NCBI GenBank assembly: GCA_963751345.1
Contig: CAVVUS010000027.1
Location: forward strand, 32,001 to 96,000
Origin: an uncultured Chloroflexia bacterium
GTDB taxonomy: Bacteria > Chloroflexota > Anaerolineae > B4-G1 > SLSP01
Length of the DNA: 64,000 nt
Direction of reading: 5' to 3'
Below, piece by piece: positions 1-64,000 of this stretch (its first letter is position 1; every line of letters starts with the position of its first letter). The position numbers and the translations under genes were made by a program. The notes under the pieces are model-generated. The model worked only from the letters and a program-made list of their open reading frames with translations. It had not been told where the DNA came from and did not search any database.

Positions 1-1825
1 CGGCGCGGCCATCCTGACCTTGACGGTCAGGGGACCAACAGGGGGGATAGCGTCCAGGATCGTATAGGTCGATGCCACCTGCATCCCGGCTGTATTCACC
101 AGATGCACCAGCAGCCGACCATCCTTCCTGCGCACGGCGACGTCAACGCACGGTGGCCCATCAAACCTCGACCAGTGGACTTGGGAATAGGATCTGCATC
201 ACGCCCTTCAGGAAGTCGCGCACCTGGGGCGTGTGACATCTTAGGTGAACACTTCCCAACGGTCCGTAGATCGCGCCCACCTTCCCCTCGCCGAACCTGG
301 CCACCGTCGCGGCAGGCTCAGCCTGTACGCGTGTGTCGAACTTCGGATAACGCCAACCGACGACCTCAGCATTGACGACCTGAACTTCCTGCCAGGCGCC
401 CTCGCACATGCCCATCAGAGACCCTGCTAACAGGTAGTCGTAGCGTGTGACGGGATCACCCAATAGTGTCACCCCAGCCTCATCTGCGAAGAGTTGGGCT
501 GTCTCAGCGCCAATAATCAGCAGACTTCCTCCCTGTCGCACATAGTCGATCAAGGCCGTCCGGAACTCGGGGGTAAGCACGTGAATCTCCGGCAACACGA
601 TCACCGGATAGTCGGCAAGCCGGCCCTGGATTTGGTGCTCTGCGACTACATCCACGGAGTAGCCCGCCTCCAGCAACGCGTGCAGTGTCCCCTCCACCGC
701 GTTGTGCTCGCCCTCATAGGCGCGGAGCACACCGTTTGTCTTGTCGTAGAAGGCTGTGGCGGAGAGAAGCAAGGCAACCTGCGGCACGCTCTCGGTCTTG
801 TGGGAGAGCTCCTGGCGCTCGCGACAGAAGTCCGAGACCTCACCCACAACCTCCACGAGCAGCGGGTCGAACCAACCTGCACGCGTCGGCGTGTAGTAGA
901 CCTGGAAGCCCCCTCCCTGGGAAAGGACCACCGAAGCCTCCTGCTTCAACTGGATCGCCGGCTTGTGGGTACGGTGATGGGTGGATCCATCGCCCCACCA
1001 CGAAAAACCCCACGCCATCAAATCCCAGGGCATCCCGGTACTCGCGATGTACCGCGCCTCGAAACGTGCCGTATTGACTGAATCCTGTGCACTGTAATCG
1101 CCCGAGATGAAATCGAGCGGGGCTTGGACCGGACGAGGGGCGAACCCCGTGTACATCCAGTTGCTCGTGATTTCAAGACCGGGTTTGAACGCGTGGAGAT
1201 CGTCCAGGTAATGGGTCAGGTAGCGCTCAAACTGCTGCCGGTGAAACTCCAGCCACTCGTGCCAGTGCGGGTCCTTGGGCGAGAGAGGTGCGACGGCGTA
1301 TCCTGTGGCCTGCCTCCAGGCTTCGATTGCCATCGGGCCGTAGTCGACCACGGTGCCCCAGCACTCGCCATCGACCCATGCCCCGTCGAGATCGTACTCT
1401 GCAAAAACCTCCTTGAGTTGCGGGATCATCAGGCGGTCCACGTAGGGACCGAAAGTACTTGTCGCCCCATTGGGGGCAGGCTCACCCTCAGCGGTACGGG
1501 CCGCCCACTCGGGATGCATCGCCACAGCCTTCTGATCAATGACACCCGAGTAGTGAATGAAAAGACGTACACCGTAGCGTTTGGTGACCGCACGCCAGAT
1601 CGCCAACGCGTCCTTCACGATGCCGGGAGACGCCCACCCAACCTCCGTGGGGTAGCTGGCATACCCGGGATGTCCTTTGCAGTCCTGCTGGACGTAGTCA
1701 GGTTTGACGCGTGCCAACAGGAGTTCGATCATCTCCTCGGTCACATCGGCGCCCAGCTCCGTGTCGCGCTCGTTGGCATGGAGATCGAAGTGAATACCGA
1801 AGAAAGCGTTCTTACGAGAGACCAT
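1..1825 (-). CDS. Putative glycoside hydrolase (GHL6/alpha-fucosidase-like TIM barrel + beta-galactosidase trimerisation domain); frameshift near 165, runs off window start
   Basis: ORF 161..1849. ATG at 1825 with GGAGG RBS. Motifs FFGIHFDLH, DCKGHPG, LDGAWVDGE. Reading continues in a shifted frame as DGPPCVDVAVRRKDGRLLVHLVN. Confidence 0.7.
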
Positions 1826-2015
1826 CTTCCCTCCTGTGTGGGCTACCATCCAGCAGGTCCAGTATAGGATAGTTGGACGAATCCAACAACCACGGAGGAA
1901 TTGCCCTATCGAAGAGTGATATAATAGGCCGAACCTGTCGACGATAAGAGTGTAGCCTCTCCATCACGTGCCGAAGCGAGACCCGGCAGGCATCGAGGCT
2001 GGTTGAGGAGTCACT

Positions 2016-3173
2016 GTGACCTATAGTATCAGGCGCTTTCTGCGCATCACCTATATGGCCTTTTTCAAGGCCGAAAACACAACGGCTAGGATCACACCCA
2101 AGCGCATCTTCGTGCTCCTGCTTTTCTATGCCATCTATTTCGTAGTGGAGAGCATCACGTGGTTCGGCTTTCTACTCGACGAGATACTCTTCGCAGGCTA
2201 TCGTCGGCAGGAGGTCAAACAACCCATCTTCATCGTTGGCAATCCCCGCAGTGGTACGACCTTCCTTCATCGACTGCTGGCCAGGGACGTAACCAACTTC
2301 CAAAGCATCCATCTCTGGGAGATCCTCTTTGCCCCCTCCGTGACTCAACGCAAGGTGGCTTGGGCGGTCGGAAGCATGGACCGCTTGCTGGGAGGGCTGC
2401 TGCACCGGCTGGTTCTGTGGTTCGACCACCACTTCGTCCGCGCCTCCAACGCGATGCACAGGATGAGCCTGGTCGTCCCAGAAGAGGATGAATACTTCCT
2501 TATTCATCAGGGCGCGACTATCATTGCAGGGCTCTTCTTCGGGTTTCCCGAAGCAGCCCTCCCCTTCGTCTACTTCGACACCCGTCTCTCCCGCTGGGAA
2601 AAGGGCAAAGTGATGCGCTTTTACAGGCATTGCCTCCAGCGGCACATCTATGCTCACAGAGACCACCGGCATATCGTGTCAAAGAACCCGTTCTTCACTC
2701 CCAAGGTCGATTCGCTCTACCGGTTCTTCCCCGACGCAAAGATCATCTACCTTGCGCGGAATCCGCTCAGCGTGGTACCGTCATATGCCAGTCTCTCAGC
2801 TCATTGGTGGCAGGTTCTAGGGGAGCCAGAGAAACGCTATCCCCACCCCGACTACATCCTTGAATCCACACAGCATTGGTATCGCTATCCCGTCGAGCGT
2901 CTTGATCGCGCCCCGGAGGAGAGCCGCATCTTCGTGAATTTCCACGAGCTCGTGGCTGACCCCAAACGCATCGTAACCGAGATCTACGATCACTTTGGCC
3001 TGGAAATCAGCCCCGAGTTTGCCCAGATCCTCGTGGAGGAGACGGAAAAGTCCTGCGAGCATGAAAGCAACCACCAGTACTCGCTTGAGGGTGTCGGATT
3101 CACGCGAGAGCAGATTCTGTCTACCTACCAGGACATATTCGAACGATGGGGGTTCGACCGCGAAGCATCTTAG
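2016..3173 (+). CDS. PAPS-dependent sulfotransferase family protein
   Basis: PIFIVGNPRSGTTFLHRLL (5'-PSB loop), KNP, FPDAKIIYLARNP motifs; N-terminal hydrophobic segment. Confidence 0.85.
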   Translation: MTYSIRRFLRITYMAFFKAENTTARITPKRIFVLLLFYAIYFVVESITWFGFLLDEILFAGYRRQEVKQPIFIVGNPRSGTTFLHRLLARDVTNFQSIHLWEILFAPSVTQRKVAWAVGSMDRLLGGLLHRLVLWFDHHFVRASNAMHRMSLVVPEEDEYFLIHQGATIIAGLFFGFPEAALPFVYFDTRLSRWEKGKVMRFYRHCLQRHIYAHRDHRHIVSKNPFFTPKVDSLYRFFPDAKIIYLARNPLSVVPSYASLSAHWWQVLGEPEKRYPHPDYILESTQHWYRYPVERLDRAPEESRIFVNFHELVADPKRIVTEIYDHFGLEISPEFAQILVEETEKSCEHESNHQYSLEGVGFTREQILSTYQDIFERWGFDREAS

Positions 3174-3257
3174 TCCCACTGCTCCGGCGACAACAGGGAA
3201 CCTTCTAGCGGCGCCGGGCGTCCAGATAGTACGGACCCGATAGTGCTGGGAGGTACT

Positions 3258-6200
3258 ATGAGAAAACTCGCGTTGTGCCCGATCCTCGTGCTGCTCCTGG
3301 TTGTTATCCTGACCGCTTGTGGACGCGTCCCGCCGGTCTCGCAGACCCCAACCGTGACACCGGTCACGATGACCCCAACGCCACGGGTGACGAGCACGCC
3401 GCTTCCGCCGCCCCCGGCCCTGCCGTTCACCCCAATGCCGCCGGACCTGCTCTCGCCCATCGTGATACAACACAGCCCGAGTCGGGGCCAAACGCTCACG
3501 CCGGACGGCGCCGTCGAGCTAGTATTCGATAAGCCCATGGACCAACAGGCGGTCGCCAAGGCGCTACGGGTCGAGCGCGCCGGCGCCGCGGAGCCCATCG
3601 CCGGAACGCTCTCGTGGACTGACAACCGCACGGCACACTTCCAGCCCTCCGCTGCGCTGCCACGCGACACTTCCTTTGACGTCATCCTTACCCAGGATGC
3701 AGCAGCTCAGACAGGAGAGCCCTTAGGGGCGCCCTTCACTTTCCGCTTCGCCACGGCGGGTTACCTGGAGGTAGCCCAGGCGATCCCGGCGCCGGATACT
3801 ATCGACGTGGAGACGGACGCCGCGATCACGGTTATCTTCAACCGGCCCGTCGTGCCGCTGACGACCATCGCCGAGATGGACAACCTACCCCATCCGCTCT
3901 CCTTTGAGCCCGCCATCGCGGGCTCCGGTGAGTGGGTCAACACGTCGATCTACGTCTTCACGCCCGACGAGCCCCTTGCCGGCGGGCTCACCTATCAGGC
4001 CACCGTCTCAGCCGAGCTTCAGGACATCGCGGGAGCCACGCTGCCGGAGGCGTATAGTTGGCGATTCAGCACGCTCCCGCCCGCCGTGACGTGGGTCACC
4101 CCCCGTGAGGATAGCACCCTCGTCGACATCAACACCCCCATCAGGATGCAGTTCAACCAACCCATCGACCTGACGTCCGCCGGCGAGGCCTTCCACTTGA
4201 GTAGCGGTGGCCTCCTCGGAGGCACAGTCCGCGGCACATACGGTGTCGAGGGTAGCACGCTGATCTTCACGCCGGCGCAGTCGCTCGACTTCAACACCCG
4301 CTACACCGCCAATCTCGATGCAGGCGTCACGTCATCTGCGGGCGGCGAGGGCATGGCGCAACCCTTTGGCTGGCGCTTTACGACGGTCCCTCTGCCCAAC
4401 ATCGTGGAGACATATCCTGCCGATGGCAATAGGAATGCCCCGCCAAATACGGAGTTCCGGATTGTTTTCAACACCCCGATCGACCCCGCGACAGTAATGC
4501 CCAACCTGACGATGACGCCGCCGATGTCGCCCACCCTCGTCTACACCTACTACGCCGAGTACAACAACACCTTCGTGCTCTATTTTGGAGCAGAGCCGTC
4601 GAGTGACTACGTCGTGACCATTGATGATGGCATTGCGGATCCCTACGGCAACACGATCCCACGAGGTCGCATCGTGAGGTTTCGGACCGGGCCGTTGTCA
4701 CCGAGCTACCAACTGCGTATACCCGATTTCGTCAGCACGTATGACGCGGGCCTCCCGGCACACCTTGCGCTGACGTACATCAATCTCAATCGTGTAGACC
4801 TGAAGCTCTACCGGCTCCCCCTGAGCACGATCACCGATCGTCTATGGGAGTGGCAGTATCAGGACAGGGCACCCGGCCAAGACGCCCTGCTACGTGAATG
4901 GGAGGAGCGTCTCGAGGCGCCCCTGAACAAACAGCAGACCACGGTGGTCGACCTTACTGAGACGACGGACGGCACGCTGGCGCCCGGCGTCTACTTGCTT
5001 GACGTCGACGCCCCCGACCTCGACCCCAACCAATACTTGCGCCACCAACGCCACATCCTGGTGGTCTCGGACCTCAATCTCACACTCAAGGCGGGGGCCG
5101 AAGATGCCTTGATTTGGGTTACGGACCTGGCTACGGGAGCACCGGTGCCGAATCTCGCACTCACCGTCGTTGAAAGTGACGGCGCCTTCCGGCGGACCGC
5201 GGTGACGGATCGCGATGGGGTAGCCGGCCTTGACCTCCCCCGTGACCACTACACCATCCTGGCCTACAGCGAAGCTCCCTTCGGTGCCGTCTCTGCCGAC
5301 TGGGGACGCGGCATCGGTCCCTGGGACTTCGGAGTGAATGAGGGTATGGCGGGCCAGCGGCAGAGAACCTACATCTACACGGATCGCCCGATCTACCGAC
5401 CGGGGCAGACAGTGGCCTTCAAGGGTGTGCTGCGTGCGGAAGAGGATGCGATCTACAGCCTGCCCGGCGTGACCCAGGTCACGGTGACGATCAGGGACGT
5501 CACGGGCGAGGAGCTCCTCAACAAACCGCTGGCGGTCAGCGACCAGGGCACCTTCGAAGGCACCTTGGCCCTTTCCGATGGCGCAGCGCTGGGTGACTAC
5601 GCTATCAGTGCCGCCTTCGGCGACGACTATAGCCAGGCCACCTTCACCGTTGCTGAATACCGCGCGCCTGAGTTCCAGATCGCCGTGAGCGCCGATCAGG
5701 ACGAGATGCAGAAAGGCGACGATCTCAACGCCGAAATCGCCCTCAGCTACTTCTTCGGCGGCCCGCTGAGAGACACGCCGGTCGCCTGGCATGTCCTCGC
5801 TGAACGATACACATTCGAGCCCCCCTGGGGCGGGCGCTATACCTTCAGCGATATCGAGGATCCCTACACGTGCTTCGACTGCTGGTGGCAAGAGCCCACC
5901 AATCCGGAGCCGTTGCTGAGTGGCCAGGGCACGACAGGCCCGGACGGCATCTTGAGGGTCCACATCGATGGCAGCGAACTGGCGGATGCACTTGGCCGTG
6001 GACCCCAACGCATCACCTTCGAGGCGACCGCGACCGGCCCCGACAATCAGGAGATCGCAGGGCGCACCTCAACGATTGTCCACCCCGGCCCGTTCTATAT
6101 AGGCCTCCAGGCGCGGTCGTACGTCGGCGAAGCCGGTGAGGAAAGCAACATCGACCTTGTCGTCGTCGACTGGCAGGGCGAACGCCAGCCCGACACGCCG

Positions 6201-9200
6201 GTTCACGTCACCTTCTACCGGCGGGAATGGATCAACACGTTTGTGGAGAACGATGCCGGCGGTGGATCGTGGCAGTGGGAGACCAAGGAAACAAAGGTCG
6301 ACGAAACCACGGTCACCACCGACGAGCTTGGCGAGGCCGTCGCCACGTTTGTCCCTGCCGAGGGTGGCTCCTATCACGTCGTCGCCGAGCCCGCCAACGC
6401 TACCTCCGCCACACAGGCCATCCGATCCTCTATGTTCATCTGGGTGTCGGGATCGAATTACGTCTCGTGGCGTCGCGAGAATAACGACCGGATCACGCTT
6501 GTGAGCGACAAGGCGACCTATGAGGTGGGGGATACAGCGGAGATCTTGATTCCCTCGCCCTTTGAGGCTCCAACGATGGCCCTGGTGACCGTTGAGCGGG
6601 AAGGCGTCCGCCGTCACGAGGTCATCCGCCTGGAGACCAATAGTGCGATCTACAGGCTGCCTATCGTCGAAGGAGACATCCCCAACGTCTACGTCTCCGT
6701 GGTGTTGATCAAACCGCGCGGTGGTGACGTCGCAGCCCTCAAGATGGGGCTGCTTCCCCTGGCGGTCGATCTCGGGCCCAAGACCCTGGACGTGTCAATC
6801 GAGGCCGATCGGGACCAGGCCCAGCCGGGAGAAAGCGTCACGTACGCACTCACGGCACTGACACCCGAAGGGCGGCCCGCCGCCGGGGCGGAGCTGTCGC
6901 TCGACCTCATCGACAAGGCGGTGTTGAGCCTCAAGCCGCGCACCGACGACATCCTGCACCGCCTCTATGCGGCCCGAATGCTCCAGGTATTCACTGCCGG
7001 CGGTCTGACAGTCTCGGAGAATCGCTATCTCAAGGAACTCTCCGACGAGCTTAACCTCTCCGAGAACCTTCTGGCACAGTACGGTTTGGGCGGAGGCGGC
7101 GACGCAATGGACAAGGCGCTGGTGCCTATGGAGGCCCCGGCACCTATGGCAACATCCGTTGCATCCGAGGCTAGGGAAGGCATGCGATCCTCTGCATCTG
7201 CTCCTGAGGGCGTGGAGGTACGCGAGGAATTCGCGGACACCGCATTCTGGAGTCCACGCGTAACCACCGATTCGGAAGGTAAGGCCTCGGTGACAGTGAC
7301 ACTCCCCGACAACCTGACGACGTGGGTCGCGCGGACGGTCGGGCTCACGGCTAAGACCGTGGTCGGCGAGGCTACGGCAGAGGTTGTGGCAACCAAGCCA
7401 CTTCTCGTTCGCCCCGTGGCACCGAGGTTCTTCGTGGTCGACGACCGCGCACAGCTTGCGGCTAACGTCTCAAACAACACCGACGCGGCCCTCAGTGTAG
7501 ACGTCGGCCTCAGCACCGGCGGGCTGCAGATTGCAGCGGACACGCCGGCCCACCAGACAGTTTCGGTCCCGGCACACGCTGAAGCCAAGGTCACGTGGTG
7601 GGTCACCGTCGAGGATGTAACTGACGCGGACCTCATCTTCAGCGCCGACCTCCGGCACCTATACAGATGCCAGCAGGCCTCGCCTGACCACGGGTCCGGA
7701 TGGCACCCTTCTGGTGCTGCGCTATACCTCCCCGGACACCGTGGGAACCGCCGGGCAGCTCATCGACGGGGGCTCGCGAACCGAGGCCATCGCACTCCCG
7801 CCCGCTTTCGATGACCGCCGCGGGCAGCTTACGGTAGAGCTCGATCCCAGCCTCGCCGCTGGAATGCAGGCAGGGCTGGACTATCTGGAGCACTACGAGT
7901 ATGAGTGCACCGAACAGACGGTCAGCCGTTTCCTGCCCAATGTCTTGACCTACAGGGCGTTGACGTCGCTGGGTATTGCCAATGCGGACCTGGAAGAGCG
8001 TCTGCCAGGCCTGATCGACGAGGGCTTGGGCAAGCTCTATCTCCAGCAGAACCCCGACGGCGGATGGGGTTGGTGGTACGATGCGCAGCATCCGCAGAGC
8101 AACCCCTACGTGAGCGCCTACGTCGTCTTCGCGCTGCTCCAAGCGCGCCAGACGGGGATCGGCGTAGATACGTCGGTGCTGAGCCAGGGGCTGACCTACC
8201 TGAAGTCCCAGATCGAACCCGTGGACGGGCTGTTGACCTATCGCGAGGCGAACCGGCAGGCATGGCTGCTGTACGTTCTGGCCGAGGGCCAGGCTGTGAA
8301 CCGGGGCGACATCGACGACCTCTACGCCCAGCGCGACAAGCTCAGCAGCTATGGGAGGGCGTACCTGGCCCAGACGATTTGGCTGCTTTCGCCCAACGAC
8401 AGCCGCCTGGCCACCCTGCTCTCGGATCTGAATACCGCCGCACTCCTGAGTGCGACCGGCGCCCACTGGGAGGAGTCCCGTCCCGACTGGTGGGCTATGA
8501 ACACCGACACACGCTCCACGGCGATCGTGCTGGATACCCTGACGAAGCTCGATCCCGGCAACGAACTGATCCCCAACGTCGTCCGCTGGTTGATGGTCGC
8601 TCGCGAGGGTGGTATCTGGGAGACGACGCAGGAAACAGCCTGGGCCCTGATCTCGCTCACCGACTGGATGGTCGAGACCGGGGAACTCAACGCAGCCTAC
8701 GACTTCGCCTTCTACCTCAACGACGTCGAGCAGGCCGGCGGCACCGCGACAGCCGACACCGTGCGCGAGAGCGTCACGACCTCTATTCCCATCTCGGCGC
8801 TCGCGGCAGGCACGACCAACGCGCTCACCATCGCGCGGACAGAAGGAGCAGGCCGCCTCTACTATTCGGCGCACCTCCAGGTCTACCTACCCGTCGAGGA
8901 TATCGCGGCAGAAGATCGTGGCTTCGTTGTCTATCGACGCTATACCATGGCTGACTGCGAGGCAGAGGATCGTCGAGAGTGCCCGGAGGTACGCGAGGCG
9001 AAGCTGGGTGACGTGATCCGCGTGGATCTCACGCTGATCGCCCCACACGATCGTTACTACGTGGTGGTTGAGGATCCGCTCCCTGCAGGAGGAGAAGCGG
9101 TCGATACCGGCCTTGCTACGACGAGCCTGTTAGCGATGACGCCCCAACTCCAGCGCGACAGCTCGCGCTTCTGGTGGTGGTGGCATTGGTACAGCCGGAG

Positions 9201-9387
9201 CGAACTCCGCGACGAGAAAGTCGTCCTCTTTGCAGACGTTCTGCCTGCGGGCACCTACGAGTACAGCTACACGTTCCGCACGACGCTGCCGGGTGACTAT
9301 CACGTCATCCCCACAACGGCCACCGAGTTCTACTTTCCCGAAGTCTTCGGACGGAGCGAAGGCAGGCTCCTGACCATCGGCGAGTAG
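3258..9387 (+). CDS. Bacterial alpha-2-macroglobulin-family lipoprotein with N-terminal Ig-like (Big_5) repeats; frameshift near 7650
   Basis: Lipobox LTAC. Repeated FNRP/FNQP Ig-like domains. YTDRPIYRPGQ, VREEFADTAFW, LPDNLTTW, thioester motif YECTEQ. ORFs 3243..7814 and 7714..9387. Confidence 0.9.
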
Positions 9388-9400
9388 CTCCTCAGCTCAC

Positions 9401-9458
9401 GAACAGCGCCCCCTGGCTGCTGCGTCCTGCCGACGCCTGGCCGGGGGGCGCTCTGTTC
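9401..9458 (+). terminator. GC-rich hairpin downstream of the alpha-2-macroglobulin gene
   Basis: GAACAGCGCCCCCTGGC ... GCCGGGGGGCGCTCTGTTC imperfect inverted repeat. Confidence 0.5.
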
Positions 9459-9613
9459 ACCACGGAATCCCATTCCGCAGGTTACTTTTCAGGATGTGCA
9501 TGCGGACTACAAAAACTGGCCGTTTTCAAAATCATGAATATACTATGGATATAATCATGGGTCACACTGCCTGCAACGCCAGCTCGCGTACTTAGCCAAC
9601 CAAGGAGACGAGA

Positions 9614-9850
9614 ATGACCGCAATCAAGGACATGGTGGAGTTCATCGCCAAGGGCCTAGCAGACAACCCCGATGCCGTGCGCGTTTCTGAGTCCATTGGA
9701 GACAGCGTCATCATGATCGAGATGAACGTCGGTGCAGAGGATATGGGCCGGCTCATTGGGCGCAAGGGCCGGACCATCAACGCTATCCGCTCTCTCGCCC
9801 GCATTCTCGGCGCCAAGATGGAAAAGAAGGTCAACGTCGAGATTGTCTGA
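9614..9850 (+). CDS. khpA: KH-domain RNA-binding protein (KhpA/YlqC family)
   Basis: 78 aa, EDMGRLIGRKGRTINAIR KH motif, AAGGAG RBS. Confidence 0.85.
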   Translation: MTAIKDMVEFIAKGLADNPDAVRVSESIGDSVIMIEMNVGAEDMGRLIGRKGRTINAIRSLARILGAKMEKKVNVEIV

Positions 9851-9864
9851 GCGCGTCTCTCGAT

Positions 9865-11546
9865 CTATAGGGCGACGCGTGGCTGATACTCGCCCCAGAC
9901 ACCGCGCAAGACGGCACAGATCTCACCAAGCGTACATCCGGCTTCTACGGCCTCACCAAAGAGTGCCATCATCGGCGCTTCGGGTTTTCGCGCGGCTTCT
10001 TCAATCCGGCTGAGGAGGGCCGAGACGCGCGAGTTATCCCGCCGCGGATCGCAGCTCGGCCAACCGTCGCCGCTGATCGACCTCGACTGCAGGATCGACC
10101 TTGAGCTGGTCAATCTCCAGTTCTTCGCCCTCGTCCTGGAATTCGTTGACCCCGACGATCGTCTGATCGCCTCGCTCGATAGCCAGTTGCGCTCGATAGG
10201 CGGCCTCCGCGATCTCAGCCTGCATGTAGCCCTGCTCGACCGCGACAGGTGCCCCACCCAACTCGTCGATCGTGTCGAATATAGTCGAGGGCGCGACGCT
10301 CGATCTCCTGGGTCAAGCCCTCGATGTGGTAGGATCCTGCCAGGGGATCAACGGCGTCGGGAACACCGGATTCGTATGCGATGATCTGCTGCGTGCGCAG
10401 GGCGACCCGCACGCTCTCCTCGGTGGGCAGCCAGAGCGCCTCGTCCATCGAGTTGGTATGCAGCGACTGGGTCCCCCCTAAGACGGCGGCGAGTGCCTGC
10501 ATTGTCACCCGGATGACGTTGTTCATAGGCTGCTGAGCGGTCAGTGTGGAACCGGCAGTCTGCGTATGGAAGCGCAAGAGCCACGACCGGTAGTCTTTCG
10601 CACCAAAGCGATCCCGCATGATTCGAGCCCACATGCGCCGGGCCGCACGGAACTTCGCGACCTCCTCCAGGAAATTGCTGTGGGCGCTGAAGAAAAAGGA
10701 GAGCCGCGGCGCAAAGTCATCCACATCCAGTCCCGCATCTACCGCGGCCCGAACGTAGGCGATGCCGTTGGCCAGCGTGAAGGCAATCTCCTGGACAGCG
10801 GTGCTGCCCGCCTCGCGGATGTGGTAGCCGCTGATACTGATGGGATTCCAAGCCGGCACCCTATCCGCTCCGTAGCGGAACGTATCCGTGATGAGACGCA
10901 TCGAGGGTCGAGGTGGGAATATATACGTGCCCCGCGCCACGTACTCCTTGAGGATATCGTTCTGGATGGTGCCACGAAGTTGCCCGGGGGCCACGCCCTG
11001 GGACTTAGCGACAGCGATGTACATAGCCCAAAGGACGGCAGCGGGTGCATTGATCGTCATCGAGGTGCTCACCTTGTCGAGTGGGATCTCCTCGAACAGC
11101 CGGCGCATGTCGTCCAGGCAACTGATTGAGACGCCTACCCGTCCCACCTCCCCGAGGCACATCTCGTCATCTGCGTCGTATCCCAGTTGCGTCGGCAGAT
11201 CGAAGGCCACAGAAAGGCCCGTCTGTCCCTGCTCCAGAAGATAGCGGTAACGCCGGTTAGACTCCTCCGCGGAAGCATAGCCCGCGTACTGGCGCATTGT
11301 CCAGAAGCGCCCCCGGTACATCGTCGGCTGCACGCCGCGCGTAAAAGGGTACTCCCCCGGGAAACCCAGATCGGCGAGATAGTCCACGGCAACGTCGGCA
11401 GGCGTCTCAACCGCAGGCACCGGAATGCCGGAGGTCGTCTCGAAGTGTGAGCGCCGCTCGGGGAAGCGGCTCACCGCTCTCTCGTAGGCCGTCTCACGCC
11501 ATATCGCTTGCTGGCGCCGAATCTCCTCGTACTCAGGGTCGTTCAT
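9865..11546 (-). CDS. Methylmalonyl-CoA mutase family, substrate-binding (large) subunit; two frameshifts near 10260 and 10030
   Basis: [50 protein letters not shown]; no B12-binding domain in this gene. Confidence 0.9.
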
Positions 11547-11565
11547 CGCTCCCTCCACAGCTTGA

Positions 11566-13329
11566 CTAGGCAAGCTTCTCGAGTTCGTCGAGCCTCTCGG
11601 CCACGAGGTCGAAGCCGTTCTGCCAAAACTGCGCGGACGACATGTCAAAGCCGGCCTCCCGGATGATCCGGTCAGGGCTTGCCGATCCGCCATATGAAAG
11701 GATGCGGAGATAGTGAGGCTCGAACGCCTTGCCCAACTCCTTGTATTTGCGATAGAGCGCCAAGACGAGGAGATTGCCAAATGCATAGGCGTAGCAGTAG
11801 AAAGGGGTGTGGTAGATGTGGGGAATCGCCGTCCACTCCACTGCAAAGTCGTCGCTGAGGGACATCGAGTCGCCCAGTTGTTCGTGGAGGTTCTCCAGGT
11901 AGGCGGTCTTGAGTTCATCCGCCGTCGCGTTGGCAAGCACCATGCTGTGCGCGGTCTTCTCGAAGATGACGAAATACCCCTGACGCATCACGGTCGCATA
12001 GACATCGTCGAGGAATGTCCCCAGCAATGTCGTTCGAACGGCAGGATCCGTCTCCTCAGCGAGGAGTCTGTCCGTCAGAAGCATCTCGCCAAAGACGGAA
12101 GCGGTCTCGGCCATCGGCAGTGCCGAATGAAAGGTCAGAACCGAATGATCGGCCGCCATCATTGCATGAACGGCGTGGCCGAGCTCGTGCGCCAACGTCG
12201 AGACGTCACGGGCCTTGCCTGTGAAGCTGGTCAGAACCCACGGCGTCACGTTCGGCAGAACCCCATAGCAGTAGGCGCCGTCCATCTTGCGGGGACGCAC
12301 CTCGGCGTCAAGGTGCTGCTCCTCGAGCACGCGCATCGCGTGATCGGCCAACGTGGGCGAAAAGGCCCGATAGCTCTCATCCACCAGCCGCACAGCCTCA
12401 TCGAATGAATAGGTCTTCTCGGATTGGGAGAGCGGAGCGTAGAGATCGTAGCGGCGCAGCCGATCGACACCCAACATTCGGGCCTTGAGGGCAAAGAAGC
12501 GCTGAAAGATTGGAGCGTTGTCCCGGATGACGCCGAGCAGGGTCTCGACCACGGCATCCGGTATGTCGTTGGAGAGGTTTCGGACGCTGATGGGGCTGTC
12601 GTATCCGCGGATCTGCACCTGCTCCTGGGTCCAGTCGCGCACGCGTGCCGCATAGACTTCAGCCAGGAGCCCTGTCTGTTCGCTGTAGACGCGATAAAGC
12701 TCCCGATAGGCCGACTCGCGCAGGGGCGGCGACGGATTCGAGACATAGGACATCAACTGTCCGCGCGTCAGTACCTTCTCCTCACCGTCCACAGTCAGGT
12801 GGAACTCGAGAGCCGTAGTAATCATATCGTAGACCGTCAGAAGGCTGTCGATGCCGTTGACGTCCTTGATGTTGATAATCCGCTCCTCGGCCTCGCTCAA
12901 CGTATACGGCTTGAGCAGTCGCAGCGTGTGGAGGTAGTAGGCGGCGTCACCGGCAACCGCCATCAGGCGATTGGCCGCCTCCTCCTCCAGTTGACGCCAC
13001 CAGAGCGTGAAGAAGAGTGTGCGGTTCTCAAGATCGGCCACGAGTTGGGCCGCGCGAGCCCGGAACGCCAGCCGCTCCTGCCCTGCCGTATCCTCCGAGA
13101 ACCACAGATAGCTATACGCAGCCAGCTTCGAAGCATCAGCGTAGAGCTCCTCATAGTGCGTCAGGAGGTCGCGGAACGTCTCCGCCGCCATATCAGGGGA
13201 CAGATCATCACGACGAGCCTCAAACGCCCTCAGACGGTCATCGACCTCCGCAATTTCGGACTCCAGCTCCTGCGAGCCGACCTCCGGGAGCAAGTCCGAG
13301 AGCGTCCATCTCTGTGGTTGGAATGCCAT
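11566..13329 (-). CDS. pepF: Oligoendopeptidase F (M3B family)
   Basis: [11 protein letters not shown] zinc motif, [24 protein letters not shown]. Confidence 0.9.
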
Positions 13330-13348
13330 GCACTCACCTCCATCCGAA

Positions 13349-13754
13349 TCACTTATGTAGATGGCCACGCTGACGGGATCTCCACACAGCCGTGACCCAC
13401 GTCAACAGGATCACAAGCCCGATGTAGAGACCCGTCAGGACAAGGTCGCGGGGCCAGAGCCGCCGGGCATACGAGGAGTGGTCACCCAGCAGTTTGGTCA
13501 GACCAGAGGGTCACCTGGTACAACACAGCGCTGCCGACGAGGGCGACTGGAGAGAAGCGTTCGTCAGACGCCAGATAAACAGCCGCTATCGCCAGGAAAA
13601 CGAGGCCCCATACAATGTAAGCCACGCCCAGCACGACAAGCAGCCCCGCCACCGAACTCACAACCGGCGAGATGAAGACCCCTAGCACACCACGAACGAT
13701 ATTGGCGACGCCAATACCCACATATAGAATCAACAGAATCCACTGTGCAAACAC
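13349..13754 (-). CDS. Hypothetical membrane protein (about 4 TM), frameshift near 13500
   Basis: Hydrophobic ORF 13482..13754 continues in a shifted frame (LTKLLGDHSSYARRLWPRDLVLTGLYIGLVILLTW) to TGA at 13349. Confidence 0.55.
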
Positions 13755-13828
13755 AGGAACATTCTACCGCAGGGCGGCCAAAGTGCGAAGGCCCGGAACT
13801 CGCGTACCTGCAGGCGCCCTAATCTGTT

Positions 13829-14647
13829 TCAGGAGAACGGAGGTTTCCGAGCTGAGAAGAAGAGATATGCGCCCTCGTCGGGAAGCGTCTCTTCATAGAA
13901 GCGGCGCAGCACCACCTCGGTCAGCCATAAATTCCACCGGGATGGCACCAGCAGCCAGTGCCCCGTCAGTTTCTTCGCCACGACGCACGGCAACCCGAGA
14001 GGATGGCCCCATTCCAGGGCTGCCAGCGCATTGCGTGAGAAATACGGCCACCACCGCTCCACGACGAGACCGACCTCCGCGAGCCTCTCGGTCCACGCCT
14101 CCGGGGTCAGGTAGTAGCGATGTCGCGAGATGCGATCGAAGGCCTTCCGGTAGGCCTCCGCAAGGGACGGCAGATGCAACACATCGAGGAATCGAGCAAC
14201 AGAGAGGAACCGACGGAAATTGGGCCCGGGCACGCAGAAATGAAACCGGCCTCCAGGGGCCAAGACCCTCGTCACCTCGTGCAGGACGGGACCCACATCC
14301 GGAATGTGCTCGAGCACCGAGTTGCTCACGATGGTGCGATACGCGCCATCGGCAAAAGGCATCGCCGCACCATCCGCGTAGGTAAGCCAACGGTGCGCTC
14401 TCCGGTCGTCGGCCTCACGCAGCGGTGGCCACCAGGGATCGAGCCCCACGTCAAGGCGAAAGGGGAAGGTTACTTGCGCGAAATGCCCATCACCACACCC
14501 AAGATCCAGGACCGGCGCAGAGATCGGTAGATTCTCGTAAAAGTCTGCCTCGACGGCACGGAGCAGCGCACGAAACGCCGGCAGCTCCTGCAATTGCCGG
14601 CGGAATCTATCGGTATGCTTCTGAATAACGGGCGGCGAGGGTATCAT
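13829..14647 (-). CDS. Class I SAM-dependent methyltransferase
   Basis: VLDLGCGDG, SNSVLEHIPD, RVLAPGG motifs. Confidence 0.85.
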   Translation of the reverse strand: MIPSPPVIQKHTDRFRRQLQELPAFRALLRAVEADFYENLPISAPVLDLGCGDGHFAQVTFPFRLDVGLDPWWPPLREADDRRAHRWLTYADGAAMPFADGAYRTIVSNSVLEHIPDVGPVLHEVTRVLAPGGRFHFCVPGPNFRRFLSVARFLDVLHLPSLAEAYRKAFDRISRHRYYLTPEAWTERLAEVGLVVERWWPYFSRNALAALEWGHPLGLPCVVAKKLTGHWLLVPSRWNLWLTEVVLRRFYEETLPDEGAYLFFSARKPPFS

Positions 14648-14679
14648 GGGATCTGATCATAGCCAGGAGATACGGGCTA

Positions 14680-15960
14680 TTAGGGCTGGAAGCCATAGGA
14701 TGGGCAGAGATCGGGCACCTCATACACGGGATTGGAGTAGCCGAAGCTGTTGAGGAAGTCCAGGGCGGGCTGCGCCTGGTCGCTGTCCACGGCATAAGCA
14801 CACGCGGCCACGACATCCCCATCCCTCTGATAGGACCTCCAGAAACGTTGGGCAAGTTCGATCACAGGGTACCCAGGATCCCCGGGTGCGAGCGCTAAGT
14901 CCAGCCCGTCGTATGCTGCCTGGGCTTCAGCCGATTGGCCCTGGATAGCCGCCAGGATCACCTGCCGCCATTGTCCCAAGACCCCGAACCATTGCCGCTC
15001 GTCACCGGCACTGAAGAAGGCACCCCACGGCTCCAGCGTGTCATCTACAATCACACGTTCGTAGTCCGTTGCCGCCGATGCGTAGTCACCCGTGGACAAG
15101 GCGCGATCGCCGTCCAGAAACGCGTGATACCGGTAAGTGGGGGGACCGAGTACCTCTCCCGTCACGGTGATCACTTGCCCAGTCCAAGCCAGAGTAGTCG
15201 TGACCGGGCGCTGGGGTCCCGCCCCGACAGACCCGACCCCGCCACTCACGACGACCAGACTCGTCGCTCCCACAGTGTAGACAGGATAGGGGAATTGGAA
15301 GTCACTTCCCATCTGGTTTACGAAATCACTGCCCTGCCAGGTCCAGACGTTGGGCGTATGCCAGCAGGTGTGAGCGCCGCAACTATACTCTGAGAAGATT
15401 AGGTCGTCGACGCCATCCTGTGTCAGATCCTGAAGCGCGATCAGTTCCAGGCCATATCCCTGCAAGGACGCGTAGTGGTAGAGCACCTTGACATCTCCGG
15501 ACTGGCATGTGAAAATGAGCAAGTGCGCCTCAGGGAACAGTTGGTCAGACTGCGGATCGATCAATGCGAAGACGGTCTCCTCATTCCCGTTCCCCGTGAG
15601 GTCGCCCCTGAGCATCGTCTCGAAGTCCATCAGCGGGATGAGCCCCGGATCCCCTCCCTGGGCAAGGTAGCCCTGGAGATCCTCGATGAAGTTTGCCAAG
15701 CCGGAAGGATCATCGATAGGTCGTTCCGGCGGAGAAATGGCGCGAGATTCTGGACACTCACTTGCCGCAGGAGAGGCAGCGGGTGTCTCGGTAGCCTTCG
15801 TCGTGACCGGCGTCAGCGTTGCCGCCGGCGCCTCTGTCTGTAAGGGCGTTGCACTCGGTACAGAGATCGTCGGGGAAGCCTCTGCAAAGAGAGAGCAGCC
15901 CAGCGACAAGCCGAGCAAGACAGCGATTCCTGCCCAAAACAGCGGTCTACGTTTACGCAT
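14680..15960 (-). CDS. Hypothetical lipoprotein with Pro/Thr linker and FG-GAP-like DLTxDG motifs
   Basis: Signal peptide with lipobox LSLGC, PT-rich linker, GDLTGNG, DLTQDGVDD, CGAHTC. Confidence 0.7.
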   Translation of the reverse strand: MRKRRPLFWAGIAVLLGLSLGCSLFAEASPTISVPSATPLQTEAPAATLTPVTTKATETPAASPAASECPESRAISPPERPIDDPSGLANFIEDLQGYLAQGGDPGLIPLMDFETMLRGDLTGNGNEETVFALIDPQSDQLFPEAHLLIFTCQSGDVKVLYHYASLQGYGLELIALQDLTQDGVDDLIFSEYSCGAHTCWHTPNVWTWQGSDFVNQMGSDFQFPYPVYTVGATSLVVVSGGVGSVGAGPQRPVTTTLAWTGQVITVTGEVLGPPTYRYHAFLDGDRALSTGDYASAATDYERVIVDDTLEPWGAFFSAGDERQWFGVLGQWRQVILAAIQGQSAEAQAAYDGLDLALAPGDPGYPVIELAQRFWRSYQRDGDVVAACAYAVDSDQAQPALDFLNSFGYSNPVYEVPDLCPSYGFQP

Positions 15961-16052
15961 AGTGTCCACGGGAGCCTCCAGCCCAGCCATCACAGCGACC
16001 AAGTATAGCCGCGCCCTACGGATCCGCAACTTCACGCATCGCGTCGTCTCAA

Positions 16053-16080
16053 TTGCACCTCTGCGAAACATGCCTATAAT
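16053..16080 (+). promoter_or_regulatory. Sigma70-type promoter of the S1-domain gene
   Basis: TTGCAC-16 bp-TATAAT upstream of RBS AGGAG and ATG 16116. Confidence 0.6.
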
Positions 16081-16115
16081 AGAGTCAGAAGATCACATCC
16101 AGGAGAATCGCAAGT

Positions 16116-17246
16116 ATGGAAAGCCTGCCTCCAGTGTCTAGCACTGACCCTGATCCCATGGGTACACTCCTTGAGGAGTACATGGATACCCGACGGTGGC
16201 ACCGCGGCGAGATCGTCGACGGTGTCATCGCTTCAGTCAACCCGAGGTCAATTCTGATCGACATCGGCGGAAAATCCGATGCTGTTGTCCATCCGCGTGA
16301 GGTCGAGCGCATGACCGACGAGGACCTGCAGTTGCTCAAGCCCGGGCAGGATGTCAGTGTCTATGTGATCGAGAGTGACAGCGATGGCACTATGCTCGTG
16401 TCGCTGGCTCGCGCCTCTCAGCAAAGCGACTGGGAGCAGGCACAGGAGCTGATGGACAATAACGAGACAGTTGATCTCACCGTTGTCGATACCAATAAGG
16501 GTGGGGTTATCGTGCGTTTGGGAGAGCTCCGGGGATTTGTGCCGGGCTCTCAGCTGATGCCGAACTGGCGTCGATATCAGGACACCGCCAACCCCGAGCG
16601 CCGGTGGCGTGCCCTGATGGGGAAGGTCTTGAAGCTCAGCGTCATCGAGGTCACGGCAGAACGCAATCGGCTGATCTTCTCGGAGCGCGGCGCGTATCAT
16701 CGTCGTGCGACCAAGCGCAAGCTCCTCGAAAGTCTACAGGTGGGTTCGGTGGAGAAGGGTGTGGTGAGCAATATCGTGCCCTTCGGTGCCTTCGTCAACG
16801 TCAACGGTGTGGATGGGCTTCTCCACGTCTCCGAACTATCGTGGAGGCGTGTGAACGATCCCCAGGAGGTGATACAGGCCGGTCAGACGATTGACGTGTT
16901 CATCCTGGACATCAACCTGGACAAGGAGAGGCTGGGGTTGAGCCTGAAACGGTTAACTCCAGATCCGTGGACAGAGGTCGACGAAGTGTGTCGTGTCGGG
17001 CAAGTCGTCGATGTCTCGGTGGTGAATCTCACTTCCTTCGGAGCTTTTGCAGCCCTGGTCGATATGCCTGAACTGGAGGGGCTGATCCATATCTCGGAAC
17101 TCAGCGATGATCCCATCAGCCATCCCGAAGAGGTGATCGCTGTCGGAGATCAATGCAGGGTCAAGGTCATTTCTGTCAAACCGGATCAGCGGCGCATCGC
17201 TTTCAGTTTGAAGTCTGCAGATGGATCGGAGCCTACCGAGGGCTGA
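16116..17246 (+). CDS. S1 RNA-binding domain protein (four S1 domains; bS1-like)
   Basis: IDIGGKSDAV, RGFVPGSQL, VDGLLHVSELSW, EGLIHISELS repeats. Confidence 0.85.
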   Translation: MESLPPVSSTDPDPMGTLLEEYMDTRRWHRGEIVDGVIASVNPRSILIDIGGKSDAVVHPREVERMTDEDLQLLKPGQDVSVYVIESDSDGTMLVSLARASQQSDWEQAQELMDNNETVDLTVVDTNKGGVIVRLGELRGFVPGSQLMPNWRRYQDTANPERRWRALMGKVLKLSVIEVTAERNRLIFSERGAYHRRATKRKLLESLQVGSVEKGVVSNIVPFGAFVNVNGVDGLLHVSELSWRRVNDPQEVIQAGQTIDVFILDINLDKERLGLSLKRLTPDPWTEVDEVCRVGQVVDVSVVNLTSFGAFAALVDMPELEGLIHISELSDDPISHPEEVIAVGDQCRVKVISVKPDQRRIAFSLKSADGSEPTEG

Positions 17247-17322
17247 GGTCGTGCCCAGCTGACCTTAGTGTTGCACCCGGCCCTGCGGCCATGGCCACAG
17301 CCGGATAGTTTGGACATATCTC

Positions 17323-17354
17323 GGCCCCGGTTCATTACCGGGGCCTTGTTGTTT
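17323..17354 (+). terminator. Rho-independent terminator
   Basis: GGCCCCGGT-TCATT-ACCGGGGCC followed by TTGTTGTTT. Confidence 0.7.
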
Positions 17355-17370
17355 CGTATAGGAGGGTACG

Positions 17371-18175
17371 ATGGCTGAGATCCGACCGCCCGCGGTCGCG
17401 GGCATGTTCTATCCTGGACAGTCCGACGCTCTACGCGAAGCGATTGAGGGATACCTCCAGCGAGCCACGTCGCCACAGCTTTCGCCGGTCAGAGCCTTGA
17501 TCGCTCCCCACGCCGGCTACATGTATTCCGGTCCGGTCGCAGCCTATGCCTACCGGCTGCTATCCGAACAGGAGACCAAACCCCAACGCGTCTTCATCCT
17601 GGGTCCTTCTCATCGCGCTTGGTTCCCTGGCGTCGCCGTTTCCGATGTCGATGGGTTCCGCACGCCCTTGGGCGTACAACCCGTGGACCGGGTGGTCGCG
17701 ACGGAGATGTCGGAGACGATGGCGCATCTTCAGCGCCATCAACACCCCCCACGAACCTGAGCATTGTCTTGAGGTACAGGTTCCCTTTCTCCAAATGGTC
17801 CTTCCGGATATCCCGATCGTCCCCATGTTGTTCGGTGAAGTTGATCCTATCGAGGTGGGTAAGGCACTTCTCGAGATCTTGAGGCCGGAGGACTTGATCA
17901 TTGTCAGCTCCGATTTGAGCCACTACCACGCCAATAAGGCGGCGCACGACATTGACGCCCGCTTTCTCGACGCGATTCTCAAGGGAGACAAGCGGGGCGT
18001 CGCCGGCAGCGAGGCGTGTGGACAAGTCCCGGCACTAACGTTGATGACCGTCGCGGAGGATCGTGGCTGGCAGCCCCATCTGCTCGACTATCGCACGTCG
18101 GGGGACGTCACAGGTGAACATAGACAGGTCGTGGGCTACGCCGCCGTGGCCTACGTGGAAGGAGGCCAAGGATGA
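17371..18175 (+). CDS. amrB: AmmeMemoRadiSam system protein B (MEMO1 family); frameshift near 17725
   Basis: RPPAVAGMFYP, PHAGYMYSG, LGPSH, EHCLEVQVPFLQ, SSDLSHY, VVGYA. Confidence 0.9.
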
Positions 18176-18750
18176 CCGAGAGTTATCTTGCAGAGGACGA
18201 AGGCCGGTACCTGCTGCGCCTGGCTCGCCATACGCTTGAGCAAGCGCTCAACGTGTCTACCGGGCCGATGGAGCCTCCGCCACCATCGGAGCTCATGGAG
18301 CAGTTCGGCGCCGCCTTTGTGACGCTGAACAAGCGGGGCGGAGAGCTCCGTGGCTGCATCGGCTCACTCGTTGCGTGTCGCACGCTCATCCAGGATGTCT
18401 GTGCCAACGCATATGCCGCCGCCTTCGAAGATCCTCGCTTCCCACCGCTAACCAAGGAGGAACTGCCGGACATTGTCATCGAGGTCTCCGTCCTTACCCG
18501 TCCGGAGCCCCTGCAGTATACCGGTCCCAAAGATCTTGTCGCGAAGCTACGCCCGGATATCGATGGCGTCGTCATCGAACGAGGGTGGCACAGGGCTACG
18601 TTCCTGCCGCAGGTGTGGGACCAGTTACCGTTGCCGGAAGAGTTCCTGGCTCATCTGTGCTACAAGGCAGGGTTGCCCGGTCTTGCCTGGAAGCAAGGCG
18701 ACCTTGAAGTCTCGACCTACCAGGTTCAGGAGTTCGTGGAGCCACATTGA
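18172..18750 (+). CDS. amrA: AmmeMemoRadiSam system protein A (AMMECR1 family)
   Basis: FVTL, LRGCIG, AAFEDPRF, ATFLPQVW, LCYKAG. Confidence 0.9.
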   Translation: MTESYLAEDEGRYLLRLARHTLEQALNVSTGPMEPPPPSELMEQFGAAFVTLNKRGGELRGCIGSLVACRTLIQDVCANAYAAAFEDPRFPPLTKEELPDIVIEVSVLTRPEPLQYTGPKDLVAKLRPDIDGVVIERGWHRATFLPQVWDQLPLPEEFLAHLCYKAGLPGLAWKQGDLEVSTYQVQEFVEPH

Positions 18751-18868
18751 ACCCGCAGGCTCTGCTGCAACCTCCCGGCAGGATCTGCGTACTATTGAGT
18801 AGAAATCACTCGTGCATTGGCCGGCAGGATAACGCTGTCGGGCAGTCCACCGACAATCAGGAGGAAGA

Positions 18869-19381
18869 ATGAACGAAGAGAACGAAGTGACAATGGAAAC
18901 ACCAGAGGCGCCCAAGGCACCTTCGACGGCATCGAGCACACCCAATGTGGCACCAGCGCCGGCTGCGCCACAGCCGCTGTCAGCCAGTGACGAGCGCACC
19001 TGGGCGATGCTGGCACATCTGAGCGTGCTGCTCAACCTGATCACAGGCTTCCTGGGGATAGCCGCCGCACTGGTGATCTACCTGGTCTACAAGGACCGGT
19101 CGCGATACGTCGCCTACCAGTCGATGCAGGCTTTCCTCTTCCAGCTCATCTTCTGGGCCGGAGGCGGGCTGCTGATCGGAATCATGTGGGCCGTCGTCGG
19201 GGCGTTGAGCGCGGTACTCGTCGGACTCTTGCTCATCCCGTTTGCCGTCCTGCTCACACTTGTCTTTGTGTTGATGCCGCTCCTGGCCCTCGTCTACGGT
19301 GTCGTCGGCGGCGTGCAGTGCTCCAACGGGGATGACTTCCGCTATTGGCTGGTCGGTGACTGGGCACTGCACATGATGTAA
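18869..19381 (+). CDS. DUF4870-like membrane protein
   Basis: ERTWAMLAHLS, YKDRSRYVAYQSMQA, GDDFRYWLVG pattern. Confidence 0.75.
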   Translation: MNEENEVTMETPEAPKAPSTASSTPNVAPAPAAPQPLSASDERTWAMLAHLSVLLNLITGFLGIAAALVIYLVYKDRSRYVAYQSMQAFLFQLIFWAGGGLLIGIMWAVVGALSAVLVGLLLIPFAVLLTLVFVLMPLLALVYGVVGGVQCSNGDDFRYWLVGDWALHMM

Positions 19382-19479
19382 TCGTGCTTGTGATCGCCAT
19401 CGACATCAGCTAACGGGATCTCACGCGATCGTACCCGCTCGGCCATACCGCCGAGCGGGTACCTTTGCTAGGAGTGGCA

Positions 19480-20244
19480 ATGGATGTGGATATAGAGGAA
19501 CCGCGCGCCGCCATCGAACTGATGGGGATTCCCATCCACGACGTCACGATGGAGGAGACGGTGCAATGGATAGGACGCTGGATCGCCGAGGGTGGGGTGC
19601 ACCAGATCGCCACCGTCAATCCCGAGTTCCTTATGAGAGCCAGGGACGATACCGCGTTTTCGACAGTCCTGCGCCGCGCCGCGCTCTGTATCCCGGACGG
19701 ATTTGGCGTCGTGTGGGCCGCCAGGCTCCGGGGGCAACGGCTGCGCGAACGGGTGGCGGGCTCCGATCTCGTGCCCCGCCTGGCCCGAGAAGCTGCCGAT
19801 CAGGGCTGGCACGTCTTCTTCCTCGGCGCCGCCCCGGGTGTCGCCGCGCGGGCAGCCGCCATCCTCGCAGAGCGCAATCCCCATCTCCAGGTCGCCGGAT
19901 GCTATGCGGGCTCCCCTGCCAGAGAAGAGGAGCAGGCCATCGTGGATCGGGTCCGAACCTCCGGGGCCGATCTGCTGCTGGTCGCGTACGGGGCGCCCAA
20001 CCAGGATCTGTGGCTGGGTCGGAATTTGCAGCACACCGGCGCCCCGGTGGGCATCGGCATTGGGGGCTCCCTCGACTTCGTCGCCGGCTATTCCCGGCGG
20101 GCCCCTCGATGGGTCCAGAAAATGGGGCTCGAATGGCTGCACCGGCTCATCCGGGAACCCAGGCGTTGGCGGCGACAACTGGCCCTCCCGAAGTTTGCTG
20201 CTCTGATCCTCCTCGGACGCGACAAGCCGAGAAATCCAGAATAG
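19480..20244 (+). CDS. WecB/TagA/CpsF family glycosyltransferase
   Basis: TVNPE, PDGFGVVWA, RVAGSDL, GAPNQD, GLEWLHRLIREPRR. Confidence 0.9.
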   Translation: MDVDIEEPRAAIELMGIPIHDVTMEETVQWIGRWIAEGGVHQIATVNPEFLMRARDDTAFSTVLRRAALCIPDGFGVVWAARLRGQRLRERVAGSDLVPRLAREAADQGWHVFFLGAAPGVAARAAAILAERNPHLQVAGCYAGSPAREEEQAIVDRVRTSGADLLLVAYGAPNQDLWLGRNLQHTGAPVGIGIGGSLDFVAGYSRRAPRWVQKMGLEWLHRLIREPRRWRRQLALPKFAALILLGRDKPRNPE

Positions 20245-20381
20245 AGAATGAAGCATAGAAGAACGAAGACAGCTCCTATCTCCGCTGCTGCCTATGAGTG
20301 GAGACCCATGTGATCTGTGGTTCCCTCCGAGCCACTATCTTCTATTCTCCCATTCTTTCATTCTCCGATTCTCCGATTCCC
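20238..20381. repeat. Imperfect inverted pair of 7-8 bp periodic AGAAT/ATTCT repeats
   Basis: AGAATAG AGAATGA AGCATAG AAG ... CTATTCT CCCATTCT TTCATTCT CCGATTCT CCGATTCC. Confidence 0.55.
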
Positions 20382-20438
20382 TCCCCCGTGGTAAGATACG
20401 GGACCAAAACGATGGCAAGTGAGTAGAAGGAGTCACCT

Positions 20439-21330
20439 ATGCAGACTTCACCGAATGCTTCCGAGACACTGGTAGCTGCAGCTAACCCGCTGATTGAACT
20501 GGCGCTGGAAGAGGACATCGGCACCGGCGACGCTACCAGCCTCTCAACGCTTGAGCCCGAGACCTTACTCGAAGGGCGCATCGTTGCCAAGGCTCCCGGT
20601 GTGATCGCCGGCTTGGCGGTGGCGGAGTCCGTGTTCTGCCACGTCGATCCGGCTATCAGCTTCACGGCGCACGTGCAGGATGGACAGGCCGTCGTAGCCG
20701 GCGAATTGGTCGCCGTAGTCACCGGACCCGGCCAAAGCCTCCTTGCCGCGGAGCGAACGGCGCTCAATTTCCTCCAGAGGATGTCGGGCATTGCCACCCA
20801 GACACGCAGACTGGTGGGCGCGGTCGGTACCAGCAACGCCACCGTTCTCGACACCCGCAAGACCCTGCCCGGCTATAGGATTCTGGATAAATATGCCGTC
20901 AGGATGGGGGGCGGGACCAATCATCGGATGTCGCTGTACGACATGCTCCTGATCAAGGACAATCACATCGATGCATCGGGTGGCATCGCCCCGGCCATCC
21001 GGCGAGCGCGCGAGAGCTATCCCGACCTGCCGATCGAGGTCGAGGTTCGCGACCTCGCGGAGCTCCAGGAGGCACTCGCGGCCGATCCTCCCCTGGACCG
21101 CATCCTGCTCGACAATATGACGCTGCCCGAGATGCGCGAGGCCGTTGCGCTCACAGCAGATCGGGTGCCCCTGGAAGCCTCGGGCAACGTCACGCTCGAG
21201 CGCGTTTCAGAAATCGCAGCGACAGGCGTCGATTACATCTCGGTGGGCAGCCTGACACACTCGGTGACAGCACTTGACATCAGCATGAAGATCGGGCCCA
21301 CGACGAATCCCGATGAGCGCGATCTGGTCA
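20439..21330 (+). CDS. nadC: Quinolinate phosphoribosyltransferase (nicotinate-nucleotide diphosphorylase); probably fused to NadA
   Basis: ALEEDIG, ERTALNFLQ, DTRKTLPG, LIKDNH, ILLDNM, EASGN, ALDISM; no stop after the domain. Confidence 0.9.
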
Positions 21331-22355
21331 CGAGAGATTCGCAAGATCAAGCAGGATTTCGGGGATCGCCTCGTCATTTTGGGCCACCACTATCAACGGG
21401 ACGAGATCATCGATCTGGCCGATTTCCGCGGCGACTCGTTGCAGCTTTCGCGCGAGGCAGCCCAAACCGATGCGGAGGTCATTGTCTTCTGCGGGGTACA
21501 CTTCATGGCCGAGACCGCCGCGATTCTCGCCAAGCCAGGCCAACACGTCCTGATCCCCGACGTTACTGCGGGCTGCTATCTGGCCGATACCGCCACGCCC
21601 GAAGGGGTGGAGGCCGCCTGGCAAGCGTTGGATGAAGCGCTTGGCGATGCCGAGCGTGAGATAACGCCCATCACCTACGTCAACTCCTCGGCGACCCTCA
21701 AGGCCTTCTGTGGCCTGCACGGTGGCGCGGTCTGTACCTCGGGCAATGCGGAACGGGTCATGCAGTGGGCTTTGGGACAACGTCCACGCGTGTTCTTCTT
21801 CCCCGACCAACATCTCGGCCGCAACACAGCTAATCGAATGGGCGTACCGGCAGCAGAGATGCTCCTCTGGACGCCACGAACACCGCCCGATCCGGAGGTC
21901 ATCCGGGCCAGCAAAGTGATCCTGTGGCCTGGGGCCTGCAACGTCCACATGCGATTCCGCCCCGAACACGTCCGCTCGGTCCGCGAGCGCTACCCGAACA
22001 TCCGTGTGGTCGCCCACCCGGAGTGCCGGGCTGAAGTCGTGGCGCTGGCCGATGAGAGTGGCTCGACAGCTCGCATCATCCACCTGATCGAGGCCGTCAG
22101 AATCGGGTGCCCAGTGGGCCGTGGCGACCGAGAGTCGCCTGGTCTACCGCCTCCAGGCCGAGCACCCCGACCAGCTCATCATCCCGCTCGCAGACGTTCC
22201 ACCATTCTGCAAGACGATGAGCCAGATCACACTCGCCAATCTCAGTGAGACGCTGGCAGCCTTGAGTCGAGGAGAGATGCACAACGAGGTGACGGTCGAC
22301 GACGAGATCAGCGCATTGGGCTCGGACCGCCCTGGAAAGGATGCTCTCCCTGTAG
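21313..22355 (+). CDS. nadA: Quinolinate synthase; frameshifts near 22100 and 22320
   Basis: ILGHHYQR, GDSLQLS, FCGVHFMAETA, YVNS, PDQHLGRN, CNVH, HPEC, CKTM, ending ALERMLSL. Confidence 0.9.
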
Positions 22356-22376
22356 CGCGGCGCCAGGGACCTTACT

Positions 22377-24014
22377 ATGCCTATCGAAACTGACGTTCTT
22401 ATCATTGGTTGTGGAATTGCAGGTGCAACGGCGGCACTCCGATTGGCGCAGGACACACAGCGCCAGATTATCCTGATCACCCGTACGTATGACCCTGAGG
22501 AATCGAACACCCGCTATGCACAAGGGGGCATTGTCGCGAGGGGCCATGATGATTCTCCGGACCTTCTGACCGAAGATATCCTCCGTGCGGGAGCCGGCCT
22601 CAGTTTGCCCAGTGCGGCCCATCTCATCGCCGATGAGGGACCTAACCTGGTCCAGCAACTGCTCGTAGAGGAGCTGGGTGTCCCCTTCAGCACCGAAGAG
22701 GGAGGGGGGCTTGCCTACACCCGCGAGGGCGGCCATTCACTCTCTCGCATCCTCCACGTCGGTGATGCAACCGGCCACGCCATCGAGAAGGCACTGATCG
22801 AACGACTACAGGCCCTGCCCAACGTGGACCTGCGGGCCGGCCTGACTGCCATTGATCTGATTACGTCTTCGCATCACAGCAAGGATCCTCTCGACGTCTA
22901 CGCGCCGATCACGTGCCACGGGGCGTACGTTCTTGATCGAGCGGCCAACAAAGTCGACCGCGTTTTGGCAAAGGCCACCGTCCTGGCGACCGGCGGCGTG
23001 GGGCGCATCTACCGGCATACCAGCAACCCTCCCAGTGCCCGCGGCGACGGATTAGCCATGGCCTATCGCGCCGGTGCCCGCGTCATCAACGCGGAGTACA
23101 TACAGTTTCACCCCACCACGCTGGCGGTCCCGGGTGCGGACAACTTCCTCATCTCCGAGGCCGTGCGCGGCGAGGGAGCCAGGCTCTATACACCGGACGG
23201 TCGTCACTTTATGGACGACGTGGCGCCTGAATGGGGCGACTTGGCGCCGCGCGACGTGGTGGCACGGGCGATTCACCACGAAATGTTGGAGCACGGATAT
23301 CCCTACGTCCTGCTCAACCTTGCCGAGGCGATGGACAAGGAGCGGATCGCCGAGCGTTTCCCCACCATCTATGAAACCTGCAAGCAGGCGGGAATCGATA
23401 TGACGGAAGATCCGATTCCCGTCGTCCCCGCCGCACACTATTTCTGTGGCGGCGTGCACGTCGATCTGCAGGGGCGCAGTTCACTCAAGGGGCTCTACGC
23501 CGTCGGCGAGGTGAGTTGTACCGGCGTCCATGGGGCTAACCGCCTTGCGAGCACTTCGCTCCTGGAGGGGCTGGTGTGGGGCTACCGCGCAGGCATCGAC
23601 ATCGCAGGCAGGGACGACCTTAGCGTGATCAACGAGGCGTGCATCCCGCCCTGGCGCGACGTGAGCGAGGGTGCCGGCGCCGATCCTGTGCTGGCCTACC
23701 GTGACTCACGGACGATCCAGAACATCATGTGGCTCTACGTCGGGTTGGCGCGTAACACCCACCGGCTCGCGCGCGCGCTCAAGGATCTCAACCACCTCTG
23801 GGAGGTCATCGACGGGTTCTACCGGTCGACCCGGCTCAACGATCAGCTCATCGGCCTGCGGAACATGGCTCAGGCCGCGTGGATCGTGACGTTGGCCGCA
23901 TGGCACAACCGGCAGTCGCTAGGCGCTCACTACCGGGAGGATGCTGAGACATCGCACTTTGTCAGTCGTCACGACGTCGACGGCCCCTTCCCCAGCACCG
24001 GCCCAGAGATCTGA
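22377..24014 (+). CDS. nadB: L-aspartate oxidase
   Basis: GCGIAG, NTRYAQGGI, REGGHS, QFHPT, LISEAVRGEG, GVHGANRLASTSLLEG. Confidence 0.95.
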   Translation: MPIETDVLIIGCGIAGATAALRLAQDTQRQIILITRTYDPEESNTRYAQGGIVARGHDDSPDLLTEDILRAGAGLSLPSAAHLIADEGPNLVQQLLVEELGVPFSTEEGGGLAYTREGGHSLSRILHVGDATGHAIEKALIERLQALPNVDLRAGLTAIDLITSSHHSKDPLDVYAPITCHGAYVLDRAANKVDRVLAKATVLATGGVGRIYRHTSNPPSARGDGLAMAYRAGARVINAEYIQFHPTTLAVPGADNFLISEAVRGEGARLYTPDGRHFMDDVAPEWGDLAPRDVVARAIHHEMLEHGYPYVLLNLAEAMDKERIAERFPTIYETCKQAGIDMTEDPIPVVPAAHYFCGGVHVDLQGRSSLKGLYAVGEVSCTGVHGANRLASTSLLEGLVWGYRAGIDIAGRDDLSVINEACIPPWRDVSEGAGADPVLAYRDSRTIQNIMWLYVGLARNTHRLARALKDLNHLWEVIDGFYRSTRLNDQLIGLRNMAQAAWIVTLAAWHNRQSLGAHYREDAETSHFVSRHDVDGPFPSTGPEI

Positions 24015-24023
24015 CCTGCCATC

Positions 24024-24116
24024 GTAGAGACGTGGCGGCGCCACGTCTTCGGACGCAGTAGGCGCGGCACCGGGGCCAGGCACGGCGAAGTAGATGACCC
24101 GCCAGGTCGTCTCTAC
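24024..24116. repeat. Pair of GTAG-type REP-like palindromes between convergent nadB and nadD-like genes
   Basis: GTAGAGACGTGGCGGCGCCACGTCT (24024-24048) and GTAGATGACCCGCCAGGTCGTCTCTAC (24090-24116). Confidence 0.7.
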
Positions 24117-24817
24117 CGGGCCTGGGGTGCCGCGTATAGGTTGTGCGAGGCCAGGTAGCGGGCAATCGCCGGGGTCAGAATGCCCCGGTAAGCCAGCGCC
24201 TCGGGAGAGACCCCCTCGGATAGAAGCCGCCTGACGTCAGTCGCGGAGATATCGGGGGTACTTACCTCGTCGAGCAGGATAACCTGCGCGTCCGTCCGTT
24301 TCATCGAGGCGACAAAGCGGGCGTTACGAACATATCCGGGCCGAGGGCAGATCGCGAGCGAGGCCAGCCGCAAAATGACGTCGGGCCGGTACCAGCGACC
24401 GAATTGTGGATCGGGTCCTGAGACCAATTCGCTGCTGATGAGAAAGATCAGACCCGTGCCGGGTGCGGATCGCAGCTTGAGTAACGCCAACGTCTCCGCC
24501 GTGTAGTTTGGCCCCGATCGTCCCTGCCCCAACTCGGCTTCAATTGCGCTGGCGCACACGCGCTCCTGCCTGAAGCCCAAGGCTTCGGCGATCTCTACCG
24601 ATGCCAGGGCACACATCGTGAGGCGATGGGGATAGGTGTCGGGAATCCGCTGCTTGACGGCGCCTACCGGATTGCGGCGATAGACCGGCACCAGAAGCAC
24701 CTGACCAATCTCGAGCCCTCTGTCGATCAGGCAACGGGCTGACTGCGTCACGGTTTCCACGTGACCGGCGTGCACCGGATCGGCGGAAAGCCCGAAGATC
24801 AGCGTGTGAGCCGCCAC
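24113..24817 (-). CDS. nadD: Nicotinate-nucleotide adenylyltransferase-like protein
   Basis: FGLSADPVHAGH (HxGH), YTAETL, ISATDVR; next to nadCAB. Confidence 0.7.
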   Translation of the reverse strand: MAAHTLIFGLSADPVHAGHVETVTQSARCLIDRGLEIGQVLLVPVYRRNPVGAVKQRIPDTYPHRLTMCALASVEIAEALGFRQERVCASAIEAELGQGRSGPNYTAETLALLKLRSAPGTGLIFLISSELVSGPDPQFGRWYRPDVILRLASLAICPRPGYVRNARFVASMKRTDAQVILLDEVSTPDISATDVRRLLSEGVSPEALAYRGILTPAIARYLASHNLYAAPQAR

Positions 24818-24972
24818 TAGCTATACCGAGACCCTACAGGCAACAGACGCTGGACCGTGCCTGGTGCAACACCCATGGAGATCCTCGCGAACCCTGCAGC
24901 TAAGTGAATCACCGTCGCACACAGTGTGCGCATCGGTGGAAGTCGGCCCCAAGAGGCTCACCTCTTCCGCCA

Positions 24973-26400
24973 CTATGCCACACCGGAGCGCTCTAGCTCA
25001 TCCCGCACAAGCCGGGCCATCGCCCGCGCCCGCGCAGGTGCATCCCCAATGTGCTCACGAGCGTCGAGGAGCGCCGTCACGCTATCCTTCGGAAAAAAGC
25101 GCAGCACCTGCGGGTCCCGGCTCAACAGGTCCGGCAGAGGGTTGCTGCGCCCATCCCCCGTCTGGATGGTCTCCCAGGCTGCCATCGCGTGCCCGCGGAT
25201 GACCTCGTGCATCTCCTGCCGATCCGCGCCCGCGTTCACCAGTGCCATCAAAAGGCGCTCTGTTGCAGCAAAATCGCCGTATAGCGCGAGGTTTCGGGCG
25301 ATCGCGCCGTCGTAGATCCTCAGATCACCCAGGATCACCTGGGCTGTGCTCAGGAGCTCATCGGTGGCGAGGAACGCGGTAGGAAGCACCTCCCGCCGAT
25401 TGCCCGAGTCGTCGAGCGTGCGCTCCAACAAGCAATGCGCGGCGTTGTCCCAGGCAACGCGGGGAAGGGCGGCGACATAGCGAGCCAGCGAGTCGATATT
25501 CTCAGAACGTACAGGGTTGCGCTTGAACGGCATCGCGGACGACCCTACCTGGCGCTTCCCAAAGGGCTCGCTCCACTCCCCAAACGAGGGAGACTGCAGC
25601 AACCGGAGATCGAAGGCAAACTTATAGAGAGAGCCCGCCAGGCCCGCCAGTGCGTTGAGAACCAGCCAATCCTGCTTGCGCGGATAGACCTGGGTGGCGA
25701 CGGGGAAGGGCACCAGATCTAACGCCGCCATCACGTGAGCCTCCAGAGCGTCAGGGGAGACATCGGTGCCGGCCAACAGCGCCCCGTAAGAGGCCGACGT
25801 CCCCACTGCTCCCTTGATCCCCTTGCCCCGCAGATGATGACGCACCCGTAGGAGCTCGTCGAAGTCCATCAGCAGATCTTGGGCATACTGCGCGAGGCGG
25901 TAGCCCACGGTGGTCGGTTCGGCAGGCTGGATATGGGTAAAGGCCATGCAAACCTGATCCGATCGCGCGTCGACCAGTCCGACCAGAGTCTCCAGAAGCC
26001 GGCGCAGCGCGGAAAGGACGAGATCAAGCGACTCACGGATCCGCAGCACCTCCATGTTGTCGGAGATGTCCATGCTGGTGGCGCCGAGATGGATGATCCC
26101 ACCGCCGATCCGGCACTGCTCGGCGAAAGTCCTCACCTCCGCCATCAGATCGTGGTGGATTTGCTCCTCGATCTCCGCTGCACGCGCAATGTCGATATCG
26201 TCCTGGTGAGCACGTAGATCGGCAAGCTGCTCGGCGGTCACCAGCCCGGCCCGGTACTGAGCTGCCGCCAGGGCTACCCAGATCCGCCGGAATAGGCGTC
26301 GCTTGTGTGCTTCCGACCAGATGGTGTGCATCGCATCACTGCCATATCGCCACGTGAAGGGCGAGAGATACGTATCGTGCGAAAACGTGAGCTGGGGCAT
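24973..26400 (-). CDS. purB: Adenylosuccinate lyase
   Basis: HDLMA, IHLGATS, THIQPAEPTT, GSSAMPFKRNP signature. Confidence 0.95.
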   Translation of the reverse strand: MPQLTFSHDTYLSPFTWRYGSDAMHTIWSEAHKRRLFRRIWVALAAAQYRAGLVTAEQLADLRAHQDDIDIARAAEIEEQIHHDLMAEVRTFAEQCRIGGGIIHLGATSMDISDNMEVLRIRESLDLVLSALRRLLETLVGLVDARSDQVCMAFTHIQPAEPTTVGYRLAQYAQDLLMDFDELLRVRHHLRGKGIKGAVGTSASYGALLAGTDVSPDALEAHVMAALDLVPFPVATQVYPRKQDWLVLNALAGLAGSLYKFAFDLRLLQSPSFGEWSEPFGKRQVGSSAMPFKRNPVRSENIDSLARYVAALPRVAWDNAAHCLLERTLDDSGNRREVLPTAFLATDELLSTAQVILGDLRIYDGAIARNLALYGDFAATERLLMALVNAGADRQEMHEVIRGHAMAAWETIQTGDGRSNPLPDLLSRDPQVLRFFPKDSVTALLDAREHIGDAPARARAMARLVRDELERSGVA

Positions 26401-26418
26401 ACGGAACTCCTTGTCTGC

Positions 26419-27687
26419 CTACATCACGATGATCTGATCGCGCTCCGGACCCACCGAGATGAAGCGCACGGGCACGCCGGCAAGCTCGCCGATCCGATTG
26501 ACATAGGCTTGCGCCTCTCCGGGGAGATCATCCCAGGTGCGCACCTTGCTGGTGTCGGCCAGCCAACCGGACCACACCTCATAGATCGGCTCGACCTGCT
26601 CCTGGATCGCGGTATCCGGCACATAGTCCAGCACCTGCTCTCCCAGCCGATACCCCACGCAGAGCTGCAGGGTCTCGAAGTGGTCGAGTATGTCCAGTTT
26701 GGTCACGGCAATGCCGGTGAACCCGTTCAGCCAACTCGCATAGCCAATCGCTACCCCATCAAACCACCCACACCGGCGGGGCCTGCCCGTCGTCGCACCG
26801 AACTCCTGGCCTATATCCTGCAGCTTCTCGCCGGTCTGGTCGGTCAGTTCGGTGGGGAAGGGCCCTCCACCGACCGAGGTCGAATACGCCTTGACGATAC
26901 CGAGCACGTCATCGATGGCGCGGGGCGGAATACCTGCGCCGACGCATCCCCCTCCCGCCGTGGGAGAGGATGAGGTCGTGTAGGGGTAGATCCCCCAATC
27001 GAGGTCCCGCATCACACCCAACTGACCCTCCAGGACCACACGTTTTCCCGACCTCACGGCATCTCGCACGATTGGCAGCCCGTCGACGACGCGGTGGCCC
27101 AACTCCTGTCGCCACTCCGCGCAGATGGCCATCAAACCGTCGACCGTCACCTCCGGTATGCCGAAATAGGCGAGTTCGCGATTCTTCGGGGGCACGAGCA
27201 TCTCCAGGCGCGTGCGCAGCCGATCGGGGTCGAGGATGTCGCCCACGCGAATGCCCTGGCGCGAAGCCTTGTCCGCGTAGACAGGCCCGATACCGCGTTT
27301 GGTCGTCCCGACCTCCCACCCCTCTTTGCGGGCAGCTTCCTCCGCACCGTCCAACTGGCGGTGGAACGGCAGGATCACGTGCGCGCGGCGATCGACGACG
27401 AGGTTACCGACGTCGACGCCAGCCTCGGTTAAGAGCGCCAGCTCATCGGAGAGTGTGTCGAAGTTCACCACCGCCCCGGTCCCAATCAGGCACTGCGTGG
27501 CCGGGTTGAAAATCCCCGAGGGCACCAAGTGTAGTGCAAACTTGCCATAATCGTTGACCACTGTATGGCCCGCGTTGTCGCCCCCCTGGAACCGAACGAC
27601 CAGGTCAGCGCGCTGACCCAGATAGTCGACGATACGCCCTTTGCCCTCATCGCCCCACTGCGCTCCCACCACTGCCGTTACTGGCAT
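26419..27687 (-). CDS. purA: Adenylosuccinate synthetase
   Basis: [39 protein letters not shown]. Confidence 0.95.
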
Positions 27688-27974
27688 TTGAAACCTCCCG
27701 TCTCCAATAGGATCGACACGGCCGGACCCGTGACGCGATCCGGCCATGCCTATCGTTGTCTTTGAGGTTGGCGCGGGCCGCCATCCCGGTCGGCCCTGCC
27801 CACACCTACATTATAACCCCATTGCGCATCCTGCTAAACTCCCGGAAGGTGGTTCGCACGCCGCGCGATTGCCCCGCTCGTTGACCCGTGCCAGCCGCAG
27901 GCTAGAATAGGGTGACTGCGAGCCGAGTCATCTCGAATGTCCCAGCCCACTCCGCTCCCACGCGAGGAAAGTCC

Positions 27975-29582
27975 ATGACGCGTCGTGCGAAGTTGTCCAT
28001 CTATCTGTTCCTGAGCGTGTTCCTGGTGGCAGGCGCGGCCTGCGTGCCCACGTCGACGCCCGAGGTGATCGCGCCGGCTACCTCAGAGCCCGGCGTCGTC
28101 ACGATCGAACCGTCTGCCACGCCGCTGCCGGCATCGTCACCAACCTCGCGCCCATCGTCGCAGCCGACGTTGACGCCCGTCCCGTCGGTGGTGCCAGCCT
28201 CACCCACAGCGATTCCGACCGAGCCGGCCCAGTCCAGCCCATCACCGACGGCAAACGTCGCCCCCTCCCCTACGGCTGCACCCGAGCCGCCGGGTGACTT
28301 CTCCTCCCCCGACAGCAGGCTGAAGGTCTCCGAGACCAGCATCACGATTCCCACCTATGGATACGAGAGGGCCTTTCAGGCGACCACACCCGACGACCCC
28401 ATCTATCCCTATCCTAGAGTAGATCCGGGCAGCGTAACCCCGCCCGAGCCGCGTAGGTATCAGGCGATCATGCTCGAGAATGACTACGTCTCCCTGACCG
28501 TACTGCCCGAGTTGGGTGGAAGGATTTATCGCTGGATAGACAAGTCAACGGGATGTCACTTGCTGTACGAGAACCCGGTGGTCAAACCTACGCAATGGGG
28601 ATACCGGGGATGGTGGCTCGGGGCAGGAGGGATCGAATGGGCTTTCCCGGTGGAGGAGCACGGGCTGAATGAGTGGCGGCCCTGGTCCTACACGATCGAC
28701 CGCACTGACAATGGCTTTGAGGTCACCGTCTCGGATACCGAGGATCGCACGGGGATGGTCGTGGGCGCCACGATCGCCCTGGATGCCGACCACAGCTACG
28801 TCACGATCAGTCCGTGGGTCAAGAACGTGACCGACAGAGAACAGCGCTACCAATATTGGCTCAATGCAATGCTGGCGCTGGGCGACAACCACGTCTCGCC
28901 CAACACTCGCATTATCCTACCTGCAGATCAGGTCATCGTCCACTCCACGGGGGACGAGTCGCTTCCGGCTGCGTGGCAGCCCATGAGCTGGCCGATCTAT
29001 GAGGACCGCGATCTCAGCAGCTTGGGCACGTGGACCAATTACCTCGGGTTCTTTGTCCCGCAGGTGTCAGCCGGGTTTGTGGGACTCTACGATGAGGAGG
29101 CTGACCAGGGCATCGTGCGAAGCTTCACGCCCGGATCGCCTGCAGGCACCAAGGTCTTCGGCCCAGGCACGCTGCCCTCCTGGCTCTGGACGGACGACGA
29201 CAGCACCTACGTGGAGCTATGGAGTGGGATCACCCCCACCTTCGCGGACACCACGAGCCTCCAGCCGGGCGCATCGGTGACGTGGACCGAACGCTGGTAT
29301 CCGGTTCACGGCATCGGCACTCTGCAGATGGCCAACGCGTCCGCGGCGCTCAGCCTTGGCGAAGCGGATGGCACGGTGGTCGTCGGGGCAACCGCCACTT
29401 CCGCAACCGTGGGTAGTTTGCATCTCTATGTCGGAGGGAAAGTGGCCAACGCATGGGACCTAACACTTGTGCCGGGGGAGGCTTTCAGGACTTCACTGCC
29501 CCGGCAAGCCGCCGGAGCGTTGGGGCTCGCCTTGCTCACGACCGAGGGCGAGACGGTGGTCCAGATGGGATCCGTGCCCTGA
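27975..29582 (+). CDS. DUF5107-like lipoprotein with Pro/Ser/Thr linker
   Basis: Lipobox GAAC; LENDYVSLTVLPELGGRI, YENPVVKP, GGIEW motifs. Confidence 0.7.
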   Translation: MTRRAKLSIYLFLSVFLVAGAACVPTSTPEVIAPATSEPGVVTIEPSATPLPASSPTSRPSSQPTLTPVPSVVPASPTAIPTEPAQSSPSPTANVAPSPTAAPEPPGDFSSPDSRLKVSETSITIPTYGYERAFQATTPDDPIYPYPRVDPGSVTPPEPRRYQAIMLENDYVSLTVLPELGGRIYRWIDKSTGCHLLYENPVVKPTQWGYRGWWLGAGGIEWAFPVEEHGLNEWRPWSYTIDRTDNGFEVTVSDTEDRTGMVVGATIALDADHSYVTISPWVKNVTDREQRYQYWLNAMLALGDNHVSPNTRIILPADQVIVHSTGDESLPAAWQPMSWPIYEDRDLSSLGTWTNYLGFFVPQVSAGFVGLYDEEADQGIVRSFTPGSPAGTKVFGPGTLPSWLWTDDDSTYVELWSGITPTFADTTSLQPGASVTWTERWYPVHGIGTLQMANASAALSLGEADGTVVVGATATSATVGSLHLYVGGKVANAWDLTLVPGEAFRTSLPRQAAGALGLALLTTEGETVVQMGSVP

Positions 29583-29586
29583 GCAC

Positions 29587-30861
29587 TCAGCCTTTGCCGA
29601 GAAACCGCCGCAGCCAGGAAGTATGCTGTTTGTCCGGCTCGGGGCAATCAGCATCGTTGTCGGGATCCTGACCCGGCGGAGGACAATTCGCCAGGGCCCT
29701 GCGCGCGGCAATCGCGACGTGGCGCACCTCGTCGTCCTGTAGTTTGGTCAATGCTTGATGCACCTCGACGGTGCTCCCATCGAGAGAACTCAAGGCGTGC
29801 GCGAGCGCAGCACGCAGATAGGCATTGGTATCGTTGACAAAGGGCAGGAGCTTTTCGACCATCCGTGGGTCTCCCATGAGACCTAATGCCTCCACGGCGG
29901 CAGGGCGCACCAGGGGACTCCCATCATTGTGTGCCATCTCGAGCAGCCGAGACGAGGCTCCACGGTCCTTCAAAACGCCCAGGGTGACCGCAGCGGTGCG
30001 GCGCAGTCTGGGGTCCGGCTCATCCAGGAATGGACGGATAGCGGGGATCGCCTTCCGATATTCGAGCTGGCCGAGGCTCTTCAGCGCGGCGAGCTGGAGC
30101 GTCTTGCTCTTGTCGTCGTGAAGCGCCTCCAACAGGGCGGGGGCTGCTTGAGGATCTCCGATCCGACCCAGCGCCTTGGCCGTCAAGGAACGCACGCCAA
30201 CGTAGCCTCGCATCACCTCGATCAGGACCGGCACCGCCTCACTGGACTTGAGCTCGCCCAACGCACTGACGAGAGTCTTCACAACGGGCAGATCGCGCTG
30301 ATCCGGATTGAGCAAATAGGACTCGAGGATCGCCACCATATCCGGGACCGTGTCCGCCGCTTCCAGGCGCCGAAGCGCGATGATCGCGGTGCGGCGGATG
30401 CGAGGATCAGGTGTCTCCAGAAACGGGGCCAGCATTGAACCCAAATCGGGAAGCCCAAGCTTGCCGACCGCGTTGATGGCTGCACGCCGGACGTAGAAGT
30501 TGGAATCCTCCAGCGTCCTCAGGAGCGCTCCCTGCGCCTCTTTCGCCTGCATCTGACCGAGGCCGATCGCGGCTGCCCGACGAACGAAAGAACATGGATC
30601 GCGTAGCGCATCCATCAGAGGAAAAATGGCCCTGGCATCGCCTATCCGACCCAGGGCTTCCGCGCAGGCACTTCGAACGTAGGTATTGACGTCCTCTTGT
30701 AGGTGCTCCACGATCTCAGGCACGCTCTCCTGAGCGCCAAGCTTCCCCAAATCTTCGACTGCCTGGGATCGCAGCCTGGGATTTGGGCTTTCGAGGTTCT
30801 CAATGCAACGTTCGACAGCACCGCTTCGATCAGAAGTGTCGGTAAGGATCACGTTGTCCAC
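29587..30861 (-). CDS. HEAT-repeat (PBS lyase-like) protein
   Basis: Many VRxAAAxALGxIGD repeats. Confidence 0.85.
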   Translation of the reverse strand: MDNVILTDTSDRSGAVERCIENLESPNPRLRSQAVEDLGKLGAQESVPEIVEHLQEDVNTYVRSACAEALGRIGDARAIFPLMDALRDPCSFVRRAAAIGLGQMQAKEAQGALLRTLEDSNFYVRRAAINAVGKLGLPDLGSMLAPFLETPDPRIRRTAIIALRRLEAADTVPDMVAILESYLLNPDQRDLPVVKTLVSALGELKSSEAVPVLIEVMRGYVGVRSLTAKALGRIGDPQAAPALLEALHDDKSKTLQLAALKSLGQLEYRKAIPAIRPFLDEPDPRLRRTAAVTLGVLKDRGASSRLLEMAHNDGSPLVRPAAVEALGLMGDPRMVEKLLPFVNDTNAYLRAALAHALSSLDGSTVEVHQALTKLQDDEVRHVAIAARRALANCPPPGQDPDNDADCPEPDKQHTSWLRRFLGKG

Positions 30862-30949
30862 CCTTTGTTTTTGTAATGGCCCGTCTCTCGGTCGGGCAAG
30901 CCAAGTATATCACAAGGATAAAGAAAAACAACGACTAGAAAAATGGGCC

Positions 30950-30978
30950 TTGACAAGGCTTGGGGAGATCACTATAAT
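30950..30978 (+). promoter_or_regulatory. Perfect-consensus sigma70 promoter of the ftsK-like operon
   Basis: TTGACA (30950-55), 17 bp spacer, TATAAT (30973-78). Confidence 0.85.
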
Positions 30979-30983
30979 GAGAA

Positions 30984-31001
30984 ATAGAACATAAGTTCTA
31001 T
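30984..31001. promoter_or_regulatory. LexA (SOS) box, Gram-positive/Chloroflexota type
   Basis: ATAGAAC-ATAA-GTTCTAT palindrome matching GAAC-N4-GTTC, over the predicted transcription start. Confidence 0.85.
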
Positions 31002-31019
31002 ATCGGTCGAGGGAAACCT

Positions 31020-32120
31020 ATGGCTCAGAAGAAGCTTAGACCGTATCTGGAATATCAAGCCGACCGCGTCGAAGCGGTCCTCGCCGCCCACCGCGCTCCC
31101 GGGCGCGTCACCGGCGGCACCGTCGGCCCCCGCCTCATCCGCTTCTTCCTCAACCCCGACCCCGCCACCCGCTTCGCCGCCATCAAGCGCCTCGCCGACG
31201 ACCTCGCCCTCGCCATGCGCGTCTCCGCCCTCAACGTCGACCGCGACGAACACGGCGTCGTCCTCTCCTTCGCCAATCCCGATCCCAAGCCCGTCGAGCT
31301 GCTCGCCCTCCTCGACGATGTCCTCCCCATCCCCCCGGCTACCGCCGTCCTCGGCCTCACCGACGCCGGCCTCCCCCTCCTCGCCCGCCTCTCCGCCCCC
31401 GACGTCGCCCACGTCCTCGTCGCCGGCACCACCGGCTCCGGCAAGTCCGTGCTCCTGCGCACTATGGCCACCTCCCTCTGTCTCACCAACTCCCCGGCTG
31501 CCTTGCGCCTGCTGTGCATCGATCCCAAGGGCCGCACCTTCCGCTCGCTCGCTCCTGCTCCCCATCTCGCCCGCCCCATCATCTCCGATCCCCTCGAGGC
31601 CGTCGAGGCACTCCGCTCGCTCCTGCGCACCATGCAGGTCCGCGACCGCCGCGGCGAGCTCCCCGGTGAGGCTACCCCGCGCATCGTGGTCTGCATCGAC
31701 GAGCTTGCCGATCTGATCATGGCCGGCGGCGATCCGGTCGTCGAGACCCTCACCCGCCTCGCCCAACGCGGGCGCGAGGCCGGCATCCATCTGGTTGCCG
31801 CCACCCAGCATCCTGCCGCCGCGATTCTCGGCAGTCTCATGCGCGCCAACTTCCCCCTGCGCCTTATCGGGCGGGTCGCCTCCGCCCAGGATGCCCTGGT
31901 CGCCAGCGGGCGCGGCGGCACCGAGGCGCATCTGCTCCACGGGCGCGGTGACTTCCTCGCGGTCTCCGGTGGCGATCTGCCGATTCGTTTCCAGGTGGCC
32001 AATCTGCGCGAGCGCGACGTCCGCGCGCAGGTGGCGCAGGTGGGCACGCAGGACAGCGTGTTGGCCCTGCCTGTGCGTGACGCGTCACGCGTCTCGAAAG
32101 GATCCACCCATGCGACGTAG
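31020..32120 (+). CDS. Short FtsK/SpoIIIE-family ATPase (alpha + motor domains; no TM anchor, no gamma domain)
   Basis: GPRLIRF..IKRLADDLALAM (alpha domain), HVLVAGTTGSGKS (Walker A), IDPKG, IVVCIDELADL (Walker B), GIHLVAATQHP, LHGRGDFL. Confidence 0.9.
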   Translation: MAQKKLRPYLEYQADRVEAVLAAHRAPGRVTGGTVGPRLIRFFLNPDPATRFAAIKRLADDLALAMRVSALNVDRDEHGVVLSFANPDPKPVELLALLDDVLPIPPATAVLGLTDAGLPLLARLSAPDVAHVLVAGTTGSGKSVLLRTMATSLCLTNSPAALRLLCIDPKGRTFRSLAPAPHLARPIISDPLEAVEALRSLLRTMQVRDRRGELPGEATPRIVVCIDELADLIMAGGDPVVETLTRLAQRGREAGIHLVAATQHPAAAILGSLMRANFPLRLIGRVASAQDALVASGRGGTEAHLLHGRGDFLAVSGGDLPIRFQVANLRERDVRAQVAQVGTQDSVLALPVRDASRVSKGSTHAT

Positions 32121-32546
32121 ATACGTTGAGGATGAACCAGCGGCGTACGCGCCGCGCACGCCGCTGCGCGCCCGGCTGGCGCGCTTTTTCGGGCTGATGG
32201 GCGCGATCTTCGCCATCGCCATGGCCGTGATCGTCACCCAGAAGTTGAGCCACGACTCGCTGGCGCTCTTGATCGGGCTCACCTGCGGGGTGCTGGCGAT
32301 GCTGCCCACGCTGGCTCTGGGGGTCTTCATCTGGCGCCGCGAGGATGCCCGCCGTGCAGCAGCGTGAGCAGGCACAGCGCCAGCCCGCGTATCCGGCGAC
32401 TCCGCCGGTCATCGTGATCTCCCCTCAGGCTCTTGCCCGGATACGGGCCGCAGCAACCCGCATTTGGGCACCCTCAGTCAGAAGGATGGCCATGGGCCAG
32501 CGCCGAGAGTCAGCGCACTTTCACGATCGTTGGAGGTGAAGAATGA
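32110..32546 (+). CDS. Small 2-TM membrane protein with Pro-rich tail; apparent frameshifts near 32355 and 32435
   Basis: AAAGGA RBS, ATG overlapping the ftsK-like stop. Two hydrophobic helices; reconstructed tail PPVIVISPQAL...RTFTIVGGEE* overlaps next ATG (ATGA). Confidence 0.7.
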
Positions 32547-32794
32547 CATTGGCATCGGGAAAACTCAGCAAGAGAGAGCCGATCAACCTGATGGAGCGGC
32601 GGAACAACTACTTTCCCAAGCGCTTTGCGTGGCGTGGACGGCGCTACGACGTCTATACTGTCGAGCGCGCCTGGACAACGATGCGTCGCAAAGGAGCACA
32701 GCACTACTTCCGCGTACACTGCAGGGAGGGGACCTTTGATATCGTCGAGGACACTGGTCGCAAGACCTGGTACCTGACGGCGCAGGTAGCCTAG
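32543..32794 (+). CDS. Small DUF6504-like protein
   Basis: PKRFAWRGRRYDV...W...HYFRV...FDIVED...WYL pattern; GGAGGT RBS. Confidence 0.65.
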   Translation: MTLASGKLSKREPINLMERRNNYFPKRFAWRGRRYDVYTVERAWTTMRRKGAQHYFRVHCREGTFDIVEDTGRKTWYLTAQVA

Positions 32795-33747
32795 AGCCGC
32801 GTCAACTGTGCGACAAGCAGGTCAAGCGCCGCCTCGGAGGGAATCTCACCGCGCTTGATCGACAGATCGGTCTCCATGAGGACTCGGTAAGCCTCTCGCA
32901 GCTGATCCAGCGAGAATCGATCGGCCTGGGCGTGAATCTTCCGCACGACGTAAGGATGAAGCTTCAGCCGGGAGACGATCTGTTGTTGCGGTTGGTGCCG
33001 GTCGATCATCCAACGGACCTGGATCAGCAGTCGGAATTGCCGGACGATCATCCCAAAGATGCCCAGCGGGTGCTCGCCCACATCCAGCAGCCGGTGGAGA
33101 TCGGTTGCAGCACGCCGTGGATCGCGCTGGCCGAGCGCATCCACCATCTGAAAAATCACGTCGGCAGCCTGCACATAGGGCACCATCGTGTGCACGTCTT
33201 CTACAGTGATCTCACCCCGCTCACCGACATAGAGAAGCAGCTTCTGGATCTCCTGGTCGAGCAACTGTAGATTCCCCCCAATGTTCTGGGCCAGCATAGC
33301 TGCTGCGCGAGGCTCGATCTTGCCGCCGTACTGCGTCGTGCGCTCCCGAATCCACTGGGGCAACTCCCGTGCATCGGGCAGCACAAAGTGCTGGACTTTG
33401 ATCTCGACATCGTCATCCAGAGAGAAGACGGGGTGCCGCTTGGGCAAGGTCTTCCCCTCGTCGAAGATCAAGAGAGTTGTCGGGGGAACAACGGCGAGGA
33501 CGTCCACGATCTCGCGGGCGGCATCTCCGCGGGATGAGGACAATACATCCCGAGCGATCACGATCCTGACTTCACCCAAGAAGGGCATGACACTGCAGGC
33601 ACGGCGCAGGTCGCCCGGCCCCACGGGGCTATCGAGGATCTCCGTGTTCATATCGCGGAAATCCGCCGAAAGACCTGATTGCGCCACGATGGCCTCAAGT
33701 GCCTCGCGGCGCAATAGCGTGTTCTCACCATGCAGTACGAATAGCAT
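32791..33747 (-). CDS. holA: DNA polymerase III delta subunit
   Basis: LHGEN, PFLGEVRIVI, LDQEIQKL, IFQMVDAL, RQFRLL, TDLSIKRG. Confidence 0.85.
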   Translation of the reverse strand: MLFVLHGENTLLRREALEAIVAQSGLSADFRDMNTEILDSPVGPGDLRRACSVMPFLGEVRIVIARDVLSSSRGDAAREIVDVLAVVPPTTLLIFDEGKTLPKRHPVFSLDDDVEIKVQHFVLPDARELPQWIRERTTQYGGKIEPRAAAMLAQNIGGNLQLLDQEIQKLLLYVGERGEITVEDVHTMVPYVQAADVIFQMVDALGQRDPRRAATDLHRLLDVGEHPLGIFGMIVRQFRLLIQVRWMIDRHQPQQQIVSRLKLHPYVVRKIHAQADRFSLDQLREAYRVLMETDLSIKRGEIPSEAALDLLVAQLTRL

Positions 33748-33772
33748 AACTCCGACCGGTTGGGGCAGAGGC

Positions 33773-34375
33773 CTAAGCCTCGCCCGCCTGCACCCGTCTC
33801 GTGTGAACCCGAACGCGATGCATCCCTCCCTGGTAATCGGTAAAGAAGGACGAGATCTCGGTGTCGTCCAGATTCGCATCGGTCGTTAGCGTCGCCTGAA
33901 CCCACCGAGCGATGGGCTTGGCCACCGTCAGCGCGACAGCGTTGAGAAGCACGGCCTGGGGTAGACGCTCGGCGAACCTCAGGAGACGGCGCTTGCCCGT
34001 CCCAAGGGTGCCCAACCCCAGCACCGTTGCCAGCGTCGTGAGTGCCGCCGTCACGACGAGGTTCGTGCCACAGTTCTCGTGAATCGCCAACTCGGACTCC
34101 CCCGCCTTGAGCGCGCTCAGTGCCTCGCGGGTGGCCGGAATAACCTCCTCGGCTGTCAGCGAGGAATAGAGAGTGAAACCTACGGGCCCCGAGAATCCGA
34201 AGATCTGGGCTTTGGGATAGCGTTGGGTCAGCAGGTTGATCGTCGCGTGCTCCAATGCATGGTTGCGCTGAATGCGAAGCAGCAGTCCCTTGACCGGCGC
34301 CAGACGCTCCATGGCGCCACCGCCTCCGGCTTCCAGATTTGGCACTTCTTGTGTGGATATCTGTGTAGACACCAT
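33773..34375 (-). CDS. Conserved hypothetical protein (DUF6391-like)
   Basis: RNHALEHATINLL, LAIHENCGTNL motifs. Confidence 0.65.
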   Translation of the reverse strand: MVSTQISTQEVPNLEAGGGGAMERLAPVKGLLLRIQRNHALEHATINLLTQRYPKAQIFGFSGPVGFTLYSSLTAEEVIPATREALSALKAGESELAIHENCGTNLVVTAALTTLATVLGLGTLGTGKRRLLRFAERLPQAVLLNAVALTVAKPIARWVQATLTTDANLDDTEISSFFTDYQGGMHRVRVHTRRVQAGEA

Positions 34376-35199
34376 TTACTTCGCCCCTCCACTCTCCTGA
34401 ATGGTGCTGGTGACAGGATATGCGATCACCACCAAACGATTGGCCAGACTGCCATACGGATGGCAGGTGACAAAGGTCACCCGCTCATCCGGTGTTGCCT
34501 GGATATAGCGTGCGTTCAGCCAGCCGCACGGAAAGAGGCTGTCCGGCCTCACGCAAGATGTATTTCTCCTCGACCCGGTAGACGTACGTCTCGCCGTTCG
34601 CCCCACTAAGGAACACCTGGGCGCCGAGCTCTACCTTGTACAGATCACGAAACACTTCGCCTCTTGACGTATTGTGTCCGTTGAGAACAGTGTTGCCGGG
34701 CACTCCCAGCGGGACGGACGTGTTATGCCACCCGGCGGCACGCCAATTGGGCACGTCCCACATCGGCTCCTCCTGTCCTCCTACCTTCTCCATCGACCAG
34801 CCGATGGGCACCACGGGCGCCTCAAGGTTGATGGATGGAATCGACAGTGTGATAGGTGCCGTGCCCCGCCAGACCTCGGTCGGCGTCAGTGTTGGGGCGA
34901 GCGTAGGCTCAGGCGTGGCCGTCGCAGGGACTGCGGTCTGTGTGTTCGCCGCAAGTGTGCCCGATGGTGTTGAGGTAGGTGAGGGCTCAGCGGTCACGGT
35001 CGGCGTTGCTACGAGAAGTGGGCGTTGGCATAGCTGCGGCCGCAGCCTCGAACGGTGGGGCGGTCGAGATACGCCGGGTATAGCGGAGCGTGTCGACGTA
35101 CGTCGTAAACCTGGGTGCGATCAACACCCCACCCAGGAAGATTAGCATCCCGCCGACCACTAGTAGGAGGTTTGCGATCCTCTTTGTCGTCACTCTCAT
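34376..35199 (-). CDS. Sortase; frameshifts near 35000 and 34515
   Basis: N-terminal TM, PT-rich linker, LSIPSINLEAPV, GNTVLNGHN, TFVTCHP, catalytic Arg in NRLVVIA. Confidence 0.8.
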
Positions 35200-35232
35200 A
35201 TCCGGATCCAGCACAGCGGAAATCTGGTCCGC

Positions 35233-35793
35233 CTAGGTCTCAGGGACCTCCCGGTAGACCTCAGGCTTCAAAACACCAATGTAAGGTACATTCCTGTATT
35301 GTTCAGCATAGTCCAGTCCGTATCCCATGACAAACTCGTTAGGGACCTCAAAGCCGACGAAGTCCACCGGGACCTCGATCTCACGGCGGGAGGGCTTGTT
35401 GAGCAGGGTTGCGACCCGCAGGCTGGCCGGGTTCCGGGACGCAAAGTTGCGCAGGATGTAGTCCAGGGTATGCCCGGTATCGACGATATCCTCGACGATG
35501 ATGACGTGACGCCCCTCAATGCTGGAGGCCAGATCCAGGAGAATGCGCACCACACCGCTGCTCGTCGTGCCCTGTCCGTAACTCGAGATCTCCATGAAAT
35601 CGACCTCGTGTCGGAAGCTCAGCTGGCGCGTCAGATCCGCCAGGAACATGAAGGCGCCCTTGAGGATGCAAACAAGGATCGGCGGCTCAGCGTCGCTGTA
35701 CAGGGCATTCATCTCGGCGGCGACGGCAGCGATGCGGTTCCGGATTTGCTCTTCCGAGATCAGCACCCGCTCGACGTCATCTAGCATTGACAT
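35233..35793 (-). CDS. hpt: Hypoxanthine phosphoribosyltransferase (copy 2)
   Basis: LKGAFMFLADL, VEDIVDTGHTL, GYGLDY..YRN. Confidence 0.95.
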   Translation of the reverse strand: MSMLDDVERVLISEEQIRNRIAAVAAEMNALYSDAEPPILVCILKGAFMFLADLTRQLSFRHEVDFMEISSYGQGTTSSGVVRILLDLASSIEGRHVIIVEDIVDTGHTLDYILRNFASRNPASLRVATLLNKPSRREIEVPVDFVGFEVPNEFVMGYGLDYAEQYRNVPYIGVLKPEVYREVPET

Positions 35794-35802
35794 CGCCCCA
35801 CC

Positions 35803-36363
35803 TCACTTCTGGTACACACGCGGCTTGAGGGCGGCGATGTAGGGCAGCGTCCGGAATCGGTCGGCAAAATCCAGGCCGTACCCAACGACCCACACGTCGG
35901 GTATGGAGAAGCCGAGGTAATGAAGCGGCACGTCGACCTCGTGACGATCGGGTTTCGTAAGCAGCGCCGCCGTGCGAAGCGATGCGGGCTGTCTCGCCTC
36001 GAAAAGGCGGTAGAGATAGCGCAAGGTGTACCCTGTGTCCAGGATATCCTCTACAATGAGGATGTGGCGCCCGGCGACGTCGGCACGGGTATCCATAATC
36101 AGCCGCACGGCACCACTACTCTCCGCCTTGTCGGAGTAACTGGAGAGTGCGATGAAATCGACGCGATGGGGCACGGTCAGCCGGCGCGCCAGGTCCGCGA
36201 GGAAAATGAAGGACCCCTTGAGAACCCCTATGAGTAGGAAGTCCTCATTGCGGATCCCCTTGTAATCCGCACTGATGTGGTCGGCCATCTCCTGAACACG
36301 ATTCTGGATGGTCGGTTCATCCAACAAGACGTAGTCAACGGAATCAGGAATCGGCACACTCAT
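35803..36363 (-). CDS. hpt: Hypoxanthine phosphoribosyltransferase (copy 1)
   Basis: LKGSFIFLADL, VEDILDTGYTL, VVGYGLD. Confidence 0.95.
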   Translation of the reverse strand: MSVPIPDSVDYVLLDEPTIQNRVQEMADHISADYKGIRNEDFLLIGVLKGSFIFLADLARRLTVPHRVDFIALSSYSDKAESSGAVRLIMDTRADVAGRHILIVEDILDTGYTLRYLYRLFEARQPASLRTAALLTKPDRHEVDVPLHYLGFSIPDVWVVGYGLDFADRFRTLPYIAALKPRVYQK

Positions 36364-36372
36364 TGCAGCTCC

Positions 36373-36960
36373 CTAGCTGGTCGTTCGTCGAGGCACTTCG
36401 TGGTGCGCGCGACAGCGCGCTTCGTACACTTCACTCGCGCCCACGAGGACGATAGGATCCTCGTAGCACGCAGGTTGTCCCTCAATCAGGCGCTGCGTCC
36501 GGCTCGCCGGATGCCCGCAGACGACGCAGATGGCCTGGAGTTTGTCCACTCGCTCTGCAATGGCCAGTAACTGAGGGATCGGACCGAAGGGGACACCGCG
36601 GAAGTCCATATCCAGCCCCGCGCAGATCACGCGTTTCCCATCTTCAGCGAGTTCGTTGCACAACGCGACGATCTCCGGCTCGAAGAACTGGACTTCGTCG
36701 ATCGCGACCACATCCGCAAGCTCATCGAGATTCCGGCGGATGTCGTCGCATCCGTCCACAGGGATTGCATCGGCGTGAAGTCCGTTGTGGGACGCGATCG
36801 CCTTATGGAAGTATCGGGTATCTACGGATGGTTTGAAGACCTGGACCTGCTGGCGTGCGATCTCGGCCCGGCGCAGACGGCGAATCAGCTCCTCCGTCTT
36901 GCCGCTGAACATACTGCCGCAAATGACCTCAATCCACCCCGAATTTGCGTCTGTCAGCAT
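36373..36960 (-). CDS. tdk: Thymidine kinase
   Basis: [26 protein letters not shown], zinc-site cysteines, YEARCR. Confidence 0.95.
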
Positions 36961-36983
36961 GTCACACTCCCGGCGCGTAGAAT

Positions 36984-37012
36984 GAAACAAGGCAGGGGAA
37001 TGTCCCCTGCCT
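36984..37012 (-). terminator. Rho-independent terminator of the rplU-rpmA-rpmE operon
   Basis: AGGCAGGGGA-3 nt loop-TCCCCTGCCT; TGTTTC follows on the minus strand. Confidence 0.65.
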
Positions 37013-37025
37013 CGCTTTTAGGTCT

Positions 37026-37558
37026 CTACGCGGCTTCCGCCGCTTCGGCTTCTTCTGCGCCCCGGCTTCTGAGAGTGTCTCAGCGGCACCGGAGACGGGT
37101 TCATCACCAGGCAGAACAAACCCGCGTGAGCGGAGTCCTCGCTTCGTATCGGCAAGTGCCTTGAGCCCCACACCCTTGATCTCGGTGAGACCTTCGTCAC
37201 CCTTCTCCGCGAGAATATCCAGAATGTCGCCGACCTTCTCAATCCCGGCTTCCGTCAGGAGATTCTCGAGGCGTGTGCCCAACTCCAGCGACTCAATGGA
37301 CAGCTCGGGCGAGGTTCTGGACGCCTTGCGGCGCTCCTCATCCTGAATCGCTTCCTCACGAGCGCGCAGACGCCGCATAAAGCGATCCACCTGGCCCTCA
37401 GTGTCAACGATACGCTGCTCACCGGTGTAGTAGGGGTGGCATTCCGAACAAACGTCCGTTCGAATCTCGGGCACCGTCGCACCGACGGTCCAGGAATTAC
37501 CGCAAGCACAGATGACCTGCGCCTCAGGATACCACTTCGGATGAAGGTCGGGCTTCAT
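37026..37558 (-). CDS. rpmE: 50S ribosomal protein bL31 (zinc type) with C-terminal RNAP alpha-CTD-like extension; probable indel near 37060
   Basis: [33 protein letters not shown], then about 60 aa of HhH domain in the same frame. Acidic tail [10 protein letters not shown] ends at 37026 after a shift. Confidence 0.9.
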
Positions 37559-37815
37559 GCTGCCACCGCCAATTCCGCAATCACGTTAACACGCTTGCGC
37601 CCATGAACAACGTCATACTTGACGATGCCGTCGACCAGCGAGTAGAGGGTAAAGTCCTTGCCCAGTCCAACATTCGTGCCCGCCTTAAGATGTTCGCCAA
37701 CCTGGCGCACCAAGATATTCCCGGCACGAACGCGTTCGCCACCATACTTCTTGACACCACGGCGCTTGGCGTTGCTGTCGCGACCGTTAGTACCTGTTGC
37801 CTTCTTGCGTGCCAT
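37555..37815 (-). CDS. rpmA: 50S ribosomal protein bL27
   Basis: [31 protein letters not shown]. Confidence 0.95.
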
Positions 37816-37817
37816 CG

Positions 37818-38135
37818 CTATGCTCCTTTTGAAATCTCGTCAATACGCAAGCGCATGTAGGTTTGACGATGGCCCATGCGACGTCGGTAGCGCTCTTTTG
37901 GCTTGTACTTGAAGATGCGAATCTTCGGGCCCCGGAATTCCTCCAGGACGGTCGCACGGACCGATGCTCCCTCAACGGTAGGATGCCCCACCGCAACGCC
38001 TTCGTCGTCAGCCACCAGATAGACCTCGCCCAGCTCGACCTGTGCGCCCACCTCGTAAGGGAGACGCTCTACGATGAGTTCGTCCCCAACGGATGCTTTG
38101 TACTGATGTGCCCCGGTCTTGATAACTGCGTACAC
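37818..38135 (-). CDS. rplU: 50S ribosomal protein bL21
   Basis: GTG start (M)[12 protein letters not shown] with GGAGG RBS; [17 protein letters not shown]. Confidence 0.95.
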
Positions 38136-38193
38136 GTCTTTCCTCCCTAATACACAATAGGAGCCGAGCCCTCGCAGGGTCGGCTGCTCAGTG

Positions 38194-38221
38194 ATTATAT
38201 CCGGGGCGAACGATTTGTCAA
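38194..38221 (-). promoter_or_regulatory. Sigma70 promoter of the rplU operon
   Basis: Minus strand TTGACA-16 bp-TATAAT. Confidence 0.8.
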
Positions 38222-38234
38222 CCAAACTTTCCCG

Positions 38235-38721
38235 TCAGGTTGAGTTATGCTGCCCCACATCCGCGATGACACGGTCAATCTGAGACTTGATGCCGTCCCA
38301 GTGCGTTCCCTTCCAGTAGATTCTACCACATTCGGAGCACTGGTGAAACTCGCGCTGAGTCTGGGCCACGTAGGGCGGCACGACCGCCGCGGCGGCCTCC
38401 CACGTCAGCGGCTCAAGAATCCCGTTACATTCCATACACCGGGGCGCCCCCACGGGCGGCGACATGCCCACCTCGAGTCAAGACCTGTGCGAGCTGTTCC
38501 GGCAGCGACTGAGACGCGATCAGGATGGACACTACCCCTCTCCTGCGAGCCAGCTCCCGGTCTCGGGTCAAAAGGATCCGTTCCTCTGCCCGGGCACGGT
38601 ACGCGATCATGGCATCATCGCCCTGGAGATAGCGTGTGTCGAATCCCAAGATGCGCAGCCACCGTGCGAGGCTGCCCAGCATTGCGTCCGCCAGGAACTT
38701 TGGGGCTTCGGATTCGGTCAT
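38235..38721 (-). CDS. Mut7-C RNase (PIN-like) domain protein; frameshift near 38470
   Basis: FLADAMLGSLARWLRILGFD, ILLTRDREL, RCMECN, CSECGRIYWKGTHW. Confidence 0.85.
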
Positions 38722-38839
38722 CACTTCCTCCCTGCTGACTAACCCTGGTATGTTAAGCTCGGGAGACGAACACGCAAGGTTGGCACCCGCAAATCGTTTG
38801 CTTTTCCCCTGTTTCGCGGTAGAAATCATAAAATCCCCC

Positions 38840-38868
38840 TTGCGATAGAATATCCGTTCTGGTATCAT
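38840..38868 (+). promoter_or_regulatory. radA promoter with a one-mismatch LexA box in the spacer
   Basis: TTGCGA-17 bp-TATCAT; AGAAT-ATCC-GTTCT at 38847-38860. Confidence 0.65.
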
Positions 38869-38888
38869 GGTCTAGAGAGAGTGAGTCT

Positions 38889-40268
38889 ATGCCGAAACAG
38901 GATACCCGTTGGGTCTGCCAGCAATGCAATTGGAGCTTCGTCCGACATATGGGCAAGTGCCCCAATTGTGGCGCGTGGGACAGCCTGGTCGAGACCGTGA
39001 TCGAGCCCGAGCCCGGCGCAGCGAGCGCGGTCGCTCCACCCTATGGGGTACAAAGCCCCCAACCTCTCAGTCAGGTGGATATCGGGTCGGTGCCACGCAT
39101 ACCGGTCCCGTTGGGCGAATTCTCACGGGTTCTGGGGGGCGGCCTGGTGCCAGGTTCCATTGTACTGATTGGAGGCGAGCCCGGCATCGGTAAGTCGACT
39201 CTGCTGCTCCAGGTTGCTGCGAGCCTGGGAGACGCCCGGCTGCCGGTGCTCTACGTATCCGGGGAGGAATCGCCCCAGCAGATACGGATGCGAGCCGACC
39301 GGCTTGGGATCGAGGGCGACCCGTTACATCTGCTGTCCGAGACGGAGGTCGGCACAATCCTGGCCCACGCTGACGCGATGCATCCCAACCTCCGGGCGCT
39401 CGTGATCGACTCCATCCAGACGATGCACACGGAGGATCTCACCTCCTCTTCAGGAAACGTCAGCCAGGTGCGCGAATCGGCCAGCCGATTCCAGCGCTGG
39501 GCAAAGCTGCGTGGCATCCCGGTCTTCATCGTGGGTCACGTGACAAAGCAGGGCTCCATCGCAGGCCCCAAGGTACTGGAGCACATTGTCGACACCGTGC
39601 TCTATCTCGAGGGAGATCCGTTTCACGCATATCGCCTGCTGCGCAGCGTGAAGAACCGCTTTGGCGCCACCTCAGAGGTGGGCGTCTTTGAGATGCAGGC
39701 TCGCGGTATGATCGAGGTCGAGAACCCATCGGAGGCCTTCCTCGCCGAACGGATGGTCAACGTTCCCGGCTCAGCAGTGGCCATCACCATTGAGGGCACA
39801 CGTCCTCTGCTGGTGGAAGTTCAGGCGCTGGCCAGCCCCACGGCATTCGGAAATCCAAGGCGCACCGCCAATGGCCTGGACTTCAACCGCCTGCTGCTGA
39901 CCATCGCGGTATTGACCCGTCGCGTTGGCCTGAACCTCGGCGAGCAAGACATCTTTGCGAACGTCGTGGGTGGGCTGCAAGTGGAGGAACCCGCGGTGGA
40001 TCTCGCGGTCGTTCTGGCCCTTACCTCCAGTCTGCGGGATCAGCCGATTCCTGCGGACGTGGCCCTGGTCGGGGAGGTTGGGCTTTCCGGCGAGGTCCGT
40101 TCCGTCGGCCAGCTCGAACCGCGGCTTAACGAGGCAGCGCGGTTGGGGTTCAGCAAGGCTATCATTCCCAGGCGACTTGGGCGCACCGAGCTCACTCTGC
40201 CAAGGGGTCTGGAGGCGATCCAGGTGCGTTCAGTCCGAGAGGCAATTGGGGTCGCACTGCCAAAGTGG
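38889..40268 (+). CDS. radA: DNA repair protein RadA/Sms
   Basis: Zinc finger CQQC..CPNC, GEPGIGKSTLLLQ, KNRFG, Lon-like C-terminus. The expected stop reads TGG, in frame with ftsK. Confidence 0.95.
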
Positions 40269-40292
40269 CTCCCGCAGCGAAGCGAGGAGAGC

Positions 40293-42775
40293 ATGACGCG
40301 GCGCCGTTCTTCGTCATCGCAGTCCGGCAAGCGCACGTCCAACCGGAGTCGTACGCGCCGCAAACCTGCTCCTGGGCCGACCCTGTGGCAGCGTCTCAGC
40401 AAGGACCAGAAACTGGATATCCTGGGCTGGGGACTGGTCGTGCTCTCGGCGCTGACGATCCTCAGTATGGTGTCTGCCCAGCAAGGTGTGCTGACGCAGT
40501 GGTGGATCACGCTACTGAAGCGCGTCTTCGGCTGGGGGCGCTTTGCCGTACCAGTCTTTCTCGGCGCGCTCGGGCTCTGGCTGGTGCTGCGCCATTTCGG
40601 GGATCGTATCCCCACGGCACACCCGGGACAGATCCTCGGGGTTGTGCTGGGCTTCTTCGTCCTCTTGACCACACTGCACTTCGCGGTCAGCCTCGTCTGG
40701 CCCGAGGTCGACATACTGAGCCTCGGGCGCGCAGGCGTTGGTGGAGGTCTACTGGGCGCCGTACTCTTGGGCGCCGGCATCAAGTGGCTTGGGCCGGCTG
40801 GGCTCGTCTTCGCACTCTTGATCGGCTGGATTGCCGTCCTCGCCCTCACGGCTGCCGTTTCCCCCGCCGAAGCGGTGCGTACGATTGCCGAGTGGCGCGC
40901 CAGGCGCGAGGCGGAACGATCGGGCGCGCGAAGAGGCACAGGCCGCCAGGACATTTCCGAGAAGCAGATTCCCACGGAACTCCTTGGGTCGGAGGATGGC
41001 GACTTCGCAGACATTGGCCCGGTGATCATCGGTGGTCCCGGCCGGCCCGCCCCCACGCCCGCCGACCGCGCGAGGGACAGCGATGGGAGACGGATGCGGC
41101 GGCGCGCACCCCGCCTACCATCAACGTTGCGTCTCGCCCCAGTAACGGCAACGGCGAAACACATCCGAGTGGCGAGATCGACCTGGCTCCCCTCGCAGTA
41201 GGGACCCAGACCTGGCGGCTGCCCGTGATGTCTGACATCCTGATAGAGGGCAGCGAACAATCATACAGCGAAGATCTGATTCGCAAGCAGGTCCACATCA
41301 TCGAGGACACGTTGGCCAGCCTGGGTGCGCCGGTCCGGGTTAGCGAGATCAACCAAGGACCCGTGGTCACGCAGTTCGGGGCCGAGCCCCTCTTCATTCC
41401 CGGTCGTGGTGGCAAGAGCACGAAGGTCAAGGTCAGCAAGATCGTGAATCTTGCCGATGACCTGGCGCTCGCGCTATCTGCCAGAAGCATCCGTATCGAG
41501 GCGCCGATTCCGGGCAAGGGGTTGGTCGGTATCGAGGTCCCCAATGAGGAGGCAGCAGTCGTCGCGCTGCGCGACGTTATGGATTCGGACAGTTTCGCCG
41601 GTCTGAAGGGGCATCTGCGCCTCGGTCTGGGTCAGGATGTTTCGGGACAGGCAGTAGCTGCCGACCTGCGGGCGATGCCGCACCTCCTGATCGCCGGCGC
41701 GACCGGTGCCGGGAAGTCCGTCTGCGTGAACGCCATCATCACGGCTCTTCTGCTGCAGAATTCACCCGACACCCTGCGCCTCATCCTCGTCGATCCGAAA
41801 CGCGTTGAACTCACGCAGTACAACGGCATCCCACACCTTCTGGCACCGGTCATCGCGGACGTAGATCGCGTTGTGCCGACGCTGCGCTGGGTCATGAAGG
41901 AAATGGACAGCCGTTACCGGCGCTTTGCCAGTGAGGGTGCGCGCAACATCGACGACTACAATCGCCGAGTCAGGAAGAGCGGATCACAGCTCGTTATCCC
42001 GTACATCGCCGTCCTCATCGATGAGCTCGCCGATCTGATGATGCAGGCTCCCGATGAGGCGGAACGCGTGATCTGCCGTCTCGCCCAGATGGCGCGGGCA
42101 ACGGGCATCCACCTCATTATTGCGACCCAACGACCGAGCGTTGACGTGGTCACCGGCTTGATCAAGGCCAATTTTCCCGCACGCATCGCGTTCGCAGTCG
42201 CCTCGTCTGTCGACTCTCGCGTCATCCTGGACGTACCGGGCGCAGAGCGGCTGCTGGGACGCGGCGATATGTTGTTCGTCCCCCCTGACGTCAGCCAGCC
42301 CCTGAGACTTCAGGGCGCATTCGTCTCCGACCAGGAAATAGAGACTCTGATCAGGTTCTGGCGCACGGCCGTCGAGCCCGAGGGAATCAGCTCGGCCCCG
42401 GGGCGAGGTCGCGAGACGCCCACGGGCTCGAGGTCGATGCGGCGGGCCTTCAAGAGATTGCCGCCACCCAGCCGCAGCTCTTCCCGACTTTCGAAGAGCC
42501 CACGTCGTCGGAATTCGAGTTCGACGACGAGCTGGTGCCTGCGTGTGTGGAAGTCTTCCTCGCAGAGAATCGGGCTTCGACATCGCTCTTGCAGCGCCGG
42601 CTGCGCATCGGCTATACGCGTGCGGCGAGGCTGATGGAGCTGCTGGAGGATCTGGGCATCGTGGCCGAAGAGATGAAAGGGCAGTCTCGAAAGGTCAACC
42701 GCGTTGTCGCGGAGGAGCTATTGCGCTCGATCAACACCGGCGAGACAGCCCCCTCCGAGAGTCCCGCCGTTCTGA
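40293..42775 (+). CDS. ftsK: DNA translocase FtsK (TM domain, motor, gamma domain); frameshifts near 41090 and 42450-42530, end approximate
   Basis: GAGGAG RBS + ATG 40293; TM segments; MPHLLIAGATGAGKS, IDELADLMM, ATQRPSVDV; gamma domain ASTSLLQRRLRIGYTRAARL. Confidence 0.9.
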
Positions 42776-42798
42776 AGCGCCTATCGGAAGGATTGACG

Positions 42799-43215
42799 AT
42801 GTCTTCTGAGCACATCCCGCCCGCCCCTCCTTCCCCGTCCGAAGGACCGCCCCCCTCGGAGAAGGACCGGGCAAGGGGTCCGCGCTTCTGGCAGACGGTA
42901 GGTGTGGTATTGGGCGCCGACCTTGTGATCACCCTCCTCTATACGCTGATCAGCTCCGGCTTTTCGGACAGAGTCTGGTCCGATGCGCTCTGTGTCTCCG
43001 CCATCATTCTGAGCGTGGCGAGTGTGCTCCCCTTCCTGCTGGATGCCGGACGCGGCGTCACGATGATCGGGAAGATGCGGGGGAGTGACGAACAACGCCA
43101 CGCCGCATGGGAAGAAGAGCGCCGCAAGCGTGAGAAGGGCATGACGATCACCTTTGCCCTATTCTTGGCCGCTCTACTCATCGGGCTGGCCAGCGTTGCA
43201 GCCGGTCTCTTCTAG
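42799..43215 (+). CDS. Hypothetical membrane protein (about 3 TM)
   Basis: GGAAGGA RBS + ATG 42799; hydrophobic segments. Confidence 0.6.
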   Translation: MSSEHIPPAPPSPSEGPPPSEKDRARGPRFWQTVGVVLGADLVITLLYTLISSGFSDRVWSDALCVSAIILSVASVLPFLLDAGRGVTMIGKMRGSDEQRHAAWEEERRKREKGMTITFALFLAALLIGLASVAAGLF

Positions 43216-43222
43216 ATCATCG

Positions 43223-43963
43223 ATGTCTGTCCCCCCGATTCCTCTTCAGACCATCAAGGGTTGGTTCTTCGACCTCGACGGAACGCTGATGGACACCGAT
43301 GACCAGGCCGTGGACAGCCTGGCCGGCAAGCTTCGCCTGATTGGCGATCAGCGCGCGCAAAAGCTCGCGCGCCGCCTGGTCATGATGGGTGAAACGCCGA
43401 TGAACCGCATGCTCACAATGGCTGATATCGTCGGACTCGATCGCCAGGTTCTCGCGCTGCGGAGACGCCTCAGTATGCAGGTGAAACCCACTTTCCGAAT
43501 CGTCAAGGGAGTCAAACCCCTTCTTGAGCAATTGGCGAGGCTGGGTAACCTTGCGGTGGTCTCTACACGACTGCGGCAGGACGCAGCCCTCTTTCTTCGC
43601 CAGCACGAACTCGAGTCGATCTTTCCCCTGTGCGTGACCCAGGAAACGACACCGCGGCTCAAGCCGCACCCGCAGCCCGTGGCCTACGCGGTCCACCACT
43701 TCGGTCTGGAGCCGTCGGACTGCGTCATGGTGGGAGATACTCCCGTGGATATGCTCGCCGCCCGCCGTGCGGGTGCATGGGCGATCGGCGTTCTGTGTGG
43801 ATTCGGGGAGGAAGTCGAACTCCGGCGTGCCGGCGCCCATCTCATCCTCACCTCTACAGCGGAGCTCCTACCCCTGGTCGCCCGACAGCGGCTCGGTCCC
43901 ACAATCGTAGAGAGCGGCCTCTCAGAATTGTGGAGGCGGGGCGGCGGCTCGTCTAGAGCGTGA
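43223..43963 (+). CDS. HAD-family hydrolase (phosphoglycolate phosphatase-like)
   Basis: FDLDGTLMD, KPHP, MVGDTPVD motifs. Confidence 0.85.
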   Translation: MSVPPIPLQTIKGWFFDLDGTLMDTDDQAVDSLAGKLRLIGDQRAQKLARRLVMMGETPMNRMLTMADIVGLDRQVLALRRRLSMQVKPTFRIVKGVKPLLEQLARLGNLAVVSTRLRQDAALFLRQHELESIFPLCVTQETTPRLKPHPQPVAYAVHHFGLEPSDCVMVGDTPVDMLAARRAGAWAIGVLCGFGEEVELRRAGAHLILTSTAELLPLVARQRLGPTIVESGLSELWRRGGGSSRA

Positions 43964-43966
43964 TGC

Positions 43967-45265
43967 TCAGGGGATAAACACAGCGTCGGCGGGCATTCCC
44001 GGCTTCAGGAGGCCCTGCGGGTTGGGCAGTTCGATCTCGACGGCATAGAAAGTGTTCAGCCGCTCTTCAGCCGTCGCGACGTTGCGCGGCGTGAATTCCG
44101 GCTCTGCACCGATTTTGACAACCTGCCCCTCAAAGGTTTGCCCCGGCCTGCCGTCTTGGGCGGCGAACGCATCTACGCTGGTCTCGACGCGTTGCCCCAA
44201 CCGCACCTGTCCAACCTGATTCTCGGGCACATAGACCTCGAGCGTCACGGTATGGAGATCGGCCAGCGTGAGGAGCGTTGCTGCCGGAGCGGCCAATTCG
44301 CCCGCCTGCACTACCTGTGCCATAACTATGCCATCGATCGGGCTTGCCAGGATACAGCGATCGATCTTGAGATGCAGGAGAGCAACCTGGGCCTCGGCCT
44401 GAAGCACTTTGGCTTCGGCAACGGCCACCTCCTCGGCGGTCGGCCCGGCCAACGTGTCCGTTAACTGCGCACTGGCTACCGCAACCTCGGCGGCGGCGGC
44501 ATGATACTGACCCTCGGCCGCGTCGGCCTGAGCGATGTAGCCCAGGGGCTTGCTGTGAATCCACCACAACTGATCAAGGAGTGCCTGCGCCGTTCCCTGA
44601 TCGGCCTCCGCGGCGGCCAGGGCGTGCTCGGCGGCGGCGACCTGGTAGTCCGCAGCCTGTCGTTCCGTCGTGCCCTGGGATTTGATGTCCCTCGTCATCT
44701 GAACCTGGGCTAACTGCGCTTCAGCCAGCTCAACCTCCTGCACTGCAAGTGCGACCTGGGAGCGAGCGTCAACGATTCGCGCCTCCAGATCCAGGGGGTT
44801 ATCGACCACATCCAGCGCGTTCTGCCATGCCGTGAATAGACCGTCACGCTTTGCCTCGGCGGCGACCACCTTTGCACGCGCAGCCGCGGTCTCCTCGGCC
44901 CGCGGCCCTGCGCGCAGCACCTCGAGATCACTACGCGCGACACCGACGGCCGCCTCTGCCTGCAGAAGCTGCAGATCCCACGGGGTCGTATCCAGGGCCA
45001 CGAGAGCCTCGCCGGCCCGAACTGTCTCACCCTCCCGGACGTTGACGCTCGTGACCCGGCCGCCGAGTTCGCTGGCCAGGCGGATCTCCGTAGCTCGAAT
45101 CGTTCCCGACGCCGTCAACGGAGAAAGAGCCGCAGACGGCGCCTGCGGCGCGGACGTCGTCTGCGGCGTGCCTGCACAACCGGCAGCCAAAAGTGCCACC
45201 ACTACGCTGATCGCCGACACCACCCTGTGCCGCGTCGACCTCCGACTCACTGCTCCCTCAGTCAT
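43967..45265 (-). CDS. HlyD-family membrane fusion/efflux adaptor protein
   Basis: ASGTI, lipoyl-like GGRV..V.EG, coiled coil, EFTPRNVAT, LKPGMPAD. Confidence 0.85.
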   Translation of the reverse strand: MTEGAVSRRSTRHRVVSAISVVVALLAAGCAGTPQTTSAPQAPSAALSPLTASGTIRATEIRLASELGGRVTSVNVREGETVRAGEALVALDTTPWDLQLLQAEAAVGVARSDLEVLRAGPRAEETAAARAKVVAAEAKRDGLFTAWQNALDVVDNPLDLEARIVDARSQVALAVQEVELAEAQLAQVQMTRDIKSQGTTERQAADYQVAAAEHALAAAEADQGTAQALLDQLWWIHSKPLGYIAQADAAEGQYHAAAAEVAVASAQLTDTLAGPTAEEVAVAEAKVLQAEAQVALLHLKIDRCILASPIDGIVMAQVVQAGELAAPAATLLTLADLHTVTLEVYVPENQVGQVRLGQRVETSVDAFAAQDGRPGQTFEGQVVKIGAEPEFTPRNVATAEERLNTFYAVEIELPNPQGLLKPGMPADAVFIP

Positions 45266-46889
45266 GGCTGGGCGTCCCCTTGGATAAAGCGCACGTCGGC
45301 GGGCATACCCGGCTTCAGGAGGCCCTCTGGGTTGTCCAAGTGAAGATCGACGGCAAATACAAGATTCTCACGCTCCTCGACCGTCGCCACATTTCGCGGC
45401 GTGAACTCTGCTTGGTCCGAGATGTACTTCACGTGACCCGTGAAAGTACGGCCCGGAACGCCATCTGAGGCGCGAACGCCGTCTGAGGCGCGAACGCCAT
45501 CTACAGTCACCTCAACCGCTTGGCCCAACTGGATCTCGCCCACGCGTGTCTCAGGGATGTAGACCGTCAGTGTCATATCCGTCAGATCGGCTATGGAGAT
45601 CAACGGGGCACCCTTCGCAGCGATCTCGCCTGGGTGTGCCAGGATCTCAACGACGGTCCCTGAGATCGGGGCTGTGAGCGACAGCATCTCCCGCTCTCTC
45701 TGCAGCGCCTCAACACCGGCGTAGACTTGGTCCACCCGCGCTTTGACTGCCGCTATTTCCTCCACGCTCATACCCGCACGCAACGCGTCGACCCGGGTCT
45801 GGGCAAGCACCGCCTGCGCTGCCAGCTGCGCTTGCGCAGACAGCGCCTCATCGAGCTGTGCCTGAGTGGCCTGGGGGTTGGCCCTCTGGATATAGAGCTG
45901 GTTGAGTTTGGCCTCCAACCCATCTACTTTCGCTGCAGCAGCGTTCACCCCGACCCACGACTGCCACCATAGGTTCGGAAGTGACTGCGCATCTAGGGGA
46001 AAGACAATGTTCTTGTACACATACAGCTCGTAGTTGCCTTGATCCAAGTGGAGTTCGTAGTCATTGTATGTAAACGTGCGGTCCACAACCCCCGGCAGCA
46101 CGTCCCCCCAATCGGCCGGCAGCTGGTCGACCAGCTCATCAGGCAGGGCGTCGGTGATGAGGTCCTGCCACCGTGCCGTTGGCCACCTCGAATTTGTGCC
46201 GTCCTCCACCATCAAAACGGATATACGCCTCATCGAACGCAGCTTTCGCCACCTCCACAGCGTCTTTCTGAGCCACGGCCTCCGCGGCTCGCTCCTGGGC
46301 TGCCGCCAGTTGGCCGCGGGTCACCGCAATCTGCAGATCGATATCCTGAGGCGACGCAAGCAACGCCTGCGTATCGCTCACGGCACGTTGCGCGGCCACT
46401 TGCGCCACCTCAACCTGCGCCAATTGGGCCTCAGCCACCGCAATCTGCCCTGGCCTGGCGCCCGCTTGGGCCTGTGCGAGTCCAGCCTGCGGCAGCAGCG
46501 ACCCCCGCTTCGGCGACCGCGATCTGCGCATCGAGCATCGCCGTGTCGAGCTGGACGACGAGCTGGCCAAGCGCCACCGAATCCCCCTGCCGCGCAGCCA
46601 CATCAGCCACGAGACCCCCAAACTCACTGGCCACCGAGACCTGCCTGGCCTGCATCACGCCCGATGCGGTGAGCGGCGACAGATCCTGCGATACTCCCAG
46701 GTCATGTCGCAGTAGTTTGCCGAGCAGAGGCAGGTTGCTCCAAGACACCCCCGGTATGATGCCGCTCAGATACAATGCAACGGCCCCCATGGCCAGCACG
46801 GCCACGACGATCAGCAATCGAACGCCGTCTGAGGCGCGAACGCCGTCTGAGGCGCGAACGCCATTCGAGGCGTGCCCTCTCCTCTTCAT
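45262..46889 (-). CDS. HlyD-family efflux adaptor protein; frameshifts near 46500 and 46150-46200
   Basis: ORFs 46431..46889, 46139..46627, 45262..46233; TASGVM, AEFTPRNVAT, LKPGMPAD. Confidence 0.8.
45456..45502. repeat. Micro-repeat family A, 18-bp tandem in CDS
   Basis: GAACGCCATCTGAGGCGC GAACGCCGTCTGAGGCGC GAACGCCATCT; encodes DGVRASDGVRASDGV. Confidence 0.9.
46820..46873. repeat. Micro-repeat family A, three 18-bp units in CDS
   Basis: (GAACGCCGTCTGAGGCGC)x2 GAACGCCATTCGAGGCGT; encodes ASNGVRASDGVRASDGVR. Confidence 0.9.
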
Positions 46890-46902
46890 CTCACACTCTC
46901 AC

Positions 46903-47918
46903 TCATTCGCGATTTCGCCCACTCGTCGATTCCCGCTTCACCGCCGAGATAAAGACATCCTCCAGCGTCGGAGCGATCCAGGCAATACCATTCACCGTAA
47001 CGCCACCCTCTGACAACACCGCCGCTACCTCGGCCTCCGAAGTCCCCGCCGTCCCGGGCGCCTCAGGCACAACCACGTGGATCTGCGCCCCATAGAGCGC
47101 AACCTCCTCGAGCGGGAGCTGCCCCGTATCCTGGGCTGCCGTCAAGATCCTCATCGCACCATCGGCATCATCGGTGTCGATCTCAAGTACCCGGCCACGC
47201 ATGCGGGTCGCCTTTAGTGCATCCGGCGTATCGAGCGCAATCAGCCTTCCCCGGCTCAGAAAACCGACCCGCTGGCACAGCTCCGCCTCGTCCATATAGT
47301 GTGTCGTCACAAGCACCGTCACGCCGCCCTTGGCCATGCCGTAGATCAGATCCCAGAACTCCCGGCGACTGATCGGGTCGACGCCCGCCGTGGGCTCGTC
47401 GAGAAAGACAACTTCCGGCTCGTGCACGATTGCGCACCCAAGCGCCAGCCGCTGCTTCCACCCTCCCGAGAGATTTGCGGTCAGGGAATGCGCACGCCCC
47501 TCAAGCCCGGCCATCTCCAGGATCTGGGTCTCGCGCTGACGTAAGAATGCTCCTGAAAGCCCATACGCTTGGCCGTAGAAGCGGATATTCTCCATGGCGG
47601 TGAGGTCTTTGTAGAGCGTGAAGAGCTGGGACATATAGCCCACGTGAGCCTGCATCGCCTTGGCCTGCTTTGAGGGATCATACCCCAAGACGCGCATCTC
47701 GCCGGATGTCGGTCGCATGAGCCCGAGTAACATCCGAATCGTCGTCGTCTTTCCCGCGCCATTGGGTCCCAACCACCCGTAGACCTCGCCACGGTTGACG
47801 TGAAAGCTCACATCCTCGACGGCTGTGAAATCGCCAAAGGTCTTGGTGAGATTGCGGACGATGATCGGGTGCTCCGCATCCGCGCCGTCACGACCCTCGA
47901 TCCGCGCTCGCCCCTCAT
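46903..47918 (-). CDS. ABC transporter ATP-binding protein (drug/export type); start region affected by indel
   Basis: GPNGAGKTT, LSGGWKQRL, FLDEPTAGVD, TTHYMDEA. Confidence 0.9.
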
Positions 47919-47928
47919 CGCCTCCGCC

Positions 47929-48969
47929 CTACTCGTGGGAGGGCGATCGTCTGCTTCGTGGAGGCGCTTGCGCCGTCTGAGTCGCTCCGCCGTCTGAGGC
48001 GCCTCCGCCGTCCGCGGCGCGTGCCCTGATCAGCGAAATAAAGGCCTCCTCCATCCGCGGCGCGATCTCCCGCATCCCCTGGTAGGAGATCCCCTCGGCC
48101 GTGAGCGCCGCCTCGATCTCCGGGCGGCGTTGCGCTGGGTCATCCACGAAGACGTGAAGCATCACACCATACGTCTGCACCTCCTTCACGCCCGCCAGCC
48201 CGGCGACCAGGCGCTTGGCGGGCACAAACGGAGAGGGCACAAACTCCAGGAGATGACCGGGCACCATCGTTTTGATGACATCCGGCGAGTCGTGAGCAAT
48301 CAGCCGGCCCCGATACATCAGGCCGACCCAGTTGCATCGCTCGGCTTCATCCATATACGGCGTGCAGACAAAGATCGTGACCCCTTTTTCAGCGCGCAGG
48401 CTCCCCAGGAGATTCCAGAACTCGCGGCGACTCACAGGGTCAACACCCAGCGTAGGCTCGTCCAACATCACGACCTGTGGCTCGTGGATCAGACTGCAGG
48501 CCAGCGCCAGCTTCTTCTTCATCCCGCCTGACAGCTGCTTCGCCGGTCGGTCTGTGAAATCGGAGAGACCTGCGAACCCCAGAAGCTCGGGGACGCGCCG
48601 CCGTTGGGCCTCGCGGCTCACGCCCTGGACGTTCGCGAAGAAGCGCATGTTCTCCATGACCGTCAGATCTCCGGGCAGCGCAAACTGCTGGGCGATGTAG
48701 CCCACGCGTTCGCGGATCGCGTAGATATCGCGCATCGAATCATAGCCCAGGATCTCGCTCTCGCCGGAGGTCCTGGAGAGCAATCCCAGGATAACCCGCA
48801 CCGTCGTCGTCTTTCCGGCACCGTCGGGGCCAATCAGTCCATACGTCTCACCGCGCCGGACCTGGAGCGTGACACCATCAATTGCCAGAACCGGGCCCTG
48901 CCGCGTTCGGTATCGCTTCGTCAGATCATGCGTTCGGATGGTTATTGTCCGGTCCACGAGCCCAGACAC
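47929..48969 (-). CDS. ABC transporter ATP-binding protein
   Basis: GPDGAGKTT, LSGGMKKKL, LDEPTLGVD. Confidence 0.9.
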   Translation of the reverse strand: MSGLVDRTITIRTHDLTKRYRTRQGPVLAIDGVTLQVRRGETYGLIGPDGAGKTTTVRVILGLLSRTSGESEILGYDSMRDIYAIRERVGYIAQQFALPGDLTVMENMRFFANVQGVSREAQRRRVPELLGFAGLSDFTDRPAKQLSGGMKKKLALACSLIHEPQVVMLDEPTLGVDPVSRREFWNLLGSLRAEKGVTIFVCTPYMDEAERCNWVGLMYRGRLIAHDSPDVIKTMVPGHLLEFVPSPFVPAKRLVAGLAGVKEVQTYGVMLHVFVDDPAQRRPEIEAALTAEGISYQGMREIAPRMEEAFISLIRARAADGGGASDGGATQTAQAPPRSRRSPSHE

Positions 48970-49024
48970 TCCTTATCTTGGATACCCGAAACCGGAGAAG
49001 GCACTTGACCGTTGGCATATCCAC

Positions 49025-49059
49025 ACGTCTAAACGTTCAAACGTCTTAACGTTCAGACG
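49025..49059. repeat. 8-bp periodic ACGT repeat
   Basis: ACGTCTAA ACGTTCAA ACGTCTTA ACGTTCAG ACG. Confidence 0.7.
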
Positions 49060-50344
49060 CCGGATAGTGCGTGTAATTACGCAGGTCGACCACACGCCCT
49101 GCGTGCGCCCACGGAACGTCAAAATCACGTGGCAGTTCCGACGGCAACACCCCCTGATCATAGCACGTCTCCAGGGCTTGCTGGAGTCCTTTCACCCAAA
49201 TCAGGGCGTCGTCCAGTCTGCTGGGCGCGTCATCGTCCAGTCTGCTGGGGGCGTCATCGCCCCGTGCTTCATGGTTCACCAGGTAATCGGGGAACTCCCC
49301 GATCGATGTGACCGACTCCTGTGCTCCATTGACGGCCAGAGTATGCGACATCGCCGCGCGAATCCCGCATGCCAGCGGCGCGCCGGTGCCATCGCGTGGA
49401 TCGCCACGCGCCGCGTGGCTGCCACGCGCAGCGTCGATGGCATCCCAGAGTTTCTGATCCTCGTCGGCGAAGGGATCTCCATAGTCCTTGACGCGCCCGT
49501 CCGTGAAGTGCGCGAGAACGGGGTTGCCGTATGCGGCATAATCGACCACGGCATCCTCGAACTCGTAGCTCAGCACGGGACCGATGTTCTCGTGTACCGA
49601 ATGAGATGTATAGAAGAGAATCTCTACGCCTTCCTCGGTATGACACCGCAACGCGGCCGTATCGTAGTTCTCGATCTCGTTCGCGCGGTAAAGCTCGGCT
49701 TGCACGTCGACCGGGCGCGCACTGGTCTCGCGCGTTGGCCCCAGGACGTAGAAGCAGTTGTGCAGATAGTGGGCCGTCGCGTTGTTGACCGGGCTATCCA
49801 GGATCCAATCCCCGTTCGACGCTCGTAACTTGGCAGCCCAGTTGTTGCGACGGTAGTAGGAGAGGGGCCGAGGCCAGAGCACCTTGGTCCGGAAACGCAG
49901 CGGCTTGCCCAGCACCCCGGCCATAATATCGGCCTTCAGCGCCTGCATCGTGCGCGAAAAGGACCATTGGTAGCCAATCCCGACAAAGCCCTCTGCAGCG
50001 TCGTCCGCCTCCGCCATCCGCAAAGCGTCCTGGATCGTCGCGGTCACGGGCTTTTCACACAAGACGTTCGACCCGTGCGCCAACGCAGTCTCCGTGAAGG
50101 GGCGGTGGAGATGGATGGGTGCGGCAATGACCACTAACTCGGCCGAGGATGCCGCGTAGAAGTGATCCAGATCAGGATAGATCGGAATCTGACGCTCCTG
50201 GAATGCGTCCAGGAAGCGACACCCACGCGGATCCGGATCGATCCCGGCGACGAGCCGGAATCCCTCACGGTCGGAGAACAGGCGTGCGAGATAGGTGTTC
50301 CCGTAGCCCCCTAAAGCCACCATCGCGACAGTCACGTCTCTCAT
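49046..50344 (-). CDS. Gfo/Idh/MocA family oxidoreductase
   Basis: LGGYG, VVIAAPIHLH, NVLCEKP, NNATAHY. Confidence 0.85.
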   Translation of the reverse strand: MRDVTVAMVALGGYGNTYLARLFSDREGFRLVAGIDPDPRGCRFLDAFQERQIPIYPDLDHFYAASSAELVVIAAPIHLHRPFTETALAHGSNVLCEKPVTATIQDALRMAEADDAAEGFVGIGYQWSFSRTMQALKADIMAGVLGKPLRFRTKVLWPRPLSYYRRNNWAAKLRASNGDWILDSPVNNATAHYLHNCFYVLGPTRETSARPVDVQAELYRANEIENYDTAALRCHTEEGVEILFYTSHSVHENIGPVLSYEFEDAVVDYAAYGNPVLAHFTDGRVKDYGDPFADEDQKLWDAIDAARGSHAARGDPRDGTGAPLACGIRAAMSHTLAVNGAQESVTSIGEFPDYLVNHEARGDDAPSRLDDDAPSRLDDALIWVKGLQQALETCYDQGVLPSELPRDFDVPWAHAGRVVDLRNYTHYPASER

Positions 50345-50417
50345 GCATCCTCCCCTAAGGGGACTCGGGGCGTAAGCCCACCCAGCCCGGTCATCAAAGG
50401 AACGCCCACGGCTGAAC

Positions 50418-50846
50418 CTATGCCGGTACGAAGCCGACACTAACCGCAGTGCGGATCATAGCCACATTGTCGGATGCGGTATGACACGTTGCCACTCGTC
50501 CGGACGCCAGGATGTGGGACGTAACAAACGCAACTACCCGTTTCCCGTAGCCCTGCCGGCGGAAACCCTCCGGCGTCCTGACCGCCGCCGTCTCCCAGGC
50601 TTCATCCGAATACCGCCACTCGGCTGCGATCGCAACCACCTGCCCACCGGCGACAAAGCCACAGTACCGATAGCCATCCTGATGGGCATCCTCCCAGATT
50701 CGCCTGGATAATGGAGCTTCAGGCGACCAGAGAGCCTCAGCAAGGTGATAGTCAGCGTCCCGGTCGAGCCACCGAACTCCTGAGAACTCAACATTCCTGT
50801 AGCTCTCCGGTGTACAGACCAGGCTAACGAAGGTGGGTGTGGGCAT
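50418..50846 (-). CDS. GNAT-family acetyltransferase
   Basis: VRTPEGFRRQGYGK acetyl-CoA motif, DNVAM...GF. Confidence 0.75.
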   Translation of the reverse strand: MPTPTFVSLVCTPESYRNVEFSGVRWLDRDADYHLAEALWSPEAPLSRRIWEDAHQDGYRYCGFVAGGQVVAIAAEWRYSDEAWETAAVRTPEGFRRQGYGKRVVAFVTSHILASGRVATCHTASDNVAMIRTAVSVGFVPA

Positions 50847-50858
50847 CGAAGGGACAGC

Positions 50859-52173
50859 TCATCTGTGGGCCAGGATCATATCGATCCGCAAGATGGCCTC
50901 GTGGGTCGCACGCCCCGAATGGTAACACGCCTTCCATGGGTTGCCGATTGCCGCAACCAGCGGGTCACCGGTCTCGCTCAGCAGCGTCATCCATTCACCC
51001 AGTCTATGGTTGATCATATGCTCCCATACGAACGACCAGACAAGGTCGAACGCCTCGAAGTACTTCGCATCGCCCGTGATCTCATAGGCGTCAAGGTAGC
51101 CCACGAGCGCCTCTGCATTCTGCCAGAACTCCTTGTCGCGCACCAGAGCAGGCCCTGCGTGCGGTCCGTCGCGGTAGACGCCCCCATGCTCGCGGTCGAG
51201 GCCATAGGCTAGCGAGTGATCCACCAGATGGCGAACCACGCCTTCATAGGCGTCCCGTGGCTTGCCCAGCACCTCGCCGGCCCGAACCAGGAGCCAGGCC
51301 AACTCCACGTTGTGCCCGTAGGAGGTTGTATCAGTCGGTGCTTCGACCGACTCGCCCTCGCGGTCGGCGTTCCACGTCCGCCGGATCGCGATTGCCGGGA
51401 TGGGGCGGAAGTTCAGATCGTACTGGTTACCACCGCAGCCGTTCTCCATATCGACCATGTGCGTGAGGATCACGTCGATGACTTCCTGGAGCCGGCGGCG
51501 GTGGACCTCTTTGCCGGATGCTTGCGCCAGGACCGTGAAGCATTCCAACAGGTGCATGTGGATATCCAGCGACTTCCGATCCCCCGCGCAGAAGCCCCCC
51601 GGCGAGAGCTGCCAATCGGGCTCCAGGTTCTCGTAGTAGCCGCCGCGAGCGGTGTCGACACAGTATCGCTGCAGCAGATCGAACGTGCGCTCCGCATAGT
51701 CCAAGCCCACGCTCGTCGCCCGTGGCGAGATAATACGTGGCGAGAGCGTAGATGGCGAAACTCTGACCATAGACCAGCTTGCCATTGTCGATCATCGTGC
51801 CGTCGCGCGCCACTTTCCACGCCCAGCCGCCGTGATCCACATCCCAGAAATGATCGATGAAGAAGTCGACGCCCTGGCGTGCGTAGGGGACATAACGATC
51901 GTCGTCGGGATCGATCATATGGAAGGTGGAGAATCCCCAGATCAGGCGGGTCTGCGTGACGATATGCTTATCGAACACCGTCTGAGGCGCGGACGCCGTC
52001 CGAGGCGCGGTGTCATCCTCGATGAGTTCGCCGTTGGCATCGAAACAGGTCAGATAGCCGCCGTAGTCCTGATCGACACCGCGCAGCGTCCAGAAGGGCA
52101 TGATCCCCCGGGTCAGGTGCTCCTGTAGCTGTGCACGCGCCGTACGCAGTCGCTCCTCAATAAGTGTGTCCAC
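50859..52173 (-). CDS. AGE family (N-acylglucosamine/cellobiose 2-epimerase) protein; frameshift near 51710
   Basis: MPFW..GGY, QTRLIWGFS, YGQSFAIYAL, HMHLLE, SYGHNVE, WQNAEA, WKACYH. Confidence 0.85.
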
Positions 52174-52188
52174 GCTTGCCCCCGATTT

Positions 52189-53578
52189 CTATGGAAAGAA
52201 GTTCGGTAGATTCGCTCGGTGCGCCGCCAGCAGGTCCTCCATCATCGACGCTGCCACGCCGCGGTCCGTGATCGCGCCATCCAGAAGCAAAGCCTCCACG
52301 AAAAGCCTCCGGTCTCCGGTTAGCGCTGCTTCGACCGTGAGACGCGTCGATGCCAGTCTTCGCGAGATAACGCCTGCCAGCTCATCGGAGAAATCCGGCG
52401 TCTGGATCGGCAAGAGGCCAACCGCGCGTCGCGACGGCGGGGATCTCCAGGATGGCATCGTCGGGCAGGCTGGGCACAGTCCCCTGGTTGGGCAAGTTGG
52501 CCGCGAAAACCTCACGGGTATCGTAGCGAATCGCACGAATGATGTTCAGCAACTGCTCATGCTCGCCCACCGTGTGCGTGAAGATCCACGCATCCAGCGG
52601 CTCCTCCCCCAATGCCTGGGCTCGCATCCGGGCGTAGTCTCGGTCCCCCGCGGCGATCGTGCCCTCGAACGAATAGGCATCAACCCCCAGCGTCTTGCCG
52701 TAGTAACGTCCACCGGGGAATCGCTCGGGAAAGAACTCCGTGACGTGCCGATCGTTTGCGGAGGGATACGCTCCATAGGCCTCGAAGAGCGACCAGGAGA
52801 ACGGATTGTCGATGCCGAAGGTGGAAGGCGAAGCCGAGCCATCGCCCAGTCGTTCGCGAGCCACAGGCCACATATCGCGCCCGCGCCACCGAAGGTCGTG
52901 GATGAAGGTCAGGTGGTTCAGGCCCGCAAAGCGCACCGTCCAGTCTGCTGGACGCACCGTCCACGCCGTCTGAGGCGCGTCCGCTGGACGCATCGTCTCC
53001 TCCGGGGGTGCCCCCACAAACTGGGCTAGCTGCCGGCTGACGTCGAAAGTGCCATGACACAGCCCAATAACGGGCACGCCCGTGGCCTTGCGCACCGCCC
53101 AGCAGTTAGCCGTCATCGGGTTGCTGTAGTTGAAAAACCAGGCACGGGGACACTGTTCGGCCACGTCGCGGGCGATCCCGACCAGCGCCGGAATCATCCG
53201 CATGGCGCGCGAAATACCTCCCGGCATCACGGTGTCGCCTACCGGCTGGTAGATCCCGTAGGTCCGCGGGATGAAGACATCGGCTTCCCAGGCGCGACGA
53301 CCGCCGACGCCGATCGTCGAAACAACGATGTCCGCACCGGGCAGGAGATCGCGGCGATCTTCGGAGGCCTGGACGTCGATATCGGCGCCCGTCGCCTCCA
53401 CCATGCGCCGGCTCAGCCCCTCTGCCGTCTCCAGCGCCTCAGGATCGATGTCGACAAGGCCCAGCACCCACGGCCCCAGTGCCGGTGACTGGATCAAGTC
53501 GGCCACGAGCCCTTTGGTGAAGACCGCGCTCCCGGCACCGATCAGCACGATTTTCGTGGTACGTTGACGTTCCGTCAT
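52189..53578 (-). CDS. Family 4 glycoside hydrolase (alpha-galactosidase-like); frameshift near 52420
   Basis: LIGAGSAVF, GDTVMPGG, NYSNPM, GLCHG, AGLNHL. Confidence 0.9.
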
Positions 53579-54431
53579 TTTGCCTCGACGCACCCGGCCT
53601 CGACCATCACCTTGCGCAACGCGGTGACGGCAATCTGCATCCCGTCGGCGCCGCTGAATCCGGTGCTGTGACCGGCAATCTTCAGGTGGGGCTCCAGTGA
53701 AAGGATCCCCTGATATCCGCTCGCCTTCAGGTGAGTCAGCAGAAGCGAAAGCTGACCATCCCCCTCACCCGCAGGGACAACGTGCCCATCACTCAACACC
53801 GCATCCTTGATGTGAACGTAGCCGATAGCATCGCCGAGCATCGGCCATCCGCGCTCGACGACCTTGGCCTCTCCGACCTGGATGAAGTTCGCCGAATCCC
53901 AGAGAAAGCGCAGATTCGGACTGTCGACCGCCTTGACCACCGTCTCGCAACGCGCAAGCGTGTCGGTGACGATCCCCTTCTCGTTCTCCAGCAGCAGGAC
54001 AAAGCCCGCTTCCTCGGCCATCCCGGCGAGCTTGCTCAGACGCTCGGTGGAGGCCTCGACGTACTGGTCATACGCGGCGTTGGTGCTTGTATCAGGAGGG
54101 TAGAAAGAGAAGAGCCGCACGTTACGGCAGCCGACGATCTCGCCGACCCTGAAGATCCTGCGCAGGTTCTCCATCTCAACCTCGATCGGCTGCATGATGG
54201 GCGACTTACCGATCGGGCTTCCGAGACAGGCGACGTACAATGCCGTGAGTCCGCGCAGACCTTCACGACTTGGTCGAGGTCCTCGTCGTCCATATGGAGC
54301 ACGTTCTTGCCCCACGCGCCGCGCAGGTCGAGGCGCCCCACCCCCAGCTCCCCCAACGTCGTAAGCTGCTCGTCCAGATCCGGCGCAATTTCATCGCCAA
54401 AAGCGCTGATCCGAAATGTCGCTGACGTCAT
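53575..54431 (-). CDS. Sugar phosphate isomerase/epimerase (TIM barrel); frameshift near 54255
   Basis: SAFGDEI, GSPIGK, LENEKGI, WDSANF, YVHIKDA, SLEPHL. Confidence 0.85.
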
Positions 54432-54466
54432 CTCTCTTCCCTCCTGATAGTTAGTCGTGTCAGTCC

Positions 54467-54534
54467 GTTAGCACATTGAACGTTTGCACGTTCGGACTGT
54501 TAGTTTCAACGTGCAAACGTTCAAACGTGCTAAC
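54467..54534. repeat. Long hairpin built from 8-bp ACGT units (same family as 49025)
   Basis: GTTAGCACATTGAACGTTTGCACGTT ... AACGTGCAAACGTTCAAACGTGCTAAC. Confidence 0.75.
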
Positions 54535-54568
54535 AGCTTGCCCTGTGTATGTCACGGGGTCCCAACGC

Positions 54569-56161
54569 TTATCCATACTCTGTCTTGACACCCTTCGTCG
54601 GAAGACCGGTATCGTAGTCGCGCACCTCCGGCGCATAGCCGTCAGCAGGCCGCGGGCGGAACTCTCCACGCCACTGCAGTCTCCGGCTAGCACGCCAGGG
54701 GCGCCGCTCCCAGACCGGGCCTCGGAAGGGATCGCGCTTCTCGTACATCCACGACAGCAATCGGTCGTGGAGCCGATTACGTACTCCGACCATTGCGGGA
54801 TCATCAATCAAGTTGGTCACCTCGCCTGGGTCATCGGCAAGGTCGTATAACTCATCACTGTAGAGCAGGTTGATGACCAGCTTATGCCGCCCCTCCACCC
54901 AACCGCGCACCGGCTGGAACCCGCCCCAGGAATCGTGTTCGATTTCATAGCGCTGGAACTCTATGGCAACGCCCCGATCGGGATCCTCCTCTCCCAGAAG
55001 CTGCGGGACCAGACTCTCGCCCTCCAGGATCGGCGGCACATCGAGCCTGGCCAGTTCGAGCATCGTCGGCAGCAGATCGATGTGGCTGACCAACGTGGCA
55101 ACGCCGCCACGCCGACTTCCCTCTTCTCCAAGGTCAGGTTCGGAGAGAAGTCGAGCAAAAGGATGGGGAGGGGAAGCGCTTGACTCGGCAGTGGGCAGTT
55201 CGATGATGAGCGGGATGTGGGTAATCTCCTCATACATCACGGGGCCCTTCCCCGTGAGTTGGTGCGCACCCAGCATATCGCCATGGTCAGAGGTGAAAAT
55301 CACGACGGTGTTCTCGGGTGCTAGCCGGTGGGTCGCGTCGATGACGCGCCCGATCTCGGCGTCGACGAAACTGTTGCACCCGAAATACATAGGGTCGCGA
55401 ATCGTGCCATTGCGGATTCGCCGACCGATCGCGGCAGACTCAGCCCACTCGCGCTGATGTGCAGGCTTGTCCTCCAGCGTATCGAAGGCCCCCGGGCCGA
55501 GAGGATAATCATAGTCCATGAACCTCTCGGCGTATTCGGGTGGACACGTGTAGGGGTGGTGCGGCTCGTCGTAGGAGACAACCAGCAGGAAAGGCTCACC
55601 GCCCTGACGTTGAAGGAAATCGATCGCACGGTCACCGATACGATGGGCCCAGGTGAACCCCGGCCGAATATCATGCTCACGAAGATCCGCCGGAGAGTTC
55701 AACCCCCGCCGCCACAGCGTGATCTCGTCCTGCGTCAGTTCATCCAGATAGTTCTTGCCATCGAACCAGTAGGCGGGATCCCACCCGTCAGGGCAGATCC
55801 CCGTGCCGAAATAGTCGTGCCCGTCGAGGTGCCACTTGCCGATGTAGCCGGTCCGGTACCCGCCGTCGCTGAACCGCCGTCCCATCGTGATGACGTTATC
55901 GCCCAGGGGCAGGTTATTCGTCCATGCCCCAGCCGTGTGCGGATAAATGCCCGTGAAGAGCCCGGCACGCGCCGGGGTACACAAAGGGCACGTGGTGTAG
56001 GCATGCTCGAACTTGATGCCGGTCTCGGCCAGCCGGTCGATGTTCGGCGTCCCAAGGTCTAGCGCCCTAGCAGAAGCATAGGCCCCAATCACGTTGGTGG
56101 CCTGGGTGTCGGTCATAATCAGGACGAAGTTGGGGCGCTCCCCGGCTATCCCATTCGTCAT
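54569..56161 (-). CDS. yidJ: Cys-type sulfatase, YidJ-like
   Basis: RPNFVLIMTDTQATN, CTPAR (CxPxR), GKWHLDGHDYFGTG, SYDEPHHP, SDHGD; closely resembles enterobacterial YidJ as recalled. Confidence 0.85.
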   Translation of the reverse strand: MTNGIAGERPNFVLIMTDTQATNVIGAYASARALDLGTPNIDRLAETGIKFEHAYTTCPLCTPARAGLFTGIYPHTAGAWTNNLPLGDNVITMGRRFSDGGYRTGYIGKWHLDGHDYFGTGICPDGWDPAYWFDGKNYLDELTQDEITLWRRGLNSPADLREHDIRPGFTWAHRIGDRAIDFLQRQGGEPFLLVVSYDEPHHPYTCPPEYAERFMDYDYPLGPGAFDTLEDKPAHQREWAESAAIGRRIRNGTIRDPMYFGCNSFVDAEIGRVIDATHRLAPENTVVIFTSDHGDMLGAHQLTGKGPVMYEEITHIPLIIELPTAESSASPPHPFARLLSEPDLGEEGSRRGGVATLVSHIDLLPTMLELARLDVPPILEGESLVPQLLGEEDPDRGVAIEFQRYEIEHDSWGGFQPVRGWVEGRHKLVINLLYSDELYDLADDPGEVTNLIDDPAMVGVRNRLHDRLLSWMYEKRDPFRGPVWERRPWRASRRLQWRGEFRPRPADGYAPEVRDYDTGLPTKGVKTEYG

Positions 56162-56233
56162 AGGACCTCCTTCAGTTGGCAGTACATAAACTTGGCGGCG
56201 ATGGGTGTCAACATCGACACCGGCCTCGCGCGA

Positions 56234-57088
56234 TCAGGGATACTTCCTGTGCAGCGCCCGCAGATCGATGCGGCCCTCAAGGTCGTCGACGATGCGGACG
56301 TTGGCCTCCAGAATCTCAACGTCGCGCATGCCGACAAGGGCAACGTCCACCATCGGGTTCGAGAGCACGAACTGAAGCAGTGCGGGGGTGTAGTCGAAGG
56401 TGTTGTCCGGGTTCGCCCACTGGATCCACCGCTGGAGCAGGCCCGACGTGACCGTACGCATCGTCACGACACCCATCTGCTGTGCCTCGGCGTCGAACAT
56501 CGTGCCGAAGGGACGGGTCCACTCTGCCGGATGCTGATAGAGCAAGTTGTAGCAAAGTTGCATCACGTCGAAGCGCCCCGACTCGATAAAGCGATAGACC
56601 GCCGGGTTGTTGTCCTCCGTGGTGAAACCCAGGAAGCGGATCAACCCCTCGTCTCGCAGCGCTTCCATCTGTGACACCATCCCCCCTGGCGCGAGAAGGG
56701 CATCCGCCTGCTCTTTGCGATAGCTGGACCCGTGGATCTGCAGCAGATCGAGGCGATCACGCTGCAGCCGTTCGAGGCTTCCCTCGACGCTGGCCCGAAC
56801 ATCCGTGTCAGTCGGGACGATCTTCGTTGCCACAAAGATGCTGTCGCCCAGTCCGGCCAACGCCTCTCCGTAGATCGCCTCGCTGGCGCCCTGGCCATAG
56901 GCCGGCGCCGTGTCGAAGTAGGTGACGCCCAACTCGACGGCACGCTGGAGCGCCTGTATCACCGCGGCACGTTGTTCGCGGTCCTCCGGCGTGTAATCCG
57001 CAAGATAGTTCGCAAGCCCTGCAGGCGCACCGCCAAATCCCAACCGGCTGACGGTCACCCCGGTTCTGCCCAACTTCGTGGTTTCCAT
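56234..57088 (-). CDS. Aldo/keto reductase
   Basis: Likely start METTKLGRTG (57088, GAGAGGG upstream); FDTAPAYG, VATK, SLERLQRDRLDLLQIH. Confidence 0.85.
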   Translation of the reverse strand: METTKLGRTGVTVSRLGFGGAPAGLANYLADYTPEDREQRAAVIQALQRAVELGVTYFDTAPAYGQGASEAIYGEALAGLGDSIFVATKIVPTDTDVRASVEGSLERLQRDRLDLLQIHGSSYRKEQADALLAPGGMVSQMEALRDEGLIRFLGFTTEDNNPAVYRFIESGRFDVMQLCYNLLYQHPAEWTRPFGTMFDAEAQQMGVVTMRTVTSGLLQRWIQWANPDNTFDYTPALLQFVLSNPMVDVALVGMRDVEILEANVRIVDDLEGRIDLRALHRKYP

Positions 57089-57109
57089 AAATGCCCTCTC
57101 TGTATCAGT

Positions 57110-57235
57110 CGTCCAGTCTGCTGGGCGCATCGTCCAGTCTGCTGGGCGCATCGTCCAGTCTGCTGGACGCGTGGTCCAGTCTGCTGGGCGCATCGTCCAG
57201 TCTGCTGGACGCATCGTCCAGTCTGCTGGGCACGC
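57110..57235. repeat. Tandem array of six 21-bp hairpin units (micro-repeat family B)
   Basis: Unit CGTCCAGTCTGCTGG(G/A)CGCAT; stem CGTCCAG/CTGGACG, 4-nt loop; no spacers. Confidence 0.95.
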
Positions 57236-57249
57236 CAGTGGGCCTGGTC

Positions 57250-59572
57250 TTGGCTCAGCTCGAAGACCAGCACATCGTAGTCTACGACCCTCGGCACAGT
57301 AACCCTCCAGACCCCATCGACTTGCGCGACGGGGAGCGCGGCGCCATCGGAGAGCATGAATGCCCTCTCGACACTGCACCCGGCCTCCGCCGGCAGTTCG
57401 ACGATGACGTCGTACAGCGGAACGAGCTCACGGAAGAAACGTTCCCCACCTGTCAGGTTAATCAGATGCACCATGCGCCGCGCAGAGGCCTGGGTGCGCA
57501 GCGAGACCTGCAACGTCGGCGGAGCCGTTACGCGTAGCGGCAGCACGTCGTGCGCCGCCCATCGTACGGCGTTGGCGATCAATCGCTGCAGATCCGGATA
57601 GGGCACCGTCCATGCCAAGGAACCCAGGGCACCGGAGAAGTATACCGAGCGCCCACCGCTCTCAGACTCCTTGATAATCACCAACGGGTCGCCGCCCGCC
57701 GTCGTGGAAACGTCGCGGTGCCCCATCTCAGCCTCAGATGTCGAGGCCGTGGGGTAGGAGTAACCCTCCGGGAAAACGATGAACGGGGTCGACAACGTCA
57801 AGGGCACGGATGTGCCGGGCGACGCGCGACGGTGCAGTAGTCTCCCCCCATCGGAAGCACCGACGTTCCCTCCAAGCCATCGACGAGGGGATGCTGTCGG
57901 GCGATATCCATGTAGACCTGCTTGTAGCCCTGATCTGCACTCGCCATCGACGATCGGGTGACACCGCTGTAGCGCACCCCGAACACGTCCTCCAGAAGGA
58001 AGCCATCGCGCCGAAGGCCTTCAGCGTCGCAAAGCGACGTCTCAAACGTGGTGACGATGTTGCCGCCGCGCCGGACATAGCCGCGGATCGCCTCAGCCTC
58101 TTCTTCGGTCATGCAGGCCAGATTTGGCAACACAAGCACAGCATAGCGGTCCAGCAACTCACCCACGGCCTCCGTTGTAGAGACAGGGCGGTCGCCCCTC
58201 GCCGGTGTGATGCCGTCGTAGAGTGGATGCTCCGTCGCCGTTGTAGAGACGGGGCGGCGCCCCGTCTGCGGCGCTAGGAGCCGCGTCGAGATGATATCGA
58301 AGGGAATATGCGCCGCGTGCAATGCTTGCTCGATTCCCCGTATCTCCCTCACGTACCGCTTCTCGGGCTCGTCCCTGCCGTAGAAGACAAGCGTATCGAG
58401 AGAGTAGACGATAGCAACGTTGGCCCCCGAGGCATCCCCTTCGTAGTAGTCGCGGTGCGTCGCAAGAAAACCGTAGAGGTCGCGAATCACATCGAAGCCA
58501 CGGGGATCCTCGTGCACGGCCGGCGGGCCGCCCGACAGGTTCACCATCGGATCGGCACCGTTGGCCGCAATCTGGGCCAGATAGACTTTCTGCTCCGCGG
58601 GCGCCATCGCGCTCCGACGCCAGGGCCACGCGAGGAAGTAGGAAGCCACCACCCAGATCGGCGTGTCGGAGACCGACGTCATGAATCGCGCACTCTCGGC
58701 GGGCCAGCTCAGATACTGCCACGTGGCCGATCCGCTTCGCGTTCATTGTAGCGCGCTCGTGTCTGAACTTCCACCTGGACGGCGTCCGCGACCGCGGCCT
58801 GACTCTCGACGTCGATCGACGAACCCACCGTCCAGTCAGGATCCCCAAAGCAGACACTGTTGCCCATAAAGGGCATGTCGGGATCTATAGCGTGGACAAC
58901 CTCGCCGAGCTGATCGACCCGTTGGCGGGCATGCTCAATCCGCCAGGCAGTATACGTTCGCCATAGGGGGTCGGACCAGTTCACCTCTGATGGAAGCTCA
59001 CGCCCGGTCTCCTCGTAGAAGCTCCGGCGGCAATTGGGACAGTAGCAAATGGAGCGAGAGAACCCGAAGCTCCCGCCCCCGAACTTCACACAGTCGAGCG
59101 GATACCGCCCCAAGATCTCCGCTACGATCTCGCGCACGGACGCCGTCTGAGGCGCGTAGTCGGTCTGATAGCCGCCCATGGGACATGCCGCATACAGGCC
59201 GGGCACGCGCTCCACGGGACGTCCGGCTGCATCCTGGGCACACCAGTCCGGATGATCCCGCGCGGCCTGCTCCGGCACCTGGCCAAGGTCGATCATGCCC
59301 AGGGCCTTGATACCGGCGGCGTGGGCAGCCTCAACGATCTCGCCGGCAAGGTCACGACCGCCAAGATAAGGACTCTCTCGCTGATAGGCCAGCCGGGTCG
59401 GATAGGTCGTCACGTACCCGCCGACAAAGAAGCTGAAGAACGTCGCGTGCATCGAGGCCAAATCATCGATGAAGCGCTGGACGTCAAAATCACGGCAGTC
59501 CACGTCACGGATCGTGACGTGGAATCCCCGATTCCGACGCTTGAGCCAGGCGTTGCGATCTCTGCCGGTCAT
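57250..59572 (-). CDS. Putative glycoside hydrolase (GHL6-like + trimerisation domain); frameshifts near 58700 and 57810, 3' end uncertain
   Basis: ORFs 58709..59623, 57798..58682, 57055..57807; GGRDLAGEIVEAAH, YAVLVLPNLACM, RRMVHLINLTG. Confidence 0.7.
58172..58274. repeat. Two GTAG-type REP-like palindromes inside a CDS
   Basis: CCGTTGTAGAGACAGGGCGGTCGCCCCT and CCGTTGTAGAGACGGGGCGGCGCCCCGTCT; encode two RPVSTT peptides. Confidence 0.8.
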
Positions 59573-59626
59573 GATGCCCCTCAATGAGTCTTGATCCCTG
59601 AGCCGCAGATCCCCATCCGTCATCCG

Positions 59627-62913
<3,287 letters not shown>

Positions 62914-62921
62914 TTACGTAC

Positions 62922-62976
62922 CGATGTGACGGGTGACGAGTGATCGGAGACGTCACCGGTCACATCGTCACTCGTC
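62922..62976. repeat. Intergenic hairpin of 7-bp GTGAC/GTCAC units
   Basis: CGATGTGACGGGTGACG / CGTCACCGGTCACATCG (1 mismatch). Confidence 0.7.
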
Positions 62977-62983
62977 GTCTTTC

Positions 62984-63433
62984 TCAGAAATTCTCGAGCA
63001 GCTCCAACATCACACCCAGCACCGGCTCGCTATCGACGTAGGTGTACATGCCGCCGGGATAGTGCCCCTGCTGGATCACAGGCATATTGTAATCTGCGAG
63101 GAAGTTGGTCACGTTGTCGGTACCCTTGACCTGGAAAGCGATATGGTGGACGCACTCCCCCCTCTCGTCCAGAATCTCCTGCCACACGCTGCCTTCACCG
63201 ATCGGCTCAATCAGCTCCAAGTCGACCTGGCCAAGCTTGAAGAAAGCCAGCTTGGCCTGCGCATTCGTCGGCTCGCCCCGGTATGTGGCGTCAGCATCGG
63301 GTCCGCCGGCGATGCTCACGCTGGGCTTGGGGAGGCCAAAGATCTTGCTGTAGGTCTCGATGGCCTTGTCGATGTCCTTCACCACCAACCCAATCTGCGT
63401 GACGATGTGGGTGCCCATGCCTTTTTCAGCCAT
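62984..63433 (-). CDS. VOC family (glyoxalase/methylmalonyl-CoA epimerase-like) protein
   Basis: QIGLVVKDID, LELIEP, GECVHHIAF, MLELLE. Confidence 0.85.
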   Translation of the reverse strand: MAEKGMGTHIVTQIGLVVKDIDKAIETYSKIFGLPKPSVSIAGGPDADATYRGEPTNAQAKLAFFKLGQVDLELIEPIGEGSVWQEILDERGECVHHIAFQVKGTDNVTNFLADYNMPVIQQGHYPGGMYTYVDSEPVLGVMLELLENF

Positions 63434-63455
63434 CTCAGTCTCTCCTTCTCTTGCG

Positions 63456-64000
63456 TTACTTGATGATTTCCCTGACGGGATAGATCCCTTCATTGCGCCA
63501 GACGTCGAGAATCAGCTCATATCGATCAAGCTGCATTCCCGTATAGACACAATTACTCGTCGAGAAAATGTAGCGTCCACCCGGCATCCCGTGCTGCAAC
63601 GCGTAGCGCGCGGACGCTACAACCTCCGCGTCGGTGCCCGTGTCCATCAGGCCGCAGTTCACGTTACCGATAAGGCAGATCTCATCCCCACAAATCCGCT
63701 TCACCTCCGCAATGTCGACCCCGCCTTGGGGATCTAGAGAATGCAGCGCGTGAGGATTGGCCTGGATCAACTGGTCCAGGATTGGCATGATGTTGCCATC
63801 CGTGTGCTTGATGGCGTAGAAACCGAGATCGCGATAGCCCTGGATCAACTCAGCAAGGTAGGGCGTGACAAACTCGCTGAAGCGCGATGGGCTGAGAAAG
63901 GGACCGGTGTTGAAGCAGTAGTCAGAGCACAGCGCGAAACCATCGAGTCCTTCCACGCCCGGCGGGCGGTGACTCACCAAACCCTCGGCCCTGGCCAACG
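63456..64000 (-). CDS. Uroporphyrinogen decarboxylase-family protein (3' part; start outside window)
   Basis: SDYCFNTGPFLSP, KHTDGNI, CLIGNV, YIFSTSN. Confidence 0.8.
   Translation of the reverse strand, partial: LARAEGLVSHRPPGVEGLDGFALCSDYCFNTGPFLSPSRFSEFVTPYLAELIQGYRDLGFYAIKHTDGNIMPILDQLIQANPHALHSLDPQGGVDIAEVKRICGDEICLIGNVNCGLMDTGTDAEVVASARYALQHGMPGGRYIFSTSNCVYTGMQLDRYELILDVWRNEGIYPVREIIK

Follow-up and report, generated by a model that had tools for sequence, protein, structure and literature searches.

Does the ribosome of this Anaerolineae bacterium carry a domain that belongs to RNA polymerase, and what could such a domain do there? The question is raised by the gene rpmE in the window (the whole 64,000-nucleotide stretch of DNA that was analysed), for which a preliminary description had proposed a ribosomal protein bL31 fused to a domain resembling the C-terminal domain of the RNA polymerase alpha subunit (alpha-CTD). 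Each part is a textbook domain, and their combination can be seen in automatic annotations, in which the proteins are named just "L31". Full-text searches of the literature and papers on ribosomal proteins gave no description of an L31 alpha-CTD fusion. A polymerase domain on a ribosomal protein is unusual, and here it is placed on the sole L31 and conserved in a species-rich, environmentally abundant group.

Gene model, domain identity, and reading frame

Within a ribosomal protein operon (Table 1), rpmE follows rplU and is translationally coupled to rpmA, whose stop codon its ATG overlaps as ATGA. The true start of rplU is probably near 38135, and a sigma70-like promoter with 12/12 matches is located at rplU (38194-38221). 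On the other side, the tdk ATG at 36960 lies just past the assembled rpmE stop.

Table 1. Features of the rpmE region (coordinates are those of the window)
Feature	Position	Strand	Basis or remark
rpmE (bL31 + alpha-CTD-type domain)	36962-37558 as assembled	minus	198 aa
bL31 domain, residues 1-64, zinc type (C17, C19, C37, C40)	37367..37558	minus	PF01197; NF000612 and TIGR00105 equivalogs
Charged linker, residues 65-84, Arg/Glu-rich, conserved S-P at end	37307..37366	minus	family alignment
RNA polymerase alpha-CTD-type helix-hairpin-helix domain, residues 85-152	37103..37306	minus	PF03118, own RpoA CTD, solved alpha-CTDs
C-terminal tail as assembled, residues 153-198 + TGA	36962..37102	minus	translation, family alignment
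17-nt stretch between GAAGCC direct repeats	37046..37062		missing from one near-identical metagenome contig
TAG, gene end in canonical family frame	37026-37028	minus	out of frame in assembly
Strong hairpin then U-rich run, terminator- or attenuator-like	36985..37017	minus	between canonical TAG and tdk
rpmA (bL27)	37555..37815	minus	named by eye from translation; stop overlaps rpmE start
rplU (bL21), longest ORF	37818..38225	minus	named by eye from translation
tdk (thymidine kinase)	36373..36960	minus	named by eye; downstream of rpmE

The N-terminal part of the product is a normal zinc-type L31, as had been proposed: residues 1-63 match PF01197 (Ribosomal_L31; E 1.4e-25, 89.6 bits against a cut-off of 27, profile positions 1-63 of 65) with the zinc motif intact, and the equivalogs NF000612 (86.1 bits, cut-off 70) and TIGR00105 (82.3 bits, cut-off 38.35) agree. 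Beside these L31 equivalogs, NCBIfam reports rpoA C-terminal matches on the same product. The profile search that had been suggested as a check of the extension returned RNA_pol_A_CTD (PF03118) at 29.6 bits against a cut-off of 23.8 (residues 77-142, E 5.9e-7, profile positions 4-65 of 67), and the peptide from which the domain had originally been recognized corresponds to ORF residues 86-142. The extension (here, the L31 CTD) shares 39% identity over 66 aa with the CTD of the genome's own RpoA (E 7e-11) and 31% with its own NusA CTD, and solved alpha-CTDs align over its whole length (E 2e-4; 2.3e-4). The rpoA gene is encoded elsewhere in the genome and retains its own CTD at 60.4 bits, and the L31 CTD has no alpha N-terminal domain. 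All 24 aligned family members match both PF01197 and PF03118 at E<=0.01 (PF03118 best 8e-12), and five of them also match HHH_5. Judged by sequence, the extension is a true alpha-CTD paralogue.

The zinc motif CxC...CxxC is found in 120/120 closest homologues, and the cysteines are absent in two fused relatives (G250 locus L011 and P0210). The linker between the domains is long and variable across the family alignment; unfused relatives have charged tails of 30 to 45 aa where it sits.

The continuity of the L31-CTD frame was borne out by three independent contigs that span the junction with no stop or indel: X1 (37099-37404, 0 differences), X2 from a metatranscriptome library (37205-37488, 2 differences), and X3 (37029-37330). 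The runs in which the window was detected derive from metagenomes of soil, salt marsh, and sediment. The locus could in principle reflect misassembly, a misread gene, or neutral accretion of a domain with no function, and the genome, a 49-contig assembly with 5.6% contamination and a frameshifted tail in this very gene, gives some reason to consider this. However, the spanning contigs derive from three separate runs, the frame is continuous in 120/120 close homologues and in 13 ORFs from 13 other genomes, and certain residues stay invariant even among sequences of only about 40% identity, so that an artefact or accretion is scarcely credible.

The end of the gene differs from the preliminary description, which had placed it at 37026-37558. 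The start at 37558 holds, but the end does not, since 533 nt is not a multiple of 3. As assembled, the first stop in the L31 frame is at 36962-36964; the TAG at 37026-37028 lies in a frame that reads into an ending typical of the closest homologues. The DNA contig of run X3 (depth of about 4) lacks 17 nt at 37046 and is otherwise identical, which brings this TAG into frame. A frameshift, either specific to the strain or introduced during assembly, therefore probably accounts for the last ~32 residues of the assembled protein. These residues form a basic stretch that is read through the hairpin, and the assembled tail diverges from about residue 167 from the short, variable, acidic Glu/Ala tail of the family (E 31%, A 29%, D 10% in homologues). 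The frameshift leaves the L31 domain, linker, and CTD untouched. A C-terminal Ala-Ala was considered as a degradation tag and set aside, as it ends 86/120 of the closest homologues but only 1/13 of the diverse fused ORFs. The hairpin 3' of rpmE was seen by RNA folding (-31.4 kcal/mol, z -6.3, with none of 200 shuffles equally stable) and is missing from the output of the consensus terminator scan.

Distribution, origin, and parallel fusions

A PF01197 profile search of the genome, which is 93.4% complete, gave one match, and none of the eight fused genomes in the class sample had a further L31-region match listed at E<=1e-8. Because the fused gene is the only L31 found, "ribosome-tethered alpha-CTD", as the preliminary description put it, is a fair description of a protein whose presence in the ribosome we infer.

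In the protein database, 5,724 proteins of 108 to 347 aa matched at E<=1e-3. The best 120 of these (158 to 183 aa) all contain the CTD when searched with its own profile (E<=1e-10), 112 are matched by the genome's own RpoA CTD in BLASTP, and 59 have PF03118 in precomputed annotation (counted from the table). The fusion is present in 38/46 same-class genomes versus 0/355 other Chloroflexota; the latter include six unpublished, unfused genomes (G038, G272, G173, G145, G227, and G344), without which the count is 0/349. It occurs in 8/61 genomes of a family-balanced sample of Anaerolineae. When species genomes were scanned, fusions made up 16 of the best 80 loci among the 599 stretches listed, all with Chloroflexota or Anaerolineae-type titles; the ORF pattern missed L083, L088, and L089 among the 16 long-coverage loci. 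No confirmed fusion outside Chloroflexota was seen among these best 80 loci. L110 (Paceibacterota) and L149 (Omnitrophota), both with long tblastn spans, proved on inspection to contain ordinary ORFs (74 and 67 aa). G434, a separate false lead, has an L31 match (1-147) with an internal stop and no CTD. Across the genomes compared, the fusion is a conserved trait of its group.

In domain trees resting on 67 columns, the L31 CTDs group together, 16/17 at 99/92 in one tree and 17/17 at 94/75 in a second, which gives them, on these trees, a single origin. They fall outside the RpoA clade and have a NusA CTD as best neighbour (88/74), which does not decide between a NusA and an RpoA source. Six residues are invariant in the 24 aligned sequences (L101, G120, G129, G131, L135, and R143). 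The 3-4 residue insertion relative to solved alpha-CTDs is common to the organism's own L31, RpoA, and NusA CTDs.

The helix-hairpin-helix (HhH) face is retained in part. RpoA CTDs of the class have R, N, N, K, and S in 16/16 (Gly was not tallied). Among the L31 CTDs, at least 90% of 24 retain the equivalent of the DNA-contacting Arg (15/17 in the second set, where one row was misregistered by the regular expression), all have the Gly, and 21/24 have the Lys. The first Asn position holds Asn in 7/24 of the alignment and 2/17 of the second set, the second is Gly in 24/24, and the Ser position is Ser in 7/17 and Ala in 8/17. The complete alpha-CTD DNA-binding determinant (Arg, two Asn, Gly, Lys, Ser) is thus not found in the L31 CTD. 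We take the kept residues to be R265, G296, and K298 of E. coli, and the lost Asn positions to be N268 and N294. In L31 CTDs, the 16 residues after the G-x-G motif have a net charge whose median is +4; the corresponding medians for RpoA and NusA CTDs are +1 and 0.

The retained Arg, Gly, and Lys, together with the HHH_5 matches, would suit a domain that tethers ribosomes to nucleic acid with no protein partner, binding double-stranded DNA (the nucleoid) or mRNA non-specifically. However, both Asn that are kept in the RpoA CTDs of the class are lost, and we regard this explanation as quite unlikely. If true, nucleic acid binding would represent a new kind of ribosome-nucleoid or ribosome-mRNA tether. 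With both RpoA-invariant Asn lost, the L31 CTD is also not a simple stand-in for the polymerase domain.

New here is that the same domain type occurs on bS16 and bL21 in other Anaerolineae lineages. PF03118 is fused to bS16 in 4/61 and to bL21 in 2/61 Anaerolineae genomes, with 31.1 bits for the bS16 of G403 and 41.0 and 40.2 bits for the bL21 of G443 and G404. Neither fusion is ever combined with L31-CTD in one genome of this sample, a mutual exclusivity that rests on 8 (L31), 4 (bS16), and 2 (bL21) phylogenetically clustered genomes. The S16 CTDs have at least two origins and are separate from the L31 CTDs on the domain tree. Both Pfam families are found on 29 of the best 120 S16 homologues, and bL21-CTD has one example in the representative protein library. 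The bL21 carrier gene is located within the rplU-rpmA-rpmE operon and the bS16 gene in another operon.

Other extensions were encountered in these searches. Twelve S16 matches reached residue 136 or beyond: the domain is found on four of them and acidic low-complexity tails on seven, and the remaining one, G412, is an ORF of 110 aa. None of eight long L21 matches that were inspected contains an alpha-CTD; one has HHH_5 instead, and L180 has no L21 ORF by pattern. The L21 search included G227, in which the L21 match extends up to residue 135 only.

The fused domain is not confined to ribosomal proteins. The organism's NusA has one alpha-CTD-like domain (18.9 bits, below the Pfam cut-off) and no detected AR repeats. 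Such a domain was detected in 19/30 NusA loci of the class sample, at least two of which (L035 and L050) are cut by contig ends. It does not specifically accompany the L31 fusion (6/8 fused versus 13/22 unfused genomes). RpoC carries a PF03118 copy in one checked case. Other partners of PF03118 are sigma70 region 4, HTH_3, bactofilin, and DUF4013, and tandem arrays of the domain exist too.

Possible functions of the L31 CTD

The captures by bS16, bL21, and bL31 amount to a natural experiment, with three attachment points and one module. Recapture by bS16 and bL21 makes a selected function likely, and capture by three ribosomal proteins, together with the copies on NusA and RpoC, argues for a partner extrinsic to the ribosome. 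We therefore tentatively prefer, with a little less than even confidence, a reading in which the L31 CTD would be an adaptor displayed on the ribosome that binds such a partner and keeps ribosomes close to transcription. The CTD arose a single time, in an ancestor of some of the Anaerolineae, from the alpha-CTD family (RpoA/NusA type) of the lineage itself, and has probably been under selection ever since. The L31 part would occupy the usual bL31 site at bridge B1b/B1c, with its N-terminus on 5S rRNA/uL5 and its C-terminal part on the 30S head, from which the CTD would hang by a flexible tether. Its basic HhH face would bind a partner from outside the ribosome, presumably the transcription elongation complex (NusA, RpoA, or RpoC, all with paralogous domains) or attached nucleic acid, so that ribosomes would be held physically near transcription. 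Ribosome presence, the position of the CTD, and any binding are predictions from sequence.

Of the earlier proposal of an alpha-CTD mimic linked to the transcription machinery or to nucleic acid, the domain assignment stands, with the identity to the genome's own RpoA CTD. The link itself is a candidate function. The loss of the RpoA-invariant Asn and a NusA without detected AR repeats make it harder to carry over the E. coli picture of alpha-CTD on NusA AR2, and the promiscuity of PF03118 means that a generic nucleic-acid-binding role fits equally well. The tether to nucleic acid set out above also overlaps with the adaptor reading. Geometry also counts against a coupling mechanism: the C-terminus of bL31 is located on the head's intersubunit side, at a distance from the site of mRNA entry at which RNA polymerase docks in E. 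coli. Docking on NusA or polymerase, if true, would be a new way to couple transcription to translation. In a broader form of this idea, Anaerolineae would have evolved a second, NusG-independent transcription-translation link, in which ribosomal alpha-CTD modules pair with NusA, RpoA, and RpoC modules or docking sites; we consider this unlikely.

The CTD might instead be a local structural extension, as many lineage-specific extensions of ribosomal proteins are. It would bind 16S, 23S, or 5S rRNA close by, or proteins of the head, and strengthen the bridge that bL31 forms from the central protuberance to the 30S head. Unfused Chloroflexota L31 already have charged tails, the S16 and L21 of the phylum also have varied extensions (acidic tails; HHH_5 on the bL21 of G218), and the last CTD helix is basic (+4). 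In addition, C-terminal residues of E. coli bL31 are reported to matter for subunit association (PMC7530986). However, capture of the same domain type at least three times, by three different ribosomal proteins in non-overlapping lineages, ill fits a single rRNA neighbourhood, and the linker is long and variable. A domain that binds RNA non-specifically might be useful anywhere on the ribosome, so the three attachment points are also compatible with local rRNA binding, but overall a structural extension seems unlikely.

An extraribosomal or regulatory role could be, for example, autogenous control of rplU-rpmA-rpmE, or ribosome pairing or hibernation through contacts between CTDs. In gamma-proteobacteria bL31 is described as an autogenous repressor (PMC10931766), the bL31 C-terminus is reported to affect 100S formation (PMC7530986), and a strong hairpin lies 3' of rpmE. 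Repression in E. coli, however, is reported to act through an N-terminal segment and not a C-terminal domain (PMC10931766), an Rfam search of 36300-38700 gave nothing at E<=0.1, and bS16 fusions in another operon ill fit operon-specific control. We consider a regulatory role very unlikely.

Comparison with known systems

The L31 part resembles type A bL31 of Thermus thermophilus and E. coli (chains 4v87_A4 and 11bq_4), to which it can be aligned end to end over residues 1-64 (E 2e-20 to 5e-16) and with which it shares the CxC...CxxC zinc motif; rpmE adjoins tdk and ribosomal protein genes. However, the protein is longer by about 100 residues, which make up the linker, the alpha-CTD-type domain, and the tail, and none of the solved L31 chains listed (30 to 148 aa) matched the query past residue 85. 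The C-terminal part of bL31 is reported to sit on uS13, uS14, uS19, and h42 of the 30S head (PMC7530986).

The match to alpha-CTDs (PF03118; 3ihq_B and 1z3e_B of Bacillus subtilis, 1doq_A of Thermus) spans the whole domain, and the Arg, Gly, and Lys face is retained. The domain differs in being attached to L31 rather than to the alpha N-terminal domain, in the loss of both Asn, in its more basic last helix, and in a 4-residue insertion, which is also seen in the RpoA and NusA copies of the lineage.

The bS16 and bL21 fusions of other Anaerolineae have the same arrangement of ribosomal protein, linker, and C-terminal PF03118 domain within the same class, but they use other carriers and ribosomal sites, have separate origins, and are rarer than the L31 fusion.

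In the E. coli NusA-NusG coupled complex, tethered alpha-CTDs connect polymerase, NusA, and, via NusA KH1, the 30S subunit: as reported, the alpha-CTDs bind NusA AR2 and NusA-N, and NusA KH1 binds S2/S5 (bioRxiv 10.1101/2020.03.01.972380). There the module is on the polymerase, whereas here it would be on the ribosome, in an organism whose NusA itself has an alpha-CTD-like domain in addition to lacking detectable AR repeats.

The rpmE gene and its product

The rpmE gene is the third in a tight block, rplU, rpmA, rpmE, with a sigma70-like promoter (12/12 matches) upstream of rplU; the rpmA TGA overlaps the rpmE ATG, and a hairpin and then tdk follow on the 3' side. Its product, P0001, matches the Pfam families Ribosomal_L31 at residues 1 to 63 (E 1.4e-25; 89.6 bits, cut-off 27), with four zinc ligands (C17, C19, C37, and C40), and RNA_pol_A_CTD (PF03118; here, CTD) at residues 77 to 142 (profile positions 4 to 65 of 67; E 5.9e-7). 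The preliminary description had assigned an alpha-CTD-like domain to this bL31, which is borne out by the profile score of 29.6 bits, against a cut-off of 23.8; the peptide cited there corresponds to residues 86 to 142. In NCBIfam, L31 equivalogs scored above their cut-offs, and the C-terminal ends of rpoA models were matched partially. The organism's own genome (5.40 Mb, 49 contigs, 93.4% complete, 5.6% contamination) contains a single match to PF01197 and three to PF03118, namely, rpoA, rpmE, and the gene for a 681-aa NusA.

Contigs of three sequencing runs span the L31/CTD junction without a stop or indel, so the continuity of L31 into the CTD stands; one of them comes from a metatranscriptome library, an origin that alone is no proof of transcription. 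The originally proposed interval, 37026 to 37558, had to be given up: it is 533 nt long and hence not a whole number of codons, and its TAG (37026 to 37028) is out of the L31 frame. The frame of that TAG, however, ends like the closest homologues, whereas the assembled frame becomes basic from about residue 167 and crosses a very stable hairpin (-31.4 kcal/mol, z -6.3). One contig of DNA run X3 (depth ~4), spanning 37029 to 37330, is identical except for 17 nt missing at 37046; without them, the TAG falls into the L31 frame. The public record for P0001 is the 198-aa form, and its 90% cluster also holds 183- and 177-aa forms. On the evidence of this one low-depth contig, we attribute the last ~32 residues of P0001, part of a labile, low-complexity tail, to a frameshift that is either specific to the strain or introduced in assembly. 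The frameshift leaves the L31 domain, linker, and CTD unaffected.

Two neighboring features were noted by eye. A 770-aa ORF has a RadA/Sms-like start (zinc-ribbon start and P-loop) and leads, in the same frame, to a basic region and several hydrophobic segments resembling the start of a membrane protein; it may be a read-through or lack a stop between two genes. On the 3' side of tdk are tandem 186-aa paralogues resembling hypoxanthine phosphoribosyltransferase.

Coordinates of rpmE and of the other features discussed (L, loci taken from genomes)
Feature	Source	Coordinates	Strand	Remarks
rpmE ORF	window	ATG 37558-37556 to TGA 36964-36962	minus	as assembled, 198 aa (P0001)
Hairpin	window	36985-37017		crossed by assembled rpmE frame
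RadA/Sms-like ORF	window	38889-41201	plus	770 aa
Tandem paralogues	window	35233-35793, 35803-36363	minus	186 aa each
NusA	own genome, L003, contig C24	142-2187	plus	681 aa
bS16-CTD loci	L155, L157, L158, L160, L178	L155 645-1163; L178 193-1161	minus (L155, L178)	four genomes and one weak case, 323-aa S16
bL21-CTD loci	L175, L176	L175 469-1017; L176 480-1022	plus	two genomes, one family
bL21 with HHH_5	G218, L179	161-808	minus
RpoC	G434, L177	2492-5299	plus	PF03118 internal
HTH_3 protein	G418, L168	246-740	plus	165 aa

Distribution and descent of the L31 fusion

A word-indexed protein search returned 5,724 proteins of 108 to 347 aa at E<=1e-3 among 7,176 candidates. The best 120 of these are 158 to 183 aa long, share 68 to 93% identity over 76 to 85% of the query, and, where named, are annotated as L31 of Anaerolineae. 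All 120 match the CTD profile at E<=1e-10, a test that is partly circular because members of the family went into the profile; 112 of the 120 are also matched by the RpoA CTD of this genome (BLASTP, E<=1e-3; median identity, 37.7%).

Among 401 Chloroflexota genomes, scored as fused when the match reached at least residue 151, the fusion was found in 38 of the 46 from the same class (by family: f1, 1; f2, 24/24; f3, 1; f4, 9/9; f8, 2; f12, 1) and in none of the 355 from other classes, where no E-value was better than 1e-29 and no listed match extended past residue 106. Thirteen of the 38 were read at the ORF level, and all are continuous, with 148 to 180 aa. In a family-balanced sample of the class, 8 of 61 genomes are fused (G000, G414, G411, G449, G031, G250, G006, and G421), and the fusion therefore marks a species-rich subclade and not the whole class. 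The genome samples are clustered by relatedness, and six unpublished genomes enter negative counts only (phylum L31 sample and L21 scan). Unfused relatives have only charged tails of 30 to 45 aa, and in two fused relatives the zinc cysteines are gone and the CTD is kept. In a scan of species-representative genomes, 16 of the best 80 loci listed carry the fusion; these are titled Chloroflexota, Anaerolineae, Anaerolineales, Anaerolineaceae, Ardenticatenaceae, or "Chloroflexia." Two apparent fusions in other phyla among these 80 loci proved false on inspection.

The L31 CTD is homologous to the RpoA CTD of its own genome (39% identity over 66 aa, E 7e-11) and also resembles the NusA CTD (31% over 78 aa, E 8e-9), and these last two resemble each other (40% over 68 aa, E 1e-14). 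Searched alone against 1.84 billion representatives, it was closest to L31 fusions or to truncated calls of such genes (185 matches, E<=1e-3). In domain trees, which have a short basis of 67 columns, the L31 CTDs fall into a single group (16 of 17 with support of 99/92; in a second tree, 17 of 17 with 94/75) and the RpoA CTDs into a separate one (99/91 and 92/19, respectively), and the NusA CTDs are not placed firmly with either. This is consistent with one capture out of the lineage's own alpha-CTD family.

Other carriers of the domain

Two further ribosomal proteins carry the domain. The bS16 of genome G403 combines PF00886 (96 bits) with a C-terminal PF03118 (31.1 bits), and such proteins occur in 4 of 61 class genomes (also G424, G404, and G443), with an additional subthreshold case in G290 (18.3 bits). 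Among the 120 top-ranking S16 homologues, both families were counted in 29. Other Anaerolineae S16 proteins have acidic Glu/Ala/Val tails of 50 to 100 aa instead of a CTD. The bL21-CTD was found in 2 of 61 genomes, G443 and G404 (PF00829, 125 and 129 bits; PF03118, 41.0 and 40.2 bits), both of which thus have bS16-CTD too; it sits in the rplU-rpmA-rpmE operon, whose rpmE is short in both genomes (82 and 79 aa). Database representatives included one bL21-CTD and one 249-aa bS16-CTD. In no genome of the 61-genome class sample did either form occur together with L31-CTD. The starred branches of the domain tree force the S16 CTDs apart, so that they have at least two origins; one branch is sister to the RpoA CTDs (99/80). 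In G218, a genome with L31-CTD, bL21 bears a helix-hairpin-helix domain of another kind (HHH_5, 36.5 bits; DUF4332, 24.6 bits).

Paralogous modules in Anaerolineae are found on RpoA, NusA, and RpoC. The genome's own NusA comprises NusA_N, S1, and KH domains and then, at about residues 455 to 520, an alpha-CTD-like domain that scores below the PF03118 cut-off (18.9 bits) and that is matched best, among solved structures, by alpha-CTDs rather than by NusA AR repeats. Beyond it come an acidic stretch and then a basic C-terminal motif (K/R-run, [LIV][IV][FY]DE.LG.VV.KR.RKP.RRR..W), which could be recognized by eye in about 25 of the 30 NusA ORFs from Anaerolineae (loci L025 to L054) and matched no Pfam family. 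PF03118 occurs in frames of 1,270 to 1,560 aa in 7 of 61 genomes, of which G434 is the one confirmed as RpoC (beta prime; 30.3 bits, inside the Rpb1 domain 3 region). Other partners are HTH_3, sigma70 region 4, bactofilin, and DUF4013, and there are also tandem arrays. In G418, a small protein has HTH_3 followed by PF03118 (28.7 bits).

Possible role and comparison with known alpha-CTDs

In the ribosome, bS16 faces the solvent on the body of the 30S subunit, and bL21 does so on that of the 50S subunit. Repeated uptake of the domain at these sites makes a fit to any single local rRNA site unlikely and an outside partner likelier, and we regard a local structural role as improbable. According to the part of the published account consulted (PMC7530986), the bL31 N terminus is anchored to 5S rRNA and uL5, a flexible linker spans to the 30S head, and the C-terminal part, which follows the movement of the head, contacts uS13, uS14, uS19, and helix 42. 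Given this geometry, the added domain would emerge at the head, tethered by about 20 residues. Displayed on the ribosome, it could serve as an adaptor that would bind the transcription complex or nucleic acid attached to the complex. Such an extrinsic partner, bound as we infer, is the best explanation as a whole, held tentatively and at somewhat less than even confidence; the narrower readings and the rivals overlap with it, and their probabilities are thus not additive.

In E. coli, alpha-CTDs are flexible connectors holding NusA in the coupled polymerase-ribosome complex, as stated in the portion of a preprint consulted (bioRxiv 10.1101/2020.03.01.972380). A comparable protein contact, in which the L31 domain would bind NusA or polymerase, is unlikely. 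Against a simple coupling model stand the loss of two Asn positions from the L31 CTDs, the promiscuity of the PF03118 module, and the NusA CTD, which shows no specific co-occurrence (6 of 8 fused versus 13 of 22 unfused genomes). That the domain would bind as a non-specific nucleic-acid tether is distinctly unlikely, and a regulatory or hibernation role is highly doubtful. In the literature seen in part, mostly non-subscription full text without supplements, we found no description of L31, S16, or L21 fused to an alpha-CTD; the L31 architecture is already visible in automatic Pfam annotation. The recurrent capture of an alpha-CTD by three ribosomal proteins is notable, and the question is open to direct testing.

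Apart from L31 itself, the only structures matched were solved alpha-CTDs (E 2.3e-4 and weaker), relative to which the L31, RpoA, and NusA CTDs of this genome all have a 3- to 4-residue insertion. Across 24 aligned fusions, L101, G120, G129, G131, L135, and R143 are invariant, and R96, K139, G146, and P150 are retained in at least 90%. We take the DNA-binding determinant of the E. coli alpha-CTD to be R265, N268, N294, K298, and S299, with equivalences drawn from alignments with the genome's own RpoA CTD and solved alpha-CTDs. The RpoA CTDs of the class have R, N, N, K, and S at these five positions in 16 of 16 cases. In the L31 CTDs, the Arg is retained and the Lys is present in 21 of 24, the first Asn position is still Asn in 7 of 24, and the second is Gly in all 24. 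The median net charge of the 16 residues after G-x-G is +4 in L31 CTDs, +1 in RpoA, and 0 in NusA. The changed residue pattern and the higher charge thus make the L31 domain a diverged, more basic alpha-CTD and not a replica of the known ones.
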